A stretch of 64,000 nucleotides of DNA, from NCBI GenBank assembly GCA_017499595.2, contig CM039009.1, positions 2,108,001 through 2,172,000 of the forward strand, in the 5' to 3' direction. Every line of letters starts with the position of its first letter. Within the stretch, counting starts at the first letter, position 1. Both the position numbers and the translations under genes were made by a program. Below the pieces are notes generated by a model, which made no database searches, had not been told where the DNA came from, and saw only the letters and a program-made list of their open reading frames with translations. Below, piece after piece: positions 1-64,000 of the stretch. Source of the DNA: Psilocybe cubensis (lineage: Eukaryota).

Positions 1-879
1 TCGCGGTAGAAGAGAACCCTCATGCTGTTCTCGATGATAGCAAGAGCTTGCTCCTCCGTCAAAGTATCCTCGCGTCCTTCAACAGCTTCACGGAGTAAAG
101 GTTGGGCGATATGACCACCGTAACCGGTTGCGAGTGTGGAAGCGGAATAGGTGGTGCCCAAAAGGTCAACATAAGAAAGGAATCTATTGAGAAAGAGTCA
201 GAACAGAAATGTATTATATAGTGAAGTAACGCACTTCTTTCCATCCTTGACGCCTCCCACGAGGATTGAATTCCACAGCGGGTTCATCTTTGATCGTCGG
301 GCGTACATCACTTGGGCGAGGTATTCATGGATTTCTGCAGGTCCAAGGCTATGACCATCTTGAGCGGTAAATTCGGAGATGGTGAGTTCGTCGAGAATGG
401 TTTGCAGGTATTGGAAATCGGACATGTCCCCTCCAGCACCGATGACAGTGTGATCTCCAACAGGGTGAAGACGTCGCACGTCCTTGAAACGGGCCAGGGA
501 TCCGTACGACGCTATATCACATGGGTCAGCATCTTTTTGACCCAATACAACTCACAGACGCACCAAGGTTGTCTGCTGCCATCATGATACCATCTTTATA
601 CTTGATAGCCAAAACACTCGTTCCCGTTACGATTGGCTGCCTTAAACGTTTTTTGGTCATGAAAGCGAGTTGAAACAGTGTCAGAAGTCATACTGTGTTC
701 GCTGTACACCCGCCGAAAATGCATCTTGGTCGTTTTTTGGCCGCGAGTGGATAGGATATGTTCCATACGCGTCAATGGCATCGTTACGCTGAACGAATCA
801 TTACTTGTGAGAGTTTGACTCCATTATGACTTGTATGGATACTTACAGGTCGACCCCAGTTTGTTGGAAAGTGATCCAT
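1..879 (-). CDS. PRE4: 20S proteasome subunit beta type-7 (PSMB4/Pre4), multi-exon, 3' end outside the window
   Basis: ATG at 879. Spliced reading MDHFPTNWGRP...QPIVTGTSVLAIKYKDGIMMAADNL|ASYGSLARFKDVRRLH...GAGGDMSDFQY...MYARRSKMNPLWN matches beta7 motifs. GT-AG introns at the junctions. Confidence 0.93.
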
Positions 880-1261
880 GGGATAGAATTACGGATTTGA
901 GATGAAAGGATTGTGAAGTCGTTGAAGAGGTCAATACAGAATCCAGGAGAACGCGCAAGCAGGACGCGTACTCCCAGTAGCTGACGTAACAGAGTCACGC
1001 ACAGATCGCTGACTCGATCTAATCTTATCAGTTGAACCACCTCCAACCACCTCCCAAGTCAAATCCCAAGATTCCCGGAGTTCACGGTGCGTAATGGCAA
1101 ATAACTACAGTAAATGTAAAATGGAACGATATTTAACTGGGAGAAGTCTTCTCGAATTTTTTCTTCCAGTGGCATAACTTGTGTAGTCAAAAACAGTATT
1201 TATGCAAGAAATGCGATAACTCTGATACAAGAAGAAAAATAGTAGGTATATCGAGCTTATT

Positions 1262-4200
1262 TCAGGTTGCCTTGTGCATCAAGGTTGCATTTCTGTCTTC
1301 GTACTCCTGGCAACTTCGGTAGAGATTCTCTGCATCCGCTTTCAATGCCGCTAATTTGACTATTTTTATAAAACATTAGTTGGTCAACGGCAAGACTGTA
1401 ATGTAATTGCTTGAAGCACAAACCTTGCTCAATAAGCTGCGGTTTAAGAACCTTGTTCGTTATCTCTCTTTGAATATCCTCAAATAACTCGGCAAGTGTC
1501 CAATAGCTCGACAGCTGCATGATATCTAGAACATGTTCAATCGGAAGACTTTCAACGTCTGGGTGGGTTCCCTTGTAGATGTAGTCTACTCATTATTAAT
1601 TAGACATAAATGTATCTAAATGGTGACTATAATTTAAAGACATACCTAGAACCGCACGAACACAGTCTGCGGAATAATCCGAAACGTCACACAGAATTGG
1701 TTCTTCAGAGGATGCAGCCTTAGCTTCCTTGAATCCTCCGCAGAAGCGATCGTTGAAGTATTCGCTGCAAACAGCCAAAAAGCTTCTGTGGCCTACTAAA
1801 CGTTCCGCGCTGGGATCACTAAGATCTCCAATGACGAATACGACATCAAACAGCTTGCTATCCTCTCTTAATTTTTGGAACCCCGCGCGAAGCAGTTCCA
1901 ACTTGGAGCTAGAGCTGGCGGGTGTCTGACTCGACGGATATTGTGGATGGAAAACATCCACCGCCCCTGCGGCGCGTAGCAGTTCTTCATACGGAAGGAG
2001 AAATCTACGAACATGCCGAATGTGAGCATCAATATCTTGCTTTTCAAATACCAGCTGCTCAGCGCAGTCCCATATCCATTCGTCTAAATCTTGGTCATTT
2101 ACATTGAGGAATATATGCTGGTGTTGGGTGTCAGGTGGGATGACAGATTGACCCGCTGTTATCACTTGTTCGTTGAGAAACCGGTATGACTCCTTCACAT
2201 CATGTATAACGATGCGGCGCTGTGAGGACGACAAGTTCTCCAAACGAGTTAGAAAATGAATGTGTGCTATCTGAGTTTATATATCAAGAGCATGTATATT
2301 TTCGTCAGCTATTCACCTTAGGTGTGAAAAGCCGGGACTTACAACTTCTGTGACGCTCGGTTGGCCCAGTTTGGGGTACGCCATAATAACTCTCTGGTGA
2401 GGTTGATTGGCAAAGCTTGCCCTTTGGCTCCACGCTACAGACTCGTACTCTTTTCTTACAAGATCAGATGGAGTTACAACTCGCCCCAGTGCGGTCACAT
2501 TTGACGGGAGATTCAAACCAGGGAGTCGGGTGTCCTCGTTAGGAAGCAGGCGACGAGCGGACATGTCTCTCGGAATAAACGCATATTCATCTAGATCATG
2601 CCAAAGATCTTCCCTGTTTGCTGGGACACGCATAGGCAGGATTTCTCCGTACGCTTCGAAAAGAATAGAAGCTCTGTTTGCTTTATCCTCCTCATCCTCT
2701 TCGCTCATAGCGTCGAGAACCTCTGCACATTCAAGAAAGCTTTCAAAGTTGAGGCTGCTCTCAGATTTAAGACCATATTTCTGCAGTGCCTGATCGAGTT
2801 GCTGAAATTCAGGGTGTATAAAACGATCTGAATGAAGACCAAATACCGCCTCAAACAGAGGTTCTCTGGCGTACAATACGTTTGAATCTCGAGTTATAGA
2901 GTTGCAGTTCGGAACTGGGATGACAGTGCTATAAGAAGGGACCAATCGAGGTAGCCATGTTTCCAGAAGTTGTCGGTAAGACTGCAGGTCCTGAGGTGAT
3001 AAAATATCAGGAAGGATTAACATCTCCCTGAGCTGGTCGTAGTCAATACGAGGGCCGTTCAAGAAACGAAGGGCGCCATATTCAGCCACATATACTCTCA
3101 TAAAAGGTCCTGCAATAGTCAAGGGAAGACCCTCTGGTAACATATAAACATCTGAAGCTGTGCACAGTTCCTCTGCTGATCCAGAACGGGCGCCAATCCA
3201 CAGCGGGAGTCTCTGCGCTACTGGTTGGAGCTCTGGAGGTAATTCATGGTCGATACTACGACGAACCCAGTTCGCAAAAGCGTCTTGCACGTCGGGAGGC
3301 ATATCTAATACGATCTCCGTTATGTTACTTTGTAAAGGTCCTGGAAGAGCCTTCAATACATTTTCGAGGTTGAACATCGGATAGCCGTCGTTGCGGAATA
3401 TGTCCATTAGAGAGGGGGGAATGCCATTATCTGATACTCGGACGATGTTTAAACCCAGGCGGGCAAGAAACATCCGTATGAGTTCGTACTGCTCGGTATT
3501 ACCATCCACCAGCAAAGTCGACACGTCTTTACAGCTCGATAAAGAAGCGAACCAATTATTGCGAACAAGTGGTACCAGAGGAAGGTTGGATATGTCATCT
3601 GTGACAAGACCGAGGTGGTTGTACTCGTCCCAAGTTTCCCAGAAGTCGCCGATCCAATCTGAGAGCTCTGGGGAAGCCTCGAAGGGAAATGATAGTGGCA
3701 AAGGGAATTTGGCCGAAATAAACATGCTGAGTGACTCAGTATTAAGAATAGCGACATTAACGTCAATCTTCAATAATACTTCTTTTAGCTTCCTTTTAAG
3801 TTGTGGATGAACAAAGTACTGTTGAGGGAAATTGTGGTGCGTGGATGGCGTTTTCGGCATCCATGCATAGAAATTGAACGAAGCATTACTGCGACTTTGT
3901 AGAGTGCCGAGGGTGCCGCTTTCAAGAGGAAGTATAGGAGCACCATGCATATTTGCCACTCCATCCATTTGGTCGCCAAGAAAATACGCAATGATTTCTT
4001 CAATATCTTGGAAACGGGAGAGACTGGGGGAGAGGATCCCAGAAGACGCGGCTCGTACGATTTCAGCTTTCACAAATTCCGGAGATACAACGGAAAGACT
4101 TGATTTCTTCATCAATTGAAATATACTTTTTGAAGGTTTTGCAACTGTAGCTGGGCGAAGTAAGGATAACAACCTCTCAACGCTGGCCGGTTCTTCCCCA

Positions 4201-7200
4201 GAAAGAACAGCTTCCTGAGGTGTAAGCCGTATTTCTGGATCATATGCGCTGCGTAACACTTGTCGATGAGACTCTTTAAGATGATTTGAGTAAAAGGAGT
4301 CGATAATTAATCGAGAATATGGGTCCTCCGTTTGATGACGAGGCAGTCCTGGCCACCAAGATTTATTGGTGTCGTGTGATAGAAGCAATTTTTGAAGTAA
4401 GCAGAGGTACAATGGTGGGATGACGTTAGAGAGAAGCCATGTGTTGAACTTATTCTCTAGTACATCAAGCCGTATGCTTCGCCTATCGGGGGATAATAGA
4501 AAAGAAGCCATTACATGCGCTGGGAGTGATGTTTGAAGACTTAGAGGTAGAGTCGAAAAAAACCTGTGAGGCTGTGGACTATGAGAAGTTGCGTTTCTTA
4601 AAACTGCAAGACCTGCCAAAGCAGGCAGTCTTGGTCTACTTGTAGATAAGATGGGTGTGAGGATATCATGGGGTATACTTGACTTTGCCACAGACGTCTT
4701 GACGGTTTGCCAAGTTGAAGTACTGCCCTCACTGTCAGTGATGTTAACTTGGGCGCAGGAGAATCCAGTATCCGGTTCAACTTCTTCCTCGCTACGATGG
4801 GCAGAAACAGACCATGACTCTTCTAAATCCCCCATAGCGTTGCGGTTGAGCTTGGTGATAGTATCAATTCCGGTAAAAAGTAAACACTCGCTTGCCGAGC
4901 AGCCATCAATTGCTGAGCGTCTAAAGTCTTGTAGGATGTGGTTGATATCCTCGGCTGTGTAAGTGCGTTGAGATATGGCCTTGGTTTCAATTCCTTTCAA
5001 GTGTCGACTATTACGAAGGGGAAGGATAAATATGGTCTACAATCTGAATTTAGAATGATTCCTCACTATTACATACGGAAAAGAGACATACCCCTTGGAA
5101 TGATCCTTCGTTCGCGATTCCGAAACCGAATAAACCATCCACGCAAGCAAGATGACTGGGATAATACCTGTGCTTACGGTCATCATGCTGAATAAAAAGT
5201 ACATAAAATGACCCTTACTCCCGAACACGCTTGAGAGGTAGCATTAATGATGCCTGATCACGGATAGGTAGGTGTTCTTTCGAAGGGTTCAAAAACAATA
5301 CACTCGAGTTTGATACAACGATGGCCATCTGAAATATTGTGAAATAGTATACAGGGATTACTGTAAAATACGTACCTCGGTGAAATGGAACATCGTAAGT
5401 GCCCCAAGTCCAAATTGACCTATTGTATCTCCCTTCCCTTCCTTGCCTCCGATCCCTGTTCGCCGGATACCAATAAAATCAGAATCTGTGAATACTGAGT
5501 TGTTATACACCACCAAAGTAGGTGAGGTACAAAACGGAATCATCGAATCTGAGAGTGCCCGGATGTTCTCATCTAGAATGGGGTGGTAATAATTGACAAG
5601 CAGTGAGAATTGAGTAGCACCAGCGTCAACTGCGTTTGCGAGGAATTCTGTGGCAAACTGTTTATCTTTATACTGCTCTAGATTGTTGCGCACAGTAGTG
5701 ACTAGATGTTGACCCATGTCGACGTATGAATCACTGAAGTCGACGTATTTCAAACCTAACCGATTCAATCCCAGTTTCCTCGCTAATGGCTCCTCCAAAA
5801 GTTCATGAGCAATGCGGTCATCACCAGAGGACACAAGATTGGCATGACTACCAATGTCATTGAAATAAAGTTCCTCAATCGGGAGTAACTGGCATGAAGC
5901 GTCAGGGACGAGGATTTGAGCACGCTCAGCGTCCGTGAAGTCAGATTTCAATGATCGTAGCATGTTAAGAGACATGCTGAGGTTATGCAAAGAGGGGGGC
6001 TCTTCTCGAAGGGCCTTTAGATTAGCGATAATGGCTTCGGTAGTGGGACTACGGGAAACCACATTTTAATTTAAATTTTTTGGAAGGTTTTAAAGGAACA
6101 TGTACCTTTCCTGGCAGCCCATCAGCTCCAAAAATTCTCGCATCTTTTTGTCCAGAGAAAGCACTTGATAGAAGCCCGATTCTGGAATGGAGACAACAAA
6201 TACGGCGTTTTGCGTTTCCACAAGATGACTATCAGTGGTTGGTACCCACTTTCGCCCGGAAGTTACCCTTTTCAACTCAGCAAAGTCTGTTGGGTTGCAG
6301 GAGCGAGTGCTGAGCTCTTTGACGATATCATGAACTTTCATAAAGTTGCCATCTTCCTCCGTTAGGACTCGTTCGAGCTGGTTGATTAGAACCTCTCTTG
6401 AAAGGGGGGCGTCCCATCCTAGAGCGTGAATCAACGACGATGGAATTTTGAACGAGTCCATGGTATCCAAAACTCGATCAAAGAGATTAGGATTGGTTAG
6501 ATTCCCATCCCTGCATTCTGCATAACCGCGCAATCCTTTATCGGTTGGTAGCCATTTTTGTTTGGGATTAAGTCGAAGTCCCGAGCAATCAAAGCGGGAG
6601 CTGATAATGAGATTCAGCAACGCCCTCGAGACTTCGATGGCACCTGGGGATAATGAACTAGAAATATGCTCGATACGTTCCTGTACTATTTCTGTGGTTA
6701 AGGCCGAGCGCAGCATGCGCAAATCTTGCAACAGACTGACGATCTTCTTCTCTGAGTCTGAGACCGCACGCGCTTGGAATGACGGACTGGATACGTAAAG
6801 CGCGTGTAATTTTGATTTCGGGTCCACCACATCGACGGCTTTCTGCTGCGAGCCGTCCATCACAGTGACAAACTTGATGTCGCGTAATGTTTGAAAAACT
6901 ATGGGGGGAACATGGTTACGATATCGATTGAGGTAGGACAAGGTGGCCACCTTCACATGGTCCGGCTGAGAAGTAAAGTGTTTGATCGTCAAAGAAAGGA
7001 CGTCAATAACTGACAATCGTTTCGACGTATCCGGCTCAAGATAGTCCAAAAGATTTGAAATACTTGTGTCAAGCTGAATAAATGCTACCCCTTCTACTAT
7101 TGGCAAGAAAGGCGGATTGTCGACTGCTCTCAAAGATACTTCATGTGGTATTTGATCCCAGGTAACAACAATACCTGCAGAGTTCAAAGGTGGGAAGGTG

Positions 7201-9860
7201 GCAATAGGAAAAATTGGCATGCCCTTCAATCGGCCAATGTGCTCCATAGTGAAAGGGCCATTTCGCATGACGCACCCTGCGGCATTCCCGACCACGTGCC
7301 TTAGAATGGTAGTGCACGTATCCGCGGAAAACGTAGGCCCACGAGCACCAGGGGATGGTTGAGGCAAGGATTCCAGAAGGGCATGAATGTCTGAGATTTT
7401 TCGAACCAGTTGATGAGATTCAATGATGTTCTGAGAAACGTGGCTAACGTCTGCGTCGAGGAAAGGTATGCCAACCAAAGATAGATGTCGAACTATTTTT
7501 GGATGTTCCCCAAGCGATTTGAATAAAGGCGTCATTACCTTCCGTAGGCCTTGTGTAGATGGCAAGAGGTAGAGATCGCGGACACTTTTCAACAGCTCTT
7601 CTTTCTGGTCGTAAGTGCTGGTCCAAAACCAAAACGCCGAAAGCCACTTGATAGCTCGAGGGTCGGTGCGGAGGAGGGATAAGTCTAGTCCAAGCTTGTT
7701 CGGGTAGATCGAGAGATATTCAACGATGCGGGGTATAGAAAGTGTTTCAACATTGAGATGCATCGGTCCCAAAGTTCGGAGACTCTCCGCTGCTTTCACA
7801 GGAAGGAAATGCAAAGGAATAGCCTCATCATCACATGCCCCGAAGACATTGTACTCGACTTCACTTAACATAGTGTAAGACCTTATTCCAGGGATGCCCT
7901 TAGCAGATAGGGACACTGTACGATCATCGACGACGGGGATGATGGGCAGACCAATAAGGTTTTGCACATTCCCACTGGAAAGTAGATATTCGATAACTAT
8001 TTTCTTGTCACCTTTTGAAGCAATCCGTATTGTATCTCTCTCCTATTTTGACAAAATTTGATAAAAAAAAATCGGACATTTAATATAAACAACTCACGAG
8101 TAGTGATTTGTGGGCTTCCTCAGGGGATAAGAACCTGAACCCGCCCGAGCTCTTAATCAAGCCATGAATATATCGAGGCGGGCAGGTAAATTGTAGCCCC
8201 ATAGCGGTGAGGGCATCCAGCAATGCTAGTGGTGTTTTTGGTTCCGCGGATATAACAACATCGAGTGTTTTGTACTCGATGCTCAACGAAGGTGATTGGC
8301 TGTGCTGATATAGTGGCCAGGCATGCGAAAGGGAAGAGGTTATTGCAGCGAAGACGCGCTGAGGCATCAAATTCCAGTAGACACCCTCGCCACTGGTAGG
8401 AGATCCCTGAGGGGGTGGCCAAGTATCAAAGACCTTTGGAACGTTGTCCTTTTCAATAAGAATTTCGATTAGTATCTTCCATGCCTGTGGGATATAATGG
8501 TCGAACAACAAGCGATTCCACAAGATGGTGAGACTTTGACAAGTTAGATTAACACAACGTGTTAGAGAAAGGTGCTTACTGCCGATCACTTCCATGTACG
8601 ATACCTGCTGTCTGTGGGTTGACAAGGTGCTGTCGCGATTCCTCGATAGCAAACAATCCATGAATATGCACGGGGAACCCTGTGGATATCGGTAAAGGCA
8701 GATGCATGAAAAGCTGACCCGATGTCCCCGTGCTGGACTTCGCATCCAAAGGGAATGCAATGCCAATGTTTGGCGTTAGCTTGTTGTTTCTTAGGATCTC
8801 AGTGGCATCTCCTGGAAAGGTCTGTGAAAGGAGCTTGATGGCTTCATCCTTTGAGAACGAGCATTGGAGAATGCGCCATTGTTCGGTTTTGACCAAAGGG
8901 TCCGAGTCACGTTTAATCGTAGTCGTAAAAAGATATGTTTCCCATTCCAACCCATGATTGACGTGTGACGCTGACACCGAGAGGGTTGCTAAACGTTTGT
9001 GCATCCCTGTCTCTTCAACTTGATGGAATTTTACCGAACGTAAGTGCCGGAGGAAAAGAAGGGATATTGCGAGCTCTCTGTCGATATACTTGGAAAAAAT
9101 TTCTGAAGCAAGCTCTTCGGGCTGCACAACTTTCGAACTGATTTTGCTGGGTTCAGTCCTCAGCGGGCAACGAATGACAGTCCCCTTGAAGTCTCTACGC
9201 CCCTCGTGTATAAAGAAGAGGAAGGGCGCCAATTGATCCGGATAATGTGTAATCATGGACGAAAGATTTTCTTTAAATCCTGGCGACCCAGTAAACGTCG
9301 ATAAAGGGTCAAACATTGCTATGTAATTTCCGGAGATGATTTGAGGACAGTCCGTAATCTATACACAAAGTTCAGAACGTTGATACGCTGATAAAGGTAT
9401 CAGGCATACATTGAACAGGGATCGGAATCCGACACCAAATTTGCCAATTTTACTGGGGTTGCATGTTTGTTAAGCGGAATGGCCCAGAAGTGAACAATGA
9501 CTAAAACGCACGATATATCATCTACTTTAGATGATTCATGGGCATACTGCAAAGCATGCCAGTCGCTATCGTTGAACTCGGCATCGTTGTACGCTAACAG
9601 CGCTGGTCCCTGGGTTGATGCCAGTCCTGGGTGAAACAACGATTTTGTTGGATGTTGTCGGTGGTCGAGAACGAAAACCTTCAGGTAGATGAAGGAGTTG
9701 GCATGTCACGGAGCTAACGGGTACGCACCTGTTCCGACGCCCCTGCATCCTCTGAGTTCTGCTTTATCTCTGAAATCTGGCCTAGAGAGTATGGATATCG
9801 CTGAATTATACCCCGTATGACGCTAACAGGCGTCGCTGTTTGCCCAAACCCTTGGCTCAT
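1262..9860 (-). CDS. Large sacsin-like protein with two Hsp90/GHKL-like sacsin repeat modules and a C-terminal BTB/POZ domain
   Basis: ATG 9860: MSQGFGQTATPVSVIRGIIQRYPY...EIKQNSEDAGA, then YNDAEFNDSDW, GKFGVGFRS, GTVIRCPLR, LPLPISTGFPVHIHGLF. Second module: MGQHLVTTVRNNLEQY...EFLANAVDAGA...YNNSVFTDSDF...IGQFGLG. C-terminus FDVVFV...GHRSFLAVCSEYF...FCGGFKEA...VLDYIY is BTB-like. The ORF-track blocks join in frame through short GT-AG introns; stop TGA at 1262-1264. Confidence 0.85.
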
Positions 9861-10440
9861 CTTGAAGGTGGGAGTCAAAGCCAGCCAAAGGCTCTATTTT
9901 CGAGGTGTCTTATCGATGGCCTCGATGCAGTATGCAGGCGCTTATGGCGCGAAGCAGGCGAATCCAGGAACTCAGCTGACTTCATCTTGAAATATCCCCT
10001 GATGAGTTAATTGTCAAACTAAGTTTGGAGGAAATATGGACTAACAGCTGGCTTTCATCATTCCAGAGATGTAGCAGGTTTTCCATCCCTTCTGTACATT
10101 GTTGTAGATATACGGTATTGATTCTATACCCGTTGAACGAATTTGAAGAGCGGTAATCGAACAACGAGTGGACCTAAAGTGGACCGCGCGAACTGCATGC
10201 GGCGGAGTTTCAACGTGTGTGGCGGAGCTGCAATGCGGCCCCTAACAGATAAACGCGATCGAGGAGAAACGTGACCTTCGCGTCAACACAAGCAAATAAG
10301 CGCGACACTAATTAAGCGTGCGTGATCAACAAACAGCTTTCTCTTCTGTACCACCATCATCTTCAGTTGCTGACTTCAAGAAGCCACACTCGGCTCTCCC
10401 CAAGTTTTAGTAACCCCTACTCTTCAACAACACATCAAAC

Positions 10441-10941
<501 letters not shown>

Positions 10942-12573
10942 TTTGAGTGGTACCTCGCTATGGTATGTCTCTCTTTGTTCTCACTCAACTACACTTACTA
11001 AACCAACGCCTCCATGCAGCCTCCTCTCAATGTTTTGTATTCAATGCCCATGAATATGCCGTCTGGATCTCTCGTCTTTCATTCAATGTACAATTTGTAT
11101 AATAGTCCCTCAATATTATACCTCGCCATGGTGTTATGATTATTGATGACAAGCCCTTCTTGAGAGATGAATGCTTTAAAACCCTTGATCCCGAAAATGA
11201 ATCACAGGATCTAGCAACATATGTAGATCAAAGTAAATGAGTCGAAGAACAGCGAAGGCGCATATTGTGTTGCCTGAACTGGGGATATGTTTTGCCCCGA
11301 TGGATGTCGAGACCTCTCGACCTGTTTGACCCCAAATTGTAGTGACTCATAGGTTACGCGGTGGCGGAACCGAAATATATTGTTTGCAGCTGCAGGGGTG
11401 TTCTCTTTAGCTTATTCCCTTTCTGAATTTCGGTATACAGCGGGGTGAGCTGTTTGACGAGCTGAGAACCTGACGTGCACTTAAGCTGAGGAATTGGAAA
11501 GAAAATAATAGTGAAAGTAGAAGGCTGAGAGTGCACTCAGTCCGTTTGCCTCAAATCAAATGAAACGATTGTGCCAAGTTCCAAATCATGGGTAGCCTAA
11601 CATAGCATATGTAACGGGTCAGGAGGAGTGCCGATGGGAAGTGCCTATCGTCATTTCACTGTTTGCACGGGTATTGATTATAAAGTGGCAACAGGTTGTC
11701 GATACAGGTCTGAACGTTCAACCTTACAGAAATACGCTCAAGCAGCAGAGGGCTTCAATGTGGGCGAGGGAGAATTTTGCTTTTCAGGTTTGGCCTATTC
11801 CTGCACAGCCGCAGGAGATAAGGATGACAGTTATGTCTGGTCATTTGTCAAACTTTCGATATTAGAATTGCAACAGTGTATGATGTCCTTGAAATGAAAC
11901 GGGATTTCTTGTGACTATGACACTACGTCGCAACATTCACTAAAGTCCCGTCTGACGAAACGAATCGTATCGTCAGACAGGACTTTTGCCACTCGCTTAA
12001 GCATTACGGTTTCTAAACATTGCCATTGACGAGAGTAGTACAATTCGGTATATGGAGCTTTGGGAGTTAAACTTTTGTGAATTCTCGCCCTCTCCCACTG
12101 GCTCAAGTAATACAGTGCCAAAGGTCAGTCCAACGAACCACCAAACAGTCCCTGATCTATTTATAGATACTAGCTTTGGCGCACTGTCCGCGCCTGTCTT
12201 CATCAGCATGGATGTGGACGTCCTGAGGGACAACTTCAATGCTGTTTAGTTTTGTCTTGTGGTATAAAGCACACATATACATTAAACGACATGGCAAAGT
12301 AGTTAGAGATCGTCTGAGAACACAACCTCATGCGTTCTGAGTTTACGGTTCTGACGAGGTAGAAGATTAGTATAATTCAAAGGTGTATGCCGAAATTGAG
12401 GTCCCAAAATTCCGATCCACAAGCACTGTTTAATTTTCAGCCAATTTGCAATGCAAATCCTTCGATTTCCTGCTTGACCCAAGACTGACCTTGCCACCTC
12501 AAGGCGCCCTGCAAGGTAAAGGGCATCTGAGGGCCCTGCGGAATGATTAGGCGCTTTGTCAGCTCGCGTCAAC

Positions 12574-12692
12574 GGTGAGATGGCCGAGCGGTCTAAGGCG
12601 CCAGACTAAGGTACGATCAGGACATTTGATGTCCTCGCAGTTTCTGCGTAATCTGGTCTTTCGGGGCGTGGGTTCGAATCCCACTCTCATCA
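12574..12692 (+). tRNA. tRNA-Leu(AAG) with a 39-nt intron (12612-12650)
   Basis: Acceptor stem GGTGAGA/TCTCATC, A-box TGGCCGAGCGG, anticodon stem CCAGA/TCTGG with CT-AAG-G, long variable arm, T-arm GTGGG-TTCGAAT-CCCAC, T5 Pol III terminator at 12697-12701. Confidence 0.93.
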
Positions 12693-13169
12693 CATCTTTT
12701 TGTTATGCTGTGGCAGTTTTCAGTGTCAACTGGTTACTCTTTTTTCTGGATTGAAAAACTCAATCAATTCTACGCTCGCCCATTGAGGGTGTCCAAATTA
12801 TTGCCTAACGGTTTCTAAATCAAATTAACGATAGAACTACGATAGGAATTTCAGTAAGTATGCCATTGATTGCTCCCAACCACTTCATGCCTTGAAGCCT
12901 TTTGTACCCTTAGGAATTATTCCCAAAAAGTAATTTTCGATGAGGAGAGGGCTACCTAATTGTAGTGGCAGGTTATAACGAACACTCTTCTTAAAGAAAT
13001 CGAAAGATGTCTTGTGAGTGTAATACTAACAAGTGCCATCTATTACGATGATTTTTTATTTTAAATTTTAAATTTACAAACGGAAAGAAACGATATGGCC
13101 GAGGGGTGAAAAAGAATGCTGCGCTAAAGTACTTCAGAACCTGATACCTTGATAATCGACAAAAAGATG

Positions 13170-13291
13170 TGATGAGAGTGGGATTCGAACCCACGCCCCG
13201 AAAGACCAGATTACGCAGAAGCTGCGAGGACATCAAATGTCCTGGTCGTTATACCTTAGTCTGGCGCCTTAGACCGCTCGGCCATCTCACC
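13170..13291 (-). tRNA. tRNA-Leu(AAG) with a 42-nt intron; inverted second copy
   Basis: Reverse complement is identical to the 12574 copy in the mature tRNA; differences are only in the intron. T5 terminator reads as AAAAA at 13161-13165 on the + strand. Confidence 0.93.
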
Positions 13292-13429
13292 ATGTATACC
13301 TGGTCACCAAAGGGCTTTACAGCGTCTATTGCTTGCGCCAGCCTTTTTTTAAAAAATGAACTTGCTGTCGTAAATGACAGCCACGCCTCAAAACCTCCTA
13401 AATGGAATTGCAGACGTCAGACTTTGACA

Positions 13430-14438
13430 TTATGGTAGCGTTGGCCTCCACCCTTGGCACAGGTAGTACCCTTCTCTAGAGGTCGCACGGCTCGAACTCG
13501 GCTTGATATAGCTGACGTGGTTAAAATTAGGCTTCAGTTTATCGTCCTTGAATTGTTCGAGAAGTGGGTGGGCAAAAAATTTCATTCTGAACTTCGAGTT
13601 AGTAAAATCACATTGATGAGGCAAGAATACGACGCACAGAAGAACTCCGCCCCTACGTCTTCCGATACTCTCTGCCGTTCGAAGATGATTTGTAGCAAAC
13701 TCGAACACCGCTTCGCAAATTTGAAGGCTGTCCTCGATATCATGAGCATTGTTGCCTGACACGTTGGCAGCCATATCGGAGAGAACAACGTCGACCTTTC
13801 CATCTGGATTGTCGTGACTCCGTAAAAGATTTTTGATAGCCAGTGTGGTTGATGAAAGCAAAAAATCAGCTTGAAGCGTTTGGACACCAGGAATGGATTC
13901 AATCTTTAACAAGTCTACAGCAATGATGGTCCCTCGACCCGTCATATTCCCGGTATTTGGGTCAAGGCTGTCAATGTTGAGAGGGTCGAAATAGTCCAAT
14001 TCTTCTGTACGTTTTGAGTTCCATTTCTTGCGCTTCGTGCCATTATCTGAAAAAAGGGAAACGATATACAAAGATGAAGAATATTTTAGAAATAAATTAC
14101 TTACCTATGGGATGCGATTCTTTTGGAGTTACTGGATTTCTTGAGAGAGGCATCAAACCAGGTGGCGAGCGATTCCATCCCAGTTTGTCTGCGACAACTT
14201 GGCTCCATCCTCCAGGAGCCGCGCCCAGATCAACAACTGCATTGACATCCGGATATTCCAAGAACTTGTTAGATTCGTCGTTGATTTCCAGCAACTTAAA
14301 CGCAGACCTGGCTCTGTATGCCATAGGGTCGCTGAGCCTCTTCTTAACATACGGGTCACGGAATTGCCGCGATGCCCATGACGCCGATTTGGACTTGGAC
14401 TTTTCCGAAAGTCTTATCAACGATTGTCGGAAGACCAT
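13430..14438 (-). CDS. MRM2: FtsJ/RrmJ-family rRNA 2'-O-methyltransferase, likely mitochondrial Mrm2
   Basis: WASRQFRDPYVK, YRARSAFKLLEIN, VVDLGAAPGGWSQV, VDVVLSDMA, KPSSSRATSREGY; basic N-terminus from ATG 14438. Confidence 0.85.
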
Positions 14439-14588
14439 TCGTCCTATGATTCTTGCTTCGGGGGCATTGGTGGATTGTCTGGGACTTGACGCCGTCTGGA
14501 ACTGAGCAGTCACTGTCAGAGATTCCTGCAGGTCGCGTCAAAGTTGCAGCTAAAGCTGTAGCCAAGCAATTACAAACACAATATTACA

Positions 14589-15392
14589 ATGGAGGATGAA
14601 TACAACCGAATCATTTACTTCTCCTTCATGGACGCTCCTCAAAGTCTGTGTCCTGGCTACCAGCAGGTCGAATCATTTGGGCAGGATGATATATATGAGG
14701 ACGAAGAAGTTTTTTACGTTACACTGGATATGGGAAATGTGGAACCGACACTTGTTCCAAGTTCCACATCGTACAGATTAATCGTGCGTTCATAAGCACA
14801 TTGCTATGTTCTGCGATTTATAGTTTTCCAGGGTTTGGATACTCCAACGCCTTATATTCAACTTCAGGGTACCATTTTGAAGGGGAGACACGATTTGCTT
14901 CTAGGGACGGAAATGATATTTACTGATGATAAGGGTACGTGTACTTCGTCACGTCCTCTCTAATGTCACTCAAGTATCTGGACAGAAAGCCACGATTGGA
15001 ATACCAGATCGGTTGTACATGTTGGCAATACCGAACAACGCGTGGCATTTCAGGAAGTCACCCTGATTCCCAAAATACCTGCCACAGCCAACGAGGTGGC
15101 CAATATCAACATGGAACCCTCAACTGAGGAGCGTACTGCCCAGATCGATCGCATGACAGGTCTGTCTGGGCCTCCTCCTCGTGCTTCTCGATCTAGAAAG
15201 TCGACTGCAAGCGGAAAGGCTAGGAGTAAAGGGAAAGAAAAGGCCAAGGAGACTGCAACCAGTAGCTCGTATGCGACTCGGTCTTCGAAAGGCAAGGAAA
15301 AAGAGGTGGCCCCGCCGTTGGATGACATGCTTACTATGGATGCTACCCATGATGACGATGAAGATACTGACGATATGTACGTGGATGAATGA
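14589..15392 (+). CDS. TFIIIC triple-barrel subunit (TFIIIC_sub6 / GTF3C6 / Sfc7-like)
   Basis: EDEEVFYVTLDMG...YRLI|GLDTPTPYIQLQGTILKGRHDLLLGTEMIF is the pattern of this domain. 2 introns. The start could be 14589 or 14628. Confidence 0.7.
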
Positions 15393-15683
15393 GATCTCTC
15401 ACTCAAATCCCAAATGCACTTTCCACACCTGCGCCTCTCTGTCCTCAGCTGCTTTTCACAAATGGTCAGGACATCTAAACCCCAAAAAAACGGTGGGCTT
15501 GGGTGGGGTGGGGGGATTGTAACAAAATCCTTGTCGCAGGATAATTTGTGGCAAACTGATTGCATGGCAAACGTCTAGCACTTCATACGCGACTCGCATT
15601 CCTCAAAGAAATATTAAGGAGTGCCATGCCATTGGACAATAACCACAACCAACGACGATGATTCACCTTATGCATAAGTTTGC

Positions 15684-16378
15684 ATGCAAACAAGCATCTA
15701 CCATGACGATGTTGCTTTACAAAGTAAGCAGTTCAATCCACTTCTTCCTTCCTATACTGACGCCCCTCAAATGTGGGTAGCACTTCATAATACCCTACGC
15801 CGACTCCTTAGTTTGACAAACTGCTATCAAATTACCCAATGAGGGTCCTCGATCTTCCCCGGCCTTTTCCCTTCTTATGGAGACCAATCTTTCTGGACCG
15901 ATGGCCATATGTACAACCATATACACCTTCCAGTTGTATTTTCTAAATTTTAAATGCATTGGCACCTGGTTTAAACACCGTCAACTGCCAGCGCAACGGG
16001 GAAAATACAAATGGACCCAACGCCAACTCAGAATATTGATCGCATGTTTGGCAGTGGTGCATCCGGCCCCATTGTATGGGCGTCCCCGAACATGGATATC
16101 AACAGTATGGAGTTCAAGGGGAAATAATGCAAGTGTTTTGCTACCAGCCTTTTACGCGCGATTCTCTCTTCTAAATGAGCACAGGTCAGATCAATGGTTA
16201 CCAGTGGATGTCGTTTACCACGACGACTACGACACGAACACCAGGTATGTCGATGCATGAGAAAATCTACACATATGAGGCAAAGAACGGATGTTCCAGG
16301 TGTCCTGTTCAGTGCATGTCATCCTCGATAAATCAAGCAGGGCAATCCTCAGTCGTTTCAACCATGCCTCCATACTGA
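15684..16378 (+). pseudogene. Possible degraded intron-containing gene of unknown family
   Basis: Good intron-like segments (GTAAGC...CTGAC...TAG 15724-15780; GTATGT...CAG near 16245-16299). The plausible spliced frame is interrupted by TGA at 15840 and 16037. No recognisable domain. Confidence 0.25.
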
Positions 16379-16640
16379 TGGCGGAACCACAACTTAACGA
16401 AATGTGCACTATCTTTCACCCATTTGGAGCTCTCGGAGCATATGTCGCAGTGTTGTATCGACACGAAGGAGAGACACGGTGATCAGCGCGCCGTTTCTGA
16501 ACGAAATAAATTTGACTCCCACGATACTCATGATTTTTATGCTTCCATTACTACACTACAGCGGGGAGGACTCGGACTAGGAAAACAAGCGAAGTCTGTA
16601 CAAGTAAGTTATTAATAATCTCTACCCAGCGTTGATATCT

Positions 16641-19009
16641 TTAACGATGGAAAACATGAGGTATCGAATTTATGAACCGCATCTGGGCATCGCGGTAAGT
16701 GTCTGGGACGGCCTTGACGTCTCCACCTTGCAGCTGCAACACAGTCTAAACGCCAAATTATCTCTTCTCAGAGCCAAGTTTAGGCAGGGAAAAAAACCAA
16801 AATTGGCTTACAGGCTTGGAGACGGAATATTCCTCCCATTTTGGGCCTGCAATTGCAAAAGTGTGATTGATAAGTTCATCCATCTCGCCTTGATATTTGC
16901 AATGTCTATGGGTACTTACGGTTACTTCCTTTCCCATCGTTGGGATTGAGCGTAACTGCAAACGAGATCCAGTAGTCTTGCATCATGATTTGCAGAGCTT
17001 CTGCGGCCGCTGTACCATTCGTCACCCCAGTGATCACAAACGGGATCTCAGCACCATGAGTGACTACCGTATCGAGTCAGTGAACCATGAAACAGGGTCT
17101 CAGGATGGTTCGAACGTTATGTACCTGCAATTGATCCCGGAGCGACTGTCCTCGGATCCGGAGCGATTGGTGAAATTGCTGTGGGTTCTGTGAACTGGTA
17201 CCCATACACCGGGATCCCCTGCTCTCTCAGTGAAGTTGACATTGCGCGTCGTGGCGCTTGGAAAATCCAATCTCCCACTGCAAGATATTTGAATCATCAC
17301 CCGTTGGGTAAGGAAATAGAGTTACTCACGGATGGCTGCACCGCGCTTGTACTGGCTGCTCAACCCAAACGTTTGGTTACCTGTATTGAACGGTGAACCG
17401 AGTGCAGGAATGTCAGGGTAGAGGCGCAGTATCTGCTTCATTGCATTATTTAGCAATTTTTCTCCAAGCAGTGCGGGTTTGCAGAGATCAGTAAGCTGCT
17501 TGCTGATCTGCTCCGTCGAATTAACATGCTGGTCAATGAAGAAGGTCCCTGTGACACATTGCTATCAATCCATTAATGTGATGAGAAACAAGTGTTTGAT
17601 TCATACCTTCATCCAAGTTGGAACCCAGGATGACTGGAAGGCGTGCGGTGGGGATTAATTTCGTCGGTAAGTCTGGGAGTATACCTTGCGGTCCATCAAT
17701 AGTGGGGAAGTAGGTCAAGTCTGTTCGAACATCGGTGGTTGAGGCCGCGAAGCCTTGAAGAAGGGAAGCGGTGGTAACATTGCCGCGCAGGCAGTCGAAT
17801 GTGTTGGTGGAATTGGCCAACGAAGCGCACTCAGGTATGGCAGAAATGAAGCTCGTCCACCTGTCTTGATACCTCCCTGGGAGGAAGGAAGGCACAATAG
17901 GAGCAGATTGAGCTATCTAGCAATAAACAACAACGTTAGCTCGAGCATCGCAGCGACCTTTCAATGAATACCAACGGCTGCTCTGGCAAGACCCTTTATG
18001 TGCTTGCCTAAGAAATGAAGAGTGACAGAGTTTCCGCCGGCGCTTTCTCCAAAGATTGTGACCTAGATATTGAATTGTTAACCTTTAACATTTTTATGCG
18101 TACCTCTTATTATAGGAAACCCCACCTTTGATTTGTCGCCTCCAAAAATCTCAATGTTATTTTGGACCCATTTCAAGGCCGCGATTTGATCTTTGATTCC
18201 TAAGTTGAGCGACCCTTTCTTGGCAGCCTCTACGGTTGGAGGGAACCCAAGGGGCCCAAGTCGATAGTTCGCACTGACAACTATAATGGGAGTTCCCTAA
18301 ACATGAAATAAACTTATGTGATGCCATGGGATGTCATTCATCTGAGGAAATCTTACCCTGGTCATGCTTTGAGCGACAAGGCTGGTAGCATTGTATTTCA
18401 AAGTAGCACCGGCTGGGGAGAGATTATTACTACACGCGATATACTGCTATCATGCAAGGCTGCATCATACCTGAAAAGGCTCCTGAAATGTAACAAATCA
18501 ATAGACATTCATTGGAACAAAGACTTGTGGGCTTGCCTCCGTATATCCAAAATAAAATAGGAATCTTTGCGTTCGAAGTAACGTTGGTAGGTCTAAACAC
18601 ATTTAGCTGCAGGCAATCCTCGGAAACCAAAGCTTTAGGGAAGGCCTAGTAGTGAATTGAGTAAATGTCAGATACTAAGAAACTGTAATAAAGCGCAATG
18701 TACTGACCGTGTTGAGACAAGACGGACCGAACTTCGTGGCATTAAAAGTCGGGGTGTCGAGAACAGTAGCAAGTACAGGAGGCTTTAGGCGGAGTTCTCC
18801 AACTGGTGGTTGTGCAAATGGTATTCCTATTTTTACGTAGAATGAGCTGGCATATAACGATAAGTAGTGTGAGATGGGCGCTAACCGCCAAAAAATTCGA
18901 CGCCTGATTCTAAAAATGAGGCGCCGGTGATGACTGTGTTCCCAAGCTTGACCTGGGGCACAGCCAAAGTCGGAATAATCAAAGAGAAGATAGGTAGTAG
19001 AGAGAGCAT
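16641..19009 (-). CDS. Secreted type-B carboxylesterase/lipase (alpha/beta hydrolase), many introns
   Basis: Signal peptide [83 protein letters not shown], nucleophile motif GESAGG, GSNLDEG, catalytic His in THGAEI; stop TAA at 16641. Confidence 0.92.
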
Positions 19010-20731
19010 GGTTTATGAAGTAGAATTCACTGGACGTCTGGTTTATATATTAATTTTCAGTGCTGCGCCGTATAACTACCTTGCAGAGGGGTCCACTGGA
19101 TGCCCGAGCGTTGTAGGAATATCGAACGATAATTATTCTATATCCTATATGCCTCAGAGCAAGTAATACGATGCACTCTTGCTATTAAGGACCGGCTTTC
19201 GGTTGTAAAACGGGTTGAAATGCGAACGTCAAGGATTTGGGTCCAAAGCTGTGTAGTGCTGTGCAAATTTGCGAAATATGATGACAAAGTTGTGTATCTG
19301 CGCCGGCGTCAAGGCATGTGAGAGGTGGTTGTCTGTATATAGGGCTCAACGGTCCTAAAATGTGCTTTTTGGAATATCAGATATAACTGATCAGTTATGT
19401 TGGTTAGGGACCTCGGGACACCTGTTAGTCTGAATAGCAGCATTGTGATGAAATTCACTATTATTTCAACAAAATTTACATAGAATAAAATCTGTGCTCT
19501 TTGTATTAAGTGCTCAGATGCTCGCGTTTATGGATGGCGCATGTCGTCTGGCTCTGACTGCAGACTCCTGAGGACGTAGCCGACTGTCGCGGTGAGAGGC
19601 TAGAGCGGGCACCAACCCGGCAAGTCCCGAAGCATCTCCATCTGAGTTTCTGCCCGAATTGGACGATATTACAAGTTGGAGGATTCACAATAATATTCGT
19701 CTTGTTCTTTGATGATTATCACGTTTTACGACCTGAGAATGTACCGAGAACCAAAACGAAACGGAACTTATATATTAGCAAAGTGCCATTTAGCGATGAA
19801 ATTGTCATGGACGAGTTTTAGCGTCTAGCGCCGACAACAGTGGCCACGAGGTATCCAATGACCTTGGGCGTCAAAGTATGAATGACATTAGAGATAAAGA
19901 GTAGATTATCCAATCCAGGCAATGGTTTCTCAATGTCAATTCAAAGGCCGATAGGCCGATTTCTTATCTTGCCGCCCAAGATCATTTATGGTGAAAATAA
20001 CCAAGCAAGATAACACGTTCCATCACCCCGGCATGAGCTTGTTAAACTCCGGGATAAAAACGACTACATTTGACTGATAAATTGGTATGCATCCTCCGCG
20101 TTAAAGGCTCATATATTTTGAGTTGATCTTACACACGCCCTCATATTAGAACATGCAATAATATACCACCACTACCCGTCACATGTAAGCAGTATTTTGA
20201 CAATTAACTTGAGGACGAAATCAATCCCATAAATCGGTTTCAGAAAACAGCTTTCTCCGGCCATATAACATCATAGAATTAGTGAGGGATCGAAATTCAA
20301 AAGAAAGCGCCTTACAAATGATGAGTGTAATGGCGCAAGAATGTGAAAGACGAGTTTTTTTGAATGATAAACAATTATGAAAACAAGTCACTAACGAATT
20401 CTTTGAACTTGGCCTTTAGGCCCTAAATATAAGCCATAAAAAATATTTTTTCCCGGTACGATCAAATCGTATTGCTCGATCTGCTGACGTGAAGCAAGTC
20501 AGGCAAACAAATGCATGGCAGATACATACTCCACCAGTAGTGTTGATAGAACTTCTCTCTGGACAAGAGTTACAACATAGTGGCTTTGGTGTTTACGTCG
20601 TTGAAGGATTTTATCAAACTCTTTGGTTCTAAAATTATCTCTCAGCCGGTCCGCCACCGTCGGTTTATACTTTGTACAGAAGGCGAGCAGACCAACACGG
20701 CATGCCGAATGATTGAACCGAAGTAGCTTAT

Positions 20732-20791
20732 CTTGCAGTCATGTCCAGTCATAATCGAAATTAACAGTGACTGGACATTGCGAACTGCAAG
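20732..20791. repeat. 60-nt imperfect inverted repeat (stem-loop)
   Basis: CTTGCAGT/ACTGCAAG (8 bp) plus ATGTCCAGTCA/TGACTGGACAT (11 bp) around a 16-nt loop. Confidence 0.7.
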
Positions 20792-21794
20792 GCAGTGGTC
20801 AGTGGATGCTAATGCGCTAATGCCTTATGGCGTGTCACTTGTGCATATCTGAAGACTGAACTTAATCGATAAGCTCAAATTGACACGGCCGGTGAACCAG
20901 GAATCTTTTATAGTACAGTACCCGTGTGGAGTCCAGCGATTGGTCTATTGTCGAAAATAGTAGTTATTGAAGCCAGTCATTGCACCTGGTGGGCAACACA
21001 CTTCTCGGGGGAGATTTAGTGAAGCAAAGGTGCACTGAGAAAAGCGGACTTTAATGGCCGCCTTTGGAAATTCGAGCACTTCTAGTTGCAGCCGCCCATC
21101 TGTGCTTGAATTTGGTCCGCTAAAGTCGTAATCGGTGGGGGCGTGCGCATCGACTTCCTGAAACGAGAAAATCCATTTACAGACTTGTTGGCCGATGATC
21201 CCGACGATGAGACGATAGCGGAAAATAACTAGTGTTTGACAGCAGGTCGCTAACTGGCAATGTCAGTACTACTCAGTCATGTAGGTGTTCGCGCCCAGCG
21301 TCACAATGGCGGATGGATACGATCTTTACTCTCTCGACGGACGAGTTTATTTAATTTGTTGTAGCAACGATCCTCGGATGACTTCCTCCTTGGCCGCATG
21401 CTGCCGCATGCAACTTATTTCGTTGCTCGGTGATTGGACAGAGTAATTAGACCTCCGACGAAATTGATAAACATAGAATGCTTTGCGGGCCGCAAAGCAT
21501 TCTATGTTCGGCGGCAACACTCGGCAGCCGGTTACTACTTTGTAAGCGACGATCAAGTTATTTTTCCCCAAGCGGTTTAGATACGAAATAAGGTACTTGA
21601 AGGGATGGTTTGCGTGCTGTTCGCTGTCCCTTCCCTTCTGCCCCTCCGTCCTGCGTGCAGGTAGCGTCCAGGTGGTTCTGTCCCTCCAGGAACTTCTTTT
21701 GCTCTAGAAATTCCTGGGGATTGGTGGCGTTTGTCTTTTATACTATCGGTTCTGCTTGATTGCATTCTACGCTATCCCACCCACCGTTCGCGAA

Positions 21795-23482
21795 ATGTTT
21801 TTCCCTCTAATTTCACTTGTTTCCTGTCTCGTCGCTCATGTCGCAGCGGTACCAACGCCTTCGTCCAATGTAGGGCACGATCATTCGCATAACGTTCGAC
21901 GAGCGCTCCCAGGCACTTGGTATCACGATGAAGACCATCCTGCACACAGCTTATTTAAACGCGCGCCGGGTGATGGTTCGACATATGCGACTGTGGGTAC
22001 TCCAGGTGCGAGAAGACTACTCAGTATACAAATACTCTTATTAATTCGTCAATAATTCGCGTCTTTCAGCCTGGTCAGCTGGATTCCCCCAGAGCTCCCC
22101 GGACCCGAATGCACTTCCAGCAGAATGGGTCAACGCTCTTAACGCCGCTGTGTCGGCTGGAAAAATTCCAAACATTCCACAGTCCTCGAATACCCCCGGG
22201 ACGAACCCAGTTTACCCAACGGGGTTCAATCCTAATGGTCCTGAAATTTGTTCCGCAACTGCAAAATGTCGAATTCCTGGCGATATTTGGGACGCGCCCG
22301 ATGGTCTTTTTGCAAGTTCTTTCGACGATGGACCTACGCCTGTTTGTTTTGCATTTATTCTGAACGTGCTTTTATCCTGAAACTTCACAATAGTCCACTC
22401 CTACCCTTGTCAATTTCCTGGGCTCAGTCAACCAGACCACAACGCACTTCATGATCGGTATCAATTTTCTGTATTACCCCAACCAGTTTTTGGCGGCTTT
22501 CAACGCGGGCCATGATATTGCGGTGCACACATGGACTCATCCATATATGACCACTCTCAGCAACCTGCAAATAGTTGGACAGGTGCGTCCGTGTTTAATA
22601 TTAACAATACTTTGTATACTTAACACGTTCTTATTAAACTAGCTCGGGTGGACAATGCAGATGATACATAACTCGACGGGTGGTCGTGTTCCAAAGTACT
22701 GGAGGCCACCATATGGCGATTCGGATGCGAGAGTGACCGCTATTGCTAAGGAGGTTTGTCATGTTATGAATTTGTTTTGGACATTGATTTACCTTACCGC
22801 TGTAATAGGTATTCGGCTTACAGACTATAATTTGGAATCACGAGTAAGTTTCAAAGCGTTCAGTTTGCACGAAGAAGGGCTAAAAATTATCTCATTAGCA
22901 CTGAAGATTGGAATAATGGAACGCCGCAGACAATTGGGGTCTCCATGACGGGCTTCTTAGCGTGTCAGTCTCATCACTAATTTACAATCAGTGTATAGTT
23001 GACTGACTAAGTTTGTAGCGCCGAAGAGTCCAGGTCTCATCATCCTGGAGCACGAGTTGACAGATAACACAGTCAATGGATTCATTGGAGCGTATCCTCA
23101 AATCCAGTCAACTGGGTGGAAATTCTCTTCTCTTGTTAAAGCCATAGGAGATGGGCGCACGTATCGAAATGCTCAGAATTCCCTCTCGAATGATGTTCAA
23201 CCAGATGGAATTCTAATCTCACCACCTTCCAATGTGACGACTTCGTCGTCGTCGTCGTCCTCATCTTCTTCTTCATCGTCGTCATCTTCGGGGTCATCTT
23301 CGTCATCAACAACGTCGTCTTCATCTAGCTCTACGACTTCCAGCGCGTCATCTGCCTCTAACCATGACAGTGGTTCAGACACTAAGTCATCATCAGCGCT
23401 CTCCGCCACATTTGTTCCCATCTCTACCCACATCACACTATTAATTCTATGTTTGACCAGCGCCCTCATTGTTGGATCATGA
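21795..23482 (+). CDS. Chitin deacetylase (CE4/NodB), secreted, Ser-rich stalk, probable GPI anchor
   Basis: Signal peptide; [22 protein letters not shown] and LEHE motifs; poly-Ser linker (TCG/TCT/TCA repeats about 23240-23345); hydrophobic C-terminal tail. Confidence 0.92.
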
Positions 23483-23982
23483 CAGTTCGGTGATGACACG
23501 ATAGACACATTTGTGTTTGCCTGTTGCCGTCGATTTGCTTTATGATCTCACGGACTTGTTGTTTGTATATACTCATCCAACGGACTTGTTGCTTTCTTAG
23601 GAGTCTCTCGTTATCTACTCACGGACCATCTACTACTATTGGAATTTTAGAACAGAAACTTGGGACACACCATTCGTTATCCTCCTTCAAACAACTTACA
23701 TCTTCCTACGTAAATATATTAGCTCCTCTTTTTTACTCTAACCGGATTAATAGTTTTCGGTATGACTATATCACGATTTGCAATGCCATATCCTTTGTAC
23801 CTTTTGGAATTGAAATAGTTGGTTCTGGGCTGCCTGTCCAGCCGTGGTCTCGACTTGCTACGGTCAAAAATTCACAAGTGGATGATAATTGATCCATGAC
23901 TTTGGAAAAAGTACAGAATCACTGATTTAAACAGTAGTCCGAGTTCAAAAGGTTTACTGTATATCCACAAGTATATGCGATG

Positions 23983-26900
23983 CTAGTGAGCTTCACCTAT
24001 CATCATGTCATCATCTTGTCCTGGCAGTAATTTCTCTGGAAATACGATGTTGGCCGAAAGCTCCTCTTCACTGCATTCATATCGAATAACGTGTAGATAT
24101 TCCCTCAATTGGCCAATTTCTGGTCGGGCAGCTGGTTCCTTTGTCCAACATGAGAGAATGAGATTCCACAATTCGTCTGATAGAAGGGCTTCCGGTGGTC
24201 TCGCAGGTGTTCTACCTTTCATCACCTCCATGAGGACCTGCACGTCGAGTAGAATGTTCTCATACGGGATCCTTCCAGTTATTGTCTACCGCATAAATAT
24301 CAAATCTGGCATTGCTTGTCAGCCATTATGTGCGCAAGGACGCACCTGAAGCATGACGCCGCCGAGCGAATATATATCGCAATACTTGGTGACATCCGGG
24401 ACAGCAAGGCCAAAGTGCAACAGCTCGGGCGCTGCCCATCTCGGAGACCCGCCAACGGTAGAACTGATGAACGAGTTGTGTCGCACTTCGGCCATAGCGT
24501 TCGACAGGCCAAAGTCACTTAAATGTGCCCTGTCTTCGTCCATCAGTATGTTCCCCTGCGGGCATGATGCCAATGGATGGCGCTTAGAGTTGTGCGGTAA
24601 GAATACGTTGGAAAATGATTCGACCTACGGTTGTTAAATCGCCATGAATGACGGACTGCGAATGCACTTGACGTCTTTGGTCAATCAAGATGTTGTTATC
24701 TGAACTTTGAAAGCCAATTCCTTACAATAGGCTAGGCCCTCTATGACATCTGCCAACTTGAGAATTGTGAATGTCGGTAAGCAAGTAATCGAAAAAAGGC
24801 AGATTGTACGCACAATTTGCAACCGTTTTCGCAAGGTCAGCTCAAGAACCTTTTTGTTGAGATATTGGCTCAGGTTTCCATGTTCCATCCACGGGCAGAC
24901 CATCGCTAGGTAGGGTCCAAAGCCGGTGGTAGTCCCCAGCAATGGAACTACGTTAGGATGTCGCAACAAGGCCCATAGCCGGATCTCTCTTCTCAATCTC
25001 TAAAGCAGTTGATCGAATTGATTACCATTAAATTTTGTGATTAGCTCCCAATAGGAAAGGACAATAGTACCTTGTCTATCTTCCATTGATTCGAAGCAGT
25101 GTATGTATGAGACCGAATTACTTTGATTGCAACCTATCATAACCATCAGGGGAACCTTGTTCTCTGTATATAGAAAATATTCGAACCTTGATGCTCCTCC
25201 CTTTTCTCGTTAGCTTGCCTATATATACATCTGCGTAGCCGCCCCCATTCGACGGATATTCACTGTCTCGCTTTACGAGCCCCGTCAGATCCTCCGTTTT
25301 TGCATTAAAGAAAGTATTTGAGAAAGAAGTTTGTGCAGGGCCCGGCATTCGCGAGCGATGGATATGCTCAGGTACGGCCCATTTCGTTTCTACTCCAGTG
25401 GTTGCGCTGGTAGTCCATGTCGCTACGTTGTCCTCTTTCTCTGAGATATGATATACAGCAGCGCTGGTTTCGACGGGGGGCATTTGAGAATTTTGCAATA
25501 CGTCCGAAAGACCATGTAATGAGAGTCCAGTATTTTGATCAAGACTGAATTCAAGCTCTTCTGGGTCTACAGTTTTTAGCATCATCTGATTTTTGGGCCG
25601 CGGCGCAAAAAGTTTAGATTTAAGCACCGCTAAAGCGTCTAAAAATCGCTGCCCATTCTATAGCATAAAAACAAATTTGACGCCGTTCAAATGCTTGCAC
25701 ATATAGTCATAAAATGAAAGGCGCACCAGAGCAAGATTATGACGTTGTTGCTGGTTCATAGTAGTGTAATACTGGCGATGCCCTGGAATTTCTTCAAGGA
25801 CAAGCTTTGCTGCTTGGGCATACCGTACGAATGCGGATTCCAAGTCGCCGTTTGACGCGCTTTCCTCTGCATCTGCTTCCAATTGTCGTACAATTCCTAG
25901 ATAGCGCTTTAAGGACATGTTATGATCCCATTCGGAATCAGAAACCCTCTTTAAGAGGCTTTCCAACGACGATGGTTCGTTGTATGTCGCATTGGAATTA
26001 TAAGCGGGCATTCGTAATTCATATTGTTGTCCCAAGGCATCCTGGGAGGTGACAGTAGGAGTACGAGGTATCATCTCGGTGGTCATGTCTGAAGGAACAC
26101 GACGGCTACGGTTGCCGCCTCAAACATGGTCTAACTTTCTTGCAGATCGTCGAATCTGAGTCCGTTTTTGTTAATCGGGGTCCCTTCCTCGTGGCATAAC
26201 TCTCCGTTACCTTTGTGACACCTTTTATAGCTTTACAATCTCCGACACTGTACATGTTCTGCCGACCGCCGAGGCTATGAACAATCTAGTGCCATTACCG
26301 AAGTGTTACTGGCTGCTGGCACATGAGCCTGAGCAAAATTGAAGTTGAAGTTAGAGTACCAGAATTATTCTATCAGTTTAATATGTAGAGCTAAGTTTGT
26401 ATTATATGCATTATGGGAGGTCAGAGTAGACGATTCAAACGCAGAGGTGATTCTCCTCATCAGAAGCGTGGGAAGACGCAGAATCGCCTCTTGCTGACTC
26501 GCCTCTGAATCGTTGAAGCGGCTCCGGACGCGCTTCAACGATTCTGCATCTATGAATACAATAAATTACAATTTCCAATTAAAAGAAGCCACTGGGCTGT
26601 TAGTACGGCTGTGTTTTGCCATATTGGATAACGAGTCTGCTTTTCAGTTGCAGAGGTTACAAGTGAATTGACAAATTAGTAGTCCTGGCTCATGCTGCTA
26701 AGGCGTAATCGACACTCACTTCCGTTTGTTAAGACTCAAAATTAAATATTCCGTGTACGAGTCGAAGGTTTCCTCTTTTTCATCGTTCAACAACATGTCA
26801 AGGTTTCAATGTTTTTATTCGTTTTTTTTCGTTGCCTCAGCGGTTCGAACCTGACAATAGAAATGGAAACAAACCCCCAAGTTTATCAGAACACGAGGCA

Positions 26901-27749
26901 GAAACAAGCAAAAACTTAAATTGAAGGGTGATCGGGTTTCCATGTTGCTTGTATCCTATGTCCAATTTCTGAGTCACATTCACACTTTCTGGTAAAGCAC
27001 CGTTTTATAATGTGAAAAATGACATTTCTCATAGTCCAATTTATGAGCAATATATAATACAACCTAATTAACCTACTCGTAAGCTGTGTAGAATAAGGGC
27101 CAAATTTTACAGCATAGGAATACGCTGGAAGACAGCGTTGTACACCACCGACTTAAACAAACACACAAAATGCTCCATCTAAACGGGGACATGGTGGCAT
27201 GCCTGTCTCAAGGTTGGAGGGTATATGTAGCCGACGGCAAGGGGGGTGTAATACATGGTGACTTGAGGGTGTTGTACAGCATGATAAGAAATTGTACTCA
27301 CCTGCTTTGGCCTGTATGTCAACCTGTTAGTGAACGAGGAGGTGGTGTGAGGGCATTTCGGAGAAGGGCCTCCAGCCGCTCACAGAGTGGTTGAAACTCC
27401 GACTCCCCCCGAGCCGGCCAACCACAGTCACACACTAGAGGGCCTGAACAGCAGTTCTACCTGACGTGACAAACAGGAAAGTAACGCAGTGCCAGGACCC
27501 CCACCCACCGCTTCTTGATAGCGGAACAGTTGCCTTATGTAGACCATGTTTGAGGCGGCAACCGTAGACGGCGGTCGATTGGAATTCTGTAATTTCCACG
27601 AAAGAGTGATATGGTATACCTGACATTGAAGGTTGCAATTTAGGATATAACCTTGGCGGGTCCGGCATCTCTGGTGCGTGCAGTTCCAGTGTTGACGTGC
27701 TAGGGTACGTGCGTAGCACATTTGACGAGTGTGATCCTTGTCGTAGCAT
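23983..27749 (-). CDS. TKL-like protein kinase with an N-terminal USP8-dimerisation (MIT-like, AMSH/Doa4-type) domain; intron 1 carries a transposon
   Basis: Kinase motifs GGGYADVY, VAIK, REIRLW, HPNV, IHGDLTTGNIL, DFGLS, PRWAAPE, DIYSLG, CW...RP. N-terminal LKRYL...GDLESAFVRYAQAAKLVLEEIPGHRQY...HNLAL|NGQ. Exon 27749-27620 (130 nt) splices in frame to the acceptor at 26089 (G|AC ATG). An alternative start at ATG 26086 is possible. Confidence 0.82.
26107..26133 (+). repeat. Left terminal inverted repeat TACGGTTGCCGCCTCAAACATGGTCTA
   Basis: Exact reverse complement of 27540-27566. Confidence 0.95.
26430..26544. repeat. Cluster of nested inverted repeats inside the transposon
   Basis: Perfect 14-bp stem GAATCGTTGAAGCG (26507-26520) / CGCTTCAACGATTC (26531-26544); also GCAGAGGTGATTCT / AGAATCGCCTCTTGC and ACGATTCA / TGAATCGT. 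Confidence 0.8.
27540..27566 (-). repeat. Right terminal inverted repeat
   Basis: TAGACCATGTTTGAGGCGGCAACCGTA, followed by GACGGC. Confidence 0.95.
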
Positions 27750-28387
27750 AGGTGCTCAAAACATTGAGGAGAATAGCAATTGGTGATGATGGTGAAGCAA
27801 AAGATGCGCAGTACAGGATGTTCATTTAATCGACAGCACACATCCTGTTGTGGCCTGTGCCTTGTCCCGTTGGCGCCGGTATCTATCGTTTACACGTCAA
27901 GTTTGAGACTCAGAGTCTGCCAGGCAGTACCAGCTCTGCCGACGGCGCGGCAGTTGCAATTGTCGTGTCGGACACGCAGCTCAGATCGACACAAACTGTT
28001 CCGTGGCATTACGCAAAGTTGAATTCAATCAACGCTGGACAGAATCCTGATCTATAGTATAATCCAAAGGGCGTAACTGTACGCAACGCTAGGTATTTTT
28101 CCACAACATAAAGTACGAACAGTAAAATGTTCAACAAAAAAAGGAAATGAGCCAAAAAAGAGCGGGTATATATACTAGAGAAAAGAGCATCAAAATGAGG
28201 GAAATTACGTGGTGGCCCACTTGGGGAGAAAACGCGTCGAACGTTGGCGGAGTGTGATTTTCATGCAATCGTCAAAAATGTCAAGAAAAAGAGAAAGCCC
28301 CAATGGCGAATGAGGTGCGACAAGAGAGGATATAAGCTGAACGAGAGTTGCGACAGAGATGCGCGCTTCAAGTCAGTTATATCGCGT

Positions 28388-29915
28388 TCATCGTCTGTTG
28401 GTGCCGCTGCGGCCGTATCCAACTTGGAGGTTCTCCAACTCAGCCTCGAGTTGCTTGATAGCGCTGTGCGCCATCTCGAGATCCTTGTTCAAGCGATCAC
28501 GCTCGGCAATCAACTGTAAAAAGATAATAGTCAATACTCAAATAAAAAAGCAGCTTCATAACGTCGACGTACATGCTGCTCCCATTGCCTGAATCTCGCT
28601 TCCTCAGCCTTGACCTGTTCGGTGAACTTCTTCCTCAGCTGTTCTTCCTCCTCCTTGAACTTGGGGTTGTCAGGCTTCCTGATCTTGGCCTCTCCGAATT
28701 TGCGAGTCTCCATCTGTGCCTGCCTGTAGTTCTCGTAGTGGAGCTCTTCCGACGTTGAAATCAAATCCAACATGTGTGTTCGGATGAGGAGGGAGCGCAA
28801 TTTCTTGAAGTCGCAGTGGTCCTCATTCTCAACTAAATTTTGGGTATGGTATTAGACTAAAGATATCTGAATTAGCGAAGGAATCAACACAAACCTTCGG
28901 CAACACCCCAAATATATTCACGACCCTTGACGACACGGCCATCAGGAGTCCTGACGTCTTCAGTCGAACCAATGATGGAGAAAGGAATGGCATCAATCAA
29001 GACACGGGCGTGGTCTGCGTTCTCGTCGTCGGATTCGATAGGTGGCGTGTAAATGCGGATGCCTTGCGCAGAAATCACTTCGCGAACCTAAACGTACAAG
29101 ATAGGCGGAAGGGCGGGGACAGAAAAAATGGTAAATGAAACTATAGCAAAAATGATCAGTGATGTTGCCACGTACCCGTTGCTTGAAGGTATGGAGGTCG
29201 TTTTGGGTGAGGGTGTCGGCTTTGGCGATGACTGGAATCAAATTGACGCGGGTTCCAAGGCGCTTCATGATTTCGATATCCAGAGGCTTCAAGCTGTAAC
29301 CATTTCAGTAACTACGGACAATGTTGGAAATAAAGTGCACATACGTGTGGCCGGTGGGGCGAATGAAGTAGAGGCAAGCGTGCACACGAAGGTCAGTCTT
29401 CTCGTGTCTCTGCGGCTGCTGCTCCTGACGCATGTACGCTTCATGTTGGTCGTCAATGAATTCGACAATAGGGAGCCAGGAGTCACGGTTGTTAACATAG
29501 TCTCCGAATCCAGGGGTATCGATGACGGTTAGCTTGACTTTGAACTGACGCTCCTCAAGCTCAGCCTTGATGATTTCAACTTCGGTCAGTTTGTCGAGCT
29601 GCTTGAAGTGACGTTTGCTGTAGTTTTTAGGGGGTGACAGCTCAGTCGAGAAGAGGGTGTTGATCAACGTGGTCTTTCCCAAACCAGACTCGCCTATTGA
29701 CACTCATTAGACAGTCGAATCTAAAGCTGTGGGCATGGTCAACTCACCGACAACCATAATGGTGAAGTGGGCACCACGTTTTGCGACAATCTTATGCCTC
29801 TGTCACAGTTCCGACGCGTCAGTCGCTGTGCGTCTGTGTACCAAAACTTTACAAGTACCTGGTTGGGCAGGTTGGCAATGCCAATACCGTCAAAAGAGGG
29901 TGTAGGGAGGGCCAT
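28388..29915 (-). CDS. CDC12: Septin, Cdc12/AspC/Spn4 group
   Basis: [71 protein letters not shown]-terminal coiled coil [23 protein letters not shown]...LNKDLE. Confidence 0.9.
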
Positions 29916-30538
29916 TGTGGAAATTGTTTGGGGGATGTGGGGAACAACGACGACGTCGACGGGCAAAAATCAAGCTCACGCAAAATCGTTTGAGAAAGGA
30001 AGTATTTGGCTTTATTTGCTTCGTGGCGGTTCAAGCTCAGTTCATCTTCAGCAACTCTCTCTCAAATACTGATTCACATTGTATACAATCTACCTCTGAT
30101 TCCACAGTTATATTACCTGTACTCTAATGAGCGTTCATTTGGAATAAAATGGGTTAAAAACTTTGTTCTCAATCCTGCCAAACTTGTTAGACTCGCCCGC
30201 GCAGAGTCAGTTCATCTGTCTCGCTATAGATACAGAGTTGCTGTAAACCCTTCCTCGAGTCCTCAGCGGCAGGTATACAATAATTCCATATCTATATCTC
30301 CAATTCTATGTCCTCTTCTTGATTTGACCATTATAATTTATACGCTGTGCTCACTGTTTTGTGCCTAGTTAATAAACTCATAAAGACAGCACTCAAGAAA
30401 ATAATGGTTATTGTAAAGTCACATTTTCATATATTAGCAATTTCAATTCACAATAACTTATGTAGTAGGTTCTGAGGGAGTTCCGTGAAGACGTTCAAGT
30501 TCAGCTCCCTTGTTGCTCCCTTGAGGGTTGTTTACATA

Positions 30539-30550
30539 TGACGTCACGTG
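30539..30550. promoter_or_regulatory. Overlapping CRE (TGACGTCA) and E-box (CACGTG) in the CDC12/PRP43 divergent promoter
   Basis: TGACGTCACGTG about 90 nt upstream of the PRP43 ATG; motif match only. Confidence 0.3.
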
Positions 30551-30636
30551 ATGTGTACATTTTTTGCTTTGGCGGCACCGATGGTGTTGGAGGTTACGTT
30601 CATCTTTCTTTCCTTGTTCAAAATCCAATTCACAAC

Positions 30637-33589
<2,953 letters not shown>

Positions 33590-34592
33590 CGGAATATCGC
33601 TGCAGCCAGCATATCTCAAATCGCCACCTCCTCTCTAACGCGCCTGCCGTCGTTTTGAATCTGGATTAACTGCAAACAGGGGGATGTACTTTTAATCATT
33701 CTCGAGCGCTTTTTTGGCGACCTGCATTTTTCCATAATTCACCCGAGTCCGTCGTGGTGTACCTTCTTTCCTTCTTAATTGGCTTACTTTAGTCGTGTTA
33801 TGTATGTATATAGATCCATTTTGTATGCTCTTATCAGGCCATAGTTGGTGCCTGCTTCTAAATCGCTGTGTTTCATGCCGATTTAACTTTGTTGGTGGAC
33901 CCAGAGAATTTTTTTCGCCCTCTTTATTTACCACAGTACTTTACGTCTGGTCTTTTAGAGTTTGGACTCAGCCCTCAACTCCTTGTTGCAGGATTACTAT
34001 GATCCGCTATGTGTCCTCATAGGTATATGCTATTCCTGCTTGGGAACAAGAGTTTTTGAAAAATTCGAACGATCCCATGAAATCCAGATGCCCTTTGAGC
34101 GATCCATCATAAGAAATCTCAGTCTACACTGCTTCGCATCCTAGCATCCATCACTGGTGAGCTTTGGTGATGATCCTGGCAAAAATTGCCCTGGGATACC
34201 TATTTAAACAGTTGTTGGTTGATTCAGACTAGTCTAGCTCAAACTTGACTGTAAAATTTGCACTTCAAAAATAAATTGTTTCCAAACCAAAGTATACTGT
34301 ATTCTTACAGCGGCATTCTACTTAGCACCCGTCATTAAACCCTGTGTCCTCTCTTTGCGGCCTTACTGTAAGCCGACTTGGAGCATAACAAATTGATAGA
34401 AAAACGTCAATGAAACGAGAATAGCAAAAGCGATTGGGACAATACTGCTTAAACATTGCTTCGGAGGTGTTTGACGAGTCCTCTGGCAGTAGCTCCACAT
34501 TATCGGTGTCCATGATCAAGCCGACCTTGTTAGTCCGGCCTAATTTAGCGCGCGCCGAGCCGGAACAATGATCATCGCAAACATCGCTTCAT

Positions 34593-34740
34593 CCCCAGAG
34601 CCCCAATTGTCGAGGTGGGTCATGCCAAGCGGCTACGGCACAACTTTCAACATAACACGCTGAGGAAACGTGAACCTTGCCATCAAACCCAGCCCCACCT
34701 CCACCCCACAAATCTGTTCACAGGACCATGAAATCTCCAG
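34593..34740 (-). promoter_or_regulatory. Cluster of SYGGRG (CreA/Cre1/Mig1-type) motifs upstream of the sugar transporter
   Basis: CCCCAG 34593, CCCCAC 34693, CTCCAC 34699, CCCCAC 34704, CTCCAG 34735, all on the same strand, 400-550 nt upstream of ATG 35138. Confidence 0.4.
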
Positions 34741-35137
34741 TAGAACTTGCAATGCACTCGTAAAAGTCCGACCTCTTCTTAGAATCGCAGATTGGGATTT
34801 CCACAAGGAGCGGTGAATCCGTTCAATGCACTGGAATTGTGTGAAGCAGGAAGCTCTATGGGGTCGAGGAATCTCGAGCCATGTGGTTAATGAAACCATT
34901 CGCGAATGCCCATGACGAACTGTCTGTCAGGAAGCTTTGGCCAGTTCTGGGTTACGACTCAGCCTGGTGCCTTTCGAAGGGCGTCTTTCACTTTTTGGGC
35001 ACTCCGACGAGATCAATCAAAAAATGGAGTCTGTGGAAGCACTACATAAACTGTGGCTATCTCTGGCGTACTTTTCAATCTTACTCCCGTAGGGTTTTCA
35101 TCTCACGTCCCCTTCTTCGACTTCTCCTTCTCTTTCA

Positions 35138-37652
<2,515 letters not shown>

Positions 37653-38246
37653 TACTCAGGTGCCGTTCCCTTTACCTGTAGCAATTCTTGTAATCGTATA
37701 CTACAAATTTTGAGCTTTTTTTGGAGCATCATGGTCTTCACTAGCTATTGATATAAATTTTGAATTCAATAAAATTTATGATACCTACTCTCAACAATTC
37801 GGAACATGGAATGAACTTGGGTACTCGAAGAGTCAAAAGATGGTCTCTCAGTCGACCAACATGCCCCCTGACGCTCTGATGTCAGTGAAAAGCTCAATCA
37901 TTCGGAGAATGCCGAGTACACCCTGTAACTGTGACGAGAGTGACATTCGTCACATCAGCTTGATAACAACAGTCATATATCATTCACGCCGCACACAGTA
38001 TTCATTGCCCAGCCTTCTCCCCACCGACTTCACAGCTCTCCCAATGTCTCTATAGGACGTTCTACATGCGAGCCACTGGGTGTCACTAAATCGTTTGTAA
38101 GATACCAGCAGTTCACAAACACATAACACTGGAAGGCGGCCTTCAGGCTCCGCTATATTCGGTTGAACAGTCCAGCAAATATCACACTGGAAATGTAAGT
38201 GGAAATTAACCTCGTTTCATGCTCGGGCGACTGAAAAAAATACCAG

Positions 38247-40194
38247 ATGAGCTTTTTTGGGTTTGATTACTTAAACTTTTCTCCGAAGAGGTCGTCCACT
38301 TCAAAAAGCCATGATACCTCTTCCAGCAGTTGTAAGTTCAAATGCTGATACATTGCCACTCAGTAGATCTTACAACATATAGCATCTAGCTCCAACAGGC
38401 GAGCTCTCGATTAATTGTCACATTCCATCAGTCAGTTAACAATGAGTTCCTTCTTTAAAGTTCTGCAGAGTCAGACTTGTTACGCCAGAACGAGGAGCTG
38501 AAGACAATGCTGGCTGAGTTAGCGGCGGAGAATGCTCGATTGAAGCTGCAGACCACAAAGTTATTAGATGAGACCACCGAACCCGTTCAAACTACTATCG
38601 TGACGCCCGCACAAGCTGCCAGCCCGTCATTCACCACCCTCAACCGACAAGCTCCCATCATGCCCAAAAAAGATGTCTTTAGATGGGCGAAGCTTTCAGA
38701 TCTGGGAGCTCTGCAGGAAGAAGATTCCACAGACGACCTGGTTTCTGGCGATGCAAGCGACTCCGACGACAGCATTGCCGATGCACTTGAAGCGATGAAC
38801 AAACTATTAGTGCTGGATGGACAGGATTCGCCAATTGAGGAAAATGGGAATGGTTTATCTTTCCCAGACTCAGCAGAATCCTCATTTTCAGCTTCGTTAC
38901 TGAGCGGCGTAACAACGGAGGACCTTACTGGCTTTGTCGTCAAGGATAGTGAATATCCCGCGCACGGTGGAGGATATGCCGATGTATATACTGGCACTCT
39001 GTCAAAAGAAGGAAAGAAAACCAAGGTGAGAATCAATTACTTATGACGTGCAGGCCACCACGCACAACTTTTTAACTGCTTTTGAGGTGGCTATAAAAGT
39101 GATCCGGGCACATACGTATACGCCGAGCAATCAATGGAAGATAGAAAAGGTTCTCTTTCCCCCGTCATCATTTTCGTCCTTCCCAGCTCATACTTATCTC
39201 ATTTGATAACAGAGGCTGCGACGCGAAATACGTCTGTGGTCGTGCTTGCATCATCCAAACGTTGTACCGCTGCTGGGAACTACTATGAGTTTCGGCTCTC
39301 ATACTTCTATGGTCTGCCCCTGGATGAACGAAGGAAGCTTGCACCATTATCTTACTGACAGGAAATCCGAGTTAAACCTTAGGAGGCGTTTGCAAATTGT
39401 AAGTATTCAAAAGATTACATCGTTCAAACTATTTAAAAATAACGTAACGCGAAGCTGTCAGACGTTGTAGAAGGCTTATCATATTGTGTGGATCATTTCT
39501 TGATGAATTTCCTGTTGCTCGAGTTAATGAATCACTTGTACAGTGCATTCACAGCCAGTCATTCACGGCGATCTCACAACGGTTCGTACCCTTTTCTCAA
39601 CGTTTTAAGCATTCTCTGATTACAGGTTTGAGTAGGGTAACATACTGATGGACGGCGGGAAGGCACATCTAAGCGACTTCGGCCTATCAAATGTCATGGC
39701 AGAAGCCCGAATCAATTCGTTCTTAAGCTCCACAGTTGGAGGGGCCCCGAGGTGGACAGCACCTGAACTCCTTCACGTAGGTACGGACCCTATTGCCCCT
39801 GCAGATATGACCAAAAAATGCGATATATATTCGTTTGGGAGTGTTGCGCTGCAAGTCAGTCCTTCAAATTTTTATTCTGAGAACGACTTGCAGAACTTTT
39901 TTGCAGGTTATATCCGGAAGGATACCCTACGAGGATATCGTTTCTGAGGTCCAGGTCATCATGCAGCTTATAAAAGGTATCAATCCTCCAAGGCCTGCTG
40001 AGCCACTTCTTTCAGACGCATTCTGGGAGTTTATTGTTCTATGCTGGAGTCGAGACCCGTTTAAACGACCTGAAATCGACCAAGTCAGAGAGAAGCTCCA
40101 ACTATTACGCTACAGCTGCACCGAGGAGACATTGGCTTCCAATATTGTCGATTGTGATAAACAGCCAGAACAGGAAACCAATGACAATGAATAA
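38247..40194 (+). CDS. TKL-like protein kinase, paralog of the 23983-27749 kinase, with a coiled-coil/acidic N-terminus
   Basis: TEDLTGFVVKDSEYPAHGGGYADVY, VAIK, LRREIRLW, IHGDLTTGNIL, DFGLS, PRWTAPE, DIYSFG. Start inferred at ATG 38247 via a 16-nt exon (38383-38398) and a GC-AG intron (38399-38460) that keep the frame. Confidence 0.85.
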
Positions 40195-40736
40195 ACCATT
40201 AAACGTTAATATTAAACCCCCAACCTCAGGATGTACTACTTCGGTGGGTGAAACAAACCGTTCTAATGGCCAACCTTATCCACGGATTTGCCTTTCAGTT
40301 CTCACCTGCGACTTCACGAAGAAGTCCAAAGATTCATTTCACAAGGTCACAAGCAAATACAGAAATCTACCACATTGTATTAACCTACGAAATGTCCATC
40401 TTCCCTTGAATCGCCATTTCTTGAAACTCCGGGGAGTTTTGCAGTTATTCAGAAACCTTAGGAAAATTATCGACAGCATCGCAGATTAAATTTATGTCGA
40501 AAACTTGAAATACGTTCACGAAATTTCTCCAGGTTGGGAGTATTAGTAATCTGTGATTCAATCTGAGCATTATCTGGGAATGAAACGTGTGATTTCTCAA
40601 TAGCATCCGGGATATTTTGGTTCCACCGGGTTAGAGCACCGTGACCAGTTGGGTGGTCGCCATCATCAAGTTTGTTATATGGTCGACGTCGACGTTGGGC
40701 GTTGATCACATACACTCCCGAAAGCCCACCATAGTA

Positions 40737-43700
40737 ATGGTCCAACCCAGAAGGCGTGTCTCGTATATAATACCATCGCCTTCCGAACCTCCGCCTCGCC
40801 TTCAACTTCCTCCCCATGGGGTCTCGCGACTGGGTGCTACAGGCCCTCTCTTAACGCTATACAACAGTGATGATGAGCCGGGAGGGAAGTCTACGTCACA
40901 CAATGTCAGCCAACCTCGCCATAGACTTGGTGTTGCATCATTGGCGCTTGACTTGTCGACGCAACTGATTGGACGGAATGCGCCTGAAGGTATCCTTTAC
41001 TCTGGTGGCAGGGATGGTCTTGTAATGTCATGGGATCTGGGAATAACGATGAAGAAGAAATTTGTAGACACGGCCAATGTGGGGTCGAAGAGAGGGAGGT
41101 GGGAGGCTATGACAGGTTGGGGGGATGACTCCATTGACGAAGAGGCGGAAGACGGAGAGGAACGACTTGTGAGCGATGGCGATATCCTCGGGGATGTAAC
41201 GACAAACGCAGATAGACGTCGGCGAGCTGCCAGTGTCTCCGGTGAACTGCCTCATGAACGTCAGTGGGAAACGGACATCCTTTCTTTCAAACCAGGCATG
41301 GTACGCGTTCGTTTTCCATCACCATTCCTTTCTCCTGATAACGTTGCAGCCAACGCAATTTAGGCAGTGCGCACAAGCCCATGCTGACTGGGTGAACGAT
41401 ATCCTTCTGTGCAATTATAATCAAACAGGTTCGTTAGTCCAGTTCTTTCTTGACTTTCGCCTCTCATAGTATACAGTGGTCTCTGCATCATCCGATGGGA
41501 CCGTAAAAGTATGGAACCCACATGCTTCTGTTGCCTCAGACCCTTCGATTATAGGATCGCACAGTGACTATGTGAGATGTTTAACCCATTGGTGACTGCC
41601 TACGTTTTCCTTCAGCTTCACACGGTTTTAACACATTAACAGTCGTGAACAGAGCTGGGTAGCATCAGGATCGTTTGACAGAACTATCAAACTGTGGGAT
41701 CTTGGCCGCCCACCCGCTGCTCAAGTCGAGCCATTGGTTACCCTAAACCCTCCCGATGCGACCGCCCCAAAGTCTTCTGTATATGCATTGGCTGCCGATC
41801 CATACGGGAAAACTATAGCCTCAGGTTCACCTGAACGAGTTGTTCGTTTGTGGGATCCTCGAACAGGAAAGCGCACTGGAAAACTTGTAGGGCACACGGA
41901 CAATATTAGAGCAATTTTAATTTCTGACGACTCTAAATACGTCAGTGTTGTTTCTTTTGTTTCTCGGGATTAGCATGCTTACCGACCTTTGGAATAGTTA
42001 TTGACAGGCTCTGCGGATGGTATTCATTTTTTCATCCTTTTATTTATCTATCGCTCATTTTGTATAGCTTCCATCAAGTTATGGTCTTTATCGTCGCAAC
42101 GATGTCTACACACTTTTACTCATCACACTGATTCTGTTTGGTCACTGTTCTCGGATCACCCCTCTTTGGAAACGTTTTACTCCGGTGATAGGTCTGGACT
42201 GGTCTGTAGGGTGGACGTAGAAGGTTCTCCAGATATTTCTGAAGGCGAATGTGTGGTCCTTTGCAACGATGCCGTTGATCAATCTCGGTCTTCATCTGAG
42301 GGCATTAACAAGATAGTCGTCATGGATGACCATTTGCTTTGGACCGCGAGTGGTTCATCGAGTATCAAACGTTGGAATATTCCTCAACGGCGCGTTGCGA
42401 GAGCCATTCAATCTCATTCACCGGAATCCGAGGGCCAGACATCCCCCAATGTCTTTAAACGCCGTGCACTGGTGTCTGCAGACTCTCCTTCAGAGGCGAG
42501 CACTCGCCCATCTACCGGTCAAGGACACTCTCGTCGGATGTCGTTCTCCCCTTCGGTCGCCTCCCTAACATCAGATTCGGAGCGATGGAGAGACCGTGAA
42601 ACCGATGGTAAGCTAAACGGTTTGCCATACGACAGTCTTGTCAAGCTCGTTTCCCCAAACGACTCCTTCACGCCATACAGTTCCAACCGGAATCGTGACC
42701 CAGAAGTAGCAACATTATATTCTGCGGCATCCGTGATGTCAGTCCCTCGACAAGCTACAAGGGCTTCTGTGTCTGCTCAGACTGCGTTGTCAGCATCTCC
42801 TTCCGGGCTAACTGGTCCTTTGCAGAGCTCGCGAACGGAGGAGACCGTACTTGTCACTAATACGTCCCGCGCTCTCTACGAAGATCGCGAGCTTGCCGCT
42901 GATGCCATTCCATTGTGCACTGATCCTGACGGTGTGATTCCAGGTGACCATGGTCTTGTGCGATCTGTTATTCTGAATGACAGGATAAATGCTCTCACTG
43001 TCGACACCGCTGGTCAAGTCGCGGTATGGGATATCGTTCGAGGGCAATGTCTTGGGTTGTATCGTCCTGAGGACGTGGCCGCCGCAAGCCACGCAGGAAG
43101 TACAGCGAATGGAGCTGAAGAAAAAGAACGCAGTCCCCGTGAAGCACTAGAGGCTGTCCGGGAACGAATTGAGGGCGAAGGTGTCATATCAAGTTGGTGT
43201 ATGGCTGATACGAAGTGCGGTGTTTTGACGATTCATCTAAGCGAAAGGTGCTTTGATGCTGAGGTGTACGCAGACGAGGTCGGGTTTGCTATGAGTTCCC
43301 AGTTCAGTGATGAATCCAAACGTACGTTTATGCCTATTGACAAGTAATATTTCTAGCTGATTTGTTGTTGCATCGTGACTTCTTGCAGTGAACGTTGGTA
43401 AATGGGTTCTACGAAATTTATTCATCGGATTTATTCAAGAGGAACTCCGTCTTCACCAATCTCCTGACAAAGACGATAAATTGCCTGGGACACTGAGTCG
43501 CAGCTCTAGTCAAGAGACAATCGACCCAAACATCCGAAATCGATTACCTGCCCACTCTGAGTCGACGACCAGGAAAAAGCACAGACCTCGCGCAAGCAGC
43601 ACCGTGATAAACTCGCCCGACATGATTCCGGCTACTCAGACTCCTAATGCCCCAGTGCGCTCCTCCCCCTTGCTTACACCTTTGATTCCTCTTCACACAT

Positions 43701-44968
43701 TGAATGGAATACGAGAAAATCCCAATTTCTCTGTTCTTCCCCCTATACCTCAATCCCCTCCTGCCCAGTACGACGTGACTCCCACCCCAGGAGCGCACCA
43801 GCGTCGTGCACGATCTGGGACCATTGACGGCGGCGCTGCTGCTACGCCAATTGCTGGCGCGAAAGATGATTATTTCTCAGCACGTACTCGACAACCACAG
43901 GGTGGGGTCCCTGCCTCACCCGATGATTTCTCTGGTTGGACAGGACCTAATAAGGCGGAACCTGCTACACCTAGTACACCTAGCGGCCTAATGGGAAGGC
44001 TAAGGAATTTTGGAAAGATAGGCAAAAGGCCTGTCAGCGACGTCCCAAATGTATCAAATGTCGCTACACCAACTGCTGAGACCCCTCATCCTGCTGATGC
44101 AAGTTTCTCCTTACTTCCAATTGATTGTTAGACTCACTGACAATCTTTTCTATCTTTCAGGGACGCACAACGGTTGAAATAGAGAGGACACCATTGCAGA
44201 CGCTCCTGTCTGCGCCTTTGACTCCACCATCATCCGCTGACGCACCCTTGCATCCCCTTTCTCCACAGACCATCGTCCTTATATCCGAAGAGGCTCAGCC
44301 TAGTTATACCACTCTATACCGCCGAGATGTCGCTCACATCCACGAAGACATTGAGGCCCTCGAAAACGCAATGCCAATGTGGCTTACGGAGTATCTATTA
44401 CTCAACAAAATACCTTTATCTACACCTCTCGCAAAATTGAGTTTTGTTCTGATGCCATGGAATAAGGATCCGGATGTCGAACCGCTTCCTGAGTTGCTGA
44501 ACACGTACGTTAAATCCTCCAATTGGTTCTTCGTTTTTGTTCACCGTTGTTTTTCATTCCCCCTTTTTATTTCTTAAAGCACACAATCCAAATTAACTGC
44601 AAATCGCTACTTGCGTGTGCGAAAAATTGTTAATCATGTAAGTCCTTGTATGATGCGAGCTAGGATTGTGACCTTGCACCAGGGCTCTATTCTAACTGAC
44701 TTTACCTTTTTAGGTGCAAGATAAGCTGGAGAAAATGGCTCATGGTTCTCGGGCCGGGTCTATTCGATCATCGATTGAAGATAGTCAAACAGGATCCAAA
44801 GCTCCTCGTCCACGCGCCGAAGACGAATTTGAAATTCTTTGCAATGAAGTAGTTCTACCGCTTGGAATGTCTCTTGCTGCTGTCCGTCAATACGTATGGA
44901 AATCAGGCAATGAGCTGGTCATGCATTACCGACGGAAGCGAATGACAATATCGGGTCCTCTCCAATGA
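40737..44968 (+). CDS. WDR48: WD40-repeat USP activator WDR48/UAF1 (Bun107/Duf1-like) with C-terminal DUF3337-like region
   Basis: [59 protein letters not shown]-terminal [13 protein letters not shown]...EILCN...[12 protein letters not shown]...MHYRRK; GC-AG intron 44099-44160. Confidence 0.9.
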
Positions 44969-45454
44969 ATTGTGGAATAGAGGTTTTTATTCAGTGTATA
45001 CAGTCAGCGTGGACACATGTATAAGCTTATTGCATGAGCATGTACTATTTATCGTTTAATTAGGATTTGTAATTTTATGCGGCTGCCTTAGTATTGAAAG
45101 TATCGAACCTGTTCCTTGGATTTCTTCATCCTCAAAATTCATAATAGCTTCCTTGAGCGTTTAAGTCAAATTCTGGATTCTTCATCGACTATTATTGATA
45201 TTGATCAAGGCTGCGTCATTTCTTGACTTGACTTAGATTGCGGTAGCCCTGATTAAATTGATGAAAAAAACATTCACTGAGGATCTATTGTGGAGGTGGT
45301 CCGTAACTATTATCAATGGCCTCAGTAGCTTCAACTCTGTTCCTCATTCCTCTGGCTGAGTATAATCGACAATGATAAACCTGTCTCTGAAGATTGTCAG
45401 ATATTATTTGTGATAGCTTCATGCATGGTAGAGACTCACTAAGGTTTTAAATTC

Positions 45455-45625
45455 TCAAACACATGAAGATCCAGTGCAAACGAACTCTCCGGTGTTTCCG
45501 ATCTCCTTGCAAGAGCATCCACGAGCTTCGATTTGTCCGAGTGCGGCAACGGGGCTTGGAGCAGCCTGAACGGTGCTGAAGACAGCTGCGAGGAGTACAG
45601 CAATGATTGTAGAGGAGAACTTCAT
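45455..45625 (-). CDS. 56-aa small secreted cysteine-rich peptide precursor (signal + pro + 21-aa four-Cys peptide)
   Basis: MKFSSTIIAVLLAAVFSTVQA|APSPVAALGQIEAR|GCSCKEIGNTGEFVCTGSSCV*; A-rich start context AAAAATG; TATA-like CATAAATA at 45700-45707. Confidence 0.78.
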   Translation of the reverse strand: MKFSSTIIAVLLAAVFSTVQAAPSPVAALGQIEARGCSCKEIGNTGEFVCTGSSCV

Positions 45626-47209
45626 TTTTCGCGGTGACCAGTGATTGGCACTGGACAGGAAATGTAGCTTTTCTGAACAATCTAAGTGAGCATTCGTAGT
45701 ATTTATGTCGTTCCACGTAGTCGTCGCAGTCGACTGTGGATTGTGTCCCACATGTCTAGTGGATAAAATTGGACAAATCTCTCCGTGTCTACTTCGCTTA
45801 GTTTCATAGTTTCATCGGTGTGCACATGGATTGGATGGATGATTGAATCAAGGAGCACCACGTCGTGTGAATATCCTCCCATGAAGACAATTCGTATCAT
45901 CCAGTCAAAAGTGGATCATCTCATTTTTTTCTTGATTGGAAACTGCGAGTATTGGCATTAGTAGTTTTACCTGCTTTTTTTCGTTGCGGTTTTAATTTTG
46001 GCACATGCCCTCGGTGCAAACCAGTTTAAACCAAGTTCATCGGCAAAAGCGGCATTTGAAATAGTTGCTATATTTGAAACTCAACCTAACTCAGACAGCA
46101 CTGAGTCATTGTCCTTGGCGGCGTCGGTTTGACGTCGGCAAACCGGCGAACCATACCACATTGTACAGAATTTAACATAAAGCTCAAAAGTTCTCGAAAC
46201 CCTGAAAAGAGGACAAATATCAATGATGACGTTAGTTCTTTGCTGATATGAGTGTTACAATGACAGCTGAAGTGCTGAGCTTCGAAAGGTGTTTTGTTTT
46301 GATGGTCGCCTAACGTTCATCAACACTTGAAGTGATTATAAGTCCGATAGCCGCCGATGATACGGCAGCACAACTGCCAAGGCGATGGGGGTTGCCCTAA
46401 TGGCGTCCTAACTTTTTACACATATTCATCTGCATTAGGTTTGATATCACTAGATTGAATACGGAAAAACTGTCATCACAAATTTCAATGATGGATATCT
46501 GCCCGTGTCGCCCGTAATTGATTGTAACAAGTTTCTGAGTAAGATAAATATAAACAAGTTTTGTGTGTATAGTAGCAGATAGAGCAAAATTAATGCCATG
46601 CCTCACTTGAGGTAATATTACAGTGGTAGATACCAGTATGCGTATAACTTTGTCGAAGAGGAGAGAAGGTACGGTGAATTGTTGCCGTTTAAAACTTTAA
46701 GTGCGAATCCGCTCTACTTAACTACAAAATTTTGAAGAGTTTCTGATCTTGCTGAGCGGAAACATCACTCTTTAATCTTCCATTAGCACCCCCCAAAATT
46801 GGTACTCCCAAAATAATAATGAAATCAAACACGGTTACAAAGCAAATTGGAAACCACCCACAAGCACTCAGAAGTACTGGTTATTATCAAAGTTGCACGA
46901 CATACATGTATTCAAATATGATTTACTCAGTGATAAAAACAGGATATAAAAGAGTCACGCATAAATTTGGGTTGCAGTTCACTCGCCACCAGCTGGCCAC
47001 TGATAATGTTCTACCAGTCACCAAGTTGTGCGGTACCGAATGCGTGTGAAAGTTCCATTGATTAGAATTGGTGATCATGAACTTCAATGTCATGGTGCGA
47101 TTAACGCTCATATGTTGCCCTCATTCTAAAGGGTTGGTAAGTCAAGCTTCAGTTTCACCTGCATATGATCATTGGCTTGAACATGAAAATGTTATACAGT
47201 GTTTCTCAT

Positions 47210-47957
47210 ATGGATGAAAACTCAAGCATCCAGTTCTCCATCTTCAAAGATTGCATCGCCCAGAAGTTGCTTCATCTTACAAGTACACCGAGCGATATCA
47301 CCGAAGACGAGAAATCTTCCACCGCGAGCAATTCAGAAAGCCCCTTGGACGATTTTTCTTCCTATCTAGCCACCGAAGCCTGGGAAACATTGCCTAACGT
47401 TCTCAAAGAAGCCACTCACGAAACGCGCGATGTTGTACCGGATCCCGATGCTCTTTCTCTCGACTCTTTGTCTACATCTTTCACCGACAGTTTAGTTTCT
47501 TATGGCGTAGTAAATGACGTAGATGATGCGACGAATTTTCTCAGAAAAATTATTGGCGAGTACATTTCTCAAACATGCGCTCCTCCTCCCGCTTGGAGCT
47601 CCACTAGGACCGAAAATTGCGAGATGTGTGGCCGGACAGTCCCGCTCACATACCATCATCTCATACCACGCTCTACGCATACAAAGGTTCTCAAGCAGGG
47701 GTGGCATCCGAAAGCCATGCTCAATTCTGTAGCTTGGCTTTGTAGGTAAGCCTCCAGTGTTACGTACGCTTCAAACGAGCGACTTTGCTAAAGATATATA
47801 CATCCATAGGCCCTGTCACTCTGTTGTACACCATGTGGCATCAAATGAAGATTTGGCCAGATACTTCCATACAGTTGAGCTTCTGATGGAGCGTGAAGAC
47901 ATTCAGAAATGGCAAAAATATGCAACAAAGCAGCGCTTTGGAATTCGGCGTGGGTGA
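47210..47957 (+). CDS. HNH-type zinc-binding nuclease-like protein (YisB-like), one intron
   Basis: CEMCGR...LTYHHLIPR...LNSVAWLCR|PCHSVVH...SNEDLARYFHTVELL. The start could be 47165, 47183, 47189 or 47210. Confidence 0.75.
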
Positions 47958-49576
47958 TTCCTCTCAGCATTCGAACTAGCCACCTTTTACATTATTCCAA
48001 TACAACAACTTGAAGATGGAGACATAGATGGTTATCCTTATTGATCAGTGGTATTAATGGTTAGACTGCTCCTTCAACACAACTTTTGCATCGTATCCCA
48101 TCCATTAATTACAGGCTAAAATTGAAGGTGGTCCCTAAAACAACCTGGGACTCAAAACGGTTTCGGGTAAAAGGGTGTGGTTTATTTTGGATTTCGGATA
48201 TAATGATGGCCACGAACGGCTGATTGTGATCTGCGCAATCCTTTTCGAGGCTCCTCAAGCTATGGAAGCCCCAACGTTTGTCCCACATTCTATCCGATCC
48301 CACCCATAGTTTCCGTAGATCGTCTTGAAATAGAACACTACCGAAAAGCGTTCTGGGGTCTGATCATCGGTTTTCCCATGTAAGCAATCTACTCTGGACA
48401 GGGTTAATGGATCGTTTCCATACAGTCTCGTTTTCAGTGGACGTTTTCTACTTCCCTAATGTTATGAGAATTTACTCCGAGTGGAAATTCTGGAGCTAGA
48501 TCGCAATGCAAGTACATCCAGGTTGGTCAATGCTTTCTTAAAGTATATTCTATTTCAAACTATTCGGCGTGCACGTTGCTATAGAAGGTAATTATACTTG
48601 CATTCGCTGATCATGATGTCATTTAATACGCACTCTATTCATCATCGTCGTGTTGGATAGAAAAAATTGAACATAATATACGCTTCGATAGACCCATTTG
48701 TCTACGCTAACTGGTTTATCTGAATCTTCTCCTAAGCTTATTGGATTCAGGGCATGTATTCTGGGGTTTCAATTTAAAGTTGGTGGGTATTTCAGAGGCA
48801 TCCAAGCGTCCTCTGCATACTCAAGGCTTAAAAATAGGCGTGGGGGATGAATATTTGCCCCCTACAATTATCAAGAATATATTTCAATTTAAAATGCTCG
48901 GTAAATAGGTATATCGCGACGGAAATATTTGCGCCGTATCCAATCATATCGTGGTCATGCATTGCATCATTCCGGACCCACCCATGAATCATGACTGCGT
49001 ACAGAATGGTTAATACTTTGAACTATCATGGACCCAGGGTTTACAACTTGCTAGTTAAGGCTCAGCAGCTGGTTCAACCTACAGACGCGGAGTTGATACG
49101 TGAGTCCAGTCTCCGGACAGACGACGGCCCTGCAGCTGCACAGCCAATTGTGTGAATACAATTCTATATCCATCCCCCATTTTGGTATGAACGACCATTG
49201 TTTGCCTCATTAGTTTGATACTTTTTTATTGATTTCTCATTAAGGAGAACAAGGAGGAATGAGCCTCTCAGCTTCTACATCTTACGGTGTGACATCGATG
49301 ACAGGTTAGTATCGCGTCGTTTCCCATTATTTGGATACTCCTTTCATGGATTGTTTGAATTCTGATTGATTCCATCGCTTGGTGTCGATTACAGGATTTC
49401 CGGAATCGTTCCAAAGGAGCACGGTGACCCCGTCTTCATCTTACGACACAGAGTCGACTGCTGCAATGCTGATAGGGATAGGCGAGCCATCAGGGTGAAT
49501 CAAGCACTAAATAAACTCAGAGATATACTCACAGTCGTATCTACACCACTCATCTGCCAGATCTACAGCAGTATCA

Positions 49577-50452
49577 ATGTCTGTCGAACGAGGTCGAGAA
49601 TGCATTCCTGTACCATCTACCCGCAGAGTCTCAAGAAGCAGCATGATGCGCTTGGAGAATATCTTGAACGATGTCTCTATCAATCACGATCCAGCCCCCA
49701 CTTCGAGACCACCTCGTTCTCGGAGCTTGGGATCTGTACATTCCAATAGACAGGACGCGATTGATGTATACAACTCTACTCTTATCAAATTGGTTATCAC
49801 TCAACTCATAAATATACAGATTTTCTCACCGCCATCTCCTGGAAGCGCAACAAGCGCGCCTGGAAGAAGTCAATCCCCAGAAGACGACATCTGGAAAACG
49901 ACTGCAGCCGGTACGACAGTCAAGAAGAAAAAAGTTAAAATGCACAGATGCTCCGAGTGCCAGAAAGATTTTCCTAGGTATGGGCGCTCTTCATATTTTT
50001 ATTTTATCAGAAAACTGATTCTGGATTATGAGGCCGAGCGGACTGCGAACTCATATGAACATGCATACAAAAGAGAAACGTAAGCTTAGTTAGTTCCTCT
50101 TGTCTCGTACTAAAAACTACTTCCTACAGCATTTGCATGTACATATCCAGGCTGCTTGCGGTCATTTTCTGTGGTTTCTAATGCCCGTCGCCACATGCGC
50201 ACACATGGCGTCGGCGTAACCACCGAGGATGTAGAACAACCACCGGTACCCTACGTCGTGGGATTCGAAGATCCGATGGTCCTCGACCAGCCGGATTCAT
50301 TGGGAATTCCTGGATACTCACCCTCTAGAAGCCACCCGTTTAGATTGAGGTGGATACCTTTAACAACATCTACTCCAAAATCAGATAAGAGGCAGGATCG
50401 ACATTCTCCTGATATCCTGTACTCCAACAGCGGCGTTCAATCCAAAGGTTAA
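49577..50452 (+). CDS. C2H2 zinc-finger transcription factor (two fingers); 5' exons upstream (about 49000-49570) not resolved
   Basis: HRCSECQKDFPR|PSGLRTHMNMHTKEK|PFACTYPGCLRSFSVVSNARRHMRTH. Confidence 0.8.
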
Positions 50453-51159
50453 ATGAAAAGGGAGGTAAGTGACTATTTCATTTTTCAACGGTTTTGCAAT
50501 AAGAACTGACTTTATGCTTTTCAGTAACCATCTGAAATTTAGGAGATACTTTGCAAGACTTTATGCAACCTCTCTTACAGCTAAGAACACTTATACAGTC
50601 TTTCTATATCATGGTCATCAGGGTACTCAACAGTAGAGGGGCTCATCGTTGTTTTGTTACTATACTATAAGAAGGAAGCGGACACTTAAACGTACACTCA
50701 GCACAGAAGCATATATACTGTTCATCTATCATTGATATATAGAAAACCCACATCCGTTTATAATAGGGTTTTTCTGTAAATTCAAACCAACAAATGATAT
50801 CAATTCAATTTCCAGTGTATTTCCTCTCATCCTCTGTTTTATTGCAGATGGAAATTAATATAAAATTTACTGTATATCTACTTTGACCGAAAAATAAGTT
50901 TCAAGCTTTTTGAGTATCCGCCGATTTGTTTTATATCCTGTGCCACTGAATGTACGCGACTGACCCCTATTCACCCCTAGATATTGCCTAAATTTGTATG
51001 GTTTAGCGTGATTGAAATCAACTTTTCCACGTGGCTTGACATTTATGATTTTGGGCGGCGGCTGAGGCAAGCTCTTCCTTTGACTTGGACAAGGGCGTAC
51101 CAAGGGCGTACCAGAACGCCAATACGGTTTCTTCTGCTATTGCAGATAATTTTGCCATC

Positions 51160-52868
51160 ATGAACACTACTACCTATCCAATACTTCCGTCACGACCCAT
51201 TCACCCACATATTTCAACAACTTGTACCAACGCAAGATGTAATGTGCCATTAGAATTTCCGGTGCCGAACCCGCTGCCCCGCCCAGGCACTCTGCTGCAG
51301 ATACGATGTTTTGCATGCCAGAATGTGCTCTCGCATGCCTTTTATCCGGGTCAAGTACCCTCCTCATCGGTCACGTATCAGCAAAGCAATAGATCGACCC
51401 CCAACTCGCAAAGTTCGACGGGTGCTAGTGGTTCGCAGCAGCAGCAGCAGCAGCAGAGGAAAGGGAGGAAGATCGGTACACAGGACAGGCCGCTGGAGAC
51501 AGGATACTATGATATCCTAGGTGTACCTGTGACTGCGACCACGGATGATATTAAAAAAGCCTACAGTGTGTCCTCTGTTCTTCGACTGTAATCGTTTATT
51601 TATATCGTCATTATAGGACGAGCTGCAATCAAACACCATCCAGACAAGAATCCAGACGATCCTCATGCTGAAGAGCGGTTCAAGGAAATTGCTATTGCCT
51701 ATCAGACCCTCTCAGACGATGCTCTGCGCCGCAAGTACAACGAATTTGGGCCCAAGGAAACTGCTCCTGAGGGCGGCTACGTCGATCCAGAGGAAGTCTT
51801 TGGGGCCATGTTCGGTGGAGAGCGCTTTGTACCTATCATTGGCAACATCAGTTTGGCCCGCGATATGAAAACCGCTTTGCAAGAAGCCGAAGACACAGAC
51901 GCTGATGAGGAGCAGTCACATGCCTCCAGGCCGAAGGACGCGAAGGGTAGAGCGATACTCAGTCCAGAAGAGAAGGCCAGGAAGGAGGAAAAGGACAGGA
52001 TCAAAGCAGAGAAAGATAAACAGAAAGCTGCAGAGGTTGGTTCACTCTTCTTTATTCAGCCCCCCTTTTTTATCTTTGTTCCAATCAGAAAGCAGCTGCA
52101 CGAGCAGAAAGAGTCAACAAGCTCGTCGAGAACATGGAGCGCAAGCTCAGTATATTCACCGAATCGGCGTCAGGACCAGACGATCCAGACGTATCAAACA
52201 GCTGGCGGACCATATGTCAGCTAGAAGCCGAGTACGTCTGCTTATTATGTCTGTCGATCCAGAAACCCACAACACCTTCCACAGAGACCTGAAGAACGAA
52301 TCGTATGGCGTTGAACTTTTACAAACCATCGGGTTCGTGTACGTAGCCAAGGCGAAGCATCATCTGGCGACAAATCAGACATTCCTCGGCGTTGGAGGGT
52401 GGCTACACAACGTGCAAGGCAAATACCATGTATTTAGCGAGACGTGGGTCATGTCAAATTTAACTTTCTCTTTCCTTCTAATTTCCTGCACGTAGCGTCT
52501 CAACCCTCCGTTCAGCAATTGAGCTCAAGAGCGTGTTCGATCAGATCCAAGCAGCTGAAAAGGCGGGGAATTTGAGCCCAGAGGAGAGAAAGAAACTCGA
52601 GGAGCAAGCAGCGGAGAAGGGTATTCAAGCGCTGTTCAAAGGAACCAAGCTAGAAGTCGAGTCGATTCTGCGCGAGACATGCGAACGAGTGTTGACCGAC
52701 CCTACCATTTCCCGGGAAAAGGCGCAATTACGAGCGGTGGCGCTCCAGATGCTCGGGGAGGCGTACATGAGCGTGAAGAAGGATGATAATGGCGCGAACG
52801 TCGGAGACGACGCGGACTATGTCAAAGTCGACACGAAGAGCAGCAGAGCTCGCGAGGCGAAAAGATAG
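51160..52868 (+). CDS. DnaJ (Hsp40) protein with DnaJ-X domain (Djp1/Caj1-like) and N-terminal Cys4 motif
   Basis: YYDILGV...IKKAY|RRAAIKHHPDKNP...FKEIAIAYQTLSD...KYNEFG; MFGGERFVPIIG, LKNESYGVELLQTIG, KLEVESILRETCERVL. Confidence 0.9.
51436..51456 (+). repeat. (CAG)7 microsatellite encoding polyQ
   Basis: CAGCAGCAGCAGCAGCAGCAG in exon 1 of the DnaJ gene. Confidence 0.9.
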
Positions 52869-53163
52869 GTCGTGCTCGATGAGATTTTGCGCCTTCAATA
52901 AATCCAGATACCATTATACAAATGCGTACACTATCCGATGGATGTCATTCGATTACTGATATCGCCTTACAGTTACAAGCTTGTTTTAATACCACTCAGC
53001 AGTGATAGATGTAGATGCATACCCAAACGTCCTAATTGTCAATGTACCAACAAATCTGGGATTCACGTATTTCTCCAGGTTACCCAACGACTTAGCATGG
53101 CATGTTCATTATAGATCCAAAAGATAAGGATATATTTTGTCTAATTCTATTGGACATCCATTG

Positions 53164-54828
53164 CTATGAAGTACTGGAAACAGGAACCTGTTTTGCCGCC
53201 TCAGCATCTGCGTGTGCAACTTCTCCTGCCGAAGGGATCGACGCGGCCTCCGTCTCTACAGGGGTTTCCGTGGTCGGTTTCGCATTTTTGCCCTTGCCGG
53301 GAGGTGGCGGGTGGTAAACCTTTTCCTGGAAAATAGTGAAATTTAAGTATGAATCCAATTCAACGATTGACATTCCACCAACACCCAGGTCCACAAAAAT
53401 AATGCATAAATCAAGCTTACCTTTTTCTTCTTTTTATCCTTTGCGTTGGGATCGGGGTATGCCAGTTTTTCAATCTTTTGCCACTCCTCGTTCTCTTCGA
53501 ATGCCTTGCGGATTGGCTCAAGCAGGCGCACAATCCCATTCGCAACGGCCTTCTTCAAATCACCTGGATGCAGGTTCTTGGAAGCGAAATCGTCTTCGAT
53601 TTCTTTGAAAGAGGCATAGTGTGTATTTCCTCCGAATTTTTCATCCCTCTCAACGCTAAACACAGTCCCTTCTGGCGCGTCGTCTGTGATGAATGGTCTC
53701 TGATCACCAAGTCCTTCCTCGAGCAGGGTTCCGGTGCCCGCAGCAAGCGCTGCCTTGCGTTCCAGACGGAGCTGGCTAATGGGTATCAAGACAGCGTTGA
53801 CGAAGGCAAGAACACCGTTTCCCTCGACCGTACCCTCTTCGCAGAAGGCAGCCTTCAGCTTCTTGCGAATGGTTTCTGCAGTATCGAGGAAGTCGATTTT
53901 GGAATTGGGATCCGATGCGGACATCTTTCCACCGGCAAGACCTGGAACCATGGCGTTCATGAGATGGGCTCGTTTGGCGTACCCAAGGCGGGGGAGGTAG
54001 AGCTCGGCGAATGTGAAGATCTTGCGCTACAGGAGATGTCAGTACAGAGTGATAGGAATGGTCAGCCAACATACTTGATCTACACCACCAAATTGGAAAT
54101 CGACACCAAGGTATTGCTCATCCAGCGCCTGCAATCCGGGGTATAAAAGTCCACTGAGAAGTGCGCTGTCCACCTGTTTTACGACCTCTGCACCAGCCTT
54201 TTTGGCATCGTGCTCAGTGACGGATGCGCAAAGCCTGTAGTTATCCATGTTGTACTCCCTGGTGAGCTGGTAAGAAGATCCCTCTACGAAACGTAAGGTA
54301 GAAGTAGGGATTCCAAGCGACTTGAAGACAGTGCGGAGGAGGAACTCGTAGTACTTTGTTCGATGCGCTACGAGTTCCAGAGGCGCCTTCATGTTATCGA
54401 GGAAGGCATGGATATCTGTGAAATCAATGAGAATATGTTGGGTCTGGAAACATACTACTAGCCTGCCAGCAGAATAGTGACCTGTAAAATCCATGAATAC
54501 TCCGAAATATAAACGAAACAACGACCACGTACGTCTACTCCTGCTCGCAAGAAATCTGCGATCTTCGTCAATGGAACAAAGTATCCAATATGTGCTGAAC
54601 AATATTAAGTTTTCGCAATTGAATGGGATCTAGAGTGGCGTACGTCTTCCAGTCGGTGCAGTTCCTGTATGTTAGGTTAGAACTTGGATGTGCATTTAAA
54701 ATGTAATACGCGCCCCAGTAACATTTTGGCTGCCGTCCTTCAGCGAGAATGCCTTTGATGATGTCTGCACCCAAAACTTCCTGCAGTCTACGGGTGATAA
54801 GCTCGTACTTCTCGTCCGGAGTCGCCAT
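53164..54828 (-). CDS. TYS1: Cytoplasmic tyrosyl-tRNA synthetase
   Basis: [53 protein letters not shown]...[26 protein letters not shown]. Confidence 0.95.
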
Positions 54829-55246
54829 GATTATGGATGATTGATCGAAGTAATTGTTAACTTGAAAGATCGCAAAATCTTATCGACTTGACTCGACACG
54901 GATACTTCCGTTAAAGCCATAATCCTTTGAAATAAATAACTGCATCGTATGCTTAGGGGTTACAGTTCAAAAAGGGAAGTCAACTCTATATTTGGAAGTT
55001 GAATTGGAAGGCTGTTTTTTAAGCTTGTTCAGAAAACGCCGGGACTCGTCCCAGGTCCTAGACAAATTTCTATGGCGTTCAGTCTAAGACTTGGGATAGA
55101 ATGCTGAAATTGAGCTCGATTAAAGACCGGTTTCAAGCATCTATATATTGGCTGTCTATGTTTTCTTTTGACATTCAAGTTTTGGTTTAGAAATTATCGA
55201 CTCTGATCGACTACTATCGTTACATAGTCTCCACACGTTGATGTGT

Positions 55247-56483
55247 CTAGTGAGAGGTACCAGACTCTATATCAATAGTCGGCGTGCGCTCTAAAGTGTC
55301 AGTTTGTTTGCTTTCACCGATACTCTGAGTGAAGCGAATGGAGGATATGGCCCCGATTTGGCCAAGATCATTGGAAGCTTTTTTTTCTTCCACTCGACGC
55401 TGGGCCACGCGGATTAAAATCAAGTTGAAGGCGATCCCCGTAACACCGAGGTTCTACAGGCGGAATGAGGCGAATGTTTGTTAGTGTGGTCCACATCAAG
55501 AAGAAATACGGCGACAACAGTACCATATCTGATATAATGGCAATGGCAAAAGCATTCGGGGTCCACCATACAACAAAATGCGCGATAGCTGTGGCGAGGT
55601 ATATGACGCCTGATTCTATCAACACACGCATTGCGAAGCTAAGTGCGCTGTCGGACGTGCTGGTGGCATCGGTCCGTTTGGAAACAGATGAAATTTTTCG
55701 CACAATCATAACTAGCTCATAGGATCAGTAAGAGAAATATCACGGACAGACGCTCCTATACTTACATGTTGCGTAACTGTTCAAAATAATTGTTGACGCC
55801 CAAAATGGGGTCAAGATTGTACCAGGTCCAACCTGCATATTTACCGGCTGCCATGCGCCAGATATGGAGGCACTTTGAACTATCTGCCAATATGCTTGTA
55901 GTACGGTAAGCATTAGGCCTCCAAGCCAAAAGAATACTGGGAACACAATGACACGCTTGGAATTATTGTAAATAATCCAACAACGGTATATCTGATATGG
56001 GTAAAGTGAAGTTATAAGCTATTTCTTATGCCTAGAACATTCCCTTTGAATGATACACGACTTACTAAGACAGAGTCTGCTAGGAGGGTAGTCATATTTG
56101 AATTTGTACACTGTTGATTTCATCCTTGTTAACACGTCAAGTCAAAAAAAAATAAAAATAAAAATAAAACTCACAATAACCACTGACATCCACAGAAGTT
56201 TTGTGGAACCTGTATACTCTTGTGAGGTGGAAGCAGAAGTTTTATTTGCGTCGTCGACCACTTTCACTGCACTAATGAGCTGAAGCACCTTTGAGATAGT
56301 CGAGAATGTGCATATTGCAATGGTAATAGTGACCAGGGTCCAACTGATTCGTGACCGAACCCTCCAACCTTCGTCCGTGAAGATGAGCCATCGCAGGCAA
56401 TGGAAAAGAGTCGACAGATATAAACCGTAAACGAGGGCAATGACAAACATGACTTGGACATCTTGACCTGGTAGAAGGGACAT
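55247..56483 (-). CDS. Seven-TM membrane protein of an Agaricomycete-expanded GPCR-like family, copy A (C-terminus 9 codons shorter than copy B)
   Basis: Seven hydrophobic segments; LADSVL|IYRCWIIY, LNSYAT, RVLIESGVIY, GIAFNLILIRV; TAG at 55247-55249. Confidence 0.8.
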
Positions 56484-57916
56484 TGTGAGTAAATTCGAAG
56501 TATGCAAGCTTCTCTGACTAAAATCAATGCATTATATACCAGTTGCCTCTAGTCTTCATCATTGGGATCAGTGAGCAGAATATCCACTTGATCACAAAAA
56601 TGTCAAAGCGGGGATCAGGAACTTGGGATATCTCTTCTGCACAGTTTGGTTGGTGGAAATGCAGATATATCCCCAATAACCATCTACGGCAATCCTTTCT
56701 TTGAGTTGGTAAATAAAAATATAACTTCTGTATAAGTACATGAGTTCTGGGACAAAAACAATCTTGCTGTGTCAATGATAATATAGCTCCAAAAATACCT
56801 CTGCCTATAGAAGAGGCCTGATTATTGAATGACATCCTTTTAGGTCAGTTTTGTCCCGTAAAGATCAAGTCAAATCATTCTTTATCAGATAGTTAGGTAT
56901 TATTCTGAAATCCCGTACATTAAAGATCATGAAGAATGGCATAATGTCCTAGTTGACCAATTTTGTTTCATTTACTCAAGGATAACTGATTTCGCTATTA
57001 ATATCCAGCTCCACATTTCCCAACGCAGTCGATATTTAACAACAAAAACGTATTAGCTCAATGTACCGTATAAAGTCAATGGAAACTAGGAAAGTAATAC
57101 ACAGATCCAACAATTATATAGAAATGAAACTAGAACCGTACGAGCCACATAGAAACCTTCTGTTAAGCGCCCATCGGTGAAATCCTCTATCCAGACTTCC
57201 ACATGAGCTTGGAGTAACTTACCCACGCAATTAATATCCACCATTACGATATTCAATGGAGGAAAATGTTTTTATATGAACCAGTGATCGCGCGTTCTAT
57301 TTCTACTGGCCATGAACACTGGCGTACCGTGACCTCAGTTAAGTGCATCAACTGTTAGACGGGCAGGCAACACTAAAGTATGAGGATTCAATCCTTGCGA
57401 AAATATGATTAACTTCCAAGTCGTTATATTCCTTTATTTAAACGGTTCAAAGACACCCCACAGTTCATGAACATTGATGGAACGCACGACGGCGCTTTAA
57501 ATACCTTCATATAACTTTCAAAAGACAGCTAGAATCACTAACAAATTAAGGAAAACAATCCAAACAGGGAAATGCATTAAAATTTGGAAGTTGCCAGTGG
57601 ATAGAAGCTGATCTTGGCTCTTCTCGGCTGAAAAAGGATAAAATCTTTCCTAAAGATGTGCTGTGCACTGTAATTTAAATCGTTCACTGTTAGTCGATTT
57701 CGACCTTGAACGTATGATTGATTACCAAACAATAATCTAGTGATAGTGTCTGTTTTCGTTTGACACTACTAAACTTATCAGTCTTCTATTATACACAGTC
57801 TAATTAATGTCGTTATACTGTTTCCACACGTTAATGTGTTTCAATCGTAGTATTCTATGCAAATCCAATACCTAATTTCCTCTTCTTTGAGTTAGTAGAC
57901 AATTATGATAATATTG

Positions 57917-59172
57917 TTACACAGTCTCCACGCATTGATTTATTTCGTGAGAGGTACCAGCCTCTATATCAATGGTTGGCGTGCGTTCTACGGTGTCAAT
58001 TTCTTTACTTTCACCGATACTCTGATTGAAGCGGATGGAAGATATGGCCCCAATACGGCCATGAAAATCGGATGATTTTTCTTCGTCGACTCGCCGCTGG
58101 GCCACGCGGATTAAAATCAAGTTGAAAGCAATTCCGGTAACACCCAGGTTCTATCAGATGGAGACAAGAAGGTTAGTACATCCAATATGCCAGGAAGGTT
58201 GGACCATGGTTACCATATCTGATATGATGGAAATGGCAAACGCGTTCGGAGTCCACCATACAACAAAGTGCGCGATGGCTGTAGTGAGGTATAAGGCACC
58301 TGATTCGACCAGTACGCGCATGGTGAATCTTAGGGCGCTAACCGATGTGCCACCAGCTTCAGATTTTTTGGAGACCGATGAAATCTTACGCACAATCATA
58401 ACTAGCGGTTGTGATTAGCAGGCAAAGTAGAGCAGATTTGTGACCCTAAACTCACTTGTTGCATAACTATTTAACAGAATCGTTGACGCCCAAAATGGAG
58501 TCAAGATAGTACCAGGTCCAACTTGCATGTTCACCGGCTGCCAAGTGCCAGCTATCGAGGCACTTTGTACTATCTGCCAATACGCTTGTAGTCCAGTGAG
58601 CATCAACCCACCAACCCACAAGAATACTGGAAATGTGATGACCCGCTTGGAATTGTTGTAAACAATCCAGCAGCGATATATCTAAGGTGGGTAAAAGAAG
58701 TCATTAATTATACGCCTAACTCCGAGGATCGTTCACTCTGGAGGATACAAAACTTACGAGAACAGAGTCTGCTAGGAGGGTAGTCAAATTTGAATCGGTA
58801 CACTGTTGATTTCAATTTTTATAGCTCTTCGAATCACCAAAAGGCAGTCGAAATAGAGCTTACAATAGCCACCGACATCCATGGAAGTGCTGTCGATCCT
58901 GTATACTCCTGTGAGGTAGTCGTGGAAGGTTTACTTGCGTGGTCGGCTACATGGACCGCACCAATGAGCTGGAGCACTTTAGAGATCGTTGAGAGCACCC
59001 ATATCGCTATTGTAATGGTGACCAGGGTCCAGCTAATGCGTGATCGGGCCTTCCAACCTTCGTCCGTGAAGATGAGCCATCGCAGGCAGTGGAAGAGAGT
59101 CGACAGATATAGGCCATAAATCAGAGCCACAACAAACATGGCCTGAACATCTTGGCCTGGTGGAAGGGCCAT
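57917..59172 (-). CDS. Seven-TM membrane protein, tandem paralog copy B
   Basis: Same exon structure and motifs as copy A (LADSVL|IYRCWIVY, RVLVESGALY, GIAFNLILIRV); TAA at 57917. Confidence 0.82.
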
Positions 59173-60445
59173 TATTGGATATTAAAACTACTAAGGCATA
59201 GTTGCTTCAAGTCACTTCTTTATATGCTAAAAGCCTCGAGAACTCTAACAGAGGTTATGATCCACTCGATCACAGAAACGTCAACACATGGATCAACAAC
59301 ATAGGATATTCCATTTGCGCAGTCTAACTCGGATAATTACAGCTGTTGAAATGGATAGTTATCAGCGGCAATCGCTGTCTAGAACCAGTAGCCGACAGGA
59401 AAATTGCCATATAAGTGCAAAAATTCGGGGTAAAAGATAACAAGATTGATCAAGTCTGTGATGTTGTTAATTGAGGAGGATATTTGGCAGTAGCATTGAC
59501 GTTTACAAAAAAAAACGTCATTTTCCAACAGCTCTAAAAATATACCATTTGTCCGGCGTGGCCTTCGGAGTACCAGTATTGAACGACATCCCGACAGCCA
59601 TCAAATTCCTCCAAAAGTCCCAGTTAAATCATATGATTACACATTGGCTTGATATCTATTCTTTCATTTTGCATAGAAAGTTAAACACTGCAATGAACAA
59701 GATACTGGACTTTTTACCAATTTGTTTCACTTATTTAAGGCTAGATAGATGCTTGATTTGAGTTCTGTCAATGCACTAACAATATCCGGCTATCCACCAT
59801 CAAGCAGTGCAGCGGAGCTTAACAGCGTGGAAGAATATTGGCTCAATACCCCTTCTCAACTCAATTGGAACCGACAAGACGTAGAGAATGGTATGGATCC
59901 AACTGCCAGATGGGCGAGAATTCGCACCCTGAATAGCCCTGAATCCACATAGAAATGTTTTGGTTAAGCGCCGAAGGCAGGTATAAAGTTATCTACCCGA
60001 GGTCCACGCGTACTTGTGCCTCTATACGTACGTACTAGCTCTAGTGCAGTGTTTTCTCTTAAAAACTTGCTGATGGGAAGCACCCTATGTCAACAATTGA
60101 AATACTGATCTCCCGTTCTGATATTTTTCTAGTTCTTGCCATGTATGTTCCGTGATCCTTATACTGATGCTCCAGCTTTTAACGCGCAGGCAGAACTGAG
60201 TATGAAAATTTAGTTCATGCAGAATTTTGATTGAATTCGAAGTCGTCATGTAGATCTAATTAGACTTTGTCCTCCCGTGGCTTTCGCCCCTAAGGTAAGA
60301 ATGCCAAGTTCAAGCGCGTCCCCCACTGGCACGTGCTGTCCAAGACTGATTAGATCGCGGTGATCTCATCTGTTGTCACTACGACTGTCTCAACATACCT
60401 GACTTGAACATACCACTGGGTCAACCTTCCAACAACATTTGCACC

Positions 60446-61629
60446 ATGTCTGCTACAACAGAATCAGAATCTGCTGGTAAATGGATACCTTTAGAGAGTA
60501 ATCCAGAGGTAAAGTGCTGAAGAAAGTGTCAGAGTAATGTGTTGACCCTACCCTTCGTTCGGGCTCAATGACACTATTTAGGTTTTCAACTTTGTAAGTT
60601 CGCTGAGAATCCATCGTGTCTTCAAATCCTTAATACGTACTTTAGTGGGCCAAAAAGGCGGGTTTGGTGACATCTCAAGCCCACTTCGAAGACATCTATG
60701 GATTAGACGATGACGTACGTCCCTTTTCAACGGCAAGACACCATTTTGAACTGTTATTCAGATGCTAGCAATCGTACCTCGTCCTGTCAAAGCGGTTGTA
60801 CTTCTTTTCCCAATTGACGCCGATGGGGAAGCCAGGAGGGCCGAAGAAGATTCGAAGATAGCCAGAGAAGGTCAACCAAAGATCGACAATACGATATTTT
60901 GGGTTAAACAGACTGTAGGCAAACCACCTTTCGCTACTCGCTCTTCAGGTACCTATTTTCTTGATCCAAACAGATATCTAATGCTTGTGGCACGATCGGA
61001 CTTATCCACGCATTGGCAAATGTAAGTATCCTCAGCTTCGGTCCAGTTGCAAGTCGTTGACTGTATACCATGCAGTCGGATGTGACCTTTACGCCAACCA
61101 GCCTTCTTCAAAAATATATTATTCAATGTGAAAGTAAGCTCTTTTTAATTCCATGGCCTTTTGTCTCCATCAACTCGCAACGGTTTGACCTTTAATAGAT
61201 AAAACCCCCCTGGAACGCGCCGAGCTTCTGGCCACGACGCCACTTTTTGCCGACATTCATGCCGAGTCTGCTGACTCTGGCCAGTCCGCTCAAACCATTG
61301 ATACTGACCTCCACTTTACCTGCTTTGTCGAGGCTCCGGATGCTGATATCAGAGGCGCAGCTCAAGGTGCTGGAATAAGTGAGGGTGCAAAAACCGACAC
61401 GAAGACTTCAGGGATGAGACTCATTGAATTGGACGGTAGAAGAGCCGGTCCAGTAGATCATGGGGAATGCACTGATTTGCTCAAGGTGCGTGAACAGTTC
61501 CATTTGCAATTGAAGGTAATAAATACCCCTTGATAGGACGTTGCCAACTTGGTGAAAGCGCGATACATGTCGGCTTCGACCAGCGTTTACTTCAACCTTA
61601 TGGCTCTAACCACTGCACCACAAGATTAA
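60446..61629 (+). CDS. YUH1: Ubiquitin C-terminal hydrolase, peptidase C12 (Yuh1/UCH-L3-like)
   Basis: WIPLESNPE|VFNF|W, PRPVKAVVLLFP, KQT|ISNACGTIGLIHALAN, DLHFTCFV, IELDGRRAGPVDHG. Confidence 0.9.
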
Positions 61630-62223
61630 TCCTTCCCTTGCCGAATCTGGTTTCTTTGGAATTCTTACATTTCACGTTTAAATGTGCACAAGGGATGTTA
61701 TCTTCATTATTAATGATTAGTGGAATTTACGCTGTGTTTGTATAATCTGTCGTAATCTGCCGGAGACCCCACCCTCCAGAGGATACTCAATCGGAAGATT
61801 CATGATCGGCTGGTCTTTATGACATTTAACATTTTGACAGCTGATGAACTATTGGCTGACTTCTTCAATTTTCGTACTTGTATATATACAAGCCTTGACC
61901 GTCTCACCTTTTTCTGTCCCAGACATCTTTCTACCCCAATCAGCTCTCTTTATTGTCTGGTGTACTATTGTCACAACTTTAAACCTGCGGCCTGAGTGTG
62001 CGAGACGCGGGAGAGATTCTAGCTGAAAGAAACCCCATTTATTCTAGGTTTGTGTCGCTTTGACATTGAAAATTTCTACGCGATAAAATGTGATTATTCC
62101 ACTAATTCTCGTCACTAGTCCGTTCTTGTTACTGAGTCATTCATTCAAACTGATTTGGCGGACTCAAAACTGAAAGCTGGAGGTCTTTAGGGGATTTATC
62201 CAGGTCACGTGTCACTCAGACTT

Positions 62224-62280
62224 CGCGAAATCGCGAAAACTTTTCCTAGAAACAGTTTCTGAATTCTCGTTAACGCGAAA
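62224..62280 (+). promoter_or_regulatory. Three CGCGAAA (SBF/MBF-like) motifs
   Basis: CGCGAAA at 62224, 62232 and 62274, 70-120 nt upstream of ATG 62347; motif match only. Confidence 0.35.
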
Positions 62281-62346
62281 CTCCTTTCTAAAGTCACCAT
62301 TACTTCCAAAATCTTTCATCGAATCCCTTTGTTAGCTCATAGAGCT

Positions 62347-64000
62347 ATGAGTCCCAGCCGGGGCTACAGTGGAGGAAGAGGGGGGTATCCGTACGGCTAC
62401 AGCGGAAATTGGTATGCTAACCCGTATGCCAATGCGTACAGTGGATCTACAAATTCGTATGGGAATGCCTACTCTGATTATTCATACAATGAAGGGAACC
62501 ATGGATACTCTCACTACGAGCACCACCAGCAATACCCTCACGTTGAACAACATCGGTCGCAACAGTATCAGGCCGAAAACAATCAACAAGATAATTATTA
62601 TCATCAGCCATACCCACAACGATATTCCCAACAACAATATTCGCACCAACATTCCCAATATCACGATACTTACCCAGACAGCACACAAAATCCACCCCGC
62701 CGTCGGGCGTCGCCCTCGTACGACGACTACGACGTCAGTAGCGCGGCCCGAGCACAGTCGTCAAGAGGATACAGCACATACTCTTCTTCTCGGTCTTCAT
62801 CATCACCCAGAAGATCTGACCCGTCGCGTCGTCCAAGTTCACCCTCGGAAATTCTTTTAATGCCCCCCTCGTCCATGTCCACGGAACTCCTCGCGTCTCG
62901 TGGGACTTCACACTCGCCTCGGCCTCGTAGTGCCAGCCCACCACCCCCGAGGCGAACAGAACCAAGGGAGGAGTACCTTCGCTTATCGCAGGAGCCCTCA
63001 TCATACGTTGAAGCTCCTGAAAAGGCGCGAAAGCTCATCGTACTCGACCTGAACGGGTCCTTGCTCTTGCGCAGTGCTCATCAAAGGCGTCTTCCGACTC
63101 CTCGACAAGCACCTCATTCTCAGGACCAATCAACCGATCCATATGCAGACCCCACAGTTTTACGCCCCCTACGAGTCGTACACCCCCGTCCATATCTCTC
63201 CTCTTTTATCACCTACATCTTGCACCCGAAAACTAAACAGTGGCTTGACACCATGGTCTGGAGCTCAGCACAACCGCATAGCGTCAACGATATGGTTGAT
63301 AAATGTTTCAAGGAACGAAGGCAAGAGCTTAAAGCTGTGTGGGCAAGAGATACGTTGGGGCTGACGAACAATGAATATCGTGAGTTTGGGCTTATCGACG
63401 AATAGATTTACTCATAGTCATTGGCATTTTTGATAGACAGAAAGACTTTGACATTAAAAGACCTTGAAAAACCATGGGCGGAACTCCCCTTGGTCTCTTC
63501 TAACGATCCAAAACCCCCGTCCGATAGGCCTCCACCACCTACCAGCTCTTCTCCGACTTCCGACTCTGTCTCACTTCCCAACGGTGCTGCTGAATCTGAT
63601 CCCCCGGCCACTACATCACAAACCACTCATTCTGCTCGCACAACACTCCTTATCGACGATTCGCCTCTCAAAGCAGCCCTCCAGCCATGGAACCACCTCG
63701 TTATTCCCGAGTACGTCCAGGAAATGCGTAACAAAGATTTGAAGGTCGCCGAACTCGTGAGGGAGAAGGAAATGGTACAGGATAGAACAACGGAGCAGTC
63801 CCAGGACAAAGAAACGGGTGCAACAGTCAGCGAAGATCTCACCGATGAAATCAAGGCCGACGCCTTGTCACAACCTCTCTCTGATGCAGTCCCTGCACCT
63901 GTCGAAATCAACGCTCCGTCTGCAGCATCCGATTCTCACTTGGAGACATCTGCCGCTGACAATGGTCCCGATGCCACCGCGGACACGCAGTCCAATCGTG
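62347..64000 (+). CDS. NIF/FCP1-like HAD-fold phosphatase-family protein with low-complexity N-terminus; runs off the window
   Basis: LIVLDLNGSLL, RPYLSSF, MVWSSAQPHSV, VWARDTLGL, KDLEKPW, TLLIDDSPLKAALQPWNHLVIPEY. Confidence 0.82.

Follow-up and report, generated by a model that had tools for sequence, protein, structure and literature searches.

A candidate IS3EU/GingerRoot-type non-autonomous transposon segregating upstream of a putative kinase gene in Psilocybe cubensis

IS3EU is among the least studied superfamilies of eukaryotic DNA transposons; it has been called poorly characterised and published only in Repbase (PMC8232023), and no transposition mechanism for it was found in the portions of the literature consulted. 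Its members are described as always having TA..TA ends and usually 6-bp TSDs (PMC10045372), and for the fungal families ends of the form TAYGG..CCRTA and 6-bp TSDs are given (PMC12730594). The hallmarks named in the original prediction for the locus studied here, TAY..RTA ends and a 6-bp TSD, are thus in print and in a more precise form (PMC12730594; PMC10045372). The accompanying remark that IS3EU is rarely reported no longer holds for fungi, in which the superfamily has been described from rusts, Tuber and Zymoseptoria.

The fungal families from Pucciniales and Tuber (IS3EU-2_PGr, IS3EU-5_PGr, IS3EU-2_PTrit, IS3EU-1_MMed, and IS3EU-1_TuIn; Kojima 2025, PMC12730594) are large autonomous elements that carry transposase, alpha-kinase and TET/JBP genes and have TIRs of more than 30 bp, and family starts given in Table S1 of the same paper are TACGGAAGCC, TACGGTGGACC, TACGGTGTACG, TACGGCAAGG, and TATGGAGG. 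In the fungus Zymoseptoria, the IS3EU-related, four-gene autonomous element REP9/Styx has TIRs and duplicates 6 bp of its target (PMC8232023; PMC10853768). Outside the fungi, the Repbase IS3EU elements and GingerRoot of Selaginella combine TA..TA termini with a 6-bp TSD and no strict target sequence (PMC10045372; PMC6839031), the hosts of GingerRoot being plants and animals. The bacterial IS3 family has a transposase of the same DDE/integrase kind as the one presumed for IS3EU (PMC10045372).

Ends, flanks and empty site of the 1460-bp element

Within the 64-kb window, by which we mean the whole stretch of P. cubensis DNA that was analysed, a 1460-bp element occupies positions 26107-27566 and begins with TACGGTTGCC. 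The left TIR, which starts TACGG, lies at 26107-26133 on the forward strand, and the right TIR, which ends CCGTA, lies at 27540-27566 on the reverse strand; both are 27 bp long, are separated by 1406 bp and are complementary at 27 of 27 positions. The inversion stops at 27 bp, with no imperfect extension beyond it. With up to 3 mismatches allowed, the TIR 27-mer occurs at just two places in the window, and it had no match in 100 dinucleotide-preserving shuffles of the window. The left TIR was delimited by inverted-repeat comparison and by read breakpoints at 26106/26107, and the listed right-hand read breakpoints all fall at 27566. The word GACGGC stands immediately outside the element on both sides, at 26101-26106 and, as an exact repeat, at 27567-27572. 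The perfect 27-bp TIRs, the 1460-bp length and the GACGGC flanks of the original prediction were therefore reproduced at every coordinate.

Reads or contigs of four of the 13 public sequencing runs listed (X12, X13, X6, and X7) were compared with the window. In three of them (X12, X13, and X6), all with the same species label, an exact empty site was found, in which position 26100 is joined to 27567; 1466 bases are skipped, the 6 letters at the joint fit either side, and a single GACGGC is present. The joint was covered by 18 reads with 17 start places in X12, by 15 reads with 11 start places in X13, and by one contig in X6 with a depth of 34.4, equal to the depth of the right-flank contig. 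In X7, a 151-nt piece (27558-27708, with 1 difference) crosses the filled right junction. Hence, both filled and empty alleles exist in nature, and the GACGGC duplication is biological, because other isolates join 26100 straight to 27567 in an uninterrupted site with one GACGGC. A recent insertion had been predicted, and the intact site carried by other isolates agrees with it, being the reverse of the outcome (the same 1.46 kb at orthologous loci in relatives) that the prediction had named as evidence against recency; the insertion is recent enough to be segregating still.

The empty allele also bears on the reading of the element as a Tc1/mariner/pogo-type transposon with a TA duplication (TA + CGGTTGCC...GGCAACCG + TA) that happened to land between two copies of GACGGC. 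TA does bound the element on both sides, but the empty allele lacks exactly 1466 bases, and its flanks meet at one GACGGC with no TA in between. Since a TA-duplicating insertion would leave GACGGC-TA-GACGGC, which the observed joint is not, this reading is refuted and we give it practically no weight.

Other copies and the age of the family

When depth was counted from reads at least 90% alike, the mean over the element (10 bins) was 104.7 in X12 and 114.6 in X13, compared to 29.5 and 32.5, respectively, over the flanks (20 bins). The resulting ratio of about 3.5 in both runs indicates a small multi-copy family, and hundreds of reads continue beyond the ends of the element into sequence unlike its flanks here, so that the other copies expected in the original prediction were indeed found. 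The size of the host genome, estimated from reads, is about 50 Mb. Loose ends on the right-hand side were located at 27566 in 81 reads of X12 and 76 reads of X13, which are all of those listed, while the left-hand ones, among those listed, were located at 26106 in 55 (X12) and 45 (X13) reads and at 26107 in 39 reads of X12.

That the structure is no mobile element at all, so that the inverted repeat arose by chance, the assembly is at fault or the other isolates carry a deletion, is scarcely credible in view of these data. Only one copy is present in the window, and the empty form is formally a possible deletion between the two GACGGC words; however, the elevated depth, the reads leaving both ends into unlike sequence, the breakpoints exactly at the TIR edges and the lack of TIR matches in shuffled sequence all speak against it.

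The breakpoints further allow an alternative parse to be weighed, in which a 28-bp TIR (CTACGG...CCGTAG) is flanked by a 4-bp TSD (ACGG), and which we regard as very improbable. In the copy at 26107-27566, the C at 26106 is complementary to the G at 27567, and 55 (X12) and 45 (X13) of the listed left-hand loose ends are at 26106 and not at 26107, as this parse would have it. On the other hand, none of the listed right-hand breakpoints is at 27567, the 39 reads of X12 noted above break at 26107, and an apparent second copy has C to the left and T to the right of the element. The outer bases thus vary with the target, as predicted by a 6-bp TSD.

This apparent second copy was recognised by combining the consensus sequences of two separate runs rather than from one assembled copy, the left-flank consensus of X12 ending in ...TGCTT followed by a matched C, and the right-flank consensus of X13 starting with TGCTTC. 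It seems to carry a TGCTTC duplication, in line with the 6-bp length expected across copies. A further flank pair, AGCGTG and AGCGTC, matches at 5 of 6 letters, both being consensi from mixtures with an agreement of 0.54-0.62. Reads that stem from other copies mostly show less than 99% similarity to the copy at 26107-27566; the family itself, unlike the individual insertion, is not young. At four private sites the window-type letters were present in 7-19% of the reads, which fits one window-like copy somewhere in the genome.

The copies also differ in the structure of an internal palindromic, GAATCG-rich stretch at 26474-26551, which has 19-nt arms at 26507-26525 and 26526-26544; here loose read ends were seen at 26457 and 26490, together with small joints within 26490-26523. 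The GC content of the element (44.9%) resembles that of the window, and a RIP signature was not evident in the element, with a TpA/ApT ratio of 0.96, a (CpA+TpG)/(ApC+GpT) ratio of 1.09 and the window-like GC content.

Coding capacity and superfamily assignment

The element has no coding capacity. The longest stop-to-stop frame fully inside it spans 100 aa (27092-27394, forward strand), confirming the predicted absence of a transposase-sized ORF, and among the approximately 25 internal frames of at least 40 aa, the 12 longest (54-100 aa) gave no Pfam match better than E = 0.05. A homologue search with the 100-aa frame returned nothing, Rfam gave no matches in 25500-28200, and the body of the non-autonomous element (26107-27560) is thus devoid of protein-family, RNA-family and homologue matches. 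Nor was a transposase domain detected in the 64-kb window, where 85 of the 109 listed frames of at least 100 aa were scanned and the remainder mostly overlap scanned ones. A 23-nt portion of the TIR, looked for as an exact word in the JGI metagenome collection, gave no matches.

The 1460-bp segment probably belongs to the IS3EU/GingerRoot superfamily, as a copy of a class II (TIR) transposon that is non-autonomous and present in low copy number. This label is drawn from the ends and the duplication length; the superfamily as such is delimited by its DDD/E transposase. The element has TACGG..CCGTA termini with read breakpoints at the edges, a GACGGC duplication that is single in the empty allele, and the apparent TGCTTC duplication at another site. 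It thereby shares the 6-bp TSD of the Pucciniales and Tuber families and agrees with their termini, and its first 10 bases resemble those of IS3EU-2_PGr and IS3EU-5_PGr (TACGG-WW-GCC; PMC12730594). In contrast to these families, it is 1.46 kb long and non-coding, has a 27-bp TIR and shows no similarity beyond the tip: compared to the IS3EU families of Table S1, which was covered for TET-carrying families over the first 400 letters of each, nothing was common beyond the first 5-10 bases, and 13-mer and 8-mer searches gave no matches. Like the Repbase IS3EU and GingerRoot elements it has TA..TA termini, a 6-bp TSD and no strict target sequence. In GingerRoot the TSDs are rich in GC (PMC6839031), and those in the family of this element read GACGGC, TGCTTC and AGCGT(G/C). 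REP9/Styx shows recent activity, too, its insertions differing from isolate to isolate (PMC8232023; PMC10853768), but is autonomous, whereas the present element would be a small non-coding derivative of a putative partner.

A 6-bp TSD is not exclusive to IS3EU, as hAT6, Ginger2/TDD and Polinton have it too. Usual hAT and MULE termini differ from TACGG...CCGTA, and those of hAT6 are not known to be of the TA..TA type. It is nevertheless conceivable, although unlikely, that the element belongs to another or undescribed superfamily making 6-bp TSDs, such as a hAT6-like hAT or an atypical MULE, and that its TA ends are coincidental. No transposase was seen in the element or the window, hAT elements with 5-, 6- and 7-bp TSDs exist (PMC12730594), and the perfect 27-bp TIR is shorter than the published rust IS3EU TIRs, the figure of >30 bp describing the published Pucciniales families and not the whole superfamily. 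Against this, hAT5 and hAT6 are placed in a hAT lineage of animals, the variant found in fungi was hAT7 with 7 bp, and TACGG...CCGTA exactly equals the published fungal IS3EU terminus (PMC12730594).

Among the described superfamilies, canonical hAT, whose 6-bp variant hAT6 is an animal lineage (PMC12730594), was rejected on its 8-bp TSD; EnSpm/CACTA, Plavaka and other CMCT elements on their CA(C)..(G)TG ends and 2-5 bp TSDs; Kyakuja on its 7-bp TSD, CA..TG ends and lack of a TIR; and Zisupton on its 8-bp TSD (PMC12730594). Ginger2/TDD (TG..CA) and Polinton/Maverick (AG..TC) have 6-bp TSDs, but the element ends TA..TA (PMC6839031). The misfit with Tc1/mariner, hAT and CACTA claimed in the original prediction is thus upheld, the end or TSD rules of each being broken by the element. 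The bacterial IS3 and IS481 families end TG..CA, unlike the TA..TA of the element (PMC10045372).

If the IS3EU/GingerRoot assignment is right, the 27-bp TIRs would be recognised in trans by a transposase that a longer element at another genomic locus encodes. For IS3EU this enzyme would be of the DDD/E, retroviral-integrase-like kind related to bacterial IS3 transposases. It would attach the TA...TA termini to target DNA whose strands are cut 6 bases apart, and repair of this stagger would yield the GACGGC duplication. Bacterial IS3 and IS481 elements make shorter duplications and move by copy-out/paste-in through a circle; an end-to-end circle joint was not among the joints listed from the reads.

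Target site and significance

The copy appears to have landed in intergenic DNA, with a septin gene on one side and a kinase gene on the other. The kinase gene, an intron-bearing gene model predicted at 23983-26086 on the reverse strand, would encode a protein that combines an N-terminal domain resembling USP8_dimer with a kinase domain of the Tyr/Ser-Thr type; Pfam reported USP8_dimer at E = 8e-9, and three exon frames matched PK_Tyr_Ser-Thr and Pkinase. A homologue search with the N-terminus gave no hits. Its first in-frame ATG, the likely start codon, is at 26086, placing the insertion 15-20 nt upstream, and in the empty allele no ATG lies between the upstream stop and 26086. A Dada-type preference for small RNA genes as targets was ruled out, as Rfam detected no RNA family at the insertion site. 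In the window as a whole, ARAGORN reported no tRNA and Rfam reported two. For a 907-aa frame, a homologue search gave 26 hits with an identity of 44% or less.

The finding leaves existing transposon knowledge unchanged and is a useful data point: it would provide a clean non-autonomous IS3EU member with a natural empty site, for which the population data confirm the TA ends and a stagger of 6 bp, and the element could serve as a starting point in the search for the active partner. In annotating the genome, it should be treated as a presence/absence variant immediately 5' of the likely start codon of a kinase gene, whose expression the insertion may affect. More tentatively, the family could still be transposing in natural populations and offer a tractable substrate for the IS3EU mechanism, with this insertion altering kinase expression. 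If this is true, the few copies, the defined ends and the filled and empty alleles would allow one to ask whether IS3EU elements move by cut-and-paste or by an IS3-like copy-out/paste-in route.

Structure and allelic state of the element

The candidate element (26107-27566, 1460 bp) is bounded by terminal inverted repeats (TIRs) of 27 bp, TACGGTTGCCGCCTCAAACATGGTCTA at 26107-26133 (+) and its exact reverse complement at 27540-27566 (-), and is flanked by copies of the target site duplication (TSD) GACGGC at 26101-26106 and 27567-27572, exactly as described in the original prediction. The inverted repeat ends at 27 bp, with scattered identities at most in the 50 positions further in, and the 27-mer has only two matches in the 64-kb window when up to three mismatches are allowed and none in 100 shuffles of the window. 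An open reading frame of transposase size had been said to be lacking, and the longest stop-to-stop frame inside indeed spans 100 aa. No Pfam match better than E=0.05 was obtained for the 12 longest frames (54-100 aa), Rfam gave no matches across 25500-28200, and no homologue of the 100-aa frame was found among 5.8 billion predicted proteins; the element thus encodes nothing recognisable. Its GC content (44.9%) is similar to that of the window, no clear RIP signature was found in it, and it contains a GAATCG-rich palindrome with 19-nt arms (26507-26544), a region that differs between copies.

Four of the 13 sequencing runs listed were aligned to 24607-29066 at a likeness of at least 90%; the raw reads of X12 and X13 and the contigs of X6 carry the species label of the best holder, and the contigs of X7 another label. 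An empty joint from 26100 to 27567, omitting 1466 bases, namely the 1460 of the element and one GACGGC, and with six letters that fit either side, was present in X12 (18 reads, 17 start places), in X13 (15 reads, 11 start places) and in one contig of X6, where its depth of 34.4 equals that of the adjoining flank contig. The filled right junction was found in X7 as a 151-nt piece (27558-27708) with one difference, and together these joints indicate that the insertion segregates among natural samples. Most simply, the empty allele, with a single GACGGC and without footprint, is the ancestral state, and its detection in three runs supports the recent insertion proposed originally.

Loose read ends also marked the boundaries. 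Among those listed, every right-hand end falls just after 27566 (81 X12 and 76 X13 reads), and the left-hand ends fall just before 26106 (55 X12 and 45 X13 reads) or 26107 (39 X12 reads). The X12 consensus before 26106 ends in ...TGCTT, with C as the next matched base, and the X13 consensus behind 27566 starts with TGCTTC, which is a good but not conclusive signature of another copy with a 6-bp duplication, the flank consensi being mixtures (agreement 0.54-0.85) taken from different runs. Another pair, ending in AGCGTG on the left and beginning with AGCGTC on the right, matches in five of six letters. As the bases immediately outside TACGG and CCGTA vary with the target, the evidence speaks against the alternative parse with a 28-bp TIR and a 4-bp TSD.

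Copy number and age of the family

Further copies, which the original prediction had envisaged, were evident from mean read depth, which was 104.7 in ten element bins versus 29.5 in twenty flank bins for X12 and 114.6 versus 32.5 for X13; with a ratio of about 3.5 in both runs, the element is therefore multi-copy. At flank sites 24706, 24733, 24806 and 27599, about half of the reads of both runs differ from the window; the first three sites suggest two haplotypes, and all four fit a heterozygous diploid or dikaryotic organism. If there are two haplotypes, we infer roughly three to four element copies per haploid genome, counting copies at least 90% alike. The letters read divided by flank depth would correspond to a genome of roughly 53-55 Mb.

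Reads vary at no fewer than 12 positions of the element, and at seven of the 12 listed (26333, 26408, 26438, 26606, 26711, 27078 and 27244) 71-93% of the reads are unlike the window in both runs, all by transitions. Indel and breakpoint variants group at 26457-26523, 26816-26842 and 27389-27391. Reads with a likeness of at least 99%, 95-99% and 90-95% numbered 731, 722 and 465 in X12 (total 1918) and 737, 860 and 489 in X13 (total 2086). The element family is not uniformly young.

Genomic surroundings

Genes are densely packed in the window (proteasome, FtsJ, septin, DEAH helicase, sugar transporter, WD40, DnaJ, tRNA synthetase and UCH), and their nature is compatible with the fungal host assumed in the original prediction. 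No transposase domain was found in the 85 frames scanned of the 109 listed with at least 100 aa. The septin gene (about 28531-29703, -) has its 3' end toward the element, and a predicted kinase gene (23983-26086, -), with a USP8_dimer-like domain (E=8e-9) and a Tyr/Ser-Thr-type kinase domain, has its 5' end toward it. The reconstructed empty allele has an upstream stop in the kinase frame and no ATG before 26086, thus placing the insertion 15-20 nt upstream of the likely start codon, probably in the predicted 5' leader or core promoter of the gene.

A kinase paralogue lies 13 kb away (38459-40194, +), inverted relative to 23983-25657 (-); the nucleotide arms are 72-75% alike and the kinase exon frames match, and the N-terminal part differs. 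In one X6 contig (depth 22.2), 451 bases (25406-25856) in the N-terminal exon region of the kinase gene next to the element are replaced by five other letters, which looks like a frame-breaking deletion allele, and a second (depth 27.1) matches the window exactly there. Such an allele would suggest that this copy of the kinase gene is dispensable.

Elsewhere, two near-identical facing tRNA genes of about 120 nt (12574-12692, +; 13170-13291, -; Rfam scores 48.7 and 48.4 bits) form an inverted repeat whose arms match at 100% over 40 nt and at 98% over 91 nt; ARAGORN at default settings found neither, which an intron or long variable arm would probably explain. About 1.25 kb is duplicated in tandem (55212-56461 and 57909-59150, spacing 2.69 kb), with 76-84% identity across five collinear blocks, and the frames there gave no Pfam match. 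A long multi-exon gene (1596-9705, -) has Sacsin-domain and BTB matches, and its 907-aa exon is no more than 44% identical to the nearest database proteins.

Probable assignment to IS3EU and proposed mechanism

Complete IS3EU families are described as always having TA..TA termini and usually 6-bp TSDs, and IS3EU and GingerRoot as a single lineage (99% bootstrap support; Kojima and Bao, 2023; PMC10045372). IS3EU elements of seven Pucciniales species have 6-bp TSDs, TIRs longer than 30 bp and the ends TAYGG..CCRTA (Kojima, 2025; PMC12730594), thus backing the termini and TSD given in the original prediction. Table S1 of that paper, compared over the first 400 letters per cell, gives the starts TACGGAAGCC for IS3EU-2_PGr and IS3EU-5_PGr, TACGGTGGACC for IS3EU-2_PTrit, TACGGTGTACG for IS3EU-1_MMed, TACGGCAAGG for IS3EU-1_TuIn and TATGGAGG for IS3EU-1_PGra. 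The present element starts with TACGGTTGCC, has the complement at its other end and a 6-bp TSD, so that termini and TSD both point to IS3EU on structural grounds, whereas its TIR of 27 bp is shorter than those of the Pucciniales elements. Neither the 13-mer nor the 8-mer of its tip occurs in those 400 letters of the Table S1 families, and hence the element is not among the TET-carrying families of that table.

The predicted misfit to Tc1/mariner, hAT and CACTA-type elements was borne out by the 6-bp TSD and the ends TACGG..CCGTA, and a Tc1/mariner parse with a TA duplication is excluded because the empty allele has no TA and one GACGGC only. The hallmarks of hAT (TSD 8 bp), hAT7 (7 bp), hAT5 and hAT6 (5 and 6 bp, animal lineage), PHISTA (TA), EnSpm (3 bp, CAC..GTG), Kyakuja (7 bp, CA..TG, no TIR), Zisupton (8 bp) and Plavaka (2-3 bp), as given in PMC12730594, and of Ginger (TG..CA) and Polinton (AG..TC), as given by Cerbin et al. 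(2019; PMC6839031), all fail to fit the element.

In the proposed mechanism, an IS3EU transposase encoded by a partner would bind the 27-bp ends, mobilise the element in trans and join its TA termini to a target cut with a 6-bp stagger, and gap repair would then produce the 6-bp duplication. The 6-bp stagger and the ends of the element are directly evident. As to the donor DNA, which may be excised or copied, no end-to-end joint was seen among the joints listed, and none would be expected at 30-fold depth.

The element represents a small, low-copy and non-autonomous family, probably of IS3EU type, and its insertion beside a kinase gene segregates. Since IS3EU elements with 6-bp TSDs are already known in rusts and Tuber (PMC12730594), REP9/Styx of Zymoseptoria is a fungal precedent of IS3EU type (PMC8232023; PMC10853768), and recent activity of IS3EU elements in fungi is on record (PMC12730594; PMC8232023; PMC10853768), it adds a probable member to a known group. 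Specialists would not be surprised by it, but the annotation is solid and offers a useful starting point for finding an active partner.

Follow-up and report, generated by a model that had tools for sequence, protein, structure and literature searches.

In human ULK3, tandem MIT domains are located C-terminal to the kinase. PMC9477494 names three human proteins that have both MIT and kinase domains, ULK3, RPS6KC1 and RPS6KL1, and PMC4475061 describes binding and phosphorylation of ESCRT-III by ULK3 through its MIT domains. The MIT domain of AMSH binds 10 of 12 human ESCRT-III proteins, as stated in PMC9477494. Among the FslK kinases counted in PMC3937382, only 16 of 241 members carry an extra domain.

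The Psilocybe cubensis gene described here is located in a 64-kb window (the whole stretch of DNA that was analysed) and, like ULK3, RPS6KC1 and RPS6KL1, combines an MIT domain and a protein kinase in one polypeptide. An earlier reading of this DNA, made from the sequence only, had regarded such a domain as not a usual kinase partner; this statement is too strong in view of the three animal precedents (PMC9477494). The fusion is not homologous to that of ULK3, since the P. cubensis protein has a single N-terminal AMSH-type MIT domain and a non-ULK kinase, so that any resemblance would be functional only and ULK3 serves here as a working model. With AMSH/STAMBP the gene shares a homologous N-terminal domain, whereas a kinase stands in the place of JAB/MPN+ (no JAB domain is matched by Pfam in the 553-aa protein). 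With the soluble TKL/FslK kinases of Agaricomycetes it shares the PK_Tyr_Ser-Thr domain, the CW(x)6RP motif and an agaric host, and it is without a signal peptide or extracellular domain (in comparison with the descriptions in bioRxiv 10.1101/349894 and PMC3937382). It differs from most FslK members, which have no extra domain, in its MIT head and in the catalytic loop HGDLTTGN.

The gene occupies 26086..23983 on the minus strand and was modelled by hand as eight exons coding for 553 aa, with seven introns of 53–73 nt each, all of the GT..AG type. The model is identical to the public P. cubensis protein P0169 (UniRef100_A0A8H8CFQ8, n=2), and all of the peptides quoted in the sequence-only reading are present in the minus-strand translation. 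The 100% match to P. cubensis proteins also bears out the Agaricomycete context assumed in that reading. Exon 1 (25727..26086, residues 1–120) begins with the ATG at 26086 and encodes a disordered N-terminus followed by USP8_dimer/MIT-like helices. Its C-terminal end, ...QRHNLAL, is followed by intron 1 (25658..25726; 69 nt, phase 0, GTGCGC..TATAG), which contains an in-frame stop; with this intron removed, exon 1 is joined in frame to NGQRFLDAL, the start of exon 2, as had been claimed. Exon 2 (25187..25657, residues 121–277) is a single open reading frame comprising the last MIT helix (121–136), the linker and the kinase glycine loop GGGYADVY. The lower limit of 25118 set previously corresponds to the end of the raw open reading frame and has to be replaced by the true exon 2 donor at 25187/25186; the whole feature covers 23983..26086, as the gene runs on to the stop codon at 23985–23983.

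The remaining exons, also on the minus strand, encode the rest of the kinase. Exon 3 (25071..25133, 21 aa) provides the VAIK lysine and is the same exon in the public model P0156, exon 4 (24814..24999, 62 aa) covers the region from the alpha-C glutamate through the hinge, and exon 5 (24726..24756, 31 nt) likewise matches P0156. The catalytic loop HGDLTT is encoded by exon 6 (24629..24666, 38 nt), GNILMD, DFG and APE by exon 7 (24346..24555), and the CW(x)6RP motif by exon 8 (23983..24285). Fusion at the DNA level is independent of splicing, the conserved MIT helix that comes last (NGQRFLDAL..LKSKL) lying in one open reading frame, that of exon 2, with the glycine loop of the kinase. At the DNA level the locus is very probably one fused coding unit, and its product is probably, with less assurance, translated as an MIT–kinase fusion.

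Both domains expected on the spliced protein, USP8_dimer and PK_Tyr_Ser-Thr, are matched by Pfam. Exon 1 alone gives USP8_dimer (PF08969, gathering cut-off 24.6 bits) with 36.8 bits and E 5.1e-9 over profile positions 10–81 of 114; in the 553-aa protein the match extends to residues 39–136 (25610..25972, minus strand, a span that includes intron 1), profile positions 10–107 of 114, with 38.3 bits and E 1.6e-9. A family profile finds the human STAMBP MIT structures 2xze and 9le4 (E 1.7e-10). The AF2 model, calculated for exon 1 only and leaving out the last helix, which belongs to exon 2, contains helices at residues 41–49, 59–78, 82–102 and 112–119, with pLDDT 82–96 over residues 41–120. In Foldseek, ranks 1–6 are all STAMBP MIT chains (probability 1.00, TM 0.53–0.54, rmsd 2.5–2.7 Å over 78 columns, E only 0.02–0.1), followed, among further hits, by MIT domains of VPS4, USP8, NRBF2 and MITD1. 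The three methods agree on an AMSH/USP8-type MIT-like domain, the identity proposed from the sequence.

The head is strongly diverged: no relative is more than 45% identical to it, and its branch length in the domain tree is 1.33 against a median of 0.43. Conserved columns were defined by conservation of 85% or more among 24 spliced relatives; 24 of these 33 columns are kept, with neither stop nor frameshift over 137 codons, and the nine altered ones include two charge reversals, R70E and K99E. Relatives align past the exon 1/2 junction up to residues 136–137, and homology to AMSH ends there, at about residue 137: the end of the domain is incomplete, the fungal RYExW stretch being missing (W143 = N) and the Pfam match stopping at profile position 107. 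The columns kept and the uninterrupted frame, in a domain so diverged, fit protein-level constraint over a long time and not decay.

Intron 1 provides evidence on the origin of the head. The codon aligned to residue 120 is directly followed by GT in 69 of the 70 related metagenome loci, which bears out the suggestion that this intron position is common with AMSH-type genes; in 40 of the 70, an exon starting NGQ/HGQ..L..L.LK follows after an AG, 46–228 nt downstream. A JAB domain is encoded downstream in 42 of the 70 loci, in 35 of the 36 whose downstream sequence extends for 2,600 nt or more, and it is present in 15 of 36 long library matches. The conserved GT, the NGQ exon and the downstream JAB domain together indicate that intron 1 was inherited from AMSH-type genes, in which the same phase-0 intron after ...NL.L precedes the same next helix, NGQ..L..L.LK. 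The intron position points to an AMSH gene whose 5' end was captured at the DNA level. In such a scenario, the 5' end of a STAMBP-like (MIT + JAB) AMSH gene would have been duplicated as genomic DNA, the captured piece consisting of exon 1, the phase-0 intron and the first 16–17 codons of the next exon. This piece could then have been joined in frame, within an exon, to the N-terminal linker of a TKL/FslK-like kinase of the family expanded in Agaricomycetes. The linker of the present protein (residues 137–258, about 120 aa; 25244..25609, minus strand) matches no Pfam family.

Public annotations at the P. cubensis locus contradict each other, which is of practical importance. A second annotation divides it into P0168 (142 aa), which is exon 1 read on into intron 1, and P0156 (375 aa), which corresponds to residues 179–553 of the 553-aa model and starts at the internal ATG of Met179 (25481..25483, minus strand). 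Separate genes for the two parts, which would speak against the fusion proposed earlier, are therefore modelled in one annotation, while the other public entry is the 553-aa fusion itself. The split models would correspond to a locus of two units, in which the kinase is translated from Met179, exon 1 is either a small gene ending in a retained intron or a silent remnant left by partial duplication of AMSH, and the frame between the two stays open by coincidence. Only 58 codons separate the start of exon 2 from Met179, and by a rough estimate from base composition such a stretch would stay open by chance in about 5% of cases.

The upstream flank could also be accommodated by two units. A repeat element of 1,462 bp with terminal inverted repeats (26106..27567), flanked by ACGG on both sides, is located 20 bp upstream of the ATG and may have severed an upstream promoter. 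Its inverted arms (26100–26133 and 27540–27573) are 94% complementary, and its 25-nt ends match exactly (chance expectation 0). In DNA runs X2 and X3, depth over the element is 105–130 versus 21–25 in the flanks, and contigs are broken at both ends; the element is multi-copy and must divide the gene from its original promoter, which also counts against the fused reading.

Several observations nevertheless make two units unlikely. Given an intron inherited from AMSH-type genes, with its donor position conserved in nearly all of the relatives, the 142-aa read-through model removes a conserved helix whose in-frame coding sequence lies directly beyond the intron. The head shows constraint and not decay, judged by the retained columns, the uninterrupted frame and the low identity to any relative given above. 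The split annotation carries low weight, because the same annotation set mis-models the neighbouring paralogue, where P0157 omits a VAIK micro-exon that P0170 and the DNA both contain. RNA-like contigs from sequencing runs X1 and X5 favour neither reading: they contain spliced joints in a septin gene, a sugar transporter and the paralogous kinase; positions 24277–26007 have no RNA contig coverage in these two runs, and in run X1 some depth is seen in the 23700–24276 bin.

The kinase domain is matched by PK_Tyr_Ser-Thr at residues 259–517 (E 1.3e-43). The glycine loop GGGYADVY, VAIKV, the alpha-C glutamate (RREIRLW), the aspartate of HGD, the asparagine of GN, DFG, APE and CW(x)6RP are all kept. 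The catalytic-loop lysine is replaced by threonine (HGDLTTGN compared with HKDLKPEN in RIPK1), which may weaken catalysis. The same change occurs in the neighbouring paralogue (P0157/P0170) and in P0158 of P. cyanescens, and P0137 of Hypsizygus marmoreus has HGDLKGAN. The best matches in the PDB are RIPK1, CTR1 and B-Raf, and the 60 best matches to solved kinases include no ULK kinase. Together with the Pfam match, this agrees with the TKL-like kinase that had been read in frame with the head; EGFR, Src-Abl, ITK and Eph give similar scores, so the assignment would be to TKL-like kinases in a sense that does not distinguish TKL from FslK.

The preferred reading, that of one gene in which an AMSH-captured MIT head, an unstructured linker and a soluble TKL-like Ser/Thr kinase form an ESCRT-directed protein, is given a probability of about 45%. 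The head would dock on ESCRT-III subunits through their MIM-type C-terminal tails, or else on a different MIM-like helix, and this docking would recruit the kinase to ESCRT assemblies at endosomes or septa. The recruited kinase could then phosphorylate ESCRT-III or neighbouring proteins, which would make the P. cubensis protein a counterpart of human ULK3 that was assembled independently in fungi. The direction towards ESCRT as such is proposed tentatively, by analogy; no ESCRT-III gene lies within the 64-kb window. Should the fused protein be produced and interact with ESCRT-III, it would represent the first fungal kinase with a direct connection to the ESCRT machinery, the ULK3 principle would have been re-invented independently, and a concrete function would be available for at least one member of the functionally blank TKL-like expansion in mushroom-forming fungi.

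RIPK1, CTR1 and B-Raf are regulated by dimerisation. The head could act mainly as a module for self-association or scaffolding, with the TKL-like kinase activated through induced proximity; alternatively, loss of the catalytic-loop lysine could have left a pseudokinase scaffold. Both are improbable. Self-association is suggested by the name of the Pfam family (USP8 dimerisation domain) and by the dimerisation-regulated kinases that are nearest among solved structures, but the closest structural relatives of the head are AMSH MIT domains, solved with an ESCRT-III tail according to the title of 2xze. In a two-copy complex prediction for residues 31–140 the score was 0.00 (mark 0.32), the prediction returning no answer. 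A pseudokinase would agree with the HGDLTTGN loop common to the P. cubensis gene and its two Psilocybe relatives, whereas all remaining catalytic motifs are intact.

The combination of USP8_dimer with a kinase is rare. It is found in two of the 36 long library matches and in none of the 70 metagenome loci, and altogether in three species, P. cubensis, Hypsizygus marmoreus and Ceratobasidium sp. The proteins of the latter two, RDB18377.1 (P0137, 'STY8', 773 aa) and KAG8770065.1 (P0119, 711 aa), respectively, likewise have an N-terminal USP8_dimer and a C-terminal kinase. Their kinases are only 34–38% identical to that of P. cubensis and their linkers are unrelated and much longer; the Ceratobasidium protein has two head repeats, versus one head in P. 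cubensis, and a truncated kinase model. Word-index searches gave no match among longer proteins for P0001 and only the self-match for residues 1–460 of P0137, and an Atlas search with P0137 returned kinase-only clusters, PF08969 being absent among the matches listed. The 553-aa form is grouped in a cluster whose representative is the 375-aa kinase-only model; cluster representatives can therefore hide fusions, and architecture counts from such libraries are lower bounds. No paper on a fusion of an AMSH-type MIT domain with a kinase was found in a literature search. The fusion is thus rare and uncharacterised, as the sequence-only reading had supposed, with human MIT-plus-kinase precedents; the fused 553-aa protein is already a public entry, listed as uncharacterised.

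All three kinase-linked heads are on long branches (1.33, 2.04 and 2.58 against the median of 0.43) of a domain tree that is poorly resolved, with 64 of 139 inner branches open and long-branch warnings. Grouping of the three heads is not rejected by the AU test (p 0.993), and the tree constrained to hold them together is 82.6 log-likelihood units better than a quick free search; from these sequences, one common origin is neither shown nor excluded. It could be speculated, at low probability, that mushroom-forming fungi repeatedly or anciently wired AMSH MIT copies onto their expanded TKL-like kinases. Such kinases would be directed at ESCRT-III, converging on metazoan ULK3, for example in timing septal or endosomal scission in multicellular development; or the MIT copies would be baits guarding ESCRT, the fast-evolving heads with two charge reversals marking a re-tuned MIM code.

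To our knowledge, no fungal pathogen factor targeting the AMSH MIT domain has been described. An integrated decoy or sensor, analogous to plant kinase-fusion immune proteins, in which the MIT copy is a bait for a mycovirus or parasite effector aimed at host ESCRT/AMSH and binding activates the kinase, would agree with the sporadic distribution over the three species seen, the long branches, the surface charge reversed at two conserved positions and a kinase from a family described as lineage-expanded (bioRxiv 10.1101/349894; PMC3937382), but it is regarded as improbable. Nothing speaks directly against it; the long branches fit relaxed constraint or a new partner equally well, and no clustering with other immune-type genes was seen in the window.

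The nearest relatives of the kinase, with 60–62% identity, are without the MIT domain. The exon 2 search matched three proteins, of which the sole one from outside P. cubensis (P0158 of P. cyanescens) has a different N-terminus; a close orthologue with the same MIT head was not found in this search. Shugoshin as the head of the neighbouring paralogue was ruled out for the window, Pfam being blank on the open reading frame at 38459–39043. The paralogous kinase itself is located 12 kb away and is 60–62% identical, and its similarity to the fused protein begins only at about residue 215, inside the linker.

The fused gene, assembled by hand from six-frame ORFs and the sequence, comprises 8 exons on the minus strand and spans 23983-26086: exon 1 (26086-25727), exon 2 (25657-25187), exon 3 (25133-25071), exon 4 (24999-24814), exon 5 (24756-24726), exon 6 (24666-24629), exon 7 (24555-24346) and exon 8 (24285-23983). 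All seven introns are GT..AG, of 53-73 nt, and the CDS of 1,662 nt encodes 553 aa. Exon 1 ends in ...QRHNLAL followed by GTGCGC; intron 1 (69 nt) contains an in-frame stop, and exon 2 begins with NGQRFLDAL. Every peptide quoted in the sequence-only reading was found in the minus-strand translation or in this model, which is identical letter for letter to the public protein P0169 (UniRef100_A0A8H8CFQ8, n=2, Psilocybe cubensis, 553 aa). In Pfam, exon 1 alone matches USP8_dimer (PF08969; E 5.1e-9, 36.8 bits, cut-off 24.6), and the later exons match PK_Tyr_Ser-Thr and Pkinase. P0169 carries USP8_dimer at 39-136 (profile 10-107 of 114, E 1.6e-9) and PK_Tyr_Ser-Thr at 259-517 (E 1.3e-43), which confirms the observed in-frame fusion of an MIT-like head to a kinase.

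Public annotations of the locus conflict. In one, the locus codes for the fused 553-aa protein; in the other it is divided into P0168 (142 aa), which is exon 1 continued into intron 1 up to the intron's stop, and P0156 (375 aa), a kinase starting at Met179, an internal ATG in exon 2. Two separate transcription units could be read from this split annotation and from a multi-copy non-coding element (26106-27567, 1,462 bp) located 20 bp upstream of the ATG. However, no splice is needed for the fusion: the 157 codons of exon 2 form one open frame, which opens on the head's last conserved helix and closes on the kinase glycine loop GGGYADVY. The alignment of relatives crosses the exon 1/2 junction and reaches residue 136-137; therefore P0168 loses a conserved helix encoded in frame straight after the intron. 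The head has no stop or frameshift over 137 codons. Among 24 properly spliced relatives, 33 columns reach 85% conservation or more, and the head retains 24 of these. Its identity to any relative is at most 45%, and its terminal branch in the domain tree is 1.33 (median 0.43). This pattern suggests that the head is under constraint and not in decay. The split annotation carries little weight, since it also mis-models the neighbouring paralogue: its model P0157 lacks a 21-residue VAIK micro-exon present in the DNA and in the second public model, P0170. The fused model is favoured over the split one on four lines of evidence: the open frame of exon 2, the alignment across the junction, the constrained head and the inherited intron position described below. 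The MIT-kinase architecture at the DNA level and the AMSH origin of the head are solid; at the expression level the fusion is predicted, and no contig of the RNA runs X1 and X5 covers 24277-26007.

The head was aligned with 27 short relatives, mostly exon-level ORFs. In most of them similarity is lost directly past NL.L, where apparent intron sequence beginning with V (GTN) follows. Seventy related loci were taken from metagenome contigs by a peptide pattern; since the window's own sequence falls outside this pattern, the scan is biased to conserved AMSH genes. GT stands directly after the codon aligned to residue 120 in 69 of the 70 loci, the alignment of the remaining one having ended at residue 116. 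An exon starting with NGQ or HGQ..L..L.LK lies 46-228 nt further in 40 loci, with AG before it in all 40. JAB, the metalloprotease domain of AMSH/STAMBP genes, is found downstream on the same strand in 42/70 loci, including 35 of the 36 whose sequence extends 2,600 nt or more downstream; a kinase downstream of the head exon is found in none of the 70. The downstream JAB and the intron/exon pattern identify these loci as AMSH-type genes having intron 1 in common with the fused kinase gene, and the shared intron position supposed from the sequence alone is thereby upheld. Such an inherited position also speaks against two transcription units. L058 is the sole one of those 36 loci to lack JAB past the head exon; its downstream ORFs have no obvious identity.

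A profile of the fungal head family matches the MIT structures of human STAMBP (AMSH) 2xze and 9le4 (E 1.7e-10). The AF2 model of exon 1 (pLDDT 82-96) is confident from residue 41. Its top six Foldseek matches are STAMBP chains (probability 1.00, TM 0.53-0.54, rmsd 2.5-2.7 Å over 78 columns) with E-values of only 0.02-0.1; MIT domains of VPS4, USP8, NRBF2, MITD1 and spartin occur at lower ranks, mixed with unrelated matches. On profile and model, the head is an AMSH-type MIT domain. The copy is incomplete: similarity ends at approximately residue 137, ahead of the family's RYExW stretch, and nine conserved columns are changed, R70E and K99E among them.

Among solved structures the kinase comes closest to RIPK1, CTR1 and B-Raf; the scores of tyrosine kinases are nearly as good. 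This fits the TKL/FslK-like kinases, reported as expanded in Agaricomycetes (bioRxiv 10.1101/349894; PMC3937382). The catalytic motifs are complete except for the catalytic-loop lysine (HGDLTTGN versus HKDLKPEN in RIPK1). This lysine is replaced by threonine (HGDLTTGN) in all three Psilocybe kinases of this subfamily (window 24629-24666, window 39636 onward, and P0158 of P. cyanescens); the fused kinase of Hypsizygus retains HGDLKGAN.

The paralogous TKL-like kinase gene (~38247-40194, plus strand) lies 12 kb from the fused gene, and the two kinase domains are 60-62% identical. Similarity starts only at residue ~215 of the fused protein, within exon 2, and the paralogue's N-terminus is unrelated to the head, so the AMSH-derived segment comprises exon 1, the intron and 16-17 codons of the following exon. 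This segment is joined to the kinase linker inside an exon (exon 2). Retention of the intron in the copy indicates duplication of genomic DNA, not retroposition, nor classical exon shuffling on the 3' side. RNA contigs from runs X1 and X5 cover the paralogue, and their joint from 38331 to 38459 holds 14 extra letters. These letters are taken to be a micro-exon at ~38384-38399, whose donor may be GC; on this reading the protein starts at the ATG near 38247, upstream of both P0157 and P0170. P0158 (879 aa), the orthologue of the paralogue, is labelled 'LOW QUALITY' and has fused Shugoshin_N and Shugoshin_C regions. Since the N-terminus of the P. cubensis paralogue has no Pfam match, Shugoshin included, the Shugoshin-kinase fusion is probably a merged gene model.

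Exhaustive phmmer with exon 1 against 1.84 billion representatives gave 203 matches at E <=1e-3. Among the best 150 of these, all 36 matches of at least 281 aa were scanned with Pfam, the 114 shorter ones being too short for both domains. JAB was found in 15 of the 36 and a kinase in two: Hypsizygus marmoreus RDB18377.1 (773 aa) and Ceratobasidium sp. KAG8770065.1 (711 aa, a shortened kinase model), both with USP8_dimer. The other 19 have neither; among them are proteins with tandem heads from Gymnopilus and Agrocybe, and two low-complexity matches that are spurious. These counts are lower bounds, because fused proteins can hide behind cluster representatives, as does the window's own, whose cluster is represented by a kinase-only model. 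The Hypsizygus and Ceratobasidium kinases are 34-38% identical to that of the window. In the domain tree the window's head pairs with that of Hypsizygus, a grouping that carries a long-branch warning, and a single clade of all three kinase-linked heads is not rejected by the AU test (p 0.993). Either a single ancient fusion whose head was later replaced or several independent MIT-kinase fusions may lie behind these sequences. The AMSH head is also duplicated in several Agaricales contexts other than kinases: two tandem USP8_dimer heads with no JAB or kinase occur in P0002 (Gymnopilus dilepis), P0003/P0154 (Agrocybe pediades) and metagenome loci L028 (second head exon ~4019-4345) and L029.

The MIT domain of AMSH binds the tails of 10 of 12 human ESCRT-III subunits (PMC9477494), and 2xze is by its title an AMSH-CHMP3 complex. 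MIT-domain kinases are known as a kind: three human MIT proteins have kinase domains, ULK3, RPS6KC1 and RPS6KL1 (PMC9477494), and ULK3 binds and phosphorylates ESCRT-III via its MIT domains (PMC4475061). The head would dock the TKL-like kinase onto ESCRT-III or a MIM-like helix, and on the most economical reading the fused protein could be a fungal analogue of such ULK3-type kinases. Like ULK3 it pairs MIT with a kinase, but kinase group, MIT subtype and domain order all differ, which places it outside the ULK3 family. Nor is it an AMSH, since its homologous MIT head comes without JAB. Alternatively, the head could serve for dimerisation or as a scaffold, with catalysis perhaps weakened, or could be an integrated decoy. 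A literature search including the kinome found no paper on a fungal USP8_dimer/MIT-kinase protein. PMC3937382 reports extra domains in 16 of 241 FslK kinases and lists them in its Table S3, where the combination may already be tabulated. The fused protein itself is already an uncharacterised database entry.

The upstream element has inverted arms of 34 nt, 94% complementary, with the terminal 25 nt exact, and is flanked by ACGG at both ends. DNA-run depth is 105-130 over it and 21-25 in the flanks (~5x), contigs break at each end, and related copies are seen in RNA contigs. Its single ORF (27428-27889) gives no match in Pfam. The element resembles a non-autonomous DNA transposon that inserted next to the kinase gene, and must displace the original promoter of the fused gene's ATG. 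Among other neighbours, a septin gene (28162-29860, minus strand) has six RNA-supported introns and is the most deeply covered in both RNA runs; nine RNA joints fall in a sugar-transporter gene (35255-37450, plus strand), one of them with odd ends CA..AA at 36457/36528. An ORF at 23003-23482 (plus strand), whose 3' end faces that of the fused kinase gene, has no Pfam match; with its run of ~40 serine/threonine residues and hydrophobic C-terminus, it may encode a small secreted or GPI-anchored wall protein.
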